Assembly (NCBI GenBank): GCA_964035545.1
Contig: OZ037765.1
Coordinates: 25,481,504 to 25,545,503, forward strand
Direction of reading: 5' to 3'
Length of the DNA: 64,000 nt
DNA from: Bugula neritina
Lineage: Eukaryota; Animalia; Bryozoa
Made by a program: the position numbers and the translations under genes. Under the pieces are notes generated by a model. The model saw nothing but the letters and a program-made list of their open reading frames with translations, did no database searches and was not told where the DNA came from. Below are positions 1-64,000 of this stretch, in pieces. Each line of letters starts with the position of its first letter. The first letter of the stretch is position 1.

Positions 1-539
1 TAAAATTTAAAGACTGGCAAAAAATTTCAATTTTTGGTTTTTCAAAATTTAACCTTCATTTACTACACTTCATGAATGCCGCCAAGTTCCCGGTTTTGTC
101 GTGATGGGTCACATATAACCCAGCCGCATGTCGTTGAGTGCAAATGAATTTTAAACAACGGTCAATATCAACGAAGCGAGGTCATCTCAACACGGTTTAG
201 AGTTATTTTCCCTCTGTAAGCACAGATTATCCGACAGAAAATTTTATTTAAAAATTGTCACTCGTAAAACCAATGGGTTAAAGGACAAGGGTATATTATA
301 CCTCACTCTGGGTAAAACTAATGTAAGCCAGAAGCCCGTAACCACACCATAATTATAAGAGTAATTTTATTAGTATTCTCAATAATTAAATTTATCAACA
401 ATTATAATACAGTTAATAAATTTCAATAATAATACCAATAGTTATAAATGTTACTCGGCCGAGCTTAAGGTTAATGCCTAATCCCGCTAATGTCAATAAT
501 GAATAAACATCAAAATGTTGCCCGCCTGTGGCTGTTGCA

Positions 540-2050
540 CTTGCTCACACTCACAGTCTGAGTCACTTTGACCATTGTTATCACTTATGATTATTCAACT
601 ATAAGATTAAAAAATAATTTGAAATAATTAATAATAATATTAGTATAGTTATTTCATTTTGCAAATAATATTAACTAAGCATCAGCATGACAATCACCAT
701 GTCATTGATTTTATATCACGAAGTCAAACTCAACACTGATGACTCAAACAGTGACAGTCAAAACTCAAATGACCTAATACTCTAATAGTAATACTAATAG
801 TAATAGTAATACTAATACTAATAGTAATTGAAATTCAATCACAATGCAGTCAAATTCTTCTTTTGGTGGTATCAGTATCTGTCTGGTTTTGTCGAACTGA
901 TTTTGTACTGAATTGAAATTAATTGATCTTGATTATTATATCTTTATTCTATAGATATAATATCAATAACACTTTTAGTTTTATATTTGTTGATACGTGA
1001 GCTGTTTTTTGGTGCTAACGGAATTTTACATGATTTGACTTTAGCCTTAGAAAATCGGTTGAAGCAGCATCTAGTTGATGATCACTGAGCGCATTGGTTT
1101 GGTGGTCTCGAATTTGGACAACGATATGTATACAAATACTGTACTCAGTTACCTCCAAATTGGTGCTGTTTCTAGGGGTATTTTTAGCTGTAGTTCAAAA
1201 CTCAAATTTTGATAGTTGAGTGGTATGGTGAGTGATCGATGTACCCGATTTATAGTGCTAACCGGAAACAAGAACTGTGGCATAAAACGTATACTTTTTT
1301 CCGTACCTGTAGGAAAGAGCTGTTCAGTTACTAAAACTCAGTCAAAGTAAAGGTTCGTAAAGCCAAATGGTTGTCTTAGTTAACACTGTTAGCAGTCAAC
1401 ATTGACAGTTTGCAGTCGCAATATTAGAAAAATATACAAGCCATACTAAGAGTAAATATATTTTTGAGTTATTTATTTTTAAGAGTAAGTGAGTTACAGT
1501 TTGAGTTACACTTCCAGTTACTGTTAGTGTTACACTTACTGCTACTACTACTAGCAGTAACTGTAAGTGTAACTGTAACTCACTTACTAGCAGTGCTAGT
1601 GTTATTCTTACTCTTAGTTTTACACTTACTGTAACTGTTGGTGTTACTGTTAGTGTTAGTATTACTTATACTTGAGTTGTTACCAGTTGGCGTTGAGTAG
1701 TACTAGGTCTAGTAGTAAGGGTAAGCTAGGAAAGAAGCAAGGTCTAACTGCAAGACGAAGTCTACCTCTAGGCTCTAACTCTAAGTACTAGAGTCTAGGC
1801 TCATAGGGTAATTTTGTTTAGTTATTTACTATTAGTATTAGTTTTACCATATCATAATCAAATGGAAATTCAAAATAATTAAATGGGAATGTTTTTATAA
1901 CTGATTGATTTGCAATCATTAATAATATAATAATTAGTATTACTATTATCATAATTGTTATTAGCCATTCATATTATACTTGATTATATTTATACTAATA
2001 GTAATACTAATACTAATAGTAGTCACAATAATAGTTATAATGATACTAAA
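540..2050. repeat. Cryptic triplet/hexamer-periodic low-complexity tracts (about 540-840 and 1480-2050) flanking a candidate SNX promoter (ACCGGAAAC at 1261)
   Basis: Runs such as AATAGTAATACTAATAGTAATAGTAATACT and GTTACTGTTAGTGTTACACTTACT. Confidence 0.7.
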
Positions 2051-2647
2051 AGTAAATTAGTTTATATACATATTATAATATTTTTCATATCTTATCTAAA
2101 TGACAAGGTTAATTGAGTATACATATAATATAAATACTTTTTATGATATCACCATTTTTTATGATTAGTAGAATTAAGTGGTTATTGCTTAAACTACATA
2201 CAATGCATAAACCATAAATAGTAAGTAGTTGAAGTTATTGGCATGTACATATCTAGTGAAGTAAGTTGGCAGACGAAAACCTCAGGGTAGCGCAGCACAT
2301 TTTTCTCAAAAAACTAGCAGAGTTTTTGTAAAAATTTTTAAATATTTGTGTTAGCATCTTTGTAAAAATTGTCATTTAAGGCAGTTTATACTAGATGAGT
2401 GTTTACCAATAACTAGCTTTTCATTGATCATGTGCGCTAAATACATTCAAATAAAGATCTTACTTGTTTTGGTGCTGTAGAGCTTGTGAGAAATATCTAT
2501 ATATCTAACTCATTGAGTCATGATAACAAAAAAAGCATATTTAAGCAGCAGAAGAATTAATTTTTCTGCAAAAAGTCAACTAGAGATTATAACAATAAAA
2601 TTACTGTAAATGCATCAAGGTTAAAAGAGTTTATTTTCGAATGCATT

Positions 2648-2868
2648 AAAAAAAACTCACGCAAGTTTATAGTCACCATCCCTGTGAGAAAACCCCTAAT
2701 GGAAGAGGTTTTTTGTTAAATTGGGCTGAGGAATTATTCATATGTGGCACAGGAGCAATTATAACTGGATGCTCTTCCTAACATCACCAATGGCCTTTGT
2801 CTGGGCTCGAACTCATGACTTCGTGCTTACTAGGCAAATGCTCTAACCCCTAGACCAGGGCTGCTCCC
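2648..2868 (-). mobile_element. tRNA-derived SINE, family A (best-preserved copy)
   Basis: On -, a tRNA-like head GGGAGCAGCCCTGGTCTAGGGGTTAGAGC...CTAGTAAGC...GAGTTCGAGCC carries A/B boxes and an AGT anticodon-like loop. The core GGCCATTGGTGATGTTAGGAAGAGCATCCAG and a tail ending GAGTTTTTTTTT follow. The same sequence recurs at 17023, 48401 and 63257. Confidence 0.85.
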
Positions 2869-3316
2869 TATATTTTTAAATGCATTGGCTAATCACTATT
2901 ATAATATAAAATCATACATGCAGTGACTCGGTGTGTATGACCCAGGCATAATAGTTGCAATCCACTGCTGTCTGCAATGTTCATAGATATAGAATTGCAT
3001 AAAGTTCTTCCGAATCCGAAATTTCGAAACTATGTTAAATATTCTTCAAAGCTCTTATATATTAATTTCAACCTAATCTGCATTTTCTTTTTAGTTATTT
3101 CTATTTTACTGTAATAAAGAGATTGGAAAAAAAGGTCAATTTCTAGCCAAAAAGTTTTCTTTTAATGCCTCCAATGATGTTTATACCTATTGAATTTCAG
3201 TTTTTTTTACTGCTGAAACTAAATTTGTATTTCTATGCTAGGTTACTTGTTGTCTAAACTTTTAAAACATTATGATATCAAATTATATATTATTTCAGGT
3301 GAGATCTCTTGTAGAG

Positions 3317-6300
3317 ATGGCTGATCCATTGTCAATGTTAGCTGATGACCTAGAAGACGAGGAAATTGAAATTGATACGTCCTCAAGTACTAATGATAAA
3401 TTACAAAATTCAAGTGTGTCTCAGGAGAAAACTGATGACATTGATCATGATGCTTCACATTCAAGTGCGGAACATGAACCTGGCTCAAAGGATTTGGATG
3501 TATGTATATTTATTAATGCATAATTGGCTGTTTACTAGAGAAACAGTAATTATGTGTTCAAGAAAATTTCATTTGTAGAATTTCGTTTAAGAGCTTTTGT
3601 TTCAGTTTATATGATTCATTATTCAAGTGCATTGATTTGCTTTGCTTGGCATTTGATGAGCTTGACATTTTAATAGAAATTGTCAAACTGAAACATAATG
3701 TTAGCTATATTAATAATTTTTGAGAAAATCAAGAGATTTGAAAAGTTTTTTCAAGGTAGGAGTATAGGGCAGGCTTAATTTTTTTAAAGCATTTTTCATT
3801 TTTTACACAGCTACAATCCCATCATTACTGTATAAGTTAATTTTTTATTTTCATGTGAACAAAAATGGCAATTGATATGTTTTAATAATGTCTTTCTTAT
3901 TCTGTTATATCAGCTGTAATGACGTGTATTATTTATAATGTTAGACTCCAAGTAGTGATAATTTTTTGTATTCAAGTTTGTTTGCTGACTTAAGCTTCAT
4001 AGTTTCAAACTGTTCCAAGTAAAATCTAGATTCATTTTTATGTGCCAAGAATCAATTTTCTGTTTTATATTATTAATGAAAAGAAGTGAACGAAAAATAA
4101 ACCATAGTTGGTATTCTTTTTTTGAAAACAGATAGCTTTGTGTAAGTTTTTCATCATTACTGTAATTCATGCCATTTCAAGGTTTTCTCATTAATTATTC
4201 ATGTATTGGTGCCAGAACCACTCTATATACCGGTTGTTAAATTTTTGACTAGTTAACAATTTCTACTAACCAGATTTTTTATATAAATCTTAGCATGAAT
4301 TAGAAATTAAATTTTATAATTGGAAAGACAGCTTGCTTTTTTTAGATGTAAGGGAAATTTAGGTTATTGGTCAATTTTAATGACTTTGATCATATTCTTT
4401 GAGCCTTTCAGCTAATAGATGTATTGTTTTCAAGTTCATATCAACTTTAAAAACCAAATCCTAAATTCGGACATGAATTTCATTAGGTTTTATTATCTAT
4501 AATAGGATTATATGGGACCGAGTGTCAACAATAACAAAAGAGTAAGTAGTTTAGAGTCACACTACCTCAGTCTAACTCTATGTCAGACTTTTTACTTGTA
4601 CTCAGCCTCAGTGTGCTAATACTTTGGCGTTTCAATTATTTTAAAAATGATGCTTGATGGTTTTCCCCATATCACGGCAAGACTATAAGAAATATATATT
4701 GGACTTGAAGTACCCTTTTGAATGTATATATCTTGTGTTTTCATAAAGCACCTGTTGACAAAGGTTTTGTCAATATACCACAGATTGTTCCATGTTTGAT
4801 AGTATGATAAAAGCAGTACATGCTACCCAAAAATGACAGATTGGCTATTTGTGCAAGAATTTGATGACTTTTCAGTCATTAGAAATTCATTTTCTGTAGA
4901 GAGAGGGAAATATAGACAGTCCATTATCAGATAATTTTGATATACTTGCAAAAATTGATGAAGAGATGGGCAGTGCTCCCCAGGATTTAGCAGTTACAGT
5001 CGACAATCCTGAGAAAGTAGTGAAGACCATGGAGTCCTACATTGCCTTTAGCGTCAAAACTAAGGTGACTATAGTAATATAATATATTAGTCACTCTAAT
5101 AAGGATTTTGTGTACTTCTTTTGCTATAAAGTAGAACGTCATTTCTTTTGATTTTTAGTGTGGTGAAATTCAGTAGATCGCACACTATTATTACTATAGA
5201 CTATTATCATCTCAAATGTCTTTACTTTCAACTTCAGACTACAAGAAGTAACTTTGAGGATCCTGAATATAACGTCAAAAGAAGATACAATGACTTCTTA
5301 TGGTTACGTCAACAAATTGAAGAGAAAAACCCAGCTTTAATTATACCAGTAAGTTTCCTGTTTTAACAAATAAACTGATAGCTTTGTTGTACAATGATAT
5401 TGTTGCATTGCTGAGAAATATACTCGATATGATATTGTAACTTAATTTATCATATTTTAAGATTTTATGGGATAGCTGTTAGAATTTAAGATAATATATA
5501 TGATGAAGTTTCCACATATCTGTGCTAAAATTTGTCCTTGCTAATGAGAAGGGCACAGAGAAAGTTATTGCTAAAGTTATTCATGCTATCATTGTACAGT
5601 TGCTCTGTAAGAGGTATATTATTTGCTTTACTACTTACTATCTCATAGTTCATTCCCTTTCTTGCTTCACTATATCAGTCAATTAAATCAGCATTTGAAA
5701 ACTGCATTTGGGCTTTTTAGAGCAAGCTAAGCAACTTATGTTGCACTTACTGTTATATATATTAGCTTGTATTAACACATTACTAAATAGGGATGGGGTA
5801 AAGCAAAGATAAGTGCTTTTAGGTAACAACTTGTTTTGTTTTGTTATAGCCTCTTCCTGAAAAGCACAATCTGACAATTGACAGATTCGATAAAGAATTT
5901 GTTAAATTTCGGCAAGTTGCATTGGACCGGTTTATGAAAAGATTGAGTTTACATCCTATAACATCACAGGACTCTACTCTCAAAGCTTTTCTCACTCTAG
6001 ATGGCAGTGTAAGATACTAAGCGCAAATTGTTTTTATATGTCCATGTTGTGAAATTAAAAACTGCTGCAGCAAGTTATTTGTATTGTAGCTAAGTCTATG
6101 GTTTTTACTGAATTACCAGATTTATATTTTGTCTGGTATATTTTTCTCTTTTGCTATAACTATCCATGTTCTCAGCATTTTCTAATGCAATCCCCCTTCC
6201 CCCCCCCCCCCCATGTCTTTTATTTTCATTACTTATGGACCAGCAGCTATTAGTTATTTCACAGTCACAAAAGTAACTGCTACAATACTTTAATTCAACA

Positions 6301-9300
6301 GAGATGATATTAGTTGAGATAATTTGTGTGTAATACATGTTTGTAGTTGAACTACAAATTAATATTCATTTTAAAACCCCGCCTAAATGATTTGGCATAG
6401 TGATTGTAACTTGCTAGGAGTTTCAAGTATTTAAGAAGCAAGGAGCTGGACTATTATCCCGTGTAACCAAGTCGTTGAGTACCAAAGGTGGCAGTCTGAT
6501 GCTGAAGAATCGAGCTGAGGAATACAGCAAGATGTACGAATATGCTCAATCATTTGGACAGAAAATGGCCATCTTTGAGAGAATTGCCCTCAGGGTTTCA
6601 AGTGAACAAAATGGTATTTTGATTAGAGATTCCTTTATAGAAATGCTTTACTTAGTTGTAACTGTACCGTTGGTTTTAAACTCTAGTTATGAAAAGCGAT
6701 GTTCTACGATAATAATGTTGAAAGGTTAATTAATCATATTCTTTGCTTTTCATTCTAATTTTCTAATCAATGTAGGCTACTATTTGCTAATCCTTGTAGT
6801 CTAGACAATAGCTTCTTTTATCATAATGAGTTACCTTATAGCAATAGCAACTACTAACTCATTTTAATTTTTGCAAAATTTTATTTTTAGAGCAAAATAA
6901 ATGTTCATTTTTCACGCAAGCATTGCCCCAGGATTGTTTATTCATGTTCTATGGTGTTTTGCTTCAGATTACCTCCAAGCTTTGGCGGGCTATGTACCGG
7001 CTTATGAAGAGTGGGCGGCTAAAGAAACTGAACTTGCTGGAAATCTTTCGGCAATGGCAAAGTTGATGTCTTCATTGCATGATAATCTTAAGTCAATGGT
7101 ATAAAAACACGTTTTCTCTACAACTTGTGTAATGCAGGGTTTATACTGCATGATAGAATTTGTTTAAAGACTTTTCCTTCACATAGAGAACTCTTGTATA
7201 ACAAATATGTTTATGCTGGATAGATTTGATAGTTCAAGCTTTTTAACGGTAAAAATGTCAGCTTTATAAAGTGCTTCAAAAATAAAAAGCTATTTGAAAA
7301 CCAATTAAGTCTTCAAGGTATGTTTATTCTTGCTTTTACATGAGCTCTTAGTTTTCTCAATTCTCTCTTGTTCTGTTACGGTGCTGTAGAGCAAGTTTAT
7401 AAATAAATTAGACATCTGTAAGTTCCTTGCATGAAATATTATTGTTTAAATTAAATGAGCTAATATACAGTGTTTTAATGTTGCAGGTAGATGAAACCAG
7501 CTTGAAGATAATTTTACCCACAAAAGAATATTTCTTGTTCACTGACTCTATTAAGGTTTGTCTTTCCTATGTTTTTTGGCACACGCATGCTATGTGCAGG
7601 TTTTATATTATGATCAGGCAATTCTCAACTTGTGGGCTAATTTTTGTATCTGCATCATTTTTTGTGAAAATAGCACAGGGTCTACTGGACAAGTAGCTGC
7701 ATGCTAAGCTAATTTTGTGGTGAAGTGCTGTCTGGCAGAAATAAGTGGAGTGGGAAACTATGATTAGATAAGGCTACATCCTAAGCTAGATTTATTTCAT
7801 GGAATAATACATTTTTGCTATTTCAAAAATACTGAAGCTCTTAGATGGGAATTTGATTTCTCCTACATTTTAGTAATAGCTGTTATTGGGGGGTAGCAAC
7901 ACATACAAAGGACTTGCCTGGCTCTATTCAAACTTGATAGTCACAAAAAGTGGTTAAATTTCTTACCCAAATGAAGTTTCGTGTTATTAGTCACTGGTAT
8001 CTTCTAACATAGGCCAACAATTTTAAAAGGCAATTGTGGGAATCTAGCTCCTTTGCCATTGATGCATATAGTTGATTTTCTGTAAATGGATACTTGATTT
8101 TCCAGTGTTGGCTCTACTTCCTTTGTAAGATAGAGGCATTTATGCTATAAAGAGCTGATCAAACAGCTAAGCAAATATCATGTCACTAGCTAATAGTAAC
8201 ATTACCTAGCTGTAATTCTATGCCACTGAAGTCTCGGCCCATATTCTTAGGTTGATTAGCACTTTCCAATCATGGATAACTTGCAATACTTATTGCTTAG
8301 TATTTTGGTGAATATGTTTAGTTTGATTATTATTGATATGCAGTATACTGTTGGTATATTTAGATAGTGTGTGCAATTGAATAACTTCATTACAAAATTG
8401 AGTATCATTGTGACCACCAACTACAAAATATGATTATAACTTCATAAAAAGTCTTAGAAAAAAAATTGGTTTCACTGGGGTTCGAACCCAGGACCTTCTG
8501 CGTGTGAAGCAGACGTGATAGCCACTACACTATGAAACCTCCGTGAAAAGGCAATGCATATTTGAGAACTGCTTCAACATTTCAATCGCCTCGAGCAAAT
8601 TACGATTTTGTATTTGTCTTTTTATTCCTGGTACAAGTGCACCAGGTTGTTAGTACTTTAAAATCATTATAACAGTAATAACATAATAATATTATTTTTG
8701 TGCTGCTTGCTGGTATTCCAACAACTAAAGAAGATTAAGATAAAATTGGAAGGACAACTTCCAAGTTTAAAAAATAGCAGTTGCTTTTAGACACGAGATA
8801 GAAAAAAACTGTCACGTGTATGAGTCCCTTCTTGCCCGCTTTCTATTCCATGTAGGCTCAAAAGAATTTTTTTTATTCATATTTTGCTTCGGTTCTTCTG
8901 AAAATTGTTGCAGCTTTATCCAAGATAAATATAGGAAAAATATAATACAAGTAGAAATGTTGATATCTGTTAGGAAGAATAGAGTGCATAGTGCCTCCAC
9001 ATTTACAGCATAGCAGTTTAAAATCTGAGACAACCTTGGTAATTTAAGAATTGAATGTTGTTAAAAAGACCCATCTTATTGTTTATTCAAGTTTATCTAG
9101 TATTTTAAGGTTCAAACTTTGTTAGAAACTCCATAGATTTAAAACCTCCATTGATTAGATCATCACTTCATTTCCATAAAAAATTTCCTCATCAAACTGC
9201 CTTTGGCTGTGAGTTGTTGGCATACTGTGATATAGATCTGTAGTTGCCTTTAGAGAAGATTCATATTGATGTTATGCTCATTAAACTGCCAATCCTAAGT

Positions 9301-12300
9301 TATCCTGTGTTAGTACCGGGACTAGATTAGCTGAAAAAGCTTCGGTCAATTCACTGTTGTAACTTTAAAGTCACTTTATTACAATTTTTACTAGCTCTAT
9401 AGTCAACAATTCAAACATGCTAAATGTACATTCTGAATGTACTAAAGTCTAAACTATTGATCTAAAGTAGAATGTTTTTATCTTAAACCCATCTACTGTT
9501 GTAATTATTATAGAATACCAGTCACTGTTCATGTAATCATAATTATTGCGTTATCTGTCAGTAAATACAATGCCTACGAGACACCGTGTCTACATGAGGG
9601 AGTTGCTAGCAGCTCCTGACATCTCATCTAGCCAATGTCTCAGTGATTCTGGCATTTAATGTACTCTGCAAGCTCAGCCCACTCTCTTGGGAGAATTGCT
9701 ATTGTCATGCTACCAGCACCAGAGCTTGCATTTTGTGCTAACTTAATATAGGAAAACTACCATTGGCTGTTGTAAAAACTTCTGCCCCACTGGGAATTGC
9801 ACCTCAGACTTCTAACTTGCAAGCTAACCAGTACACTATGGGGCTACTGGGGAATCACAGCACCACAACTTTTTCCTCCATTTTGTAGGCTGCTCTTACC
9901 AGCCGAGATGCCTTGCAGCATGAACTGGAAGTGATCACAGAAGAGCTGGTAAAGTGTAGAGAGGAAAAACAGCAGGTGTGGCTTGGAGATCATTATGTCT
10001 TGTGTTTTCTTTCTATTATACACTAATATTTACATCATCCTGTAATTAATTTGTACTATTTCAGAAAGTTGATAATGCTAAGTTGAAATGTCAATTTGTA
10101 GCAAATATTTTTAGATGGATGAGGGAACAGAAAGTAAAGGCTTTTTAAGTAGAAGTAATACTGAAGAGGCGACGCAAGCAAAAGCTGATAAACTCAGTGG
10201 AAGGATTAGTGAGGTGCAAAAACTCATTCTCTTTTCACAGAGGGCACTCAAAACTGAGTCAAGTTTTATAGCATATAATACATATTATGTTAATAGCCCC
10301 TCTCTACAAACACTTGTAGTACAACTTACAGTGCCTCAACATTCTGTACTGTTTGCATGCACTACGTTAAACTTGCATCACAATCCTTCTATTTTTAACT
10401 TCTATTTTAACAGCTCACGTTCCTAGTTCATAACATGTTATTTCCATTTATACTACAGCTATAGATGCTGAATTCATCTTTAAAACTGCTGCTGTGTAAA
10501 ACCAGATAGCTGTGACTTCCTCATTACAGTTCCATTAGGTTCCATTGCTTCAAATTATGGGAATGGATAATTTTATGGATGAATTTGTGGTTGTGATTTC
10601 CTTCAATGCAGCTGTTTCCAGACATCAATGAGAAGAAATCCATTCAAATAACGCCGAAGTTTGGAAATATCCGAATAGAGAGTTTTTTCACGCAGTGAAT
10701 GGGCAACGAAGCTCTTTTTTGCTGTAGTATGAGGGGCCATTAAGCTTGTTTGCTTGCATTATCAATACATATATTTTGGGTATGCAGTACACCATAGCTA
10801 TAATTCTTGTAATTTGCACTTCAACAGTTGGAGAATGCCCATGCTCAGTGCAAGACTAAGTTGGAGGAGAGAAACTTGGAACTTAAGACAGACATGGAGA
10901 GGTGGCACCTGGGTAAGAAGGCAGACATGAAGGAGTGGCTCTGTGGCATGGCTGACAGACATATTGATACATATGACAAGGTAGGGGTGCTTTACCTGCC
11001 ACCACTTTGCTCATTTCCTGAGGTTTTAACCAATAAAAATCCCGGAAATATATTTACTTTTTAATAAATTGTAAGGTGTTCCAAAATTAATTTAATTCAG
11101 TATTTCAACAATCTTGTGTGAAGGCAGCAAATTCATTACAAATTTTTCAAATAAATTGAAACCTTCCTTTACTTGAGAGATCTTAGCTTCTTTTCAACGT
11201 AGATTAAGTGAGTAGTTACTCTGTAGTATATAGTAGTTACTCTCTAGTATATAGTATCTACTCTGCAGTATATAGTATCTACTCTGCAGTATATAGTAGT
11301 TACTCTGTAGTATATAGTAGTTACTCTGTAGTATATAGTATCTACTCTCCAGTATATAGTGGTTACTCTGCAGTATATAGTAGTTACTCTGTAGTATATA
11401 GTAGTTACTCTGTAGTATATAGTAGTTACTCTGTAGTATATAGTAGTTACTCTGTAGTATATAGTAGTTACTCTGCAGTATATAGTGGTTACTCTGTAGT
11501 ATATAGTAGTTACTCTGCAGTATATAGTAGTTACTCTGTAGTATATAGTATCTACTCTCCAGTATATAGTGGTTACTCTGCAGTATATAGTAGTTACTCT
11601 GTAGTATATAGTAGTTACTCTGTAGTATATAGTAGTTACTCTGTAGTATATAGTAGTTACTCTGTAGTATATAGTATCTACTCTCCAGTATATAGTAGTT
11701 ACTCTGTAGTATATAGTAGTTACTCTGTAGTATATAGTGGTTACTCTGTAGTATAAACTGCATTTCTATTGCTTCCATTATTTAAATGGATTTTTCATTC
11801 CATTGAATCCGTAAGGAAGATGGATTTCGTTGAGTTCCTATGCAAAGTTGTCTTTTTATTAAAGAAAACAGCTCCTTTTCAACTTTGCCAGCCTAATTAA
11901 TAAATTAATATAGAATGGGGATTTTTTTAGAATGGAATTTCCTTCGGTGCAACCATTTTCACGGGTGAATTAAAATTCCATTCGCACAATTTGAATCGTA
12001 GAAAAACCATGATTTGATGTTTGGAAACAGTTGCATCGAATGAATGAAACCACACCGATAAATTCATGCAAATCACTGCAACCACAAATTTATCCATACA
12101 GCATCCATTCTAAGCCATGGAACTGCAGTGTATCACTCAGATACTCTGATGTACTGACTGGGGCGTGTTTTGACTTGTATTGTGGCTTTCCTAACTCACA
12201 TCACGTGTTTGTGGCTAACATTGAGTCATATGACTATGAGCTGTTGTATGCTCTCGTGTTATTTAGTGTGATAGTTCAACAATTAAACTGAGAATATTTC

Positions 12301-12369
12301 TTATTTCAGCAAATAGCATCCCTGGAGAACACCCTAGAAGCACTAAAGAACAGCATTAGCTCCAAATAA
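3317..12369 (+). CDS. SNX30: Sorting nexin, SNX7/SNX30 (PX-BAR) family; 11 coding exons: 3317-3499, 4900-5064, 5238-5348, 5850-6008, 6418-6613, 6968-7098, 7487-7555, 9889-9975, 10115-10213, 10828-10980, 12310-12369
   Basis: Spliced translation gives a PX domain ([70 protein letters not shown]...RQVALDRFMKRLSLHP). A helical BAR region follows, ending in DMERWHLGKKADMKEWL. All junctions are GT-AG and phase-compatible. SNX7 and SNX30 cannot be separated; this is probably the single invertebrate co-orthologue. Confidence 0.9.
8458..8465 (-). terminator. RNA polymerase III oligo-T terminator of tRNA-Val
   Basis: A run of 8 A on + (T8 on -) begins 1 nt after the tRNA discriminator base. Confidence 0.85.
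8467..8539 (-). tRNA. tRNA-Val(CAC), antisense within SNX intron 7
   Basis: Reverse complement is GGTTTCATAGTGTAGTGGCTATCACGTCTGCTTCACACGCAGAAGGTCCTGGGTTCGAACCCCAGTGAAACCA (73 nt). It has the acceptor stem GGTTTCA/TGAAACC, anticodon arm TCTGC-TT-CAC-AC-GCAGA, T-loop GTTCGAAC, and intact A and B boxes. Confidence 0.97.
9560..9845 (-). mobile_element. Probable second tRNA-derived SINE or tRNA relic
   Basis: On -, GCCCCATAGTGTACTGGTTAG...GAGGTGCAATTCCCAGTGGGGC has self-complementary ends, an A box and a decayed B box, but the anticodon arm is collapsed. A GC-richer body follows. The 3' boundary is approximate and there is only one copy in the window. Confidence 0.45.
11211..11755. repeat. 21-bp minisatellite, about 26 copies (consensus TAGTTACTCTGTAGTATATAG), in SNX intron 10
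   Basis: Directly visible tandem array with recurring variants (TATCTACTCTCCAG.., TGGTTACTCTGCAG..). It explains the repetitive ORFs on both strands. Confidence 0.97.
11757..12130. mobile_element. MITE, CACTG-terminal family (longer, degenerate copy)
   Basis: Ends ACTGCATTTCTATT...ATGGAACTGCAGTG. Internal segments (AATGGATTTTTCATTC; GGAAACAGTT.CATCG; AACCACAAAT..ATCC) match 59826-59990. Confidence 0.65.
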
Positions 12370-13803
12370 CCTTCTGATGTGCCTAAGCATGCCTCGTAAG
12401 CAATGCAAACCAGTTACTGTTACAGAAGAACACTGATTAGATATATGACTCTTTTCTGTTGCCTTGTCACAGTTTCTCTAGTCTACTGAATTTATGTTGT
12501 GCAAAATAGTTTATTAACATATTGACTCAGTATCCTTAGCATATCTACTGGACTTATCAAAAAGCTAAAATGAGAATTGGTAATACATTCCTGATCACTA
12601 GACCTCTTAGATAACAACAAAGCACTCATAAAGTAGCAAATTTTCTATAAAAAAATTATGTTTCTTGTCTCTGTAAAATTACTGGATTTATTTATTTTTT
12701 TGATTACTGTTATTATTTTTCGTAATTTTTACTTTTCAATAAAAAAGTTACATGATTTTCTAATGTTTGGCAATACAATGATATTATCCATTGATATACT
12801 AATTTTCATCGATTTTAATAAAAAGTATTTATACTGATTGTATTGCAAATCTCATATGTTAACCCATAAACTCTTTTATACAATAGTAATTATATACATG
12901 TATATGCTCTGGTCCTTTAGTCACTGCTCTGGAAAATATATTTAGTAACAGCCATTACCACTCAACAGATGAACATTTAGGTGCACTGAGGACGAAATTC
13001 AATAAGTTTTTGTTATTTACTTTGTAAATTGTTGCATTAAATGGCCTTAAATGAGAAATGTGGATGTGCACTCAATACTTGGCACACATATACGCTGGCA
13101 ATATTCCTTCACCACTTCCTAACTCATAAAATCCCTTACTTGTTGCATGATTATTGTTTATTTGGCTGACTATGTTCTCTATTCTTGTGAAATTTTCCCA
13201 GATAGTTTGTTTTGCAATCTCTCATCAGGAGTCACCAAGTATCAGTCTGTGAATCAGCAGCATTTTCACAACTTGATTTGTGGTGGAGAAAACATTAGTT
13301 TTGGTATAATGTCCTTATAAAATGTCATTACCATCACCACTACTATTCATAGCATTTATCAGCAGCTGCTACTGCTGCTGAAATCATAAATTATCTTTTA
13401 AATTTACAGCTGAAATCCCTCAGTTTTATGTGCAGCTGTTCTAAATCACTGACAGTAGCCATTATTGATAATTTTTGGCTTTAATCAACTCGAGGTCAGA
13501 AATAGCCTAACAACCATACCACATTTGACAACATTGAACTTTTCAGACCCTTTAGTTTAGTTGAATTTGCCCATTCAAAATTACATCATTATGCATAATT
13601 TAATATGTAGAATATTCACAATTACATAATAACAGTACATACATCTATAATTACAAGAAGCTGTTTACAATACAAACTAAGAAAGTATATCACTGCCATA
13701 AGCAAAATGTACTTGACAGCTTTGTGGGATAGGTTTGCTCGTGGTCTATTCAATATTTTGCGAATTATGTATATTGAAACGGTATTTTTTTCTATTTGCA
13801 TTT

Positions 13804-14726
13804 CTATACATTTATAGTCAAACCATCTGACGAGACTTGTCCATGCTCTGGCATCCATATACTGGACGTCACAACTTTTGTGTTCTGATTTCGTTTTTGT
13901 CTCCTCCACGACAAAGAATGTCCTGTGACTATATTAGAAGGATCATCTCCTCTGAGGTTCTGTAGACTGCAGCATATTATCACCTTCTTCTGGCTAGCTA
14001 TTTCATCCAGCTGTGTCGTCTCAATAATCTCCGTAAGAAACTGGATGTAGTTGATGGCTAGTCTAAGCGTATCAACCTAAAAAAGTTTAGAGTTAATGAA
14101 TAAGTTGCATAATATTTTATGAGTGCAGCTGAGTACCTATATTGCAAATGATGTAATTTTATGTAATGTAAATTTGGTAAAAATATTTGCTATGCTGTTT
14201 TATCAAAGCATGAAGTGTTGAATTCAACACCTTCTGGAACTGAAAATGCTAATTTTGTTTTGCTGTAACCCAGGTGGTTTGGTGCTCCACAAATTCCTGT
14301 TTCAAAACATTAGTAAGTTTTTCATCACTTGATCATTGATCTCTCATTTTTTCAATAAAGGATATCACAATTTCTAAATTTTACTGACTTGATTTATCAA
14401 AACGCATTTATGGTTATGTCAGCTAAATACTTGTTCCTTTTTGTTCCCCCATGCTTGTGTATATTAGCTTTTCAAATATTTACAGGCCTTTTACAAAACC
14501 GTATTTAGGAAGCCCTTTAAAACCAAATATATTTAGGTTTAGGAGAGTTTTCCAGAAGATAAATGAAGATGTATTAGCAGACAAACCTTGGATAATTTCT
14601 TCTCGTATGGCAAAGTTGGGACATGAGTTCTTAGCCCTTCAAAGGCTTCATTAATTGATTGCATCCTCCGTCTCTCTCTTTGATTGGCGGCATTTCTTTG
14701 GTAATATAAGCTTGTAGACCTTTTCA
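13804..14726 (-). CDS. PTF1A: PTF1A (Fer1) bHLH transcription factor; two supported coding exons 14726-14587 and 14076-13804; 5' exon(s) unresolved (candidate exon ending at 17400 with donor GTAAGT at 17399-17394)
   Basis: The bHLH reads [37 protein letters not shown]|[18 protein letters not shown]. It is followed by QKKVIIC, HSLSW (C1) and IWMPE (C2, RBPJ/Su(H)-binding), the tail motifs diagnostic of PTF1A. Confidence 0.92.
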
Positions 14727-17022
14727 CTAAAATAAAAATGTTTTCTTCAAATGCGATAGCTATATTATCAAATACTGCAATGCCCTAGTCTGAAAAATTC
14801 TAGCTACTGCAATAAACAAACTCTTATTCAGAAAAGTCAGTGGTTTTTGTGCTAGAATGAAAAGTAATGCATATTGAGCATTAAAATGGTATAATTTAAT
14901 ACACTTACTTGTCTTTTTATTGAGAGTATGGTTAACTATGTTTTGCCTCACTTGCATCTTAGCTCTGATACACAGAATGGATATCGCTGTAACTGTAACT
15001 GTAGCTGTAAAAGACACTATCACATAATGTGCTGGAATGAAATTGCATCTTCATATATGTTAGACGCGTGCCCTTAGCTCATTGATTATCTTTATTGCTC
15101 TTATTTTTTCTTTATTTTTATCTAAAAGATTTTAGTTTTAAGTATCATCGACTGCACATTAAGATAAAGAAGCATCGCTATGCAATATACTCCATTAAGC
15201 TCAGAATGTTTTATGTAGCCCTCAAGGATAATGCTTCTATCAATTATTCATGAAGTGGAGAGATGTCATACTCAATATAATATAATGCCTACAAGCTATC
15301 CCAAAAAGGAAGCTATATCAATTGCTATGAAGATTGCTAAAACTATTTGACAAAGCTGTAGGTTCATGACCCTGTAAAATGGTTCAAGTAATAAGAGATT
15401 AGAATTGAATATTTTTGAAGAATGACAATAATAATCTATCAACTTAGCATATTACAATATTGTAATAGCTATTAGCTATCAGTATTTGCTAAAGTTGGTC
15501 ACCACATCACATTCTTCTTGATGTCAAGAACCTTGGGATGTTTGGTGTATAAAATCACAGTAAAAAGGGAAGTAGAGCACTTATCAACCAATTTATTTTG
15601 TTGAAGTACAGTTTGTAAAAGTTTTTTATAAACATTTCTTTGATTAATGCAGAAAATCATAAACATTTCTTCAATTTATTATTGACAGAAATTAAAACTG
15701 CATTTACGTACTTGTATTTATGAGAACCAAGCCATCTATAAGTCCTTTGAAGACTGCTAGTTTATAAGAATGGAAATCACTATTATAATATAACTGGAAT
15801 TATGGATTGGTAAAATGCCATTCATTTCTACTTTGATGATATTACCACAACACCTGTCAGCAGTTTGGCTAAACTAATTGTTTACTTTGATCTCAAATAT
15901 CAATTATAAGGAGGATACATTAGCAGCTACTGAGGCAGCAATTTTTGCCAACTCTTGGTAATCTCGAATGATGAGTCATTAATTTGCCAGCTTACCAGTT
16001 GGGCTTCTGGAAGGAATCAATTCGTGTGCCAACTCCAACCTTTTGGTTTCACGAAAAACTATTTTATTTAATGGATAGAAAGCTCCCCTTGGCTGTATTA
16101 TTTTCTGAAATTAAAATTTCTCTGAAAAAAAACAGTTTTTTGCACTCCTTTCAAGAAATCAAAGGTTACTAAAGATAAACAATAACACAAGAGCTTCAAA
16201 TTTACCTGAGCGTAATTTACCCCAACAGGGTTGTACAAATTTATAAAACAATAAATCATGCACTCTGTTATATAAAAATAGTTCAGTATTAAAATTTTAA
16301 TATTAAATAGATACATGTAACAATTGCATTATGAAGACCCATTTTACATTATTTCATATATTTGGAGGCAATGAGCTGCATGTTGTGTGTTACTATATGC
16401 AACTTAGAGCGAATGAAGTAGATAATTTATATAATAAATTAGATTGATTCAAATGGAAGTTATGAACATAGATTAAATGATAGCAAATTGTTCACTATGT
16501 GCGAAAGTGTTAATTCATTAGCATAAGTTTTTACCTTTTATTTTAGGATTTATTTTCAGGCTAATGTTCTTTTCTCTAGAGAAAAGCTAAAATTTTGAAG
16601 TCCTGTCAAAACATATTTTAGAATATTTTCTACCATACTACTGGAGAGTTTGAGACGTTGTTATTACAGCATATAAATAGCACAATTTTTCAGCAGTTTC
16701 TCAGCTACTACCAACTCTAAGCAAATACTAAACAAACACAGAGACAGCAGAGTGAGTAAGAACTTCCTCAAATCTTTTCAGTGATTGTACATCCCATTAT
16801 CACTAGTTTCATCATCACATTCTAAAGTGTTTTGGCACTTATCCCCTAGCAGATGCTATATTTTATGAGTGTAGGTCAAAGAGCAGAAAATCTTCCTGCT
16901 GCTTATTAAACATATTTATAAAGTTATTGAGGTCTTTGCAAGCATAAAATTGCTTGTTTGTTAGATTTTGGATTTCTATTCTGTGAATGTTTTTGACAAA
17001 ACCTATGAGTTATAAAGTTTTA

Positions 17023-17189
17023 GGGAGCAGTCTGTCTAGGGGTTAGAGCGTTAGCTTAGTAATCAATAAGTCATGGGTTTGAACCCGACAATGGCCATTG
17101 GTGATGTTAGGAAGAGCATTCAGTCATAATTGCTTCTATGCCCAATCTGAATAAGTCTCATGGAGTGGCGACTATAAACTGAGTTTTTT
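17023..17189 (+). mobile_element. tRNA-derived SINE, family A (internally deleted)
   Basis: GGGAGCAGTCTGTCTAGGGGTTAGAGC...GGGTTTGAACCC...GGCCATTGGTGATGTTAGGAAGAGCATTCAGTCATAATTGC...GACTATAAACTGAGTTTTTT matches the copy at 2648-2868. Confidence 0.85.
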
Positions 17190-20100
17190 ATGAGTGAAAT
17201 TTTATTGAGATAGATTTATCAGTCAACTGCTTCAAACTTGCTTTCAAAATATTAGAATTACATGCCAGTACTTTTTAACAACAAATATTTACATATAATC
17301 AAGTATCAAAACTTATGTAAGTTACAAGCTTTTCCATCATGATTATGTAGAGCTGAGATTGAAGTCTGCTTATATTATTATGCTGTTCATCATACTTACC
17401 CGTGGGTGGTACCATGTGACCCAGTACCACCAGCCACATGGGAGTTGAATAGATCACATTGGACTGTGTGCTATACGCACATCAACTGAACAGTCATTTG
17501 CTACCAACTGAAGAGCTGCTATATTTTTGTGCTTCCACTAAAATCTGAGCTTTGAATCAATAATGGTATAACTGTAACTAAAAAGGTGTCTATACGTTTG
17601 TCTACAACCTGTAAAGGCATAAAATCATTTCTAATATTTATCCACCTCTATAACAATTTAGAATTGATTTGCCAGCATATTATTACTATGCAGTAGTGAA
17701 AGTTGGTGATCTACAAAGAAAGTGGTGTTTAGGTAGGTAGATATAACCAAGACTTCAACCTGATCTCTAAGTCAAGAGAGATAAATCCAATATAAAAATA
17801 AAGTCTTACCACATGACTTGGTGATAAACAAATTATCACACATTTTTATGAAGAAATTCTGACCTAATTTGCCACTCACTTCCACTGAAAATAGCGATAT
17901 TGTGGTTAATATTACTTCATTACTCAAGTTCAATACACCACAGTGTTGGTGAGAAAACATTTCCAATTGCCTCTTGAAATAATTACCATTGTGATTGCGC
18001 ATGGTGTGAAATCATTAGAGGTCAAATGTGTGTATTTTTATGGTTTTGCTGCTGCTGTGTAAACACCAATAATGTTAATGTTCATTTTGTTATTGTTCTG
18101 CAGCACAAGTATGCAAATCATAGGTTTAGGTTTGTGCCCGGCTTGTTTAATGAGCAAAAACTGAAAGGAAGATATTGTAGCTGTCACATTTTAATAAGCA
18201 AATTATTTTTAACAAGTCAATATTAATTTGAAGCTTGAGTGCAGGAATATGGATATATTAGGTCAACTGTTGGCAGTTGAATTGAGCTTTTGTATTCATG
18301 CTCTATATTTACAATCATAGTTATCAAAATATCAAACCTTAATGAATTTCAAATGTGCTGAAATGTTTTATAAAATTTACAACTTATTATTTAAGCAGAG
18401 GCTGCTTAAAGTGTGAAAATGGTTATGTTATTGTACTGATGGGATTAATAGCAAATTTTGTCTTTAATTATGGATTAATTAGAAATTTCAGATAGTGCAT
18501 TTTAAAGCGGCATTTGTGGTTATTTAGCCAAAAAAGTCATCACCTACAATAAACTTTGGGATGTTGCATATACAATATGCTGTTTCATGTTTCATAGAGA
18601 GTGCATGCTGAGTTGATATAGGTAAAGAACACCAGATCCATATTCCACGGTTAGCATTTTATTATCCAGTTTTAGTAAGCTTACCAGTCAAATATTACCA
18701 ACCTAAATTTTAGTATTACCTACCACTCAGTCTTTGTGTTCGTAAATAACATATGAGCTTTGGTATCTTTATGCCAGTTTTAAAGAGCATAAATTTTGAT
18801 AATCTATTTATAGTAGTAATTCCTGATGCACTTATTTGTATGCCTATGTATGTGTATTAGTATAAGTGTAATTCGTCCAATCAACAAGTTGGAGGACTCA
18901 TCAAACTGTTATAACAGCTAATGATTAGTAAAACAGTGTTTTTTGAAAACTCCATCAACTGTTATAAACTATATACTATGAGGGAATGGCTCAGTAGTCA
19001 ACTGACTGCAGTTTGTATCAGTTTAAACTAATTATCTAATTTAGCTACATAAGTATATTTCAAGTCAGTTGATCTGATTAATGGTAAGTTTTTCTTGAAC
19101 ATAAATGTTATACCATTATAATTTATTAACCACTGCTTAAGGCAGTACTGCTATTGATATAATTAATCAACTTATAATTATATAATAGGCTAACAGATAA
19201 TTACATTTAAATGAGATCTCACAATGATTATTAACAATTATTCAATTATTTCTTTTACCACAATATTATATAAATCATCACAACAAAACAGAAATAGATG
19301 TTGAAAACATAGGTCGGATAGCAAGTCATTTTTAAACATTGAGTTTGTTTACCAAATTGTAGGTGGAGACTTCCAAGTTGAAGTTCAACAGCCAGTGCAA
19401 GTGAAAAAACTTTTTGACAAAAACAAGATGTTATTTATTTTATATGTGCATTAAATATTTATAATTTATTCCTAACTAGCATAATCAATATAATAATATA
19501 GTAATGACAACTAAAATTTAATTATTGTGCGCTAAATCTAATTACTAATTGTAATTAGCTATAGGAATTTTGTTACCAAGTGTTACTCACAGTTCTGAAA
19601 GCATTTATTTTCTACTCTTCACCATTTTCATTTTTATTTTAGTTAGTTAAATTTATACTTGCAATTCACTTCAATTTTTAATGTCAATGTAATTAGCATA
19701 GCTTTTTAATTGTACTTAATGATATTGTGGTCAAAATTGTGATTAAGTCATACATGCAGACCAATTTATGCAAGTTTAAATAAAAGTTAATAATTCGGAT
19801 GTGGTAGTAGTAATACTAATATGATTTCAATTATTGTTTTTCAACTGCTTCAATTTCAAAACATGTGGCCATTATTCTGAACACAAACATAATAATATTT
19901 ACTGTTAACAGCACAAGCACAATCCTTACTTGTTACTAAAATAAATAGTAGTTAGAAATCTGGAAATAGGTTTTAATAAAAGTTGTTTATTGTCTTAGTA
20001 ATAGTCTTTAAATTTAGCTAGGCTATATAATATTATGGTGATAGTAGATATGCTGGCTGGTTATGCTATTTTCTGTCTCTAACTCTTTTCTTTGCATCCT

Positions 20101-20229
20101 CAGTCTGTTCTATAAGTATAAGTCTTTCCTTCAATTATCACTGTTGAATGTTCTAGTTTCCACAGCAACTTTTGATTGTACTGTTTCTAAATATGTAACT
20201 GTATTTAGTTTACCATTTCAATAGTTATA

Positions 20230-21998
20230 CAGTGCTGTGAAAAAGTTTAAGGACGCCTCACTGTTTTCCATAATAGCAAAGTTCCAAGCTAATTTTAAGA
20301 CATAAGAAAAGCATTTCCATAGGCATGATGCCTATCAAAATGTTCCTCAAAATCTCCTTATCTCATTTATATAAATTATTAGTGTCTTTTTTCATTTCCT
20401 TCCAAAAGTTGGGTAAAACAATGAGATACGATGCATATATGGGAATTATTCAATGTACTCACAATTTGTGTGTACTGTAGGACATCAGAATATTTTACTT
20501 GAAACATAGAAAAATATTACATGTGAATTGTTATACACATTATAGCAGCATTGCAACACACAGTGCTTTAAATTTTAGTATCAATGTTTTGTTGGCCAGC
20601 CTTTACTCTCAATCACAAGTCGGCAGCGGCGAGGGAACGACTCGTACAGCTTCTCCAACTCGTTTTCAGTCACCACACGATGCCATGCATGAATTACAGG
20701 CTCTATGAGTGTCACCTTAGTTGTTGGCTTCTGTGAAGAGACTATTTTAGCCATTCTTGACCATGAATTTCTTATTGGGTTCAAGTCCCAGCTGTGTGCT
20801 GGTCAGCTAAGCGTTGACACCCTCTGCTTTTTCATCCACTCTTTAACAGTTTTTGCCTACTGCATGGTGCATTGTCATCTTCAAATATGTTAATTTCATT
20901 TAAAAAGAAGGTTTTTATGATTGGAACAAGTTTAGCATTGAGATTCTCCATATATTTTTGAGCATTAACATCATTCCAGAGCAATTAATGAGTCGACCTA
21001 CATCTTTTGATGTTATACAAACCCAGAACATAACATCGATAGGGTGCTTAATTGTTCGAAGAATACATTAGGAGTTATATTTCTCATACTGGTATCTTCT
21101 AATAAAACAGTTTCCAGCATGATTGTTCACATTAAATAAGGATTCATCTGAAATAATCACTTTTTTCTAAGCATTCACTGTCTAACTACCATGCTCCATG
21201 GCCCACCGTAGCCGGTTTTTTGCTACTTTTCGGTTAGTAGAAGCTTCCTCCTTGCTTTGCAGCCACGTAGACCCGGCTCAGCAATCTTCACATTATCTGG
21301 GATGTCGAAGCCGCTGTTCCTGTTGTTTCTGAGCATTCTTTGCTAACTCAAAACTTGTTTTATGACGATCCTTCTTGCTGATTCTAATGAGAACCTTGTC
21401 ATCTCTGGGTGTGCTTATTCTTGGTCGTCCACTTCCAGGTTGATCTGCTTCACCGCCAGTCTCTATAAACTTCTTGATAATTTGATGTACAGTTGTCTTT
21501 ACTTTGCCAACCTTTTCAGATAATTTCCTAATTGCATAACCTTCGTTATGCAAGAAATTTATTACAAACCTTGCTTTTGAAGTAAGATTTACAGCTCTCA
21601 TTTTGTCTATGGGCAGCACCTAAGTGGACACCATGTAAAAGCTTACAACTAAATGACAAATCTTAAATTATGGAAGAAAGTCATGCTTTATGATATCATG
21701 ATGCCATACACATATAAAATTTCACTGTTTAGCCTTTTGTGGTTATCAGAAGCGATAAACTTTGGAAACATAAAAACACAGGAGTTGCGCTTTCCTAGCT
21801 GCTTGTGTAGTTAGCCCGAAAATGGGTAGAAAACATTACAGCAGTGAACGTTTATAAGGTGGGAATTGTAGTGAACATTCTAAGGATCATTTTGATATAT
21901 AAAACTTGCAGGAAAATACTAAGAACTTCCAAAAAATGCCTATTAAACAAGATACATAGAAATTTCTGCAAGCGTCCTTAAACTTTTTCACAGCACTG
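20230..21998 (-). mobile_element. Full-length Tc1/mariner DNA transposon (1769 bp), non-autonomous
   Basis: Perfect 27-bp TIRs CAGTGCTGTGAAAAAGTTTAAGGACGC (20230-20256 and 21972-21998), flanked by a TA duplication (20228-29 and 21999-22000), with a transposase remnant inside. Confidence 0.96.
20581..21601 (-). pseudogene. Disrupted Tc1-family transposase
   Basis: Recognisable pieces are the paired-like HTH with GSGRPR, KKVIISDES (first D), DDNAPC (second D), DLNPIRNSW (catalytic E replaced by R) and the C-terminal KLYESFPRRCRLVIESKGWPTKH. These are broken by frameshifts and in-frame stops. Confidence 0.92.
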
Positions 21999-22239
21999 TA
22001 TAGTGGATTAAAAAGTTAATTAAAAGCACAGATTTGACCACTGCCAATTTCATTATAATAACTATAACAACAACATATTACTTTCTCAACATGTTTCAGT
22101 AAATGTGATTGAGTTCTTACAAATTGATATTATTGCTGAGAAATTTTCAAAATTGACAGTTTTGTGATACAGGTTTGCATTCATGTTGTATTCACAAGTT
22201 TCAACAGTCAAATTAATGCCACTGTTTGCTTTAAATTAG

Positions 22240-22749
22240 ATGCCAAGAAAACTCGGTAGTGAAGACAGTGAAAATTTGTCCGACTCAAGTAGCATAGAAT
22301 CCTTACATTGCCAACCAACATACGACTATGATAAAATGCCAAAGATGGAGCTGCCGAACACACCACCCCAAGCTCACATACAGACTGCCAGCCCTGTTAC
22401 AGCAACTAATGCCAAGGAGCGTCACAGAACCATCTCCGTGAACACTGCTTTCCATGAGCTACGCACATTAATTCCAACTGAACCACGTGACCGAAAGCTG
22501 AGCAAAATAGAAACTTTACGTCTAGCATCCAGTTACATACACCATCTGCAGACGGTTCTGTTGGCAGGGGGAGATGTACTCGAGCAGCCATGTATCCGTC
22601 ACCCAGCTCTTCTTGCTCACTTCTACGGAATCAGCACCCCGTGCTCAGCGAGGATGTGTACTTTCTGTCTGAATGCCACAAAACGCACAGGACAGGGCAA
22701 CAGGGACAGTCACAATGCAAGCTCTAAATACAAACGACAAAAAGTTTAG
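22240..22749 (+). CDS. TCF15: Paraxis/Scleraxis (TCF15/SCX) family bHLH transcription factor, single coding exon, 169 aa
   Basis: [47 protein letters not shown], plus the family-specific C-terminal QPC...MCTFCL motif. Confidence 0.9.
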
Positions 22750-23759
22750 GTTAATCTAGGCTTATAAATGATAGTAAAGGCATGTTGTAGAAGGTTTAAA
22801 GCTAAAAAGGGAACTCATCAACTAGTCTGTACTTTAGAACGTATTCTATAATTTTCTATCACCAAACAATCAGCACACCACATCTATTCTTCCTTTATTG
22901 CTCAACTCAATTAATCCGAAACATTTACCACATTATAATATAACCTTATTATATAACATGATAACTATTTAAGGTTATGCTACTCTATATTGCTGTGTTC
23001 GTAAATTGATAAAGTTATCATTTTTATCAACACTCATACATTTCAAAAGCATTTAGTATTTTTTTAAATCTAGATCTTTATTTTCATTACTTAAAGTTAA
23101 TATTATGAAGCTGTCACAATATTTGACATTCATATTTTAAAAACAAACATTTCTTTTATCCAATAAATTTTATGCAAATTATAAGGTCAAAACTTTTAGT
23201 GATTGTAGTATGAGTCATTGCCAACACAGGACTGCAAATAACCTAATGCTTTGTATATAAAATAACAGGTGTTGTGTATGATGGTTTTACACTGTACTGA
23301 ATACACTATATGGCACAGTATACACTACATTGTGCAGCATTACTACATTATACAGTATGATGTAAAATAATACCATACTCTAGAGTCTAGACTCTAGAGC
23401 CTACCATTATAAGCATTAGCACATAATTGGTTGCTTTGATTTGTACTAAATGAAATGCCTTGTTGAAAAGTTTATGTAATGCTTTTTCTTTGGTATCCAG
23501 ATGTTGAAGAAATATTATGTATCACAGTTATATAATAATGAAACCATATAAAAGTTTAGAGCTCTATAATCATAATACACATATTAGTTAGTGCATTGTG
23601 CACGCATGATTGATAATAAAAATAATGGAATTATGAAACTAATGTAATATTATAGTTTAAATTTGGCAATATACATACAATACTTGTAATGGTTTTAGAA
23701 GAATTGTCTTTTTAAATTGTAGCGTATGTGTTAACAGACAACTCCAAACACTTATTTTG

Positions 23760-23871
23760 CATTAATTGCGCAAGAAATATGTCACTTCCGCCACTGTATG
23801 TTTACAGCAGGTTCGTGCAAATCGGTCTCGAGATTGGAAAAACCTACATCATCCTTGTAATCACCTCAAAG
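23760..23871 (+). promoter_or_regulatory. Putative core promoter and non-coding first exon of MTMR3/4
   Basis: Locally CpG-rich patch with an ETS-type site CACTTCCG (23783-90), TGCGCA, TCTCGAGA and a donor-like AAAG|GTACAG at 23871/72. The triplet-periodic tract follows. This is inference only. Confidence 0.45.
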
Positions 23872-23989
23872 GTACAGCTACATCTGCTGTTACAAAGTTT
23901 TATATCATCAATATTTAATAGCATACATACTACTTTTTACTTAGAGTTAGAAAGCTATTCTCCTAGTTGATTTTATATAATTTAATTGA

Positions 23990-25490
23990 GTTAGTCTCAG
24001 TCTGATAGTCATAGTGATACTCGTACTGATACTCCTACTCAATACTGATACTGATAGTGATAGTGATACTGAGAGTCATAGTGATAGTGTAGCTGTAAGA
24101 CTAAGTGTCAGTGTGATACTCATACTCATAGTGATACTGATAGTCATACTCTACCCATACTCGTAGTCATAATCATACTGATCTCATAGTGATAGTTTAA
24201 GTCGTACTGACAGTGACTGATACTGAGTCTAATGGTAATACTAATAGTAATAGTAATACTAATATTTACTAATACTAATAGTAATGCTAATAGTAATAGA
24301 GTAATAGTAATACAGTAATAGTAATACAGTAATAGTAATACAGTAATAATAATAGTGCCAGTCATGTGAGAGTCATATGATTATGATAATAGTTATAATT
24401 ATCATTAAATTGTTAGTAGAAAATATATATCAATATGTGAATACAAAATAAGAATGTGAATAGTAATTTTAATACTAACAGTAACTGTAAGTGACTAAGC
24501 CAAAGTTCAACACTAACAGCAGCACTAGCACTAACAGTTGCTGTAGCACTAGTAACCGTAAGAGTAAGACTAAGACTAACAGTAATACTAAGTAGTAAGT
24601 CAAAGTGTAACACTAACTCAAACTATAAGGGCCAAGAGTAAGAGCTAAAAGTAAAAATAAGTTCAACTTGATTTTATAAGTATAGCTATTAGTATTACTA
24701 TTGTCTATTAGTATAAGTATGAGACTATTAGTATAACTATTACTTGCAGTTAATGTTATACTGTAACTATAAGTATAATTTCACTATAACTGTATCGCTA
24801 TAAGTATTGCTGATAACTCACAACTCATAAGCCTAAACAGAAGCTAGAAGAATACTATAACTATTATATTTAGTATAGTATTACTATTACTCATTAGTAT
24901 TAGTATTACTGTAAAGCTAAATGTTGCGCTAACAGTTATTCTATGGCCTATGATTAATAATAATACAGTAATACTAATACTATTAGTATTTTTGGCAGTA
25001 ATGCTTACACTAGAACTAATGCTTATACAATTAGTATTAAGTATTAGCCCTACAGTCAGTGTTACTGCATAAATAGTTACTCATGTTTATACTGTTTGAC
25101 TTTGAGTGTTATACTAATAGTAATACTTGGTCTTATAGAACTTTAATGTTACTAATCCTTATTTTAGTAGTTATATTAAAACTTCCATTAAGTTTAACAG
25201 TAACTATTAGTAGGCCTATTAGTCTAACTCTAAAACTTAGGTTAAAAGTTGAAGTAAGTTTAACTAACTATAAGAATATGGAATATAACTTTGTTGAATT
25301 ACAAGGATATTGATAGTAACATTGAATTTGGTGTTACTAACTGAATAAAATTGAATATTACTGAATCTAATAGTCCTAATCAGTCATGGTAATAGTAGTA
25401 CCAACACTGATCACATTGAATAATTAATGCTGACATTATTAATCTAATTTAGTTTATACTTATACAGTTACACTTATAAAGTTATAGTTC
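23990..25490. repeat. Cryptic triplet/hexamer-periodic low-complexity island ((ANT)n-like: AGTGAT, ACTGAT, AGTAAT, ACTAAC...)
   Basis: Visible runs such as ACTGATAGTGATAGTGATACTGAG and AGTAATAGTAATACTAAT, upstream of the MTMR3/4 coding exons. Confidence 0.8.
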
Positions 25491-27521
25491 ACTACTTGTT
25501 GCAAATTAGACAATGTAATTAGAATTTATAGTTTTAATTGAATGACCATGATTTATTTATTACAAGCTACATTCTGATACACTATAAATAAGTGAAATAG
25601 GAATGATTGTTAAAGCTTGACCTTATTCACATTTATATTAATCAAGTTCAATAGTTGACCAAGAAAATTTCTGGCTCAGAAAGAGCAATTTAAGTCAAGT
25701 ACATATATTTAGTAATAATCTGAGTCTACTTTTTAATTAAGTAGGCTCATTGTTCATGATTGCTTTCAGTTATTTTCTCATTTTTATATTAAAGCACTAG
25801 GTGATTTAACTGGAATAAAGCAAATTATAGCTGTTTTATCTCTTATTCATTGAAAAATAGGTTTTGGGAGTGACTAGTGATTTTCATTATAAGTTGCTTT
25901 TCAAACCAAAGTTTCAAGCTTTACACATGCTATAGTCAATATGAATAGAGAATTGTAAACACTTATCTGTTTTTACTTTGTATGTGAAATTTGCGGGTGT
26001 ATAAAATATTTATAAAGAATAATTAACATTTCTAGATTATGGGAAAAATTGAAAAGGAGTAAGTTGATGAAACACATTTTATTGGTTGCTTAATATCTAG
26101 AATATGGGACATTCATCAACTGGCTACAGTATTTCTAAGCATGCCATAAATCATTAAAGTAACTCATCTGTGATTGCAAAAAAAAACAGAGATTTTGATG
26201 GTTTCAAGATAGTGAACCTAGAGCTGTGTTAGCTTGAAGCACTCTAAATCTAGTTATTAGACATTTATAGTACTATTGAAGTGCATGTTACCTTTTTAGT
26301 TACTTCTAAACTAAACAGCTTTATTTAGATTGAGTTTAGAAAGTAGTGAATTGACGAATTTATACTGACAGACTGTAAAACATCATATTTCCCAACAAAA
26401 TGATAATTGACAAGTCACTCAAAATAAAATCTGTTAAGCTGAGATTATTGTAAAACAGAGGCTGCCGATATTATGCTTAGTTGAGCAGCATATAGCCAGT
26501 GCATATGTTTTCTAATTTAAGATATTTAGACAGGAAAATCGAAAGTGTAATTGCTAGTTCTACTGTTCACCTTTTCTTCTCTATTAGACACTTTTTGTTA
26601 AGATCATGTTTGCGGGTTTAAAAGATATGTAATAGTTGTTTAATAGTCTTAATTTGTTTGAAAATGTATAATTTTACATCAGGTTAATTGTTCACTGGCT
26701 TCATCCCTTCTGAATTATAACTACTTTATAGTTTAGGTATTGCTCAAGTTGCTCAGTATATACTGCTTTTGCTGGTATAGAGTATAGAGTGCTGTTTTGT
26801 TCATCCATTAAGCTACCCAAGTCAGTTAACTAGTTGTGAGCTCATATGTGATGGCTACTGTAGTTTTAGACGGTATAGAAATTGTTCAACTAAAGTTGAT
26901 CTGTTCAGTTGTATTTTCAATGTGTTCAACTACATCCTTTTTTACTTTCCGTGTTATATTTAATTTTTTTTCATATTTCTCTTTGTTATAAAATCTTCAG
27001 ATAAAGCCATCATAATAAAAATCTAGCAACTAAAACAATTATTTGTAAAACTTTAGTACATGTTGGTATCGTAATTTAATCAAATCATAATGAAATAATT
27101 CTATTTTACTGATTCTTTTAAGAATAAGCATTCAATATTGAGAGACACTTGCACTATCTTAACCAGAGATGTAACCACCTAGCTGCCCTAGTGAAAGGTT
27201 ATAGCTTTCCTGAGAGTCCTATTGGTTCCTTTTGCATTTGCATTAGTTCCCATTATGAATATTGTTACATAGTCTATGTTTAGAAAAGCTTTCCAAAAGC
27301 CCTCTAGCCATTTGATACTCAGGCTGTTAATTTTTTTCTGTATTCTAAAAATAGTTATTAGACCTTAGGCTGGGGTTTTGGTGAATGCAAAAAAATTTTG
27401 GGAAAAGCCTGTGTTAGTCAAGTTTTCTTATCGCACTGATATACAGTTTTGTGTTATTTATTTCTCGGTAGATGAGTGACCAACTGGAAGTCCCTTGTAG
27501 CGTGCTAGTTGTCTGCTAAGA

Positions 27522-30500
27522 ATGAACCCAGTAGAAACTTGTGGAGAAGCTCCACCAACTTGTGATGGTGAGTCACTTTCTGGTGTTAACCAAACAGCTG
27601 AAGCTACTGCTCCCTCTCGGTCTGATGAGACTTCTGCAAGTACGTCAGCGGGCAGACCAAGGCAAGAAAGTCTGACAAGTGATGCTGCCGTAGTCAGCAA
27701 GAGAGATTTACTGCAAGAAAGAGAGCCGTCAGTGATTGAAGATGGTGAGGAATCATATAAGAACTCTGTTAGTTGAACCAAAGTGTATATGTAGTTGGAT
27801 TAGTCGTGCAGTGTTGAAATTTATACATTTCAGATGCACTGGCTAGTCCCATACAGCTTCTACCCGGTGAAACTTTGAGACGTTTGGGGCGCAGTGGAAT
27901 TGCTGGTGGTATTATTATGCTTACAACCTACAGACTGTTCATTACATTCAAGGAATCGTTTGTGAATATCCCACTGCGTGTGATTGAGTATGTGAGCTGT
28001 GTTGATGTGGACAGTATATCAGCCACATGTAAAGACGGCACAGTTAGGATGTAAGTGCTTTCTATTGTTGCTATCATTGCTGATTCTGAAAAGTTTATGC
28101 ATGTGGAAGCATGTATTTTATTATTTTGTATACTCGCAGTAATACAACTGCCATTTGGTTCCAAATTGTCAGGTGCAAGCTAGCCAGCAGTGAGGCTTGC
28201 TTCAAGTGGCTGCACGCTATAAAACACGAGCTAGCTTATTGTCGGACCTTTGTGGACTATTTTGCTGTGTCCTTCTCCATCACTGCACACGAACTGAAAT
28301 ACCCTCCGTGGAACCTCAAGTCTGGTAATCCATATAAACTTGGCGAAGAATTGGATAGGCTTGGCTTTGATTTGAAGAACACGTGGAGAATCAGTAATAT
28401 CAATGAAAATTACAAGTATGTTTACTTCTCAATGCTATAGTGTGATAGAGTGTATGAACAGAAATGTCACTTCATTATTGTTGAGTCTTTTTCTATTCAA
28501 GCAGATGCTGAATTTGCAGACAATTGAAAATGCTATTCATGCTAGAATGTTGGAATTTGTATGCATGGCTAATCAAATCTTCTGTGGAATTTTGTATTAT
28601 TGGAAATACATGAATTAAGTAATTGATTGAACATGTTAACAGTTAAAAAAGGATTTTCTATCAAAAGCTTCAGTTACTTCCTGAAGGTCAGTTTCTCTTT
28701 AGTGTTTACTTTGTGACTTGCCTTGTGTCTACTACATTCCATTACAAGTATAGTGAAACTGATCTCCCTGATATTCCAATGCTAGGCTGTGCAACAGCTA
28801 CCCAAAGGAAAACGTAGTGCCAAGAAGCTACCCAGAAGAGCTATTAGAGAAGGCGGCTCCTTTCCGTGCCCGCTGCAGGTTCCCCACTGTAGTGTGGAGG
28901 AACACGCACACCGGCACCGTCTTGGCACGCTGCAGTCAGCCAGAACTCGGTGTTTTCTGTCAGAGAAGTACTGAAGATGAGGAACTTATCCAGGCAAGTT
29001 TATACACTTGAAGTGAAGCCACTTTAACTTAACAGAATGGGTTTTAGAATTATCCATAGATATATGGATATTGTTGATTGAAATAGCATAATTATACACC
29101 CAATCTAATTTTTTCAATTTTACTAGGAATTTTGTTCACAAACTTGCATGTGTGGTTAAGCTGACATATTCTATAAGGTTTACTAGCTTCCTCTACTAAC
29201 AGCTGTATTTCAGCCAAGTTGTTGGCAAAATGAGATAAATTTGACTCAAATCCAGTTAATTTACTGGCTGACTCCATGGAGTGCAGACAGCTAGCTGATG
29301 ACGCTGAGTGTTTTATAGGCTATTATAGAAACATGTGACGCTGGAGACAGCACATCTGGCGCAGATGACGGGGTTAAGAAGCTGCTAGTTGTAGATGCCA
29401 GGTCATACTCTTCAGCCATTGCCAACCGTGCTAAGGGCGGTGGTACAGAGTACACAGAGTACTACAAACATTGCGACATTGAGTTCATGGCGCTGCCCAA
29501 TATACACAGCGTGAGGAGCAGTTTCGCTGCCGTTCGTAGCCTCATATCGGGCAAGGCTAGCACCACCAAGTATGTTAACCTATACTTACCTACATACTTA
29601 CCTACATACTTACATCTATACTTACCTACATACTTACCTACATACTTACCTTTATGCTTACCTTTATACTTACATCTATATTTACCTACATTTTACTTAC
29701 ACACTTAACTCTATACTTACCTACATACTTACCGTCATACTTACTTACCTCCATACTTACTTATTTACTTACATACTTAACTCTATACTTGCCTGCTTTC
29801 TATGGCAACAGTATTCATATTGAAACAGGTTTAAGAAGTTGTTTACTTGCGAACCTCTGGCTAGGTTTCAGATAAGTAAATATCAGATTAACATGTTGTG
29901 GATATTAATAGCATCTGCAACTTCCTCAATAAAACTTATCACTGATAGCCGATTTTGTCACTGCAGCCTATTAGATTGTGTTATCTTATAATATTGTTTT
30001 GTATTTGCTGGTGACTATCCAACAGGGTTGGGGTAATTGTAATTTGTAATTGTAATTGGCTGTAATTAATTACATTTTTTCAAGTAATTGAATGTAATTG
30101 GTAATTGAGGTTTAAAAATGTAATTGTAATTGTAATTGTAATTAATTACATATCTAATGTAATTGATTTTTACAATTACTTTGTAATTACATGTCAATTA
30201 CTTCAAACTTTTAAATTTTAAAAATCTCCTTCTTTTTCTACAATGACTACTGTTAATTAACAAGTTCAGATAGTTAGGTCAATATAGTAGGGTCATTCCA
30301 TGCCAGCTCATCGAATTGCCCGCGTCTATTTGCGTCTCAGATTTTGTTCATATTTACACCAAATAGACCTAAACATGCCTCAAGTACTCTTTTTTAGTAT
30401 TTCTGACCTGACACAAATTTTTTTAAAAACTGACTACTTTTGTGGACAAAGGTTGAGAAACATTTTGAGTAAAATTTGTGATTTCTACTCTAGACTAATC

Positions 30501-33500
30501 TATAAACGTCTATATCTCAATCATTTTTCTAGACTGAGCCTTAAAATTTGCTGTGTGATTTGATGATACCTATCAATTTGCACTAGTAGCAACACATACT
30601 ACAGAATACTTTGTGTGCATATATGCAAAGTCATTGAATATGAACAAATCTTTGTAAATTTTGAAAAATTTCAAATATTCGCCTAATCAAATTTTAAATT
30701 ACTTCTGAATTGGTCTAAAAGTATAAATCACAAACTTTCCTCAAAATATTTTCTAACCGTTGTTCACCAAAGTAGTAATTTCTCAAAATGTTTTTGTGTC
30801 AGGCCAGAAATATTCATGAATGGTAATCTGAACATGTGTAGGTCCATTTAGTGTAAATATGAGCAAAATCTGAGACACAAAGACGTGGGACCCCTTGAAA
30901 GTTGGTTGATTTGGTATGGAATGACCCTATAGTATCACTGTAGAAAACAAAAGAGGTTCACTGTCAACATTGCCCCTGGTAATTGGACCCTAGAAGTGAC
31001 TTCTATTTATTCCTTGTGAGAACAAAAGTAATTGTAATTGTAATTATTTACATTGCCATGTAATTGTAATTGTAATTAATTACATTCATTTTTAACTGTA
31101 ATTATAATTGTAATTGTAATTGACAAATCTCCATGTAATTGTAATTGTAATTAATTACATTTACATGTAATTGACCCCAACCCTGCTATCCAATGACCCA
31201 CATGTGTCAAATATAGCACTACTATACTCTAGAAATTGTTACTAGCATTTGCTGATTAGTCCAGCTAGTTGAATGGCTCCGTCATTGTTATTTAGGGCAA
31301 TTGTTATGTGTATATAGATAAGTCATAATATTGTCATTTACCTGTGCACTTGCACTTGGTCCATCATTTACTTTAACTCTAACCACAGCTGGTCTAAATT
31401 ATCTCTCTGCTGTTTCAGTTGGTACTCATCACTAGAAGCTACAAACTGGCTCACCAATCTGTCCACACTGATATCTGCAGCTAAACATGTGGTGGAAACT
31501 CTGGCAGCTAAACCAGTGCTTGTTCACTGCTCAGATGGCTGGGACAGAACTCCACAAATCTGCTCTCTTGCTCAAATCATTATGGATCCTTTCTACAGAA
31601 CTTATAAGGTCAGTCTTTAGGTATTTATACTGTTATACTTTGTTGGCACCAGCTATCCAGTTTACCAGCTTTTATTTTGATTTATTCTAACTTTACTGCC
31701 ATAGTGTACCAACCTATTCACCTCACCTCTCTGGTTCAATGGTCGGCTAACAATGTAGTGTCCTCAGTAATATTTCTATACCTGCTCAGTCAATGATCTA
31801 TGGATAAAATAATATTCAACAGAAAGTATGTCACTTTTATTGTGTGCATTGTTTAGGGATTTCAAATACTGATCGCAAAGGAATGGCTTTCATTTGGACA
31901 CAAGTTTGCTCAGAGATGTGGCCATGCCCTGGGAGAATTTGATCCGAATGAAGTCAGTCCAATCTTCCTGCAATGGCTTGACGCAGTCTACCAGCTGACC
32001 CAACAGTTCCCCACGGCATTCGAGTTCAATGAGGCTTGCTTAGTACGTCTTCTTAATCAGCATCATAATTAAAAACATTTTATTTATTAATAATTTTACT
32101 GTTAATAATCTCATATACTATATTTGTTTTCAGATAAAACTGGTTCAGCACACATATTCTTGCATGTTTGGGACATTCCTGTGTGACAGTGAAGGCATAA
32201 AGGTCTGTGAGGAGTTTCATACAGAGACTGTGGAGGTTTGGTCTTTACTGGACGCTTTACAGTCACAGCTGTCCAATATTCTTTACACTCCTAATGTACA
32301 TAAGGTGAGGCTCACTTATATAAACTACTTCTAGTTGTGATAAACTGGAAATGACCGGTTGACTAGACACGACTGCTAAGCTGCATTAATAGCATTTAAT
32401 ATCCTATGGTATTAAGATTCTGTTGATAATTCAGTTCTATGAACTGAGATGTAAGGAAATCTATTGATTTAAATAAATTAGAGTCACTAGCCTTGTTATT
32501 AAAGTGTTTTCTGTTTAGTTCCTAAGAGTACCACTCTTTGTTGGCATTAATTTTAGGCACTAGGTGTCAGCTCACACCAAAGTGACCTCCGTCTTTGGAC
32601 TAGCGTCTACTCTCCTCAGACTAGTCAGGCCAACTGTTTGGAAGCCCCAATAGAAAACCGTCAGCTACGCAGAAGTCGTAGTTTCACTGATATTTCAAGC
32701 TCTACTGGTAATTTCCTGTTGTAGTTTAATGTCCTTCTTTAACAGTTTGTTAGAATGATTTTGCTCTAAACCTTGCTGATATGTTCTGAATTGCTTTCTT
32801 ATGACTGCAGAGACTAACCTACATCAGGTGCTAGTGGGTCGTACACTCAGTGATCCTGACCTTTCGTCCAGCTGTCAAATCAGTATTGACAACGCAAATG
32901 GATTAGCGGTGTCTGGCTCCACAGCATCTGGCGGTGGGAAAATAGGCTCTACTATTAGTCTGTCTAACCTTCGCAATGAAGGAAGAAGTAGAAATAACAG
33001 CGAAGCATCTGGCAAGGAATCCGAAACACGGCAGAGAGCAGAGAATAAGAGTCTGGGAGACGGGGTGAGATATTGTTTACATGATCCGTGGGATAGTCAA
33101 CAGAATTGTTATGCACAACATTTTCCACCTGGCATGGAATTACTCACAGCTTGCTGTAGCCTCAGGGTTGAGCAATCATAATATGTAATTTTATTTACTT
33201 GATACTAAGTAACAATGTTATGCATGCAAATGATTATAATTCACTGAACTAATATTAAATATTAATTTATCTAAATGCAATGTAAGGTGAATAAATTTGT
33301 TGTTGTAGATGGGTATCATGTATGACAGGTATATTGACATTGATGGATTGCCCTACCATGTTAACCCAGCTATACAAGGCGTAGTAGAAATGGCAAATAA
33401 TTATGAAAAAGAAATAGATAAACTAAAGCGGCAAATAAAATACTTACAGACCTTGCCAACTCAACAAGGGAGTTTAGAGTGCAACAACTGCCATGGGTTA

Positions 33501-34947
33501 CCTATACTCAAATTTCAAGTACGTTTACTTTTACTTTCATTAAGTTTCCAACTAGCGTATTTCTCCCTCTTTAATAAGATGAAAAAAATGATATTTTTTG
33601 CAAAGATTTCAAAATTTAGTCAAGGATTATTTGCACTCACTGCGTGCCCTGGAGAAATAAAGATTGCTCACAGAAACTTATTTGAATACACTTGCCCTGT
33701 GGTAAATCCAACTGTGTTGCTCCTATAGATGATAGAATATTGTTATCTAATTCCTATAGACTGATGATGTATCAATGCTGTCACGAAAACTTATTTGTGG
33801 ATCATAATGGCAGCATTTATGAAATTTAGCAATTTTAATAAGTAATGTATATTCGTAGAATGCTGATGGGGATTGTGCCCCCGGTTCAGCAGGAAGCAAT
33901 TGCTCTGACCAATCAGATGGAAGTTGGGAAACTCTTTCTTTCCGTGAACCCAATGTTCTACGTTGGATGCCGGACCACGCAGTTTCGCACTGCTGCATGT
34001 GCAATGCCAAATTTACAGTCATCCGACGGAAACATCACTGCAGGTTAGTTACAACCTTCCTATTAGTAATGACATTGCGGGTCTGAACACACATTAGCAT
34101 TGTTCACAGTGAAATCACTGCTATACAAAAATTAAGTCAAGTTTAAAGACTATTATGGAAAATGTCTTAATACTTTATGTAGTTATTTTCCTTGAGCTAA
34201 AAATTGAAATAAATTCAAATTATTTTTGTAGCATAAATGAAATGAAAACCAAATGTTGAATTTTGCCACTTGTTTTTAAAATTTCAACTTAAAATACTTG
34301 TTATAGCGACAAAATTTCATTGTCATAGCTTTTTATGATGTCTTTGTATGGCCATCTTTTTATTCAAAACATGGCAACTCAATTAAAAATAGGAATGTTG
34401 GGTCTAAATTGCAGCTTACTTTTACAAACTAATAGAAATGCATCCAGATCTTTATTCAACTAACATATTTTGTTTGAACATTTGATGTTGTAGACAATGT
34501 GGTGAAATATTCTGTGACTTCTGTGCATCAGAATTTGCACCCATTCCAGAGCAGCAACTGTTTGACCCTGTCAGGGTATGTCGGAAATGTCACAAAGACC
34601 TGATGATGGCTGTCAACAGTTTGAGTGAAGAACTTGACCAGGTAGATGATATGGCGGAAGATATTTCTCATGAATCTCATGGGACGGAGGCTTCCTCTCC
34701 TGATGACAAACATTGGAAAAACTCTTCTTCACCTGCAAGTAGCACCCCTCGGAAACCTTCCACTGTCACCACAACAGCTTCACCCAGTGCAAAGGAATTA
34801 CTGTCGCAAGATGCATGCCGTACATCTGCACATAAAGCAGGCCACGTGTCTACTTCAAGTGCAGGTTCACAGAAAACATGCAGTCAAGAGTCAATAAATG
34901 TTGAAAATTGTATTGATGGGAAAAGACTGATGGGTGCACAGGTTTAA
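27522..34947 (+). CDS. MTMR4: Myotubularin-related phosphoinositide phosphatase MTMR3/MTMR4; exons 27522-27744, 27834-28050, 28173-28415, 28786-28993, 29319-29569, 31419-31608, 31857-32042, 32134-32304, 32557-32707, 32811-33064, 33309-33518, 33859-34043, 34494-34947
   Basis: PH-GRAM-like N-terminus; WRISNINENYKLCNSYP; RCSQPE; DARSYSSAIANRAKGGG; intact catalytic VHCSDGWDRT; EWLSFGHKF; coiled coil; C-terminal FYVE (WMPD..C..C..RRKHHCRQCGEIFCDFC..RVCRKC). An active site plus FYVE defines the MTMR3/4 subfamily; which paralogue cannot be resolved. Confidence 0.94.
29578..29790. repeat. Degenerate tetranucleotide microsatellite (TACC/TACT/TACA)n in an MTMR intron
   Basis: TACTTACCTACATACTTACCTACATACTTAC... 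starts just after the exon donor. Confidence 0.9.
30023..31185. mobile_element. hAT-type MITE with (GTAATT)n subterminal arrays, carrying a nested element
   Basis: TIR CAGGGTTGGGGT / ACCCCAACCCTG and an exact 8-bp target-site duplication CTATCCAA (30015-22 and 31186-93). An 8-bp TSD with CAGG termini is typical of hAT. Confidence 0.92.
30288..30929. mobile_element. Nested non-autonomous TIR element with long imperfect inverted arms (TAG...CTA termini)
   Basis: TAGGGTCATTCCATGCCA / TGGTATGGAATGACCCTA (1 mismatch), flanked by a TAG duplication (alternatively GGG..CCC ends with a TATAGTA duplication). The inverted similarity extends about 200 bp inward (GTCTCAGATTTTGTTCATATTTACAC vs GTGTAAATATGAGCAAAATCTGAGAC). 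Confidence 0.88.
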
Positions 34948-35398
34948 ACTTTCTTCTTCAGCATTGAAAAAATTCAAAAAATATATTTTGTTGTATTTAT
35001 GATGACAAAGTCACATGGAAATTTAGTGTTTATTAGCTTTCTTCCTAGTTATTTTTTCTCAGCTATGAAATACCCAGAAATAAGTATCTTTGGAAGAATA
35101 TCACATTTGTTAATTAATTTATTTCAATATTTTTATGTTTTCATAATAATATATGTATTTGTTAATAAATGTATTTGTTTGCTATTTTTCACTAGATTTA
35201 AAAATTTTCTTGCAATTTTGATATCAAGCAAGAGTCGTGCATTTACATAACCTGTTGACAATATTTAGTAAAGATATTATTTTCAAGTGCTTCAAGTTCA
35301 TAGACCTGAAATCCAATAGCAAATATAAATATTCATTCATTAAAATCAAAGTACACACAAGTTGCTCGAAAAAATTAAATTAAAATTTGAGTAAAAGT

Positions 35399-38300
35399 TT
35401 ATAGTTCAATGCTTCGCATCACTTGTAGAGCAGAGGAAAGTGACTTGGGAACATTACGACTCACTTCAATAAAATTTTCAGGGCTAGCTTTCAGCAATGC
35501 AACAATCGACTGTAACTTGTCAATTGGTGTGAGCCCCAAATCATCCAGTACATTGATGAGGTAGTCTGCAAGTAAATAAATTTAAATGAAGTAAAATTCT
35601 ACATATTAAGTTCACAAACATATGTTGCGTTAATATTGTTAACAACTGGAAATCTCAAAATTTGAAATTGAACGCATTAGTACACACTATGCAAATTTTC
35701 TGACCATTCAATTTAGGAAAGATTCAATAAATTAAATTGAGATTAATTATGGTTAAATTATGGTAAACTGATGATTGTATTCAAGTGAGACTGGTATAAT
35801 GAATGTAATATTTTAACATGCTAGGCTACACACCAATGTCTGTGATCAGCTGATTTACAGCATGGGCAGAGATTTGTGGTATTCTCAATATTTCTTCACA
35901 ATAAGTGTGCATTGTAGCTCTGGATATGGACTCTAACCAAATGCTGTCTAGATTCTCTCCTTCTCGGTCTAGAAAGATTAGAATATTATTAAAGTAGTTT
36001 GAAATTAATGTCTAAAGATGGTCACTTTAGATGCATTGTAAAAATGAGCAAAATCACGTGTATCATAACTGAAAATGGCTGATAATACACAAAACATAAA
36101 CTAAGAGTCATGTGCAAAACTTTTGTAAAAAAGCATATATAATATTTTTAAAAATATGTAAGTATAAATTAGAAATAATATAGGCAGCTTAAGGTCCAGA
36201 AATTGTTAAAACAAAATTTGGTTTGAAATTTGATATAGAAATGCAGTAGATGACTACACAAAATATTTAATTGTTAATAAGTTATATAACATTGTAATCA
36301 TAAAGACATTTTAATTCAATAATTTACAGAAGGGGTTTAGTGAAGGAGATATTGTAACTTTCAAGAGCTGAAGGCACATGAGTATAATACGAATATATGT
36401 CACAAGTACATTACCTCCAGATGTTACCGAGTTTATATAGGTCAATGATTTGGTTTACCTTGCAATTTAGTATATGGAAGCCGGCCATACTTTACAGCTA
36501 CATCTATAGCAAGGTTATTTGAGGAGGCTTCAGAAGTTTCAGATGTGGCATCTCTGGTGAAGGGGTCAAGATATTGTGGTAGGGTCATTATATACTGACC
36601 AATCTGTAGCAAAAAGCAGGTAAAACAACCACATGAGTGTTGGTTGAATCTGACAGAAGCTTACTTGAAAATATATGTCGGAGTAAGTAGTGGAATGATT
36701 AATAATAACCATTTTTCTGTATTTATTTACTCTGAAGAAAGCACAGGAGAGCAACCTAAACAAATAAACTAAAATTGTTTGCCATCAAACAGATTTTAAT
36801 TCTTATGGCTCCAAGTTACCTTACGAAGTGAGCACACATCCTCTCCCCTGCATACGAACCTTAATAAAGAAAGACTGAATGAGAGTTTTTCCTGAGTCTA
36901 TATCAGCAACAATCTACAACTCATAACTATAAATACCTGAGTAATATATTCTTGTGGAGAAAGACTGAACATGGGCAGGTCAGCTGTGAGAGCTCCACCA
37001 GCACTCTTAGATAGCCACACCTACAAAATACACAGAACATTCTAGGTGCACTTATTACAGTAATATTTTAACAACCAGGCCTACAAGCAATCAATATTAT
37101 ATACCCCATCTTGGCATTTACTGGGTAGCTCATATTGATAAGCTACTACATACAAGCTCTATGGGAAAAAGTAGAGACAACTCTTGTAAAGAAAAAACAA
37201 CCAAGTTTTAGGGATTTACATGGTAAACTAGACAAAACACTAATTAATTTGCAATATGAAAAAAGATTTATTTCACTTATTTACCTGAGATTCTGATAGA
37301 AGATGCAAGTGAGTAGCTATCTGAGAGAACACTGCATCAAACGCCAGTTTGTGAGCATGCTCAGAGAGAGATCTAAGCAGTTTGAGAGCGACAGTCAAAA
37401 TGCTCTGTTTATCAGATACCGACTCTCTTAGCTGCTCAAATTGACGAAGCTGCTCCTCTGATGCTATTAGTGTAACTTTTATGTCAGATATTGGACTGGG
37501 TGATGGTCTGTAAAATTAATATGTTAGTCAATATCATAGTAATATCACTAAATAGTGAAATGTACTTACAAGTATAGCAATCTTCATTTTTAATAACAAA
37601 AAGCAAAATGCAGAGCTTGCGCGCTTTGAGAAAGGAATAATTTATTATTACGGATAGTTGAAATAAAACAGGCTTATTATAACTAAAGAACATAAATATG
37701 ATTGTTTAGTGTTCATGAAATCAAGTCAAGTCAACTGGTGAAAAAGTCCATTAGTTAACCATTGGAGACAAATTCAAGTTCATCTTGTAATAAAACCAGG
37801 TAAATATCCAACAAGAGTGAGAATTGTTGTCATCCAGTGTTACCCCATCACAGTGTAATTAATATACTTTAGTTTCTCCCCCCCCCCACACACACACAGA
37901 AAGGTGGGAGGACAATTCCCCTAAGAGCAGCTACCAACAATAGTCAAGTTAATTAGTCTGAGTTTTGGAGAATCCCTTTAACTGAGCATTTATGTATGAA
38001 CACTGTTTAGTATGCCAGTACAGAGAACAAGATAACGGAATCCTAGGCGGGGCAAGAGATTAGCCAAAACCAAAATTAGAAATTATTATGGACAGGAATT
38101 GGTTACTTCCAATATTTTCTATTCAATGTAATTTATGTGACACTAAAATGTAAAAAGAATTAAATATGCTATGCTCCTACTCACACTATCCCCACACATA
38201 CAACTTGCCCCAACATGCATTTGCTTTAGGCAGAGCCTTGCTAACTGAAACGTTATTCAGTTCACTGAAATCAATCATTGCAAAGTTTTATAAAAAAGAA

Positions 38301-41300
38301 ATTAGCAACTGAAGTTTGTAGTAAAATATTAATGATTAAAAAGGGCAATAACTATAGTAGCTAAAATTGTGAGTAGTTGTATTTTTTAATTTATTGAAAT
38401 TAAACTTACACGCTCAACTGATCTGTGGATATTAGTATATTTCCTACAATCTTTTCATCTAGCTCTTCAATATCTGTGATGATTTCACCTGCAAAGACAA
38501 CATCCTACCCACTCTTCGAAACTCATCATTTGACAGACATTCATTTCCAGAAAGACTGTGTTCATTTTGACATTAACCAACACACAATGCTACCTACACA
38601 GGCTGTTAAACGACTAAATTATCATACAACATATTGTCATAACATCCTTCAATTCATTGCTTCACTAACCTACTACTCTGATTATCTGCAGTGAATAAGA
38701 AAACATAGCCCAGCTGTCCAGCTCTGCTTGTCCTTCTGGCTGATTCTTAAATCTTTCACCAAAGTTAACCAGAATTCTTTTCACCTTTTAACAGAAACCG
38801 ATCAACAAACTTGCATATCTTTCTATAATCAATAAATGCAATGACTAACATGTAACAAATGAAAATGAATAAAAAATAAAACAACCGAAAATTTATTTAC
38901 AGTGAAATATTTCAACGAGTGCAGGAAACTTAAGTACTTCCATTTTAATATAACAACTTTACAACCTTCATATAGCTTAGGGAGTTTAACTGAATAATGA
39001 CTTAGAAGAGGGTAAAATTGCCATCAATTTCACAAAGTAGTAAAGAGTTAGTTGCCAAGTCAATGCATGATGTTTTCTGAGTCAAATAAGTAATAAATGT
39101 TGGTTTAACCAGCAACACCAGCTTTAAAACACAAAAATTATTTAAGTAGAAATGTAAAACCTTGCAAAAATTGAACTATCATTTAATAAGCATTTGTCAG
39201 TAAAAAACGAACAACAATACGAATGATAAAGTACAGATCTCTACATGAGTGAGAAACATATATCTATGAACATTCATTTGTTTAAAATTTGAATAGTCAA
39301 GAATAGTGAAATTTACACTTCATTGTTCCAAATTAATTTTGTAAAAAATTGTCTCCTGTTTGTGTTTAAAAAATAAATTTCAAGAGGAGATAATTTTCAT
39401 ATGTCTGTGTTGCATGTAATAAAAACTAGATAGTCAAATAAAATTAAATTTTAAGCAAACATTAATCAGTTAATTGTTTCATATAGATAGGTTGGTGTAT
39501 GGTATATGAATACAATTACAGTCTATACCTTATCAGGTATCAATTCAAACACATGACAAGCTGATGTGACCTGAAGATAGACGAGATATGGTTTTAGAAT
39601 ACTTATTTATCAACAAAAATACAACCTTTTCCATATGAAGAGAAACTCACTTCAGTTGAATAGTCGGTGAAAAACTGTTTGTAGATTTCAGTAATGTGAA
39701 GGTAACCCACGCCTCCAGTCAAAGTGCGGCATCTCTCATCCACATCATGAGCCACTCTAAACACTTGAGTCACCGAGTCTGCTAGCTTACCTATACTCAT
39801 GTCTACAAACCGCCGGTCTTCCTACAACATCACCTCTCTTGCAGTTGAAACTACATCCAGTGTTCAATATATCTCCATGTAAACATTTTACTTATGCAAA
39901 GTTACAGATTTAATAACTCGCATATGCCTGCATGGAAACACTTACTAGTTCTATAGAATTCAGCTGTTCAACCAAGTAGTGTGCCTCCAGTTTCCCATAG
40001 TTGGAGATATACGGCAAGTACGGGGCGTACATAGCCTTGCCCAGCTGTATCATATATGTGGTGTTTAAGTCTGCAGTACTCATGCTATTCAGTAACACCG
40101 TCTCAATGGAATGTGCAAATTTATCAGTAACCTGCAACATAATAATATGATATGAATTCTAGATAACATATCTACTCTATAATACGATATGAATTCTAGA
40201 TAACATATCTACTCAACAAGTATATCTACTTAGCCCACTACTTAAAGTGCATCACAGAGCACAAAAATTGCAATTTTTAAAACGTAAACAAGTAACAAAA
40301 GTTGAAAAAATAATTGCATGCTTGTGGCAGAAGCCATATAACCATAATTGGCTATACATCATGATATTATTACAGAAAGTGAAAGCCTCACAGAATATCA
40401 TTAGTCAGTTAAAAACTCTGCTGCCTAGAAATTTCGTATCATTAAGAGGTTGGAGATCCCTTGATCGAAGGAAACAAAGTGTGAAATATCTAAGCTTGAT
40501 GACTAATGAAAATTTTTGAGCATTTTTGCCTTCTGAAATAGTAGAAAACATTTTTACTGAATTCAAAATGATAGACTGGTTAGACTTTCAGTGGCTACAA
40601 AGAGGTGCTGCCAAGAAATTCCGACAGCATACGCCCTTCCAGCTTGGTATTACTGAGTAGAGTGTAGAGTGTAGAGTAGTAAATGAGAGTAACTGACCTG
40701 CTTCAGCTGAGTGACTGAAAGAAGGAGGTTGTCTTGACTCTCCAGGTGCTGAGATAGACAGAGAGACATGTCCTTCTCCAGTGACTGCAGACATGCGCTC
40801 ACCATTTGACACACCACCTGCAGGGGGTTGTCAAACACGCCACTGCACCAGGACACCTGCATGCAGTATATAGACACTAATACACACTAGTGGTACTACA
40901 TAAGTAATAGAACTATTAGTGTTATACATACCACTTTTTAATAAACTATAATCAACATTACCTAGATGATGAAGTTTGGACTATATCCTAAAATCCATCA
41001 AACGGAAGAGTAAAACTTGAACTACAATTTGAGTGTTCAAAAAATTGCTCTCTCGTGGATAAAATTGAAAGCAAATCAATAAAAATCCTGTCATAACTTA
41101 CAGTAAGGGGTTTAATCTTGAGCTTTCATATACATATATATTATAGACAGATGCTATATGTACATTATATACATATTATGTAAGTACACTGTATAAATAC
41201 ATGATATTTAGTTTTACTACAAAGCGATTAAATTTAATTATTCAATTTATGATATTTTATTATTTTATAGAACGAAAGCATTTTCAAAGTCTTGTATTCT

Positions 41301-44300
41301 CAAGAAAAATAACTTTTTTATCAAATTTCATAACATCAACTACAACTAATATCCCTTTTGACTCCATTGTTTTACTCACCGGAGAAGCAACTGCTTAGAC
41401 AGGACGGGTAGAAAGTTTCAACTAACCTGACTGTGGAATGTGGAGACAACTGTATCATAAAACAGTGCAAGGGACTTGGAGAGTGAGTTGTCCCCCCTCT
41501 CTGTTAGCTCATGCCAGCTCTTAGAAAGCAGCGACTTGTGAAAATGTTCATAGTAACGATAGATCTGGGGGAGACGATTTATAGATTCAAACATCTTTAC
41601 ATAATGCCTTGTAGTGTCTAAAACATTCACTTATTGTGGAAATATCAAATAAATTAAACATTAACAAGTTAGTGAAAGTTTAAACTGTTACACAATTCAG
41701 CAAGTCACTGAAGAATCAAAAAGAGCTTATGAAAACCATACCTACTGTTACTTTTAATATTGAACTAAAAACATATTTTACCACATCAAAGACCCTAATA
41801 AAATATATTATAGTTGCAGAAGTGCCTACAGGTAGATTAAAAAATGAGTAGAATAGAAGAAAAGCATCCAAGAGAACTCACCTTGAGAGTCGTTGGTGAG
41901 GGCGTCGACAATATTGGGACTAACCAGAGTTTCCAGCCTGTTTTTAAGAGCTTCCAGGTGTTGACACCTGTCATCATAGTCTGGTACATTAGCCAGCAAC
42001 CTCTGTAGTTATAAAGAAGTCACATGTTTCAAAGTAATAGAGATTAAATCATGAATAAAGAAACTAACCCACTGAGAATGAATAAAAAAACAAATTATGC
42101 ATAGTTTAAACTTACTAAGCTCTGTTGCATAGCAAGCAATTTTGTGGTGAGTAAATCAGCATCTCCCGACTGAATGACCTGCTCTATTTCCGATGAAAGA
42201 ACCGTCCAATTGTCGGCTTGCTAAAAGGATGACAATTTAGGTAATACATGGTTGTCATGGTAACACCTTACCACTTAATTCTATACACGTCAAACCTGGC
42301 AGCTCTTATGAGTATACATATTCCTAACCTCTCTAAATTGGCAGTTAAATTTTCAATTGCTAACTCCAGTTATCCAGTGTCTGATCTTTCTATGTTTCTG
42401 CGACAGTATTAAATGCTATTAAATATCATGTACCTGCACTTTAGTGGTCTTATTAAACATACCAGTATATAGCAAACATACATAAGTCAAAAACACTAGT
42501 TATGTGTTGCAGCGGCTAAGAATACTCGTAGAATGCAATGAAAGTCAACAATAAATAGTAGTAGTTTTATAATACTACGGACTCCAGATCTGACCGGAAA
42601 TGTCATCAGCAAGCGATTCTAAATCCCAAATCAATTTAAGATATGGTTGCACAGAGTTTATAATAAAAAGAAATTATTTGAGCATACAACCCTCCAATAG
42701 TCTTTAGATATTAGCTAAGATATATATGAATATTTTTGTACTGCATAAATGAAGTGCGGCGGTGATTCTTTAATACCTGCATCCAATGAGCAAAGAACCT
42801 TCTGGATACTAGCATAGCAAAGAACCTTCTGGATACTAGCATAGCCCTCCAAAGAGGTCACAACTCTCATATTACCAACTATTCATCTATAATTAGTATT
42901 GCTTACTAAGAGATACCTGCAAAGCTTCAGATGTCTGTTCCATGCGAGATTTAATGGTATCCAGTTGCAGTAATGCCTGCATAGATTTAGAAGTGTCTTG
43001 CTCCACCTACATGACAATTTAACACTGATCACCCAATATTTCTAGGAGAAGACAACACCGTGGCATTCAAGCAAAAACTAGAGCATCTGTAAGTGTTAGA
43101 TACATAGTGTAAGCTGTCTGTTAATGCTAGTCAAGTTCATGCAAAAATCACGAAGCACTATGCTGTAAATAAAACAAGGTTTGTATACGAAGGCAAATAC
43201 ACATTATGGGTTATTTTACTTTATTTAGTACACACCCGAAAAATAGGACCAAAGATTAAAATGGGTTCAAAATTATTGAGAAAAATAGATACGGTAATTT
43301 CATGTGCTGGTTCAAAACATGTATATGAAAATAGACTGAGAAGGGTCTTGCAAACAATAAAGCGCTGATAGATAAAAAATGAAGATCTTTAGTGTGTACT
43401 TAACAAAATAAGGTGACCCAAATATAAAGAATAAAACTTACACACGTAATTACACAGTTGTTATTTAAAGTTAGAATTAGAAAGTTACACTACATAACTA
43501 CTGTTTGCAATGATGTTTGAATATAGTAATAATGATTATTATTATATAACGATTTGAAGTCTAGACACTATATGATTGATAATACACCTACAAAATATGT
43601 TACACTTACTTTTTGAACATCCTGTTTGATGTTCTTCATCTGCTCTTGCAACATGGCTGCCTCATGTTTAATGCCATCAATATCTCTGAGAACACGTGGT
43701 AGGTTTGACACTACCTCTTGACTAGTTTCTTCAATCACATTGTTCACCTCCTGTAATGAAATATTCCCATATAATAAGCACATTGCACTAGGATATAAAG
43801 ATAGATAGATAGATATGTACAGTAGGTTAAATATATTAAATATTCACCTGAACAAGTAACTGCAACTTCATCACTAGAGTTGTGGCATATTGCTGAAATA
43901 GAACAGCGCAGAATAAATTATGACTTTATATAATTACCACAGCACTAGATTGCAAATCATGCAAGAAAAATGTTTCTTTCTTAGAAACTAAATGGTTATT
44001 GCAATACGAATTCAAATTTTTATACAGGTAACAGTAGCAGTGACAGCACAGAATGTTCAGCTTCTTACATCGTTGGTTATGCCAGACTCCTTGTTAGAAC
44101 GGAAAGAGGCATTAATCCAGTCTTTAGCATTAAATGAATCATCCAGAAACTTGGAGTAATCCTACAAGCAGCACTCTATTACTTATTGATTGAATGCATC
44201 AATAGGTGCTGAAGAAGAAAAACTGTAGCAGATGTACAAGATTAGGGTGCATGCCATTATTTTGAAAACTTGAAGTATGTTTACTTGTTGGTAACATCAG

Positions 44301-44654
44301 AAATTTAAGATTCCCTAGATGACCGTACAACAATAACAATGAAGTTTGCATAGAAAGGTGGATTTAATCTCCAACTCACTATGTTTGAGTCCTAATCCTT
44401 TCAAATAAAGCATCCCTAATGTAGTGCTGATAATTTCACTCTAAAGGCCAGCAGCGGCAGTATTAGAGTAATTATTATATTGGGCGAATATTTCAATTGT
44501 TAGTAAAATAAAAACTAAACTTTTAAATGTATTTAAATTATCTGGTAAACATGCTGCACACGTGACTGTATTTGAATATTGAAAACCCGAATCATCATAC
44601 ACCACAAAGAGCTTTAGCAAAAAACATCCTTATAGTGTATTATTAACTTACCAT
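35399..44654 (-). CDS. COG7: Conserved oligomeric Golgi complex subunit 7; 19 coding exons: 44654-44652, 44161-44069, 43892-43848, 43750-43610, 43006-42917, 42220-42116, 42002-41882, 41617-41427, 40856-40698, 40131-39946, 39821-39651, 39570-39529, 38745-38670, 38488-38410, 37507-37285, 37020-36937, 36603-36459, 35968-35834, 35565-35399
   Basis: M|DYSKFLDDSFNAKDWIN...ATTLVMKLQLLVQEVNNVIEETS...LPRVLRDI...HLEALKNRLETL...DLPMFSLSPQEYITQIGQYIMTLPQ...WLESISRATMHTYCE...DIDYLINVLDDLGL matches COG7 motifs from N- to C-terminus. The small middle exons are less certain. Confidence 0.94.
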
Positions 44655-45939
44655 CTAATTATATTTGCTGTATACTCTGAATCTACAATAAATGAAAACA
44701 TATCATGTACATTTTTAGACTCAATTAATTTATTTCAACAATAAATAAAATAAACCTTGAGACAAATTATATTTCATTTTTATACTAAGGGAGAGGCTCA
44801 ATGGGCAAATAAAATCATAGTAATTTTAACTAAAATGAAGCATATAAACTACACTAGTGCCATTTGAATCTACATCAATACAAAAAAGATGAAATATATA
44901 TAAAATCATTGAATGTTGCATCATCTTATATAAAAATGTGAGGTTGAGGTAGCAATCAGCAGTAGTATAAAAAGACAATCCAAATGTTACTTTGCTGCCC
45001 CAGCCCATAAATGAGTTTGTGCTAAGGAGATTTATTAAATATATTTATTATAGAATACAAACTATAAATTTGCCACCGGATCAGGACATGGTAGAGAAAG
45101 GTGAGAAAGAATACAAACTATAAATGCTGCAGTGCAATGCATTTTTGCATTTGCAACACAATTCTGTTTAATCAATCTACAAATAATCATCCAATATTTA
45201 TACGAGCAGCAGATATTAATTCATCTTAATTTTTTTGGGACTATTAATTGGTTTGCAAATTGAAAATACCAACATTTAAATAATTGAAGTAATGGTCACT
45301 TGTTTGAGAAATTATATTTGACAATGAGCTCCAGGTTTTACTAATTGTAAAAATGAGCAGATATTATTACCAAAAATATTGATAATTTATAGCTCCGTAC
45401 AAGATATGAGTTTTAAAAATAGTAAAACTAACTTTTAATAAATGTTGAGCATAAAGTTCCCGCCGCAGATTTTCAATTATTTGGACCCACATGCATAAAA
45501 TCCATGTCGGCTGGCCCTAGCCTTATAGTAACTAAAACTACTCAGAATTTGTAAATATCTTCCTTAATACAAGGTTACTTCCTGGCAAAATAATCTCTAA
45601 ATAAAAGTAATAGACAGACTAGTTTATGAGTGTTATTTTTACTCATTTCACCAAAACAACTGGAAATAAAAAAATTTAGTCTTGTTTAAAAAGAAAATTT
45701 CAATTAAAAACAATGTCATGTTGGAGAGATAAGAAATAATAGTATACCGCATCTAAGAATTGAGGTTTTAGACACTCAATTATTGAGAGATAGCCTTTCA
45801 GCTTATTATTTTTACATTTGCAACTCTACAAATTCCATTGCTGTGATAGTATGCCTACCATCTGGTTGAGAGATACTAAGATGCATTATTAGCCAGTATA
45901 AGAAGCAAAGCTGGGTTCCTCGACTGCAGCTGACTTGCT

Positions 45940-46860
45940 TTACTAATAGTAATTCTAATACTAATAGTAGTACTGATAGTGATAGTAACTGATTGCAAAT
46001 TAAATAAAAACTTTTCTCTCTTACAGTTATGCTTACGAAAATATTTTTCTGTTTACTGTTACAGTCACAGAAACTTTTAGATTTTTCTTGAGTAAATTTA
46101 TTTTCAATATTAAGGTAAATTCAACTTGAATTTCATCAATTTCAAGTTTACCTAATATACCAATAGTATTAGCAATAGTAATACTAATACTAATAGTAAT
46201 AATAATGGTAATCAATTTTAACTCAATTCATTTTTAATCGATAAATCTGTTAATTATTGCTAATGACTATTACTATCAGTATTAGTATTAATAAGTGACT
46301 AATTTGATAATTAGAGAAATAGTTAGTAATAAATGACAAAGTGAAAGTGAAAATCCACCTCACTCTCGCTGCCCACTGTCATCTGTGACATTCACACTCA
46401 CTCTCACTCTGAAGGTGAGTTTCAGTCTGCCAGTGCCACTAGGCCTAGCACTTGCAAATCGTTCAATCATATTGATATTGATTATAAAATTCATTCAATC
46501 TCAATCTCAGTATTGCCTATTACTATTACTATAAGTATTACTATTACTATTACTACTATTGCCCATTAGAATTAATTAGACTTTCACTTAGTATCAAATT
46601 ACTTATATTTATAACTATAAGAGTTATACTTATATTTATAGTTAATCACTAGTATACTTATACTTGTAGTTATAAAGTTATAGTTATACTAATACTTATA
46701 ACCGTATTATAAGATTAACTAACTAATAACTATAACTATAGTATAAGTTATAAGTTTAAAGTTATACTTATACTTATACTTATAGTTAGAGTTATAGCTT
46801 AGCTATAAGTATAACTATAACTATAAGTATAACTATAACTATAAGTATAACTATAAGGTA
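45940..46860. repeat. Cryptic triplet/hexamer-periodic low-complexity island upstream of the COG7 start codon
   Basis: Runs such as ATAAGTATAACTATAACTATAAGTATAACT and AGTAATACTAATACTAATAGTAAT. Confidence 0.8.
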
Positions 46861-48400
46861 GATATTCTTTTGATAAATAAATTTAAGTAGTAAATAAATA
46901 CAGAAGTTCAATCTTTAATTTTTAGCTATAATAATTATAATTTTAACCCAGTAATAGTGACAGCATTTGTAATGTCAATGACTATGAGTTTGGAATATTA
47001 TTATTCACTCAAAGTTTTTATCAACAGTTGCCAACATTAGCGGAAAACCTGAATAAGTTTATTATAAAGTAGCTGTCATAGCCTTAGCGTGAATATGTTC
47101 CGAGTAGATTTTTGAGAGGACAACTATTGGTCATTAAAACGCACGTTAATTTCCATCGTTGGCTACAGTTTACATGAACATATTTTATAATTATTTTATT
47201 TGTTTAATTTCGTCAAATCGTTTAATAAGAAAGTAGAAAAATTACGGGACGTCATCTAAAAGAGGTAATGATGATGCCTATTTATTCACCAATGAGAAAG
47301 CTAGTAGAGGAGGGAAGCAAATGGCCAGGCAACACATAACTCCCATCAAAAAAGCTACACCTGAATGCTCTGGGATCAGACAGGTTTTTTAAGATCAGGT
47401 TTTAACCTACTCAATAGCACAGACTCTTGGTATCATGTGATCTGTTGACCTGTACCAGTAGAGAAAGAACAAATAGGAAGATTTGATGGTGAAAATTCCG
47501 TAATGTAAAGATGAACAACTAAACTTTTGTCCGTGTTTGAATAATGAAGTTCGTGTTTTTTCATAAAAATTTTAATTTTTATCAGTTGTTCTATCTGTAG
47601 AATGCTATTTTTTAAAGAAAGTATAAATACAGGTTAAGAAAATAACTTTATATAATATTTTTCGCATTACTGAAAATAATAGACTTTTTAGTAACTTAAA
47701 AATTTGTTCATCTTGTTTTTGAGTTTAAAAAATATAAGGGGGATTGTTTATAAAAAAAATTATTTAAACATTTTCTAACATAAAAGCTAATAAAACTGTG
47801 CTGAAGTCTTAAAATTGCCTAAATAATTGAAAGTATATAATATTTTGGTCCTACTTGTAAAGTGGGGGGGCCAATTATTTGATGTATAATTTTCATTTAC
47901 TGTAAATTTTGTATTACACCCAAGGCTACCACTGCAAGTTGCCTAAAACACATTTTAACTTATGCCCTTTGCAATTATTGTTTTACTTGGAGTTTGCTAA
48001 TAGAACAACAAAGCATATTCCTCAATCTTACTAGAGTTGAAATATAATAAAATAAATATATTACAATAAAATCAAAGCTATATTATAGCAATATATTGGT
48101 TCTGTTTGCCACATCTTTGGTTTATGACATCCATGCACAACAAATATAATATTTTATTTCATTTTAATGCATGCATTAAATATTATATAGAATCAACAGC
48201 GTATTTGACAAATATAATGCAAAATCTTTGGTATTAATCAATGGCTGGTTTATTTCTATTTCTTGCCAACCAAGAACCTTATAAAAAAATGAAAGTTGTC
48301 TACACCTGAATCAGCATAAAAATATTATATAGATTAGTTCAATGCTATTTACATCTACATCTACACCTACACCTACGTACACACACAATATAAAATTTGT

Positions 48401-48586
48401 ACAAGTTTGTAGTCGCCATCCCTGTGAGCACCCCTGATGAAAAGTTTTTTAAGCAGGCTAAGGACTTATCCATATGTGGCACAGGAGCAATTGTGAATGG
48501 ATGTGCTGCCCAACATCACTAATGGCCTTAAATAGAGTTCAAACCCATGCATGACTTCAAGTTTACTAAGCCAAGACTATGGCTGC
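48401..48586 (-). mobile_element. tRNA-derived SINE, family A (degenerate)
   Basis: Shares CCATCCCTGTGAG...CATATGTGGCACAGGAGCAATT...AACATCAC(T/C)AATGGCCTT with the copy at 2648-2868. Confidence 0.8.
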
Positions 48587-49398
48587 ATACAAAACTATAA
48601 CTGGCTATTAAATTATCAAACTTGCAGCTTACATTCTATAAAGAAAAATTGCTCCAAGAGTGTTGTGGAATTTGGGATTTAATATTATATAGCAATTACG
48701 ATGTAATATATTTATACGGACCCGCAAAATAATTTTCATATGAATTCAACCTACCAATAGCTGCCCATGCGGACAGTCGCAGAGTTTGGCAAGTGGTGCT
48801 AGTTACTACGCGATAGACTATCATCCACCGGATAAAGATTGCGTCATTTTTGGCAGTGTTCCCAAATTAATGTCGCCATAACTTTTCCCAAGGGATACTT
48901 ATTACTGTAAGCTTCCAAACATGCGCAACAGTTAAACAACTACACTAGCCTAATAATTATAAACAATTTTAGCAGCAATTAAAATAATTATTAACAAACG
49001 CATTGCTAATAATTTTTAAAATATTATTACTAGAAGTTTTGTTCTGCTTACTATTCAATTATTGTAATAAAGAAGTTGGCAAGAAACAAAGTCATTAACA
49101 TTAGAAGCGATCTAGTTACTAAATGAATTAATTATAACGTTTTTTTATTTTAATTTTATTATTGCAATAATAAGTTTTAATTTTCTGCTTTAGGTATGAA
49201 TATAGGTTTTCGAGATCAAATAGCTCTCCGTGGAAACGTTACGGTAGACTTCAGTGCTGAGTAAAGTGAGCAGGTGATTGGATAAATCTGTGGCCAATCA
49301 GTTGCAACATTAGGCAATAACAATGCTGGGCTATTGCTAAATTGGGCATTCCCGAATAGTTCCTGGTTGCAGTGAGTCGCACGATAACGTTAACCGCT

Positions 49399-52214
49399 AT
49401 GGACACTCCGCACGCATACAACCAATTTCTACTGCCGCCTAGTCCGTGCCAGGAGTTCAGGGTGAGTTAAGACGAATTGATATTTATTAATAATAGCAGA
49501 AATTCATGTGTTAAGTAATCACGATGTTGCTCATTATAATAACTGCTATTACTATTAGTGTAACTATTCTACTTTTGGCGGTAACACTCGTATTCATATT
49601 GATAATGCAGCGACCCAATATTTTGAATTTTGCAATAGACTGTGTCTCTCATGCTGGCAAAATGGTACGAGAGCTTATAAAGTAGCATAAGTCGAAGAGC
49701 AATTTGGACCAAATGCTTTTATATAATAAATATCAACAGCTCAGCCAGTATTTCGAACTTGTGCTCTTGTCATTGCGTCCTCATCTTGGATCATACTGAT
49801 AGTAATACTCATACTATCAGTATCAGTATTCTTAGCCTCTGATTATGATGATCCTAGCTGCAAAATTAGATGTGTTTCAAGAAAACCCCATATTATTATA
49901 TTTATATTGATAGAGGAATAAAACTAGACTCGGCCACCTTAAAGTTGGTCATACTAATAGCTGTAATAATAAATAATAAAAAATTATATATCTATCATTA
50001 AATCTCACAGTGGAGCTGTTGTCATACCACTATCTGGCCAATCAAATTCACATTAAGTAATCGGTAGCTATATGCCATAGCTACAGCCTATCTTAAATTT
50101 GAAGTTTTTCTCTTTTGAATTGCACCCCTCCTTGGCATGCATCATGGTCATGATTTTATAATACAATTACAAAGCATAATCCATATACATTATTCAGAAG
50201 AGTTTGTGTTATTCCAACAGGAACATTACTTGGCTGATTCGTCTATGTACCTTGATGATACTTGGAAACATCAGCCTGATTACAGCTCGGATTCAAATCC
50301 CTCCATGTCTCCACTCCATGATTATGTTCCTCAAAGCTCCCCAAATCTCACCAGTATGACTTCATTCATGCCTGGTTCTGATTATAGGATCATGGGCACA
50401 AGCTCCAACTATAATGCCTCCTCGCTGCAGTCAGGTAGTCTAAATAATCTGTATATCACTAGATATATCTCATCTTCACACTTCTCATATTTAAAATTAA
50501 ATATGTGGAGGTATTGCCTCATCCTAGATTCAAATATTGGTAGTCTACATGTACATTAAATTTATAAACTTGAAAGCCCATATTAATTTTCATTAAATGC
50601 TGATAAGTCGATCATTATTGCAGGGGAGTCGTGTGGTTGGCAAAATAAGTCTCCCCAATGCTGGGAACAGTGTGACGTATTGCAGTGGATACAAAGTCAG
50701 TGTGGTGGGAGGGCTGTTCGCTGGGACGCATTTGGGGATGTTGATGGCGCGAAGATGTGTGGCATGTCAATGGAAGATTTTCAGCACCGTGACCCGAACA
50801 ACGGATGCCAGCTCTACATGGCTTTTGATGAAATCAAACAAAGGGATCTCCAGTACCAACAGGTTTACTTTCAACAGCAAACTGAAGCACCCATCAACCA
50901 ACAAGGTAATATTTCAATGACTGCCCAATTACCAATAAATATTTGTAGTCGAAATTTTATAGTTTTAAAATAAATTGCCAATAAGTTTTTAAGTATATTC
51001 TAATTTTAAAGTGATGGCTGGTAAGTCAAGTTGTCTGATTATTAATTTTAGGAGAGGGACAAATTCCATCATTGTCACTGGACAGTTTCATTGCTATGGT
51101 TTCTTTTGATAAACATGACCAATTTACTTCTCTACCTGGCATCGATACTTTCACAACAACGCCTGATGCTCAGCCAGCCACATCTGCTGCACCAGTGCCA
51201 TTGGTGCTACCAAAACCAGAGCCGAATGACACAGACTCTGATCGACCATCACCCCCATCATCTCCAGCAACGTCTGAAGATTCCTACATCTCCACACGGC
51301 CTGTGAACAGAAGTAAGTAGATATAGCTGAATATTTTGATGGAATAAATAGGCCAGATGTTTGCTGAGTTACTTTTCTATACCATATTTTTGTTACAGGA
51401 GGAAGAACCAAAGGGAAGCTTTGGGAATTTGTACTTAGTCTGCTAATGAATAAGCAACACAACCCAGAAATCATCAAATGGGAGGATAGGGCAAATGGAG
51501 TATTTCGAATTGTTCGGTCTGACCAGGTAGCCAAGCTCTGGGGCATCAGAAAATCCAACCCTTCAATGACCTATGAGAAGATGTCTCGTGCCATGAGGTA
51601 GTGTATGGAAATAAAAATATATTATATTGAATCATAGTATGCTGAAGAGAAAAGGTCAAAGGAGCTTTTTAAAATTAAAATGGGCAATTGGAAAGCAAAT
51701 GACCACTTTCTTTGTCATGTGTATAGGTACACCCGCAAAATGGGATTTCTGGCAGAACTTCCTGAGGGCCACAATTACCCCAGGAAGTTAACCTTCAAAA
51801 TGGGTGAAAATGCCACTGGTTGGCGTTAGGTTAGAAATTCAGAGTGGAAACCCTTTTTACTATAACCACACTGTTTTATCATTATCACTACTGACCCTTC
51901 ACTTCGTAAAGCTGTTCTGTGGCATAACATTTTTCATCATGTCAATTGTTTTTATGCACAGGACTACTTTTCCAGCTTGTCTGCTTCCAGCTTTCATATA
52001 ATAGCAGTGTGTGTGTAAACTTTCTTCTGTTTCCATGTTTTGTTATACAAAAATTGTTGCAATTAAAGCTGTACAAAATAAAATGGCTTCATAATCATAT
52101 AACTTTTTTTCTGATGGCAGGTATTACTACAGAAAGAACATTCTTGAAAGAATAGATGGAAGGCGTTTGGTTTATAAATTTGGAGCATCTTCAAGAGGAT
52201 GGCAACTTGACTAA
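49399..52214 (+). CDS. EHF: ESE-class ETS transcription factor (EHF/ELF3/ELF5-like) with PNT/SAM and ETS domains; canonical isoform exons 49399-49461, 50221-50434, 50624-50905, 51052-51312, 51399-51597, 52121-52214
   Basis: PNT domain: [18 protein letters not shown]...[13 protein letters not shown]...[11 protein letters not shown] domain: [10 protein letters not shown]...[41 protein letters not shown]|[27 protein letters not shown]. The tail is typical of the ESE subfamily. The symbol marks the subfamily, not strict orthology. Confidence 0.9.
51727..51829 (+). CDS. Alternative (proximal) terminal exon of the ETS gene encoding a divergent helix-3 end and wing: (R)[33 protein letters not shown]
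   Basis: Acceptor CTTTCTTTGTCATGTGTATAG in the same phase (2) as the distal exon. The frame is open and aligns to the distal exon (RKLTFKMG....GW vs RRLVYKFG....GW). It has its own stop and a downstream AATAAA. Confidence 0.82.
52077..52082 (+). promoter_or_regulatory. Candidate poly(A) signal for the proximal ETS terminal exon
   Basis: AATAAA (with ATTAAA at 52062-67) about 250 nt after the proximal stop and about 40 nt before the distal exon acceptor. The distal exon has its own AATAAA at 52520-25. Confidence 0.55.
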
Positions 52215-52858
52215 TTCCATTGATCTTTTAACTCTCTCTCCCTTACCGACCTGCACTTGTACACCGGACTCTGGCACAAAACTTGGCATTTCTGGCCATG
52301 TATTTTTCTTTTGTTACAATAACCTCAAAGTAATTGAGATTAAAAAGTAGCTTCTATGAAGCATTTAAAAGTATAGTTTTATTATACTTGCACAACTAGT
52401 TTTATATTTGTATTTTATATTTCTGAGTGAAGAAAACCCACATAATATATATATATCTATTAAATTTATATTTTATCTTTCAACCCTTGAATTGTTACAA
52501 ATTTGAGCTAAAATTATATAATAAACTATATTATATCCATGGCTAATATTGTGAATTCAAATTTGTAAAATATGTAAAATTCTACGTATCAAGAAATTAG
52601 CTACTGCTAACATTGTACTAAAGTTAATTTGCTGTAAAAGATTATGAATGCCCCTTTAAAAGTATATTTGAAAGAAATGATTGAGCTTAGCAGGTTTCAA
52701 TTGCAAAAAGTGAGATAACCAAGTAAGCAAAAAATGTCGATATGTATAAAGATCTCTGATTCAAAAGCACAAATGCCAAGACGATAGTGAATAGTTGTGA
52801 ACCTGTCCATTATATAACCACTATGGCCCTAAGCATACAGATAGAGGACAGGTGGTGG

Positions 52859-55800
52859 CTACCAGGCAAATCGGTCTATAAGCAACTGTTGTCCTTCCAG
52901 ATCTTTCTGTACCTTTTTCCGTAAATAAAATATTGGACAATCTCGACTACAAATTCACAAACCAGGAGTGAGTGTAGTGAAAAAAATGAATCGAAAAGCT
53001 TGAGACTTTTATAATTACAAAAACAACTAGCTACTTGAACAAACTCCATGATGTTTATAAGTATAGAAATTAATAATAATCAACAACTGCAGATTATATA
53101 AGACTAGTTGAAGGCAGCAATGAAGTGAATCTCTACCATACAGTAAATACAGTAAAAGTATACCTTTGAAGCTATCTCTGCTCTGCTTATAAACTGGTTT
53201 TAACAAAGCCAAGATTTTGAGTTGCAATATCACAAGATTTCAATAAATGCAGTGCATGTTGGGTAAAACTGCAGATCAAACTTAACCTATCAAATACATA
53301 GAAATACAGTAGCACCACTAGCCAACCTGGTACATAGAACTTCTTCATGTAAACTGCCTGAACATCTTTGACATTGAGTCCACAGCTTTGAGAAATTCTC
53401 TTCTAAATGTTGCAAATTTGAGATTTCTTTCTGATATATTTCAGATTCTTTTGCCTTGCAGTAAGGACACACTGCTTGCGATTCGTCTAAAAATATTCCA
53501 ATTGTACACAACAAAACTTGCCAAGCTATCTTGCAAACATTATTTCAGGGAATTGATGCAATATTTGCACAAATGATCCTGGCTAAGATAAAGACTTCCA
53601 GACACTTCTTTTTGCAAATGGCGCCATTTAGTATGGCTGTTATCACTGAACAGTTTATATAACAGCTAAACCAAAATTAGTTGAATGCAAATGGACAGTG
53701 AACTAAGCCAATCAAACAGCTGTGAACACTGTTGAAACTAAAAGTGATTTAATTTTTTAGAAATTTCACTCCTGTCTCAGTGAAACTAACCATTTGCACT
53801 AACATTGTGACTGTCACTGACTGATGAATCAGTGTGAATGCATATAACACATTACTATATATAGAAGCTATCATGTAGAGTTCAAGTAAGATAAGTTTGT
53901 TTCAAATTTCAACACAAGCCAACCAGTGAAATAAATCGTATAAGAGATTCAAGGCAATCATACCTTTGGAGTCCAATGCTGCCCGGCAGCCTACACACGT
54001 CACCCTCTTTTTGGTGAAGGCAGCCAGCCCACCGACTTTAGACATAACTACAGTTTTCACTCTGGTATGATCGCCATCTAAAACATATTTCAAATAACGG
54101 TTATTTCCACATGTTTTCCACCATTGCAATGACAAGATTATAGATATATGCTGGAGCAGAAGACAGAACTTTATAGTACAAGAAGTTGTCCAAGTGTCTG
54201 ACTATGAAATAAACAATAACATTTTAAACCAGAAAACCAAATTACAAATTAAAAAATTAAAGCTGAGTAAAAGTTTGCATCACTGTATCCAACAGCCAAC
54301 CTGCACCCTAACCAGAAGGCAGAAAACCATTATGAGAAATACGCCATAACTGCATGTATATAGCCGTAGGGCAGTAGCAGAACTCACGGAGAAGAACTGA
54401 TTCAGCTTTCTTCTCTCCAAGTATAGGTTCAAATATGCGGAGTAGTGGCTTGGCTATCTGTTGGTCCAAGTAATATTTGGTGTCAATTGGGATATTGTTG
54501 TCCAATACATAAATGGGATCCTGTAGGAGACAAAATATACTTGTATGTACTTATTGCGGTGTAACCTATTCATCTACTTCACAACTCCAGTCACACAATC
54601 CATCAAGCTGATGCGAAGAATGTACAACAGCTAGGGGAAGTCCCTTACACACCAGCCACAAGCTGGCATTATTTTTGTTCATTCAACCAATGATAGTATC
54701 AACGCGATACGTCACTTGGCAAACAACAACCATAATGGCTAACATAATGGAATCGCAATAACCAGTGTAGCACCTGGCAGTGCTCAAAATGGCGTACTTT
54801 AGATGTACGTTAAAAATATTTTCAACTATGAAGCAACTGCAAACAGCCATACCCTGGATCCTTTTAAAAACCTTATTTTAAAAGAAAAACATTAAGGGAG
54901 CTCTTTCGTTTTGGGTGTTACGTACAGAGTTGAGTCACACAGGGTCCGCTAGAGTGTAACCCATATCTGGAGCAAAGCCAGGTCACGTACACATTATGCC
55001 TTGTCACATGACCTGCGCATAAAAATAGCTCAGTGATCGATTGCACAGAGGTATGCAGCTTACAACTGGTTGTTATTTTTCATACCGAGCCTGTTAGGCA
55101 GGGGAGGTACAGAATTTCACCCACCTAGATACCTGTAACTGATGTTAGAGTAGCTGCAACCGCTACTACTACTACCACTATTAACACTACCACTAGTCCT
55201 TTACTAAAATTACCACCACTGCTACCACCACCACTGTTACCATTACTACTACTATCACCACTTCCACCACTACCACTATTACTTCCACTAGTAGTAGTGG
55301 CACTGAGAAGTCACTAAAACACTTATAATAAGAAATTTTCACTCTTTAATAAAAACCATTAAAAGCTTTGCTCTTTCTGCAAAGTTGCAGTTTGTAATTC
55401 TGGTTTCAAACCAGGAGCTTCGTAGACCAGGCATAGGCTATAGATTTTTATCTACACTATTACTTGGAATTGTGGGAAGCTAGTAGGCCTCTAGCATAGA
55501 GACAATTTGTGGCAATGATAAGATTCCATGACTATCTGACTGTTCCACTGACATTAATAATGTAATTCAATAGAGATCAATAGGAAAGAACCATCAGGTG
55601 ATGTTGACAATACTTTTGTAAAATACCAAGTGCGCACTTATCAATACCACATATGTAACAAGTTTCAGTAAAACTGAAAAAAGATGCTGTCATTGTAAAG
55701 CTACATGCAGACTAACATGTAACAAAATTCAAAACCAGATTAACTTTGGTGGCTGATGATTTGAGTTAAAATATCACTAAAGAAATAACATTAAAAGAAG

Positions 55801-58800
55801 CAGAGGTTAGTGAATAAAAGGAATACAGGAAAGCAGTAGAAGAGAAGTATTTAGTAGGCTTGAGCTTGAAATTGTTTTTATAAGTAACAGATGAGGAAAC
55901 ACCATCACTGGCTTTCCCTGGATCGATCTCAGATCGATCTTAACGAGATTGATCCATGGAAAGATGTCAAAGATCGATCTGAGCTGGCCGGTCTGTAGAG
56001 ATCGAACTCAGATCTCAAGGCAATAAGACCATGGAAAGACGAAAGATCTAAGCACATTTCTCAAGTCGATCTCGGTGAGATCGGTCCATGGAAAGCCGGT
56101 GAATATTTGCGGAAGAAGTTAAACCAATACCAAATATGCCAAAGCTTCCACAGGCCTTGCAAAGCCATAATTATGAGTACATGCAACTTATGAGGAGGGG
56201 GTGAGGGATGTGTAGTGAAAAAAATATTAATTAAGTATGATTTTCAGTATTGCTGGAAAACCAAATATTAACATTTCCATTTATAAAAAACGCTTTGAAT
56301 GAAATAAAAGTGATGCTACAGGATCACTTTTGGTATATTTGTTGATATTTTCTATGCTGCCAAAACACTGGTAGTGTGATCATCTGATTGTACTAGAAAC
56401 GTCCATAGAGTCAAAGCACATTGATCAGTAAATTAAAAATTGTTTCACTAAAAACTTGCTCTGTATTTTTATCTCACTTCAAAACTTCTGTTAATAAAAT
56501 AATACACCTGTTTAACAAATACTATGTTTGAAGGTTTTCCCTCTATTAATTAGCCTGAAGCTGTCCAGACTATTACTGCATTTTTTCCATGACTGCGAAT
56601 TATGCCATGAATGCCATATGGATTAATTTGTGCTTGCGGGTTTACATTAACTTACGGCTGTAGTTTCATTCAACGCAACTATTTCCATTTGGGTGAATGA
56701 AAAATCCATTCCCATAAAGGGAATGATGGAAATGAAGTGTATGCATGCACTGTGAACTAATCTTTTAGCTAGAGAAAAAAAGGAAAAAGATCCTGCCTCA
56801 CCTCTGACTTCTCGTAAGCGGCAGCACCTTTTCCTTTAGCCACTATAACATACGGAACTCTATCACCCAGTTGTGGTGCACTGCCCGCATCTCTTTTCTT
56901 CATTCTGACATAAAGTGACACATTTTTAAATGATTATATCAGCCACCATGATTTTAGCATACAGTAGTTGACAGGTCATGAAAACAGATACAATTAGAAA
57001 CTGCAAGAAATATTTTTTAGTATCTCCATTGATTCGATCCTACCATCACATTTTACTACAGCTTTTACATTATGCTACAATGCAGTGACACACAACATTG
57101 TATAAATTATCACAATGATTGAATTTCTAATTTCTAATCAAAATAAATGCAAATGCAAATACTATGGTATTACTTGTTAGCTAGGACCACATGAGCCTGC
57201 TTGGCATGATACTCTCCGTCAGTTTTGGTCAGCTCTTTAGTGATGATGAGTTGTGAGATGTCCACTCTGTTGCACAGGAGGTCAGAGATCATCTGCTTGG
57301 CGTAGTCTATGGCAGCGTCAGGGTTTCTGAACAGAAGACAGTCATTATAGGGCAACACCAGGTCCTGAGCAGACTGCAGCATTTTTCTGCTTTAACCCTA
57401 GCTAATAAAAAAACTAGTTTCTTGTTGTAGATTGTCAATTGTCTATTCTGTAAATTCTTCAATTAAAGATACTTTAAGATTACAAAACATCTTTTATAAC
57501 TTTCTAAGGTTTACCAGGAAGGATTCTCTGGCATGAGATGAATTCATCACGATAAACTCATAGCAAGAGTGCTGTGTGTTTAGTTTGGTTTCTTGTATTC
57601 AATATTTAGATTGAAGCTGGAAATTTACTTTTCATTACCGGAATTTGAAGCAGATATTTATAACAGCAACCTCATCAACTTATAATGACACTAATGGGAT
57701 GAGATTATCAAGCTTGAAAAACATGAAGGGGAATTCTCACCAGATCTCACTCAATAAACCAATTATTCACCATTTCAGGTTGGCAGCTTAAGTTTTAATC
57801 TATCGACCAGACAACTATAGCACTAAAATAAATATAATTGGCAGCTAAACTTGTTTCTCACGGAGTAGAAAAGGGTTGAACTTCATCTTCCTTGTAAATT
57901 TCATCTCTAATGATTTTATCAAATCCAGTGGCAATTACAAATACAAGTTGATTTACAAAGAACAGCCTATGTTGTTTTAGAAGCAAACACCTGGAATCAA
58001 GCAAGGTGTACTTGATATGTACCATTTGCTGATAACCCAACTCTCTATACCTTTCAATCAAGATCTTCTGCAGACACTGATTTATTAGATTTGCCACCAG
58101 AGGGCAGTTGTCTCTTCTCACTGTCTCAATGCCTTTACAGTCCATCTTATCATGAACATCTGGCTTTGTGAAAAATAGACCTGCATATCTTTTCTTGTTG
58201 ATGAGCAAATACGGAAAGTACACCTGTTTATAGATAATAAGAATTGCCTTAGTTATTTACCATAGCAAGAGGCAAAACTATTTGCAATAACTTAGTATGA
58301 GATTTGAGAAAGCTCACATAGTGCCAATGTAATCATTTGTATTATCTAAACTAATATAAATCTGAAAGCTTTATCAAACATTCTATAGACAAGATAATGT
58401 TGGCTACATGCAGCTAAGTATGAAGCAAGACTTGGCACTAGAAGGTAGGCATGTTACGTAAGATGATGCAATGAAGGCGAAATTTATTACGATATCAGAT
58501 TGCATTGAAATCACAACTATACTGATGGCTATGTAGATATATCGCCCAGGTTAATGTAGCATACAAACACTTGGACAAAATTCAGTATATTATTATAAAT
58601 GTGGCATGGCAAATATACCAACCAGTACCACTTGAAGATAAAAATCAATTACAAGTGTATACTTTTTCATAGATACAACACTTGAAACCGAGCAAGAAAT
58701 GGATGTAAATTAGTAAAATGTAGCCACAAGATTGAGGTCATGTGACAGCAAAAACTGAATTGGACAGGCAATTTGCAGCCTGAAATAAACCCAGCACCTC

Positions 58801-61800
58801 AAAGCCTGTTTCATATAAGCAAAACTCTACAGAGGTTAGGCATATATTCACATAAACTGGTGAAGTTTCAGCTATATATTTGAAAAGATCATTTGTTACT
58901 GTATGAAATCATGAAAATGGTTCCCGAAGAAAAATATGTTAAATGCTGGAATATAGATTTTTGCTTAGCTCAGATTTTTAGTTAGAATTTTGGAATCTAG
59001 TAGCTTTATTTGATAGCCAAACAACTTTTCTAAGTTTAGTTGAAATTAGCCTTTAAAAAATCTGCAATTCTGCCCACCCTTGTAGAGTCATGGAGGCTGA
59101 TACAAATAAAGATTAAAAAAGCAGTAATGCTGTTTGAATCTTTATTTGTAAGAGATAACTTCCTGTTTGAAGTAAAAATGTTTGCTTTCTGAAATTTTTC
59201 CCATTTCAAAAAATAATAATTTGTCTTACAGACACGTATTGACTGAAATATGAATGATGTGGTCTAACCTTTTCAAATTCAAGTTTGATTGGTTTGATGA
59301 ATTTAGCAGACACAAAATCAGCAGCTTCCCTTCCAAGTTCCATAGCGGCAGCAACATCTTCAACATTAAACTTGACCATCACAGAGTCTGTGTCTCCGTA
59401 TATTACCTAACAAGGTGTGGCAGTACTAGTTAGTTATCATATATATTACCTAACAAGGTGTGACAGTACTATTTAGTTATCATATATATTACCTAACAAG
59501 GTGTGGCAGTACTAGTTAGTTATCATATATATTACCTAACAAGGTGTGACAGTACTATTTAGTTATCATATATATTACCTAACAAGGTGTGACAGTACTA
59601 TTTAGTTATCATATATATTACCTAACAAGGTGTGACAGTACTATTTAGTTATCATATATATTACCTAACAAGGTGTGACAGTACTAGTTAGTTATCATGT
59701 AGTACTGGGACTGGAATACTACACTGACTAGCTAGTTTCAGGTCCATAAGCCTAAATCAAGGGTCAAATCAACTATAAAAAGCAGTCAAAACCCTTAGTT
59801 ACACACATCGCTAATTTGAAACTATCACTGCGTTTCCATTATCGCATTATGCGAATGGATTTTTTTCATTCGGCTAATGGAAACAGTTACATCGGATGAA
59901 ACCGCAACTATAAGGTAATGCAAACCACAAACCACAAATAATCCGTACGAAGCATTCATTCGCATTATGCGCAGTCATGGAAACGCAGTGTATAACTAAC
60001 AACACATCCGCGTTTCTTGCAAGGGAGCAATGCAGTGTGTGCCCAAGGCACACAGAGCTATGTTATGCTCAGCACTAGGTATTACCCATAGCATCATTTT
60101 TTCTATCATAATATTAAAACTGAGCAATGGACTTTTTAAAAGTTCCCAACTAAAAGAGCAGTAGACGTAAATGTGCTTTTTGATAGCTGGGAAAAGGATT
60201 TATTTACGAGATCCTATAAACTCAAGAATATCCCTTGAAAGCCTAATAAATTGTTGTCATTTATCATCGCCCAGTGATCTATAGCAAAGACATTAATTAA
60301 GTAGGGAGCTATGAAAGCCCATTCTATTAGCAAAATTCCAATAGGCTATGTTAGAATGTTGCAAATGGATGTTGCAAATAATTTTCAAAAAAATACTAAA
60401 CATGAAATGCTTTTAACCACATGGTATTAGTCTCCATGGTTACCAAGATAAACATAGAGATCAGCGCATAACAGGCATTTCTCTTGGAAAGGGAGAAAAT
60501 TTGATCAACAAGCATTTTATATCTACATGTTTACACCGAATGAAAAACGGCTAGCGACTTGCTTTTACTTCACATCCAACTGTGAGTGAATAGTTAATAA
60601 CAAGGTTGCAGATACTACCAATTGCCTATAAAAAGTAAATATTAAACTGATAATAATTTACGTAGCATAATGTAAATCATAAATTAGATGAATTTCAAAT
60701 GTGTAATATCAAGTGCCCATCAGGTTTCACAGTGTTTTAGTTACAATACTACATCATAGATTATCAAATAATTTATACATTCCTATACATCAAGCAGTGA
60801 ACAAACTATTCAGCATAATATTAGTGGCAATTCTTTAGAATTGAGACCATTATGTTATCAAAGGAAATGAAGCATTGAAATTAGTTGATGTTCAATCTGC
60901 ATGATGGAGTGAGAGGTATTGAATTATGTTTACTTGCATCTCCATCCAGACTGCTAGAATGTACAGCCTTTTATCTGATGATTATTCGAAACAGAGTGTC
61001 TTCTAAGCAATTTTTCACCAGCATTAGTTTTATCATCTAATTATCATTTCAATGCACAAAGTTGTTTATTGCTACAAATTATTGCAGGCCCATTGATAAT
61101 AATGAGTAATTCAATCTATTTATTGTGATATAATCAATTCTAACATAATAGGCAATTTCTTTCTAATAAGACAGAAAACAATAATAGGTTTGAGAAAGAG
61201 TAGATAAACCGGTTCCAGTTGCTGCATTAACAAAATTATTGCTATTCTATAAAGTTTCTATAAGGTCAAACATGTTTAATGCACAAATGAAAAAAACTGC
61301 CCGGTGAAATTTCAACTGCGTGTCAGGATATTTGTCTTTCAGCTGTGGAGGTATAGAAACATTACACAAGTACAACCAAATTTTCATTAGAGAGTCATTG
61401 AGCAACTCTAAAACAAGATCTAAAACTTCTAGCATATATCTTTGACAATCTGAGTAATACTTTTATGAAGAAAAGTTATTGTCAGCGAAGTTCCTCAACA
61501 ATTTGGGAATAGATAGCCTGAGCATGCTGATTGACTTATTGTGCACCGCATAGCAAACTGGTGACTTCAACCGGCAGGAAGTGAAGCTGGAACGTTGCCA
61601 GCAAATAGTTGCTGCTGCATCTATAATTAGGTTTATTGCTTGGAATTACTGTCAATATGTAGGCCACATTAGTCATAGCTCAAAGATTGCAATCCCATCA
61701 ATACATTGCGCAACAAATTGCAAACATGTGGCAATAGTTACAACAGACTAGGCAAGGGCATGTAATCGCAGCTGCATAAAATAAAACTATGGACAGGGTT

Positions 61801-63898
61801 GGTAGGAGATAGTAGTGCGACACATACCTTAGCATCTGCTTTGTAACCATTGGCAACTGTGTACCTTTCTTCTACTGTGTTTTTAGTTAGCTCAATCATC
61901 TCACGCCCATATGCAGTAGTGCTCTACAAAGCATTTCATTTCAGAGTGATGAATAAGTTACAGATCTATACTATTAGGCAACCTCCAATGGTTGGAGAGA
62001 AATTTAACTGTCTCTGAGTTCGATCAAAGGGCAGGTGGAAGGATTTTAAATCATAAATACTAATTTGCTTGTTTTGCTACTGTTGAATCAATATATTCAA
62101 CTATTTATTTCAAAGGTAGTTTAATTTTAGTTATCTTATCCACCTAGGTGTTGTGGTGTTTGAATCTTAATTTTTAATCAGATTCAACTCCTAATTTCAA
62201 TATGTTTAAAGTTTTAGCCAGTGTTAGGCAATATTCTAATTTACTGATAAAATAAGGTAATAAAAAAAACACTAATAATAAACTAAGGAGTGGGAATGGC
62301 ATGTAAATGTCAGCTCTAAATCAAGGCACTAAATTGATAAAGCAGCTTCCCAGCCAGTAAACAACATAGCCATAAACCTAGTTCTTATCTCCTTAGATAA
62401 GCCTTTTATTGATAAAACAGAAACGCATTTATTATAATATTATCAAGATAGGTGTTATTGAAAGCTGTACTTTGAGCCAGCATTTTTATAATTACACAAT
62501 GCAGTGATGAGTCAGTGTCAACAGCCAGTTTATCAAAAAGTCATTAGAAATTAATTCAATAATGGCTGCAACACTGACACTGAGTGCTAATGTCCTCAAC
62601 GTTATCACAAAATTTAGCTGATACTCAGCCATTGGTGACTACCATACATAGTTATACCAGTCTATTATATATTATACTGCATTGTATTAATTCATTCAGG
62701 TGTAAGAACAAGCCTTATATATTTATTGCCAGTTTGATCTTAAATGTTGACATTTGGTACATAATTATTGATCTGCTACTCAAGTTGAGCAAGTAGGACT
62801 GCATTACTAGACATGTATGTTATTGATTGCCTGACAATTTGCTATGCAGCTAGAAAGCAAAGGAGTCTGGGAAGTTAGCAGCTATTATACAGGACATACA
62901 CATACATAAAAGGCATTGGGCTAAAAATATGTCACTTTGCCCTACTTTTACTGTGTATAAAATCCTGCACCTGTACAAACAAAAAATTCCACAAACCAAG
63001 TACTACATTCATTATATGGGTGGACTTTAAGCATTCCATGCTAACAGAGCCAAAAAACTTTAAAAGGAAACGTTTCCATACACTGAAGCCCCATAAATCA
63101 TGAATACTAACATAGCAAAACAGCCAAATATTGGCAAATGATATATCAAAGATTAGTTTTACCATAATGCTAGCAAACTTTAGGGTACAACAACTTTGCT
63201 TTTAGTAAGCATGCCATCAGCACAGTTGGCATGTAATAATTTAGCACCAGCATAGTGCAGCCGTGGTCTAGGGGTTAGAGTGTTTGACAAAGAAGGCCAT
63301 TGGTGATGTTAGGAAGAACATCCAGTCATAATTGCTCCTGTGCCTCATTTAAATAAGTCCTTAGCCAGCTTTAACAAAAACCCTTTCTATCAGGGGTATC
63401 TCGCAGGGATAGTGACTATAAAACTTGCATGAGTTTTTTTTATAGTGCCAGTATTTAAATGCTAAAGAAATACCATGGTGTATTATTTAAATATGATGTC
63501 ATGCTGTGACAAATTTCAAGCAACTTATAAAGTATGTAAAACAGTGATAATCTAAATTTTTATTTTAAATAAGAAGAGCCAGTACAAAGTAGACTGGAGA
63601 ACACAAGTTGTATTACTACTGAAAAGTTGTCTCCCCTTTATACAGACTAGGAAGTTCAAGTTGAGGTCAACCGATGACAATACACTACGCAAGGCTCATA
63701 GCTGCTTATGAAAATAAGAGAAAATATTATACTATCAGAGATAAACACACCTGAGAGATCTCCAGGCAAGGTAGCCTGCCAACTTGAGCACCAGTGAAAC
63801 CATAAACAGAATTTGCACTGATCTTAAGGGCAAGCTGCCGACCATCTAACACTTTTTTCTTGAATGGATCCGTTTCATTTTTTAGATCTAACTTAGCT
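52859..63898 (-). CDS. POLD1: DNA polymerase delta catalytic subunit, 3' half (gene continues beyond the window); exons 63898-63751, 61923-61828, 59406-59269, 58223-58051, 57326-57174, 56904-56802, 54520-54388, 54077-53964, 53486-53327, 52946-52859
   Basis: B-family motifs [33 protein letters not shown] and KGIETVRRD; GDRVPYV; [10 protein letters not shown]; C-terminal CysA (CVGC..CPYC) and CysB (WTQCQRC..C..RDCPIFY). Confidence 0.97.
55162..55300. repeat. Degenerate (ACC/ACT)n trinucleotide tract in a POLD1 intron
   Basis: CTACTACTACTACCACTATT...ACCACCACTGCTACCACCACCACTG... Confidence 0.85.
55906..56101. mobile_element. MITE with CAC(T/C)GGCTTTCC termini and internal GATCGATC repeats
   Basis: Imperfect 25-bp TIR CACTGGCTTTCCCTGGATCGATCTC / GAGATCGGTCCATGGAAAGCCGGTG, with internal copies of CCATGGAAAG. 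Confidence 0.75.
56575..56739. mobile_element. MITE, same CACTG family, inverted and degenerate
   Basis: ACTGCATTTTTTCCATGACTGCGAAT...GAATGAAAAATCCATTC...ATGGAAATGAAGTG is the reverse complement of 59826-59990 with substitutions. Confidence 0.75.
59401..59698. repeat. 43-bp tandem repeat, about 7 copies, spanning the POLD1 intron/exon boundary
   Basis: Unit TATTACCTAACAAGGTGTG(G/A)CAGTACTA(G/T)TTAGTTATCATATA starts at 59401, 59444, 59487, 59530, 59573, 59616 and 59659. Confidence 0.97.
59826..59990. mobile_element. MITE with CACTG termini and 3-bp TSD
   Basis: Perfect 14-bp TIR CACTGCGTTTCCAT / ATGGAAACGCAGTG flanked by TAT on both sides. Confidence 0.85.
63257..63441 (+). mobile_element. 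tRNA-derived SINE, family A (head partly deleted)
   Basis: GCAGCCGTGGTCTAGGGGTTAGAG...GGCCATTGGTGATGTTAGGAAGAACATCCAGTCATAATTGCTCCTGTGCC...GACTATAAAACTTGCATGAGTTTTTTTT; lies in a POLD1 intron. Confidence 0.85.
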
Positions 63899-64000
63899 CT
63901 ACAAAGAAAAAAATAAGAGATGCTCTGCATATTTATAACTTGACCCATGGGGGGGGAGGGTGTCTTACACCAAAATGAGAGGAACTACATTTTTAGTCTG

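Follow-up and report, generated by a model that had tools for sequence, protein, structure and literature searches.

Tandem duplication of an exon that encodes part of a DNA-binding domain has been described in FoxP/FoxP1, where the duplicated exon belongs to the forkhead domain. The part of the report consulted places this ancient duplication at the base of Bilateria and describes isoforms that differ in residues important for DNA contact, with the fold kept (Santos et al. 2011, PMC3002244). Tandem duplicated exon substitutions in general are characterized, in the consulted parts of two further studies, as homologous neighbouring exons that share a phase, with selection acting on each; most are ancient, and their isoforms are identical save for one homologous segment (PMC8373072, PMC9741552).

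Within this class, the FoxP/FoxP1 forkhead exon is the closest described case to the locus presented here, an ETS gene in which the first exon of the DNA-binding domain (exon 1) is followed by two homologous exons, A and B, that can each complete the domain. As far as the consulted part of the FoxP report goes, both systems have a tandem-duplicated exon for part of a winged-helix DNA-binding domain. They differ in fold family (forkhead against ETS) and in that the duplicated forkhead exons are internal, whereas in the ETS gene a stop of its own closes the proximal copy and the distal one would double as 3'UTR. A literature search on alternative or duplicated exons of the ETS domain found no description of an A-type ending or of an A/B switch, and a survey of the ETS family in eleven molluscs makes no mention of splicing or of a variant domain. 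The A/B alternative ending of the ETS domain appears to be new; duplicated DNA-binding-domain exons in general were known already.

ETS factors all read GGA(A/T), and it has long been asked how the members of the family come to act on different targets. In ETS-DNA structures, GGA is read by two arginines; flanking bases and the backbone are contacted by the residues after helix 3 and by the wing. The wing and the post-helix-3 residues are among the few variable DNA-contacting parts of ETS domains.

Judged by its sequence, the gene is an ESE-class (EHF/ELF3/ELF5-like) PNT+ETS transcription-factor gene. As in the ESE subfamily (EHF/ESE-3, ELF3/ESE-1, and ELF5/ESE-2), a PNT domain is combined with a C-terminal ETS domain, and a ...GxxxxGW tail past β4 is held in common. 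Exon 1 and exon B align over the full length with EHF (PDB 10sm), ELF5 (1wwx), and Elf3 (3jtg), and the best database matches of a relative's protein are named ETS homologous factor or Elf-3/5. The difference lies in the endings: the vertebrate proteins recovered were all B-type, and among named proteins the A-type was found only in protostomes. Taken as a whole, the locus is probably the product of an ancient tandem duplication that gave rise to A and B, with exon A a cassette and two factors with differing wings made from one gene.

Architecture of the ETS gene

The window is the whole 64,000-nucleotide stretch of the Bugula neritina genome that was analyzed (contig OZ037765.1, positions 25,481,504 to 25,545,503 of the forward strand). 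It is AT-rich, with a G+C content of about 33%; the genome assembly measures 216 Mb. The features of the gene, in window coordinates, are as follows.

50635..50847, + strand: PNT (SAM_PNT) coding region of the ETS gene, located by tblastn with a relative's full-length protein (P0134)
51072..51313, + strand: linker exon, Ser/Pro/Thr-rich; open frame whose phase joins ETS exon 1
51399..51597, + strand: ETS exon 1, from helix 1 into helix 3, where the second arginine is split (...MSRAM-R); Pfam Ets 7.2e-23
51598..51726, + strand: 129-nt intron separating exons 1 and A; 71 nt of it in one block (51635-51705) are unchanged in the sister species
51727..51829, + strand: exon A, encoding the A-type alternative for the C-terminal third of the domain, from translation and conservation in relatives
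51830..51835, + strand: candidate 5' splice site GTTAGA directly 3' of the exon-A stop; donor position kept in the window clade
51830..52120, + strand: 291-nt intron separating exons A and B; identity with the sister species 91.9%
52121..52214, + strand: coding part of exon B, canonical ESE-type ETS ending; Pfam Ets 3.3e-4

The PNT region gave a Pfam SAM_PNT match of 1.5e-5 over 50680-50970. The linker exon has a candidate 5' AG at 51050-51051 and ends at the donor AGAA/GTAAGT (51313/51314; a slash within letters marks the splice border throughout). It is 95.0% identical to the sister species, compared with 90.6% for the next intron.

The coding sequence of the ETS domain breaks off at 51597, within the second of the two helix-3 arginine codons. 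The first two bases of exon 1 finish a codon, and its 3' end (...ATG AG/GTAGTG) falls inside the Arg codon. The Pfam Ets match covers profile positions 1-59 of 81, and the exon is 86% identical to a relative's transcript (P0134). Exon 1 is common to the A and B forms, and the ...SRAMR motif with both helix-3 arginines was read directly in it.

Exon A, behind the acceptor ...GTGTATAG/G, holds 33 codons and then its own TAG; exon B, behind ...GATGGCAG/G, holds 30 codons and then TAA. Both acceptors are AG/G, and the two exons finish the same Arg codon in the same phase. Exon B covers Pfam Ets profile positions 61-80 and by tblastn is 93% identical to the Watersipora model P0136 and 83% to P0134, while exon A alone gave no Ets match in Pfam. 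The split ETS domain and the two same-phase exons that can complete it had been proposed in the first-pass annotation of this DNA, and the coordinates, phase, and translations given there proved correct to the base.

The relative's full-length protein, whose best full-length match is in the cheilostome bryozoan Watersipora subatra, maps onto the PNT region, exon 1, and exon B of the window. POLD1 lies downstream of the ETS gene in convergent orientation, in a neighbourhood that is kept in relatives.

Homology, conservation, and spread of the A-type ending

Profile-profile comparison of six exon-A with seven exon-B peptides gave a probability of 95% and an E of 1.8e-8 (hhalign). With HMMER, an A-type domain aligned end to end with human EHF, with a single 5-residue insertion in the β3-β4 loop. 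In the A ending, the arginines that read GGA are kept, as is the next aromatic residue, and the following two tyrosines are replaced; its wing (β3-β4) is 5 residues longer and has a conserved Pro/Lys-rich loop. The hhalign match and the insertion relative to EHF confirm the earlier claim that exon A is homologous to B and has a wing 5 residues longer, and the presence of homologous same-phase exons in one gene agrees with the origin by exon duplication that had been suggested.

Genomic open frames of relatives were found by a search with exon 1, and their contigs were then compared. Five further orthologous contigs (L012, L014, L015/L016, L017, and L019), two of which are syntenic with POLD1, have an A-type open frame that lies past exon 1 and ahead of a canonical exon B. 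In all five, this frame is preceded by AG, is in the same phase, and reaches its stop 1-3 codons past the conserved GW. The A+B tandem layout, which was sought in relatives, is thus present in these contigs and also in Pinctada.

Invariant positions make up 16 of the 33 in exon A. In distant pairs, where synonymous sites are saturated (pS 0.8-1.0), the amino-acid identity of exon A is 58-70% and its pN is about 0.25, near that of exon 1. Its dN/dS in the three closest pairs is 0.03-0.08, similar to exon 1 and exon B, and both A and B are under purifying selection across the species compared.

A genomic contig of the sister species (L020) is colinear with 50611-54149 at 92.5% identity. Exon A is identical in 103 of 103 positions, compared with 98.0% identity for exon 1 and 97.9% for exon B, and the introns flanking exon A are 93.8% and 91.9% identical (6-8% of sites differ). 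The longest perfect run of this 3.5-kb alignment measures 131 nt (51724-51854) and takes in the acceptor, exon A, and the adjoining 3' sequence. A protein search with the 49-residue exon-A open frame returned only a sister-species ORF and one already known contig, and a metagenome scan with the exon-A profile found nothing beyond the species of L012.

By these comparisons, exon A is genuinely coding, and purifying selection on it is strong. Because exon A is conserved in relatives and in the sister species, decay and chance can be excluded as accounts of its open frame, in line with the earlier view that the exon is selected and not decaying. Chance resemblance between A and B is ruled out by the same conservation together with the hhalign match.

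The profile of six exon-A peptides was also scored against 1.84 billion representative proteins. It matched 66 proteins at E<=1e-3. The majority are ETS or PNT+ETS proteins of full length whose last 33 residues are an A-type ending that directly follows ...SR[AS]xR. Among named molluscs, A-type endings occur in Pinctada, Haliotis, Sinanodonta, Physella, Tegillarca, three Crassostrea species, Aplysia, Patella, and Lymnaea; they are also found in the brachiopod Lingula and the annelid Capitella, and a model of the nematode Enterobius is likewise among the named matches. The Haliotis protein is named 'ETS homologous factor-like isoform X3' and the Crassostrea ones are named 'Elf-3' isoforms. Database protein models thus already contained A-type endings, unremarked.

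A tree of 76 endings, rough since it has 33 columns only, sets A and B apart by a 100/95 branch. The A exons of the bryozoan clade nest among mollusc and brachiopod A, and their B exons among mollusc B; neither ending of a gene has the other as its nearest relative. This nesting across phyla implies that the tandem duplication of the last coding exon predates the bryozoan-mollusc split. By the same sequence comparisons, the A-type module is ancient and widespread in lophotrochozoans and no local novelty.

The window genome also has ETS genes with a single ending. A divergent ETS gene on the same chromosome (C1), 3.3 Mb away, has an A-type ending only, and a paralogue on another chromosome (C2) has the same intron position and is B-only, without exon A. 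No exon A was found in L018, a more distant orthologue or paralogue. Molluscs are likewise mixed, with an A+B gene in Pinctada and an A-only gene in Physella (LOC131952552), for which no B exon was found within 8 kb downstream. The A-only mollusc genes (for example the Crassostrea 'Elf-3' isoforms and Physella LOC131952552) share the A-type ending with the window gene, including the conserved wing ...P-K-x-x-x-[YF]-P-K-K-L-C-F-K-F-G...; they differ in that they have a single ending, whereas the window gene keeps both.

Predicted structure of the A-type domain

The domain chosen for folding was the natural spliced A-type domain of Pinctada (P0018:291-385), aligned with 44 other A-type domains (AF2). 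The model had a mean pLDDT of 95.4 and the order helix1-β1-β2-helix2-helix3-β3-β4. Its best Foldseek matches were mouse Elf3 on DNA (3jtg, TM 0.87) and ELF5 (1wwx). The β3-β4 loop of the A-type domain has about 12 residues and holds a conserved P-K-x-x-x-[YF]-P-K-K motif. According to this model, the A ending gives a complete ESE-class ETS fold with a longer wing. That exon A keeps the structural residues had been argued before from the letters of the exon, and the complete fold predicted from the Pinctada orthologue, with its high pLDDT and its similarity to 3jtg, supports an intact ending.

Given the established DNA contacts of the helix-3 end and the wing in ETS-DNA structures, the changed helix end and the longer, lysine-rich wing of the A-type domain should alter flank preference or affinity.

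Splicing of exon A and the proteins it would yield

RNA that includes exon A was found in Pinctada imbricata. In its genomic contig (L021), exon 1 ends at 6161, exon A spans 6488-6611 with its stop at 6594-6596, and exon B begins at 7123. Six RNA contigs from six runs (L023-L028), with a full 387-residue frame, aligned as exon1-A-B with GT-AG borders, and the exon-A stop lies 15 nt before the A donor. As these six contigs splice exon 1 to A and A to B, exon A of Pinctada is a cassette exon, and B is 3'UTR in that message.

In the window clade, a donor-like GT occurs 0-7 nt past the exon-A stop in six of six contigs; it reads GTTAGA or GTTAGC in three of them, GTATGT in one, and GTAGGT in two. 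The donor of the window (TAG/GTTAGA) falls in the stretch that shows no change in the sister species. The interval between A and B (204-391 nt) was searched for AATAAA and ATTAAA, and neither was found in five of the six window-clade contigs. The window itself has ATTAAA and AATAAA 233 and 248 nt downstream of exon A, and one of these two poly(A)-like hexamers is substituted in the sister species. From the Pinctada RNA, the donor just past the stop in all six contigs, and the few poly(A) signals, exon A of the window species is most likely a stop-bearing cassette exon, as in Pinctada.

All the window-clade transcripts and models recovered are of the B form. They include the spliced exon1-B products of relatives P0004, P0134, and P0137, and further B-form products, P0135 (P0004, P0134, and P0135 come from JGI and Logan) and the Watersipora subatra RefSeq model P0136. 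Pinctada yielded the A-included form only. In both lineages, both exons are conserved as coding sequence, which suggests that both forms are made.

The first-pass annotation had called A and B mutually exclusive terminal exons. This part of its account was not supported, given the exon1-A-B RNA of Pinctada in six contigs, the donor past the stop in six of six contigs, and the lack of a poly(A) signal in the A-B interval of five of six. Tandem duplicated exon substitutions with mutually exclusive exons place one copy or the other in a message, never both; the Pinctada transcript, in six RNA contigs, holds A and B together, and here exclusivity would come from the terminal stop of exon A. Most likely, A and B exclude each other at the protein level and not in splicing.

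Three other explanations were weighed against the cassette. If A and B were true alternative last exons, each would have its own 3' end, with polyadenylation in the A-B interval or after B and no splicing onward from A. A stop at the end of exon A is what a last coding exon is expected to have, and the ATTAAA and AATAAA of the window, 233 and 248 nt past that stop, would fit such an end in the window; one of the two is substituted in the sister species, however, five of the six contigs have no canonical signal in the interval, all six have a donor 0-7 nt past the stop, and the six Pinctada RNA contigs run on from A to B. We regard alternative last exons as unlikely. Exon A could also be a dead relic of the old duplication that is left unspliced in this lineage, its open frame merely left over. 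The recovery of window-clade transcripts without the A form, and the failure of exon A alone to match Pfam, would be expected of a relic, but a relic would hardly have kept an open frame in the right phase through lineages with saturated synonymous sites, retained its acceptor and donor, and shown 0 changes in 103 nt in the sister species against 6-8% in the flanking introns; we consider this account highly improbable.

A regulatory 'poison' exon, by which the factor would be shut off through truncation or decay and whose peptide would have no role, is suggested by a stop codon in an exon that lies inside the last intron, and such regulation commonly involves alternative exons whose flanks are conserved. 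Poison exons have a stop more than about 50 nt before the last junction and an unconserved peptide. Exon A, by contrast, has its stop 0-7 nt from the junction in the window clade and 15 nt in Pinctada, probably too near for exon-junction-dependent decay, and its amino acids are under purifying selection (dN/dS 0.03-0.08). Its conserved residues also build a confidently predicted, complete ETS fold, and A-only genes exist in Physella and in the window genome. A poison exon is therefore very unlikely here.

With exon A as a cassette, the proposed switch would work as follows. When exon A is skipped, exon 1 would join exon B and give a standard ETS domain. When it is included, translation would stop at the terminal stop of A, and B would be left untranslated. 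A stop this near the last junction should not trigger exon-junction-dependent decay. As the stop lies at the very end of exon A, close to the junction, the A-included message should escape nonsense-mediated decay. A terminal stop in a duplicated cassette would thus let only one of the two exons be translated, with neither exclusive splicing nor exposure of the message to decay. The gene would encode a pair of transcription factors that share the PNT domain and the core-reading helix but have different wings, and the different wings would probably bring different flanking-site preference, affinity, or partners.

More broadly, and tentatively, the A-type ending, with its extended Pro/Lys-rich wing and altered end of the recognition helix, may define a second, undescribed kind of ETS DNA-binding domain that goes back at least to the lophotrochozoan ancestor. 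In some genes a stop-bearing cassette would toggle it against the canonical ESE-type ending, so that two factors from one locus would share the GGA core and differ in flanks, affinity, or partners. The pair would be a matched natural one: a single gene encodes two domains that share everything up to the second arginine and differ beyond it, and both endings have persisted for hundreds of millions of years. With such a pair, what the wing and the helix end contribute can be tested directly.

In-frame reading through A into B was considered for the window and rejected, since the sole upstream GT (C/GTTAGG) would shift the frame of exon B. The deposited Pinctada gene model P0079 does read A then B in frame, through a donor that removes the stop, and the RNA contigs give no support to this donor. 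In the nematode Enterobius, one model has an intermediate A-like segment and then a B segment. The Pinctada and Enterobius gene models that read A and B in series are annotation errors.

Related ETS genes and their endings

Two further ETS genes of the same genome (assembly G000) and one of a more distant relative were compared with the window gene at the helix-3 intron and the exons that follow it.

L011:7859-8579 (G000, chromosome C2, about 9863858-9864578): paralogous ESE gene
L002:580-801 and L002:1468-1620 (G000, chromosome C1, 28829643-28830683): second, divergent ETS gene, ~3.3 Mb from the window
L018:2422-2921: ETS gene of a more distant relative

The C2 paralogue, whose Watersipora counterpart is named 'ETV6-like', has its helix-3 arginine interrupted by a phase-2 intron, as in the window gene, and exon A is absent from this intron of ~390 nt. 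In the divergent gene on C1, exon 1 ends in ...MSRGIR, and the next open frame, ~700 nt past it, encodes an A-type ending (...VPADSKYPKKLTYKWG...); a B-type exon was not found in the 1.5 kb downstream of that ending. In the gene of the more distant relative, the last intron is short (~170 nt) and lacks exon A, and the B ending is divergent (...YYYDLKILMKIEGHKLLYRFG...).

Intron block and neighbouring gene

Window 51635-51705: perfectly conserved 71-nt intron block upstream of exon A
Window 53290-54505, minus strand: POLD1-like gene, C-terminal zinc-finger and polymerase exons

In the intron between exon 1 and exon A, all substitutions relative to the sister species fall outside the 71-nt block, which is itself identical and may act in controlling how exon A is spliced. 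The POLD1-like gene is convergent with the ETS gene, and this neighbourhood is conserved in two related contigs, L012 (zf-C4pol) and L014 (DNA_pol_B).

Deposited gene models

L021:6488-7210 (VSWD01000005.1): Pinctada imbricata exon A and exon B region, protein KAK3102971.1

The deposited Pinctada model places two ETS endings in one protein, with exon A and then exon B read through. Contrary to this model, the reading frame stops within exon A in the P. imbricata RNA contigs (n=6). The same kind of read-through, of an A-like ending and B, is found in the Enterobius vermicularis model VDD84864.1. The Patella vulgata protein XP_050409038.1 (RefSeq 'Elf-3 isoform X2'), which ends exactly in ...SRAMR, is truncated past ETS exon 1, without the last third of the ETS domain, and looks like an intron-retention product.
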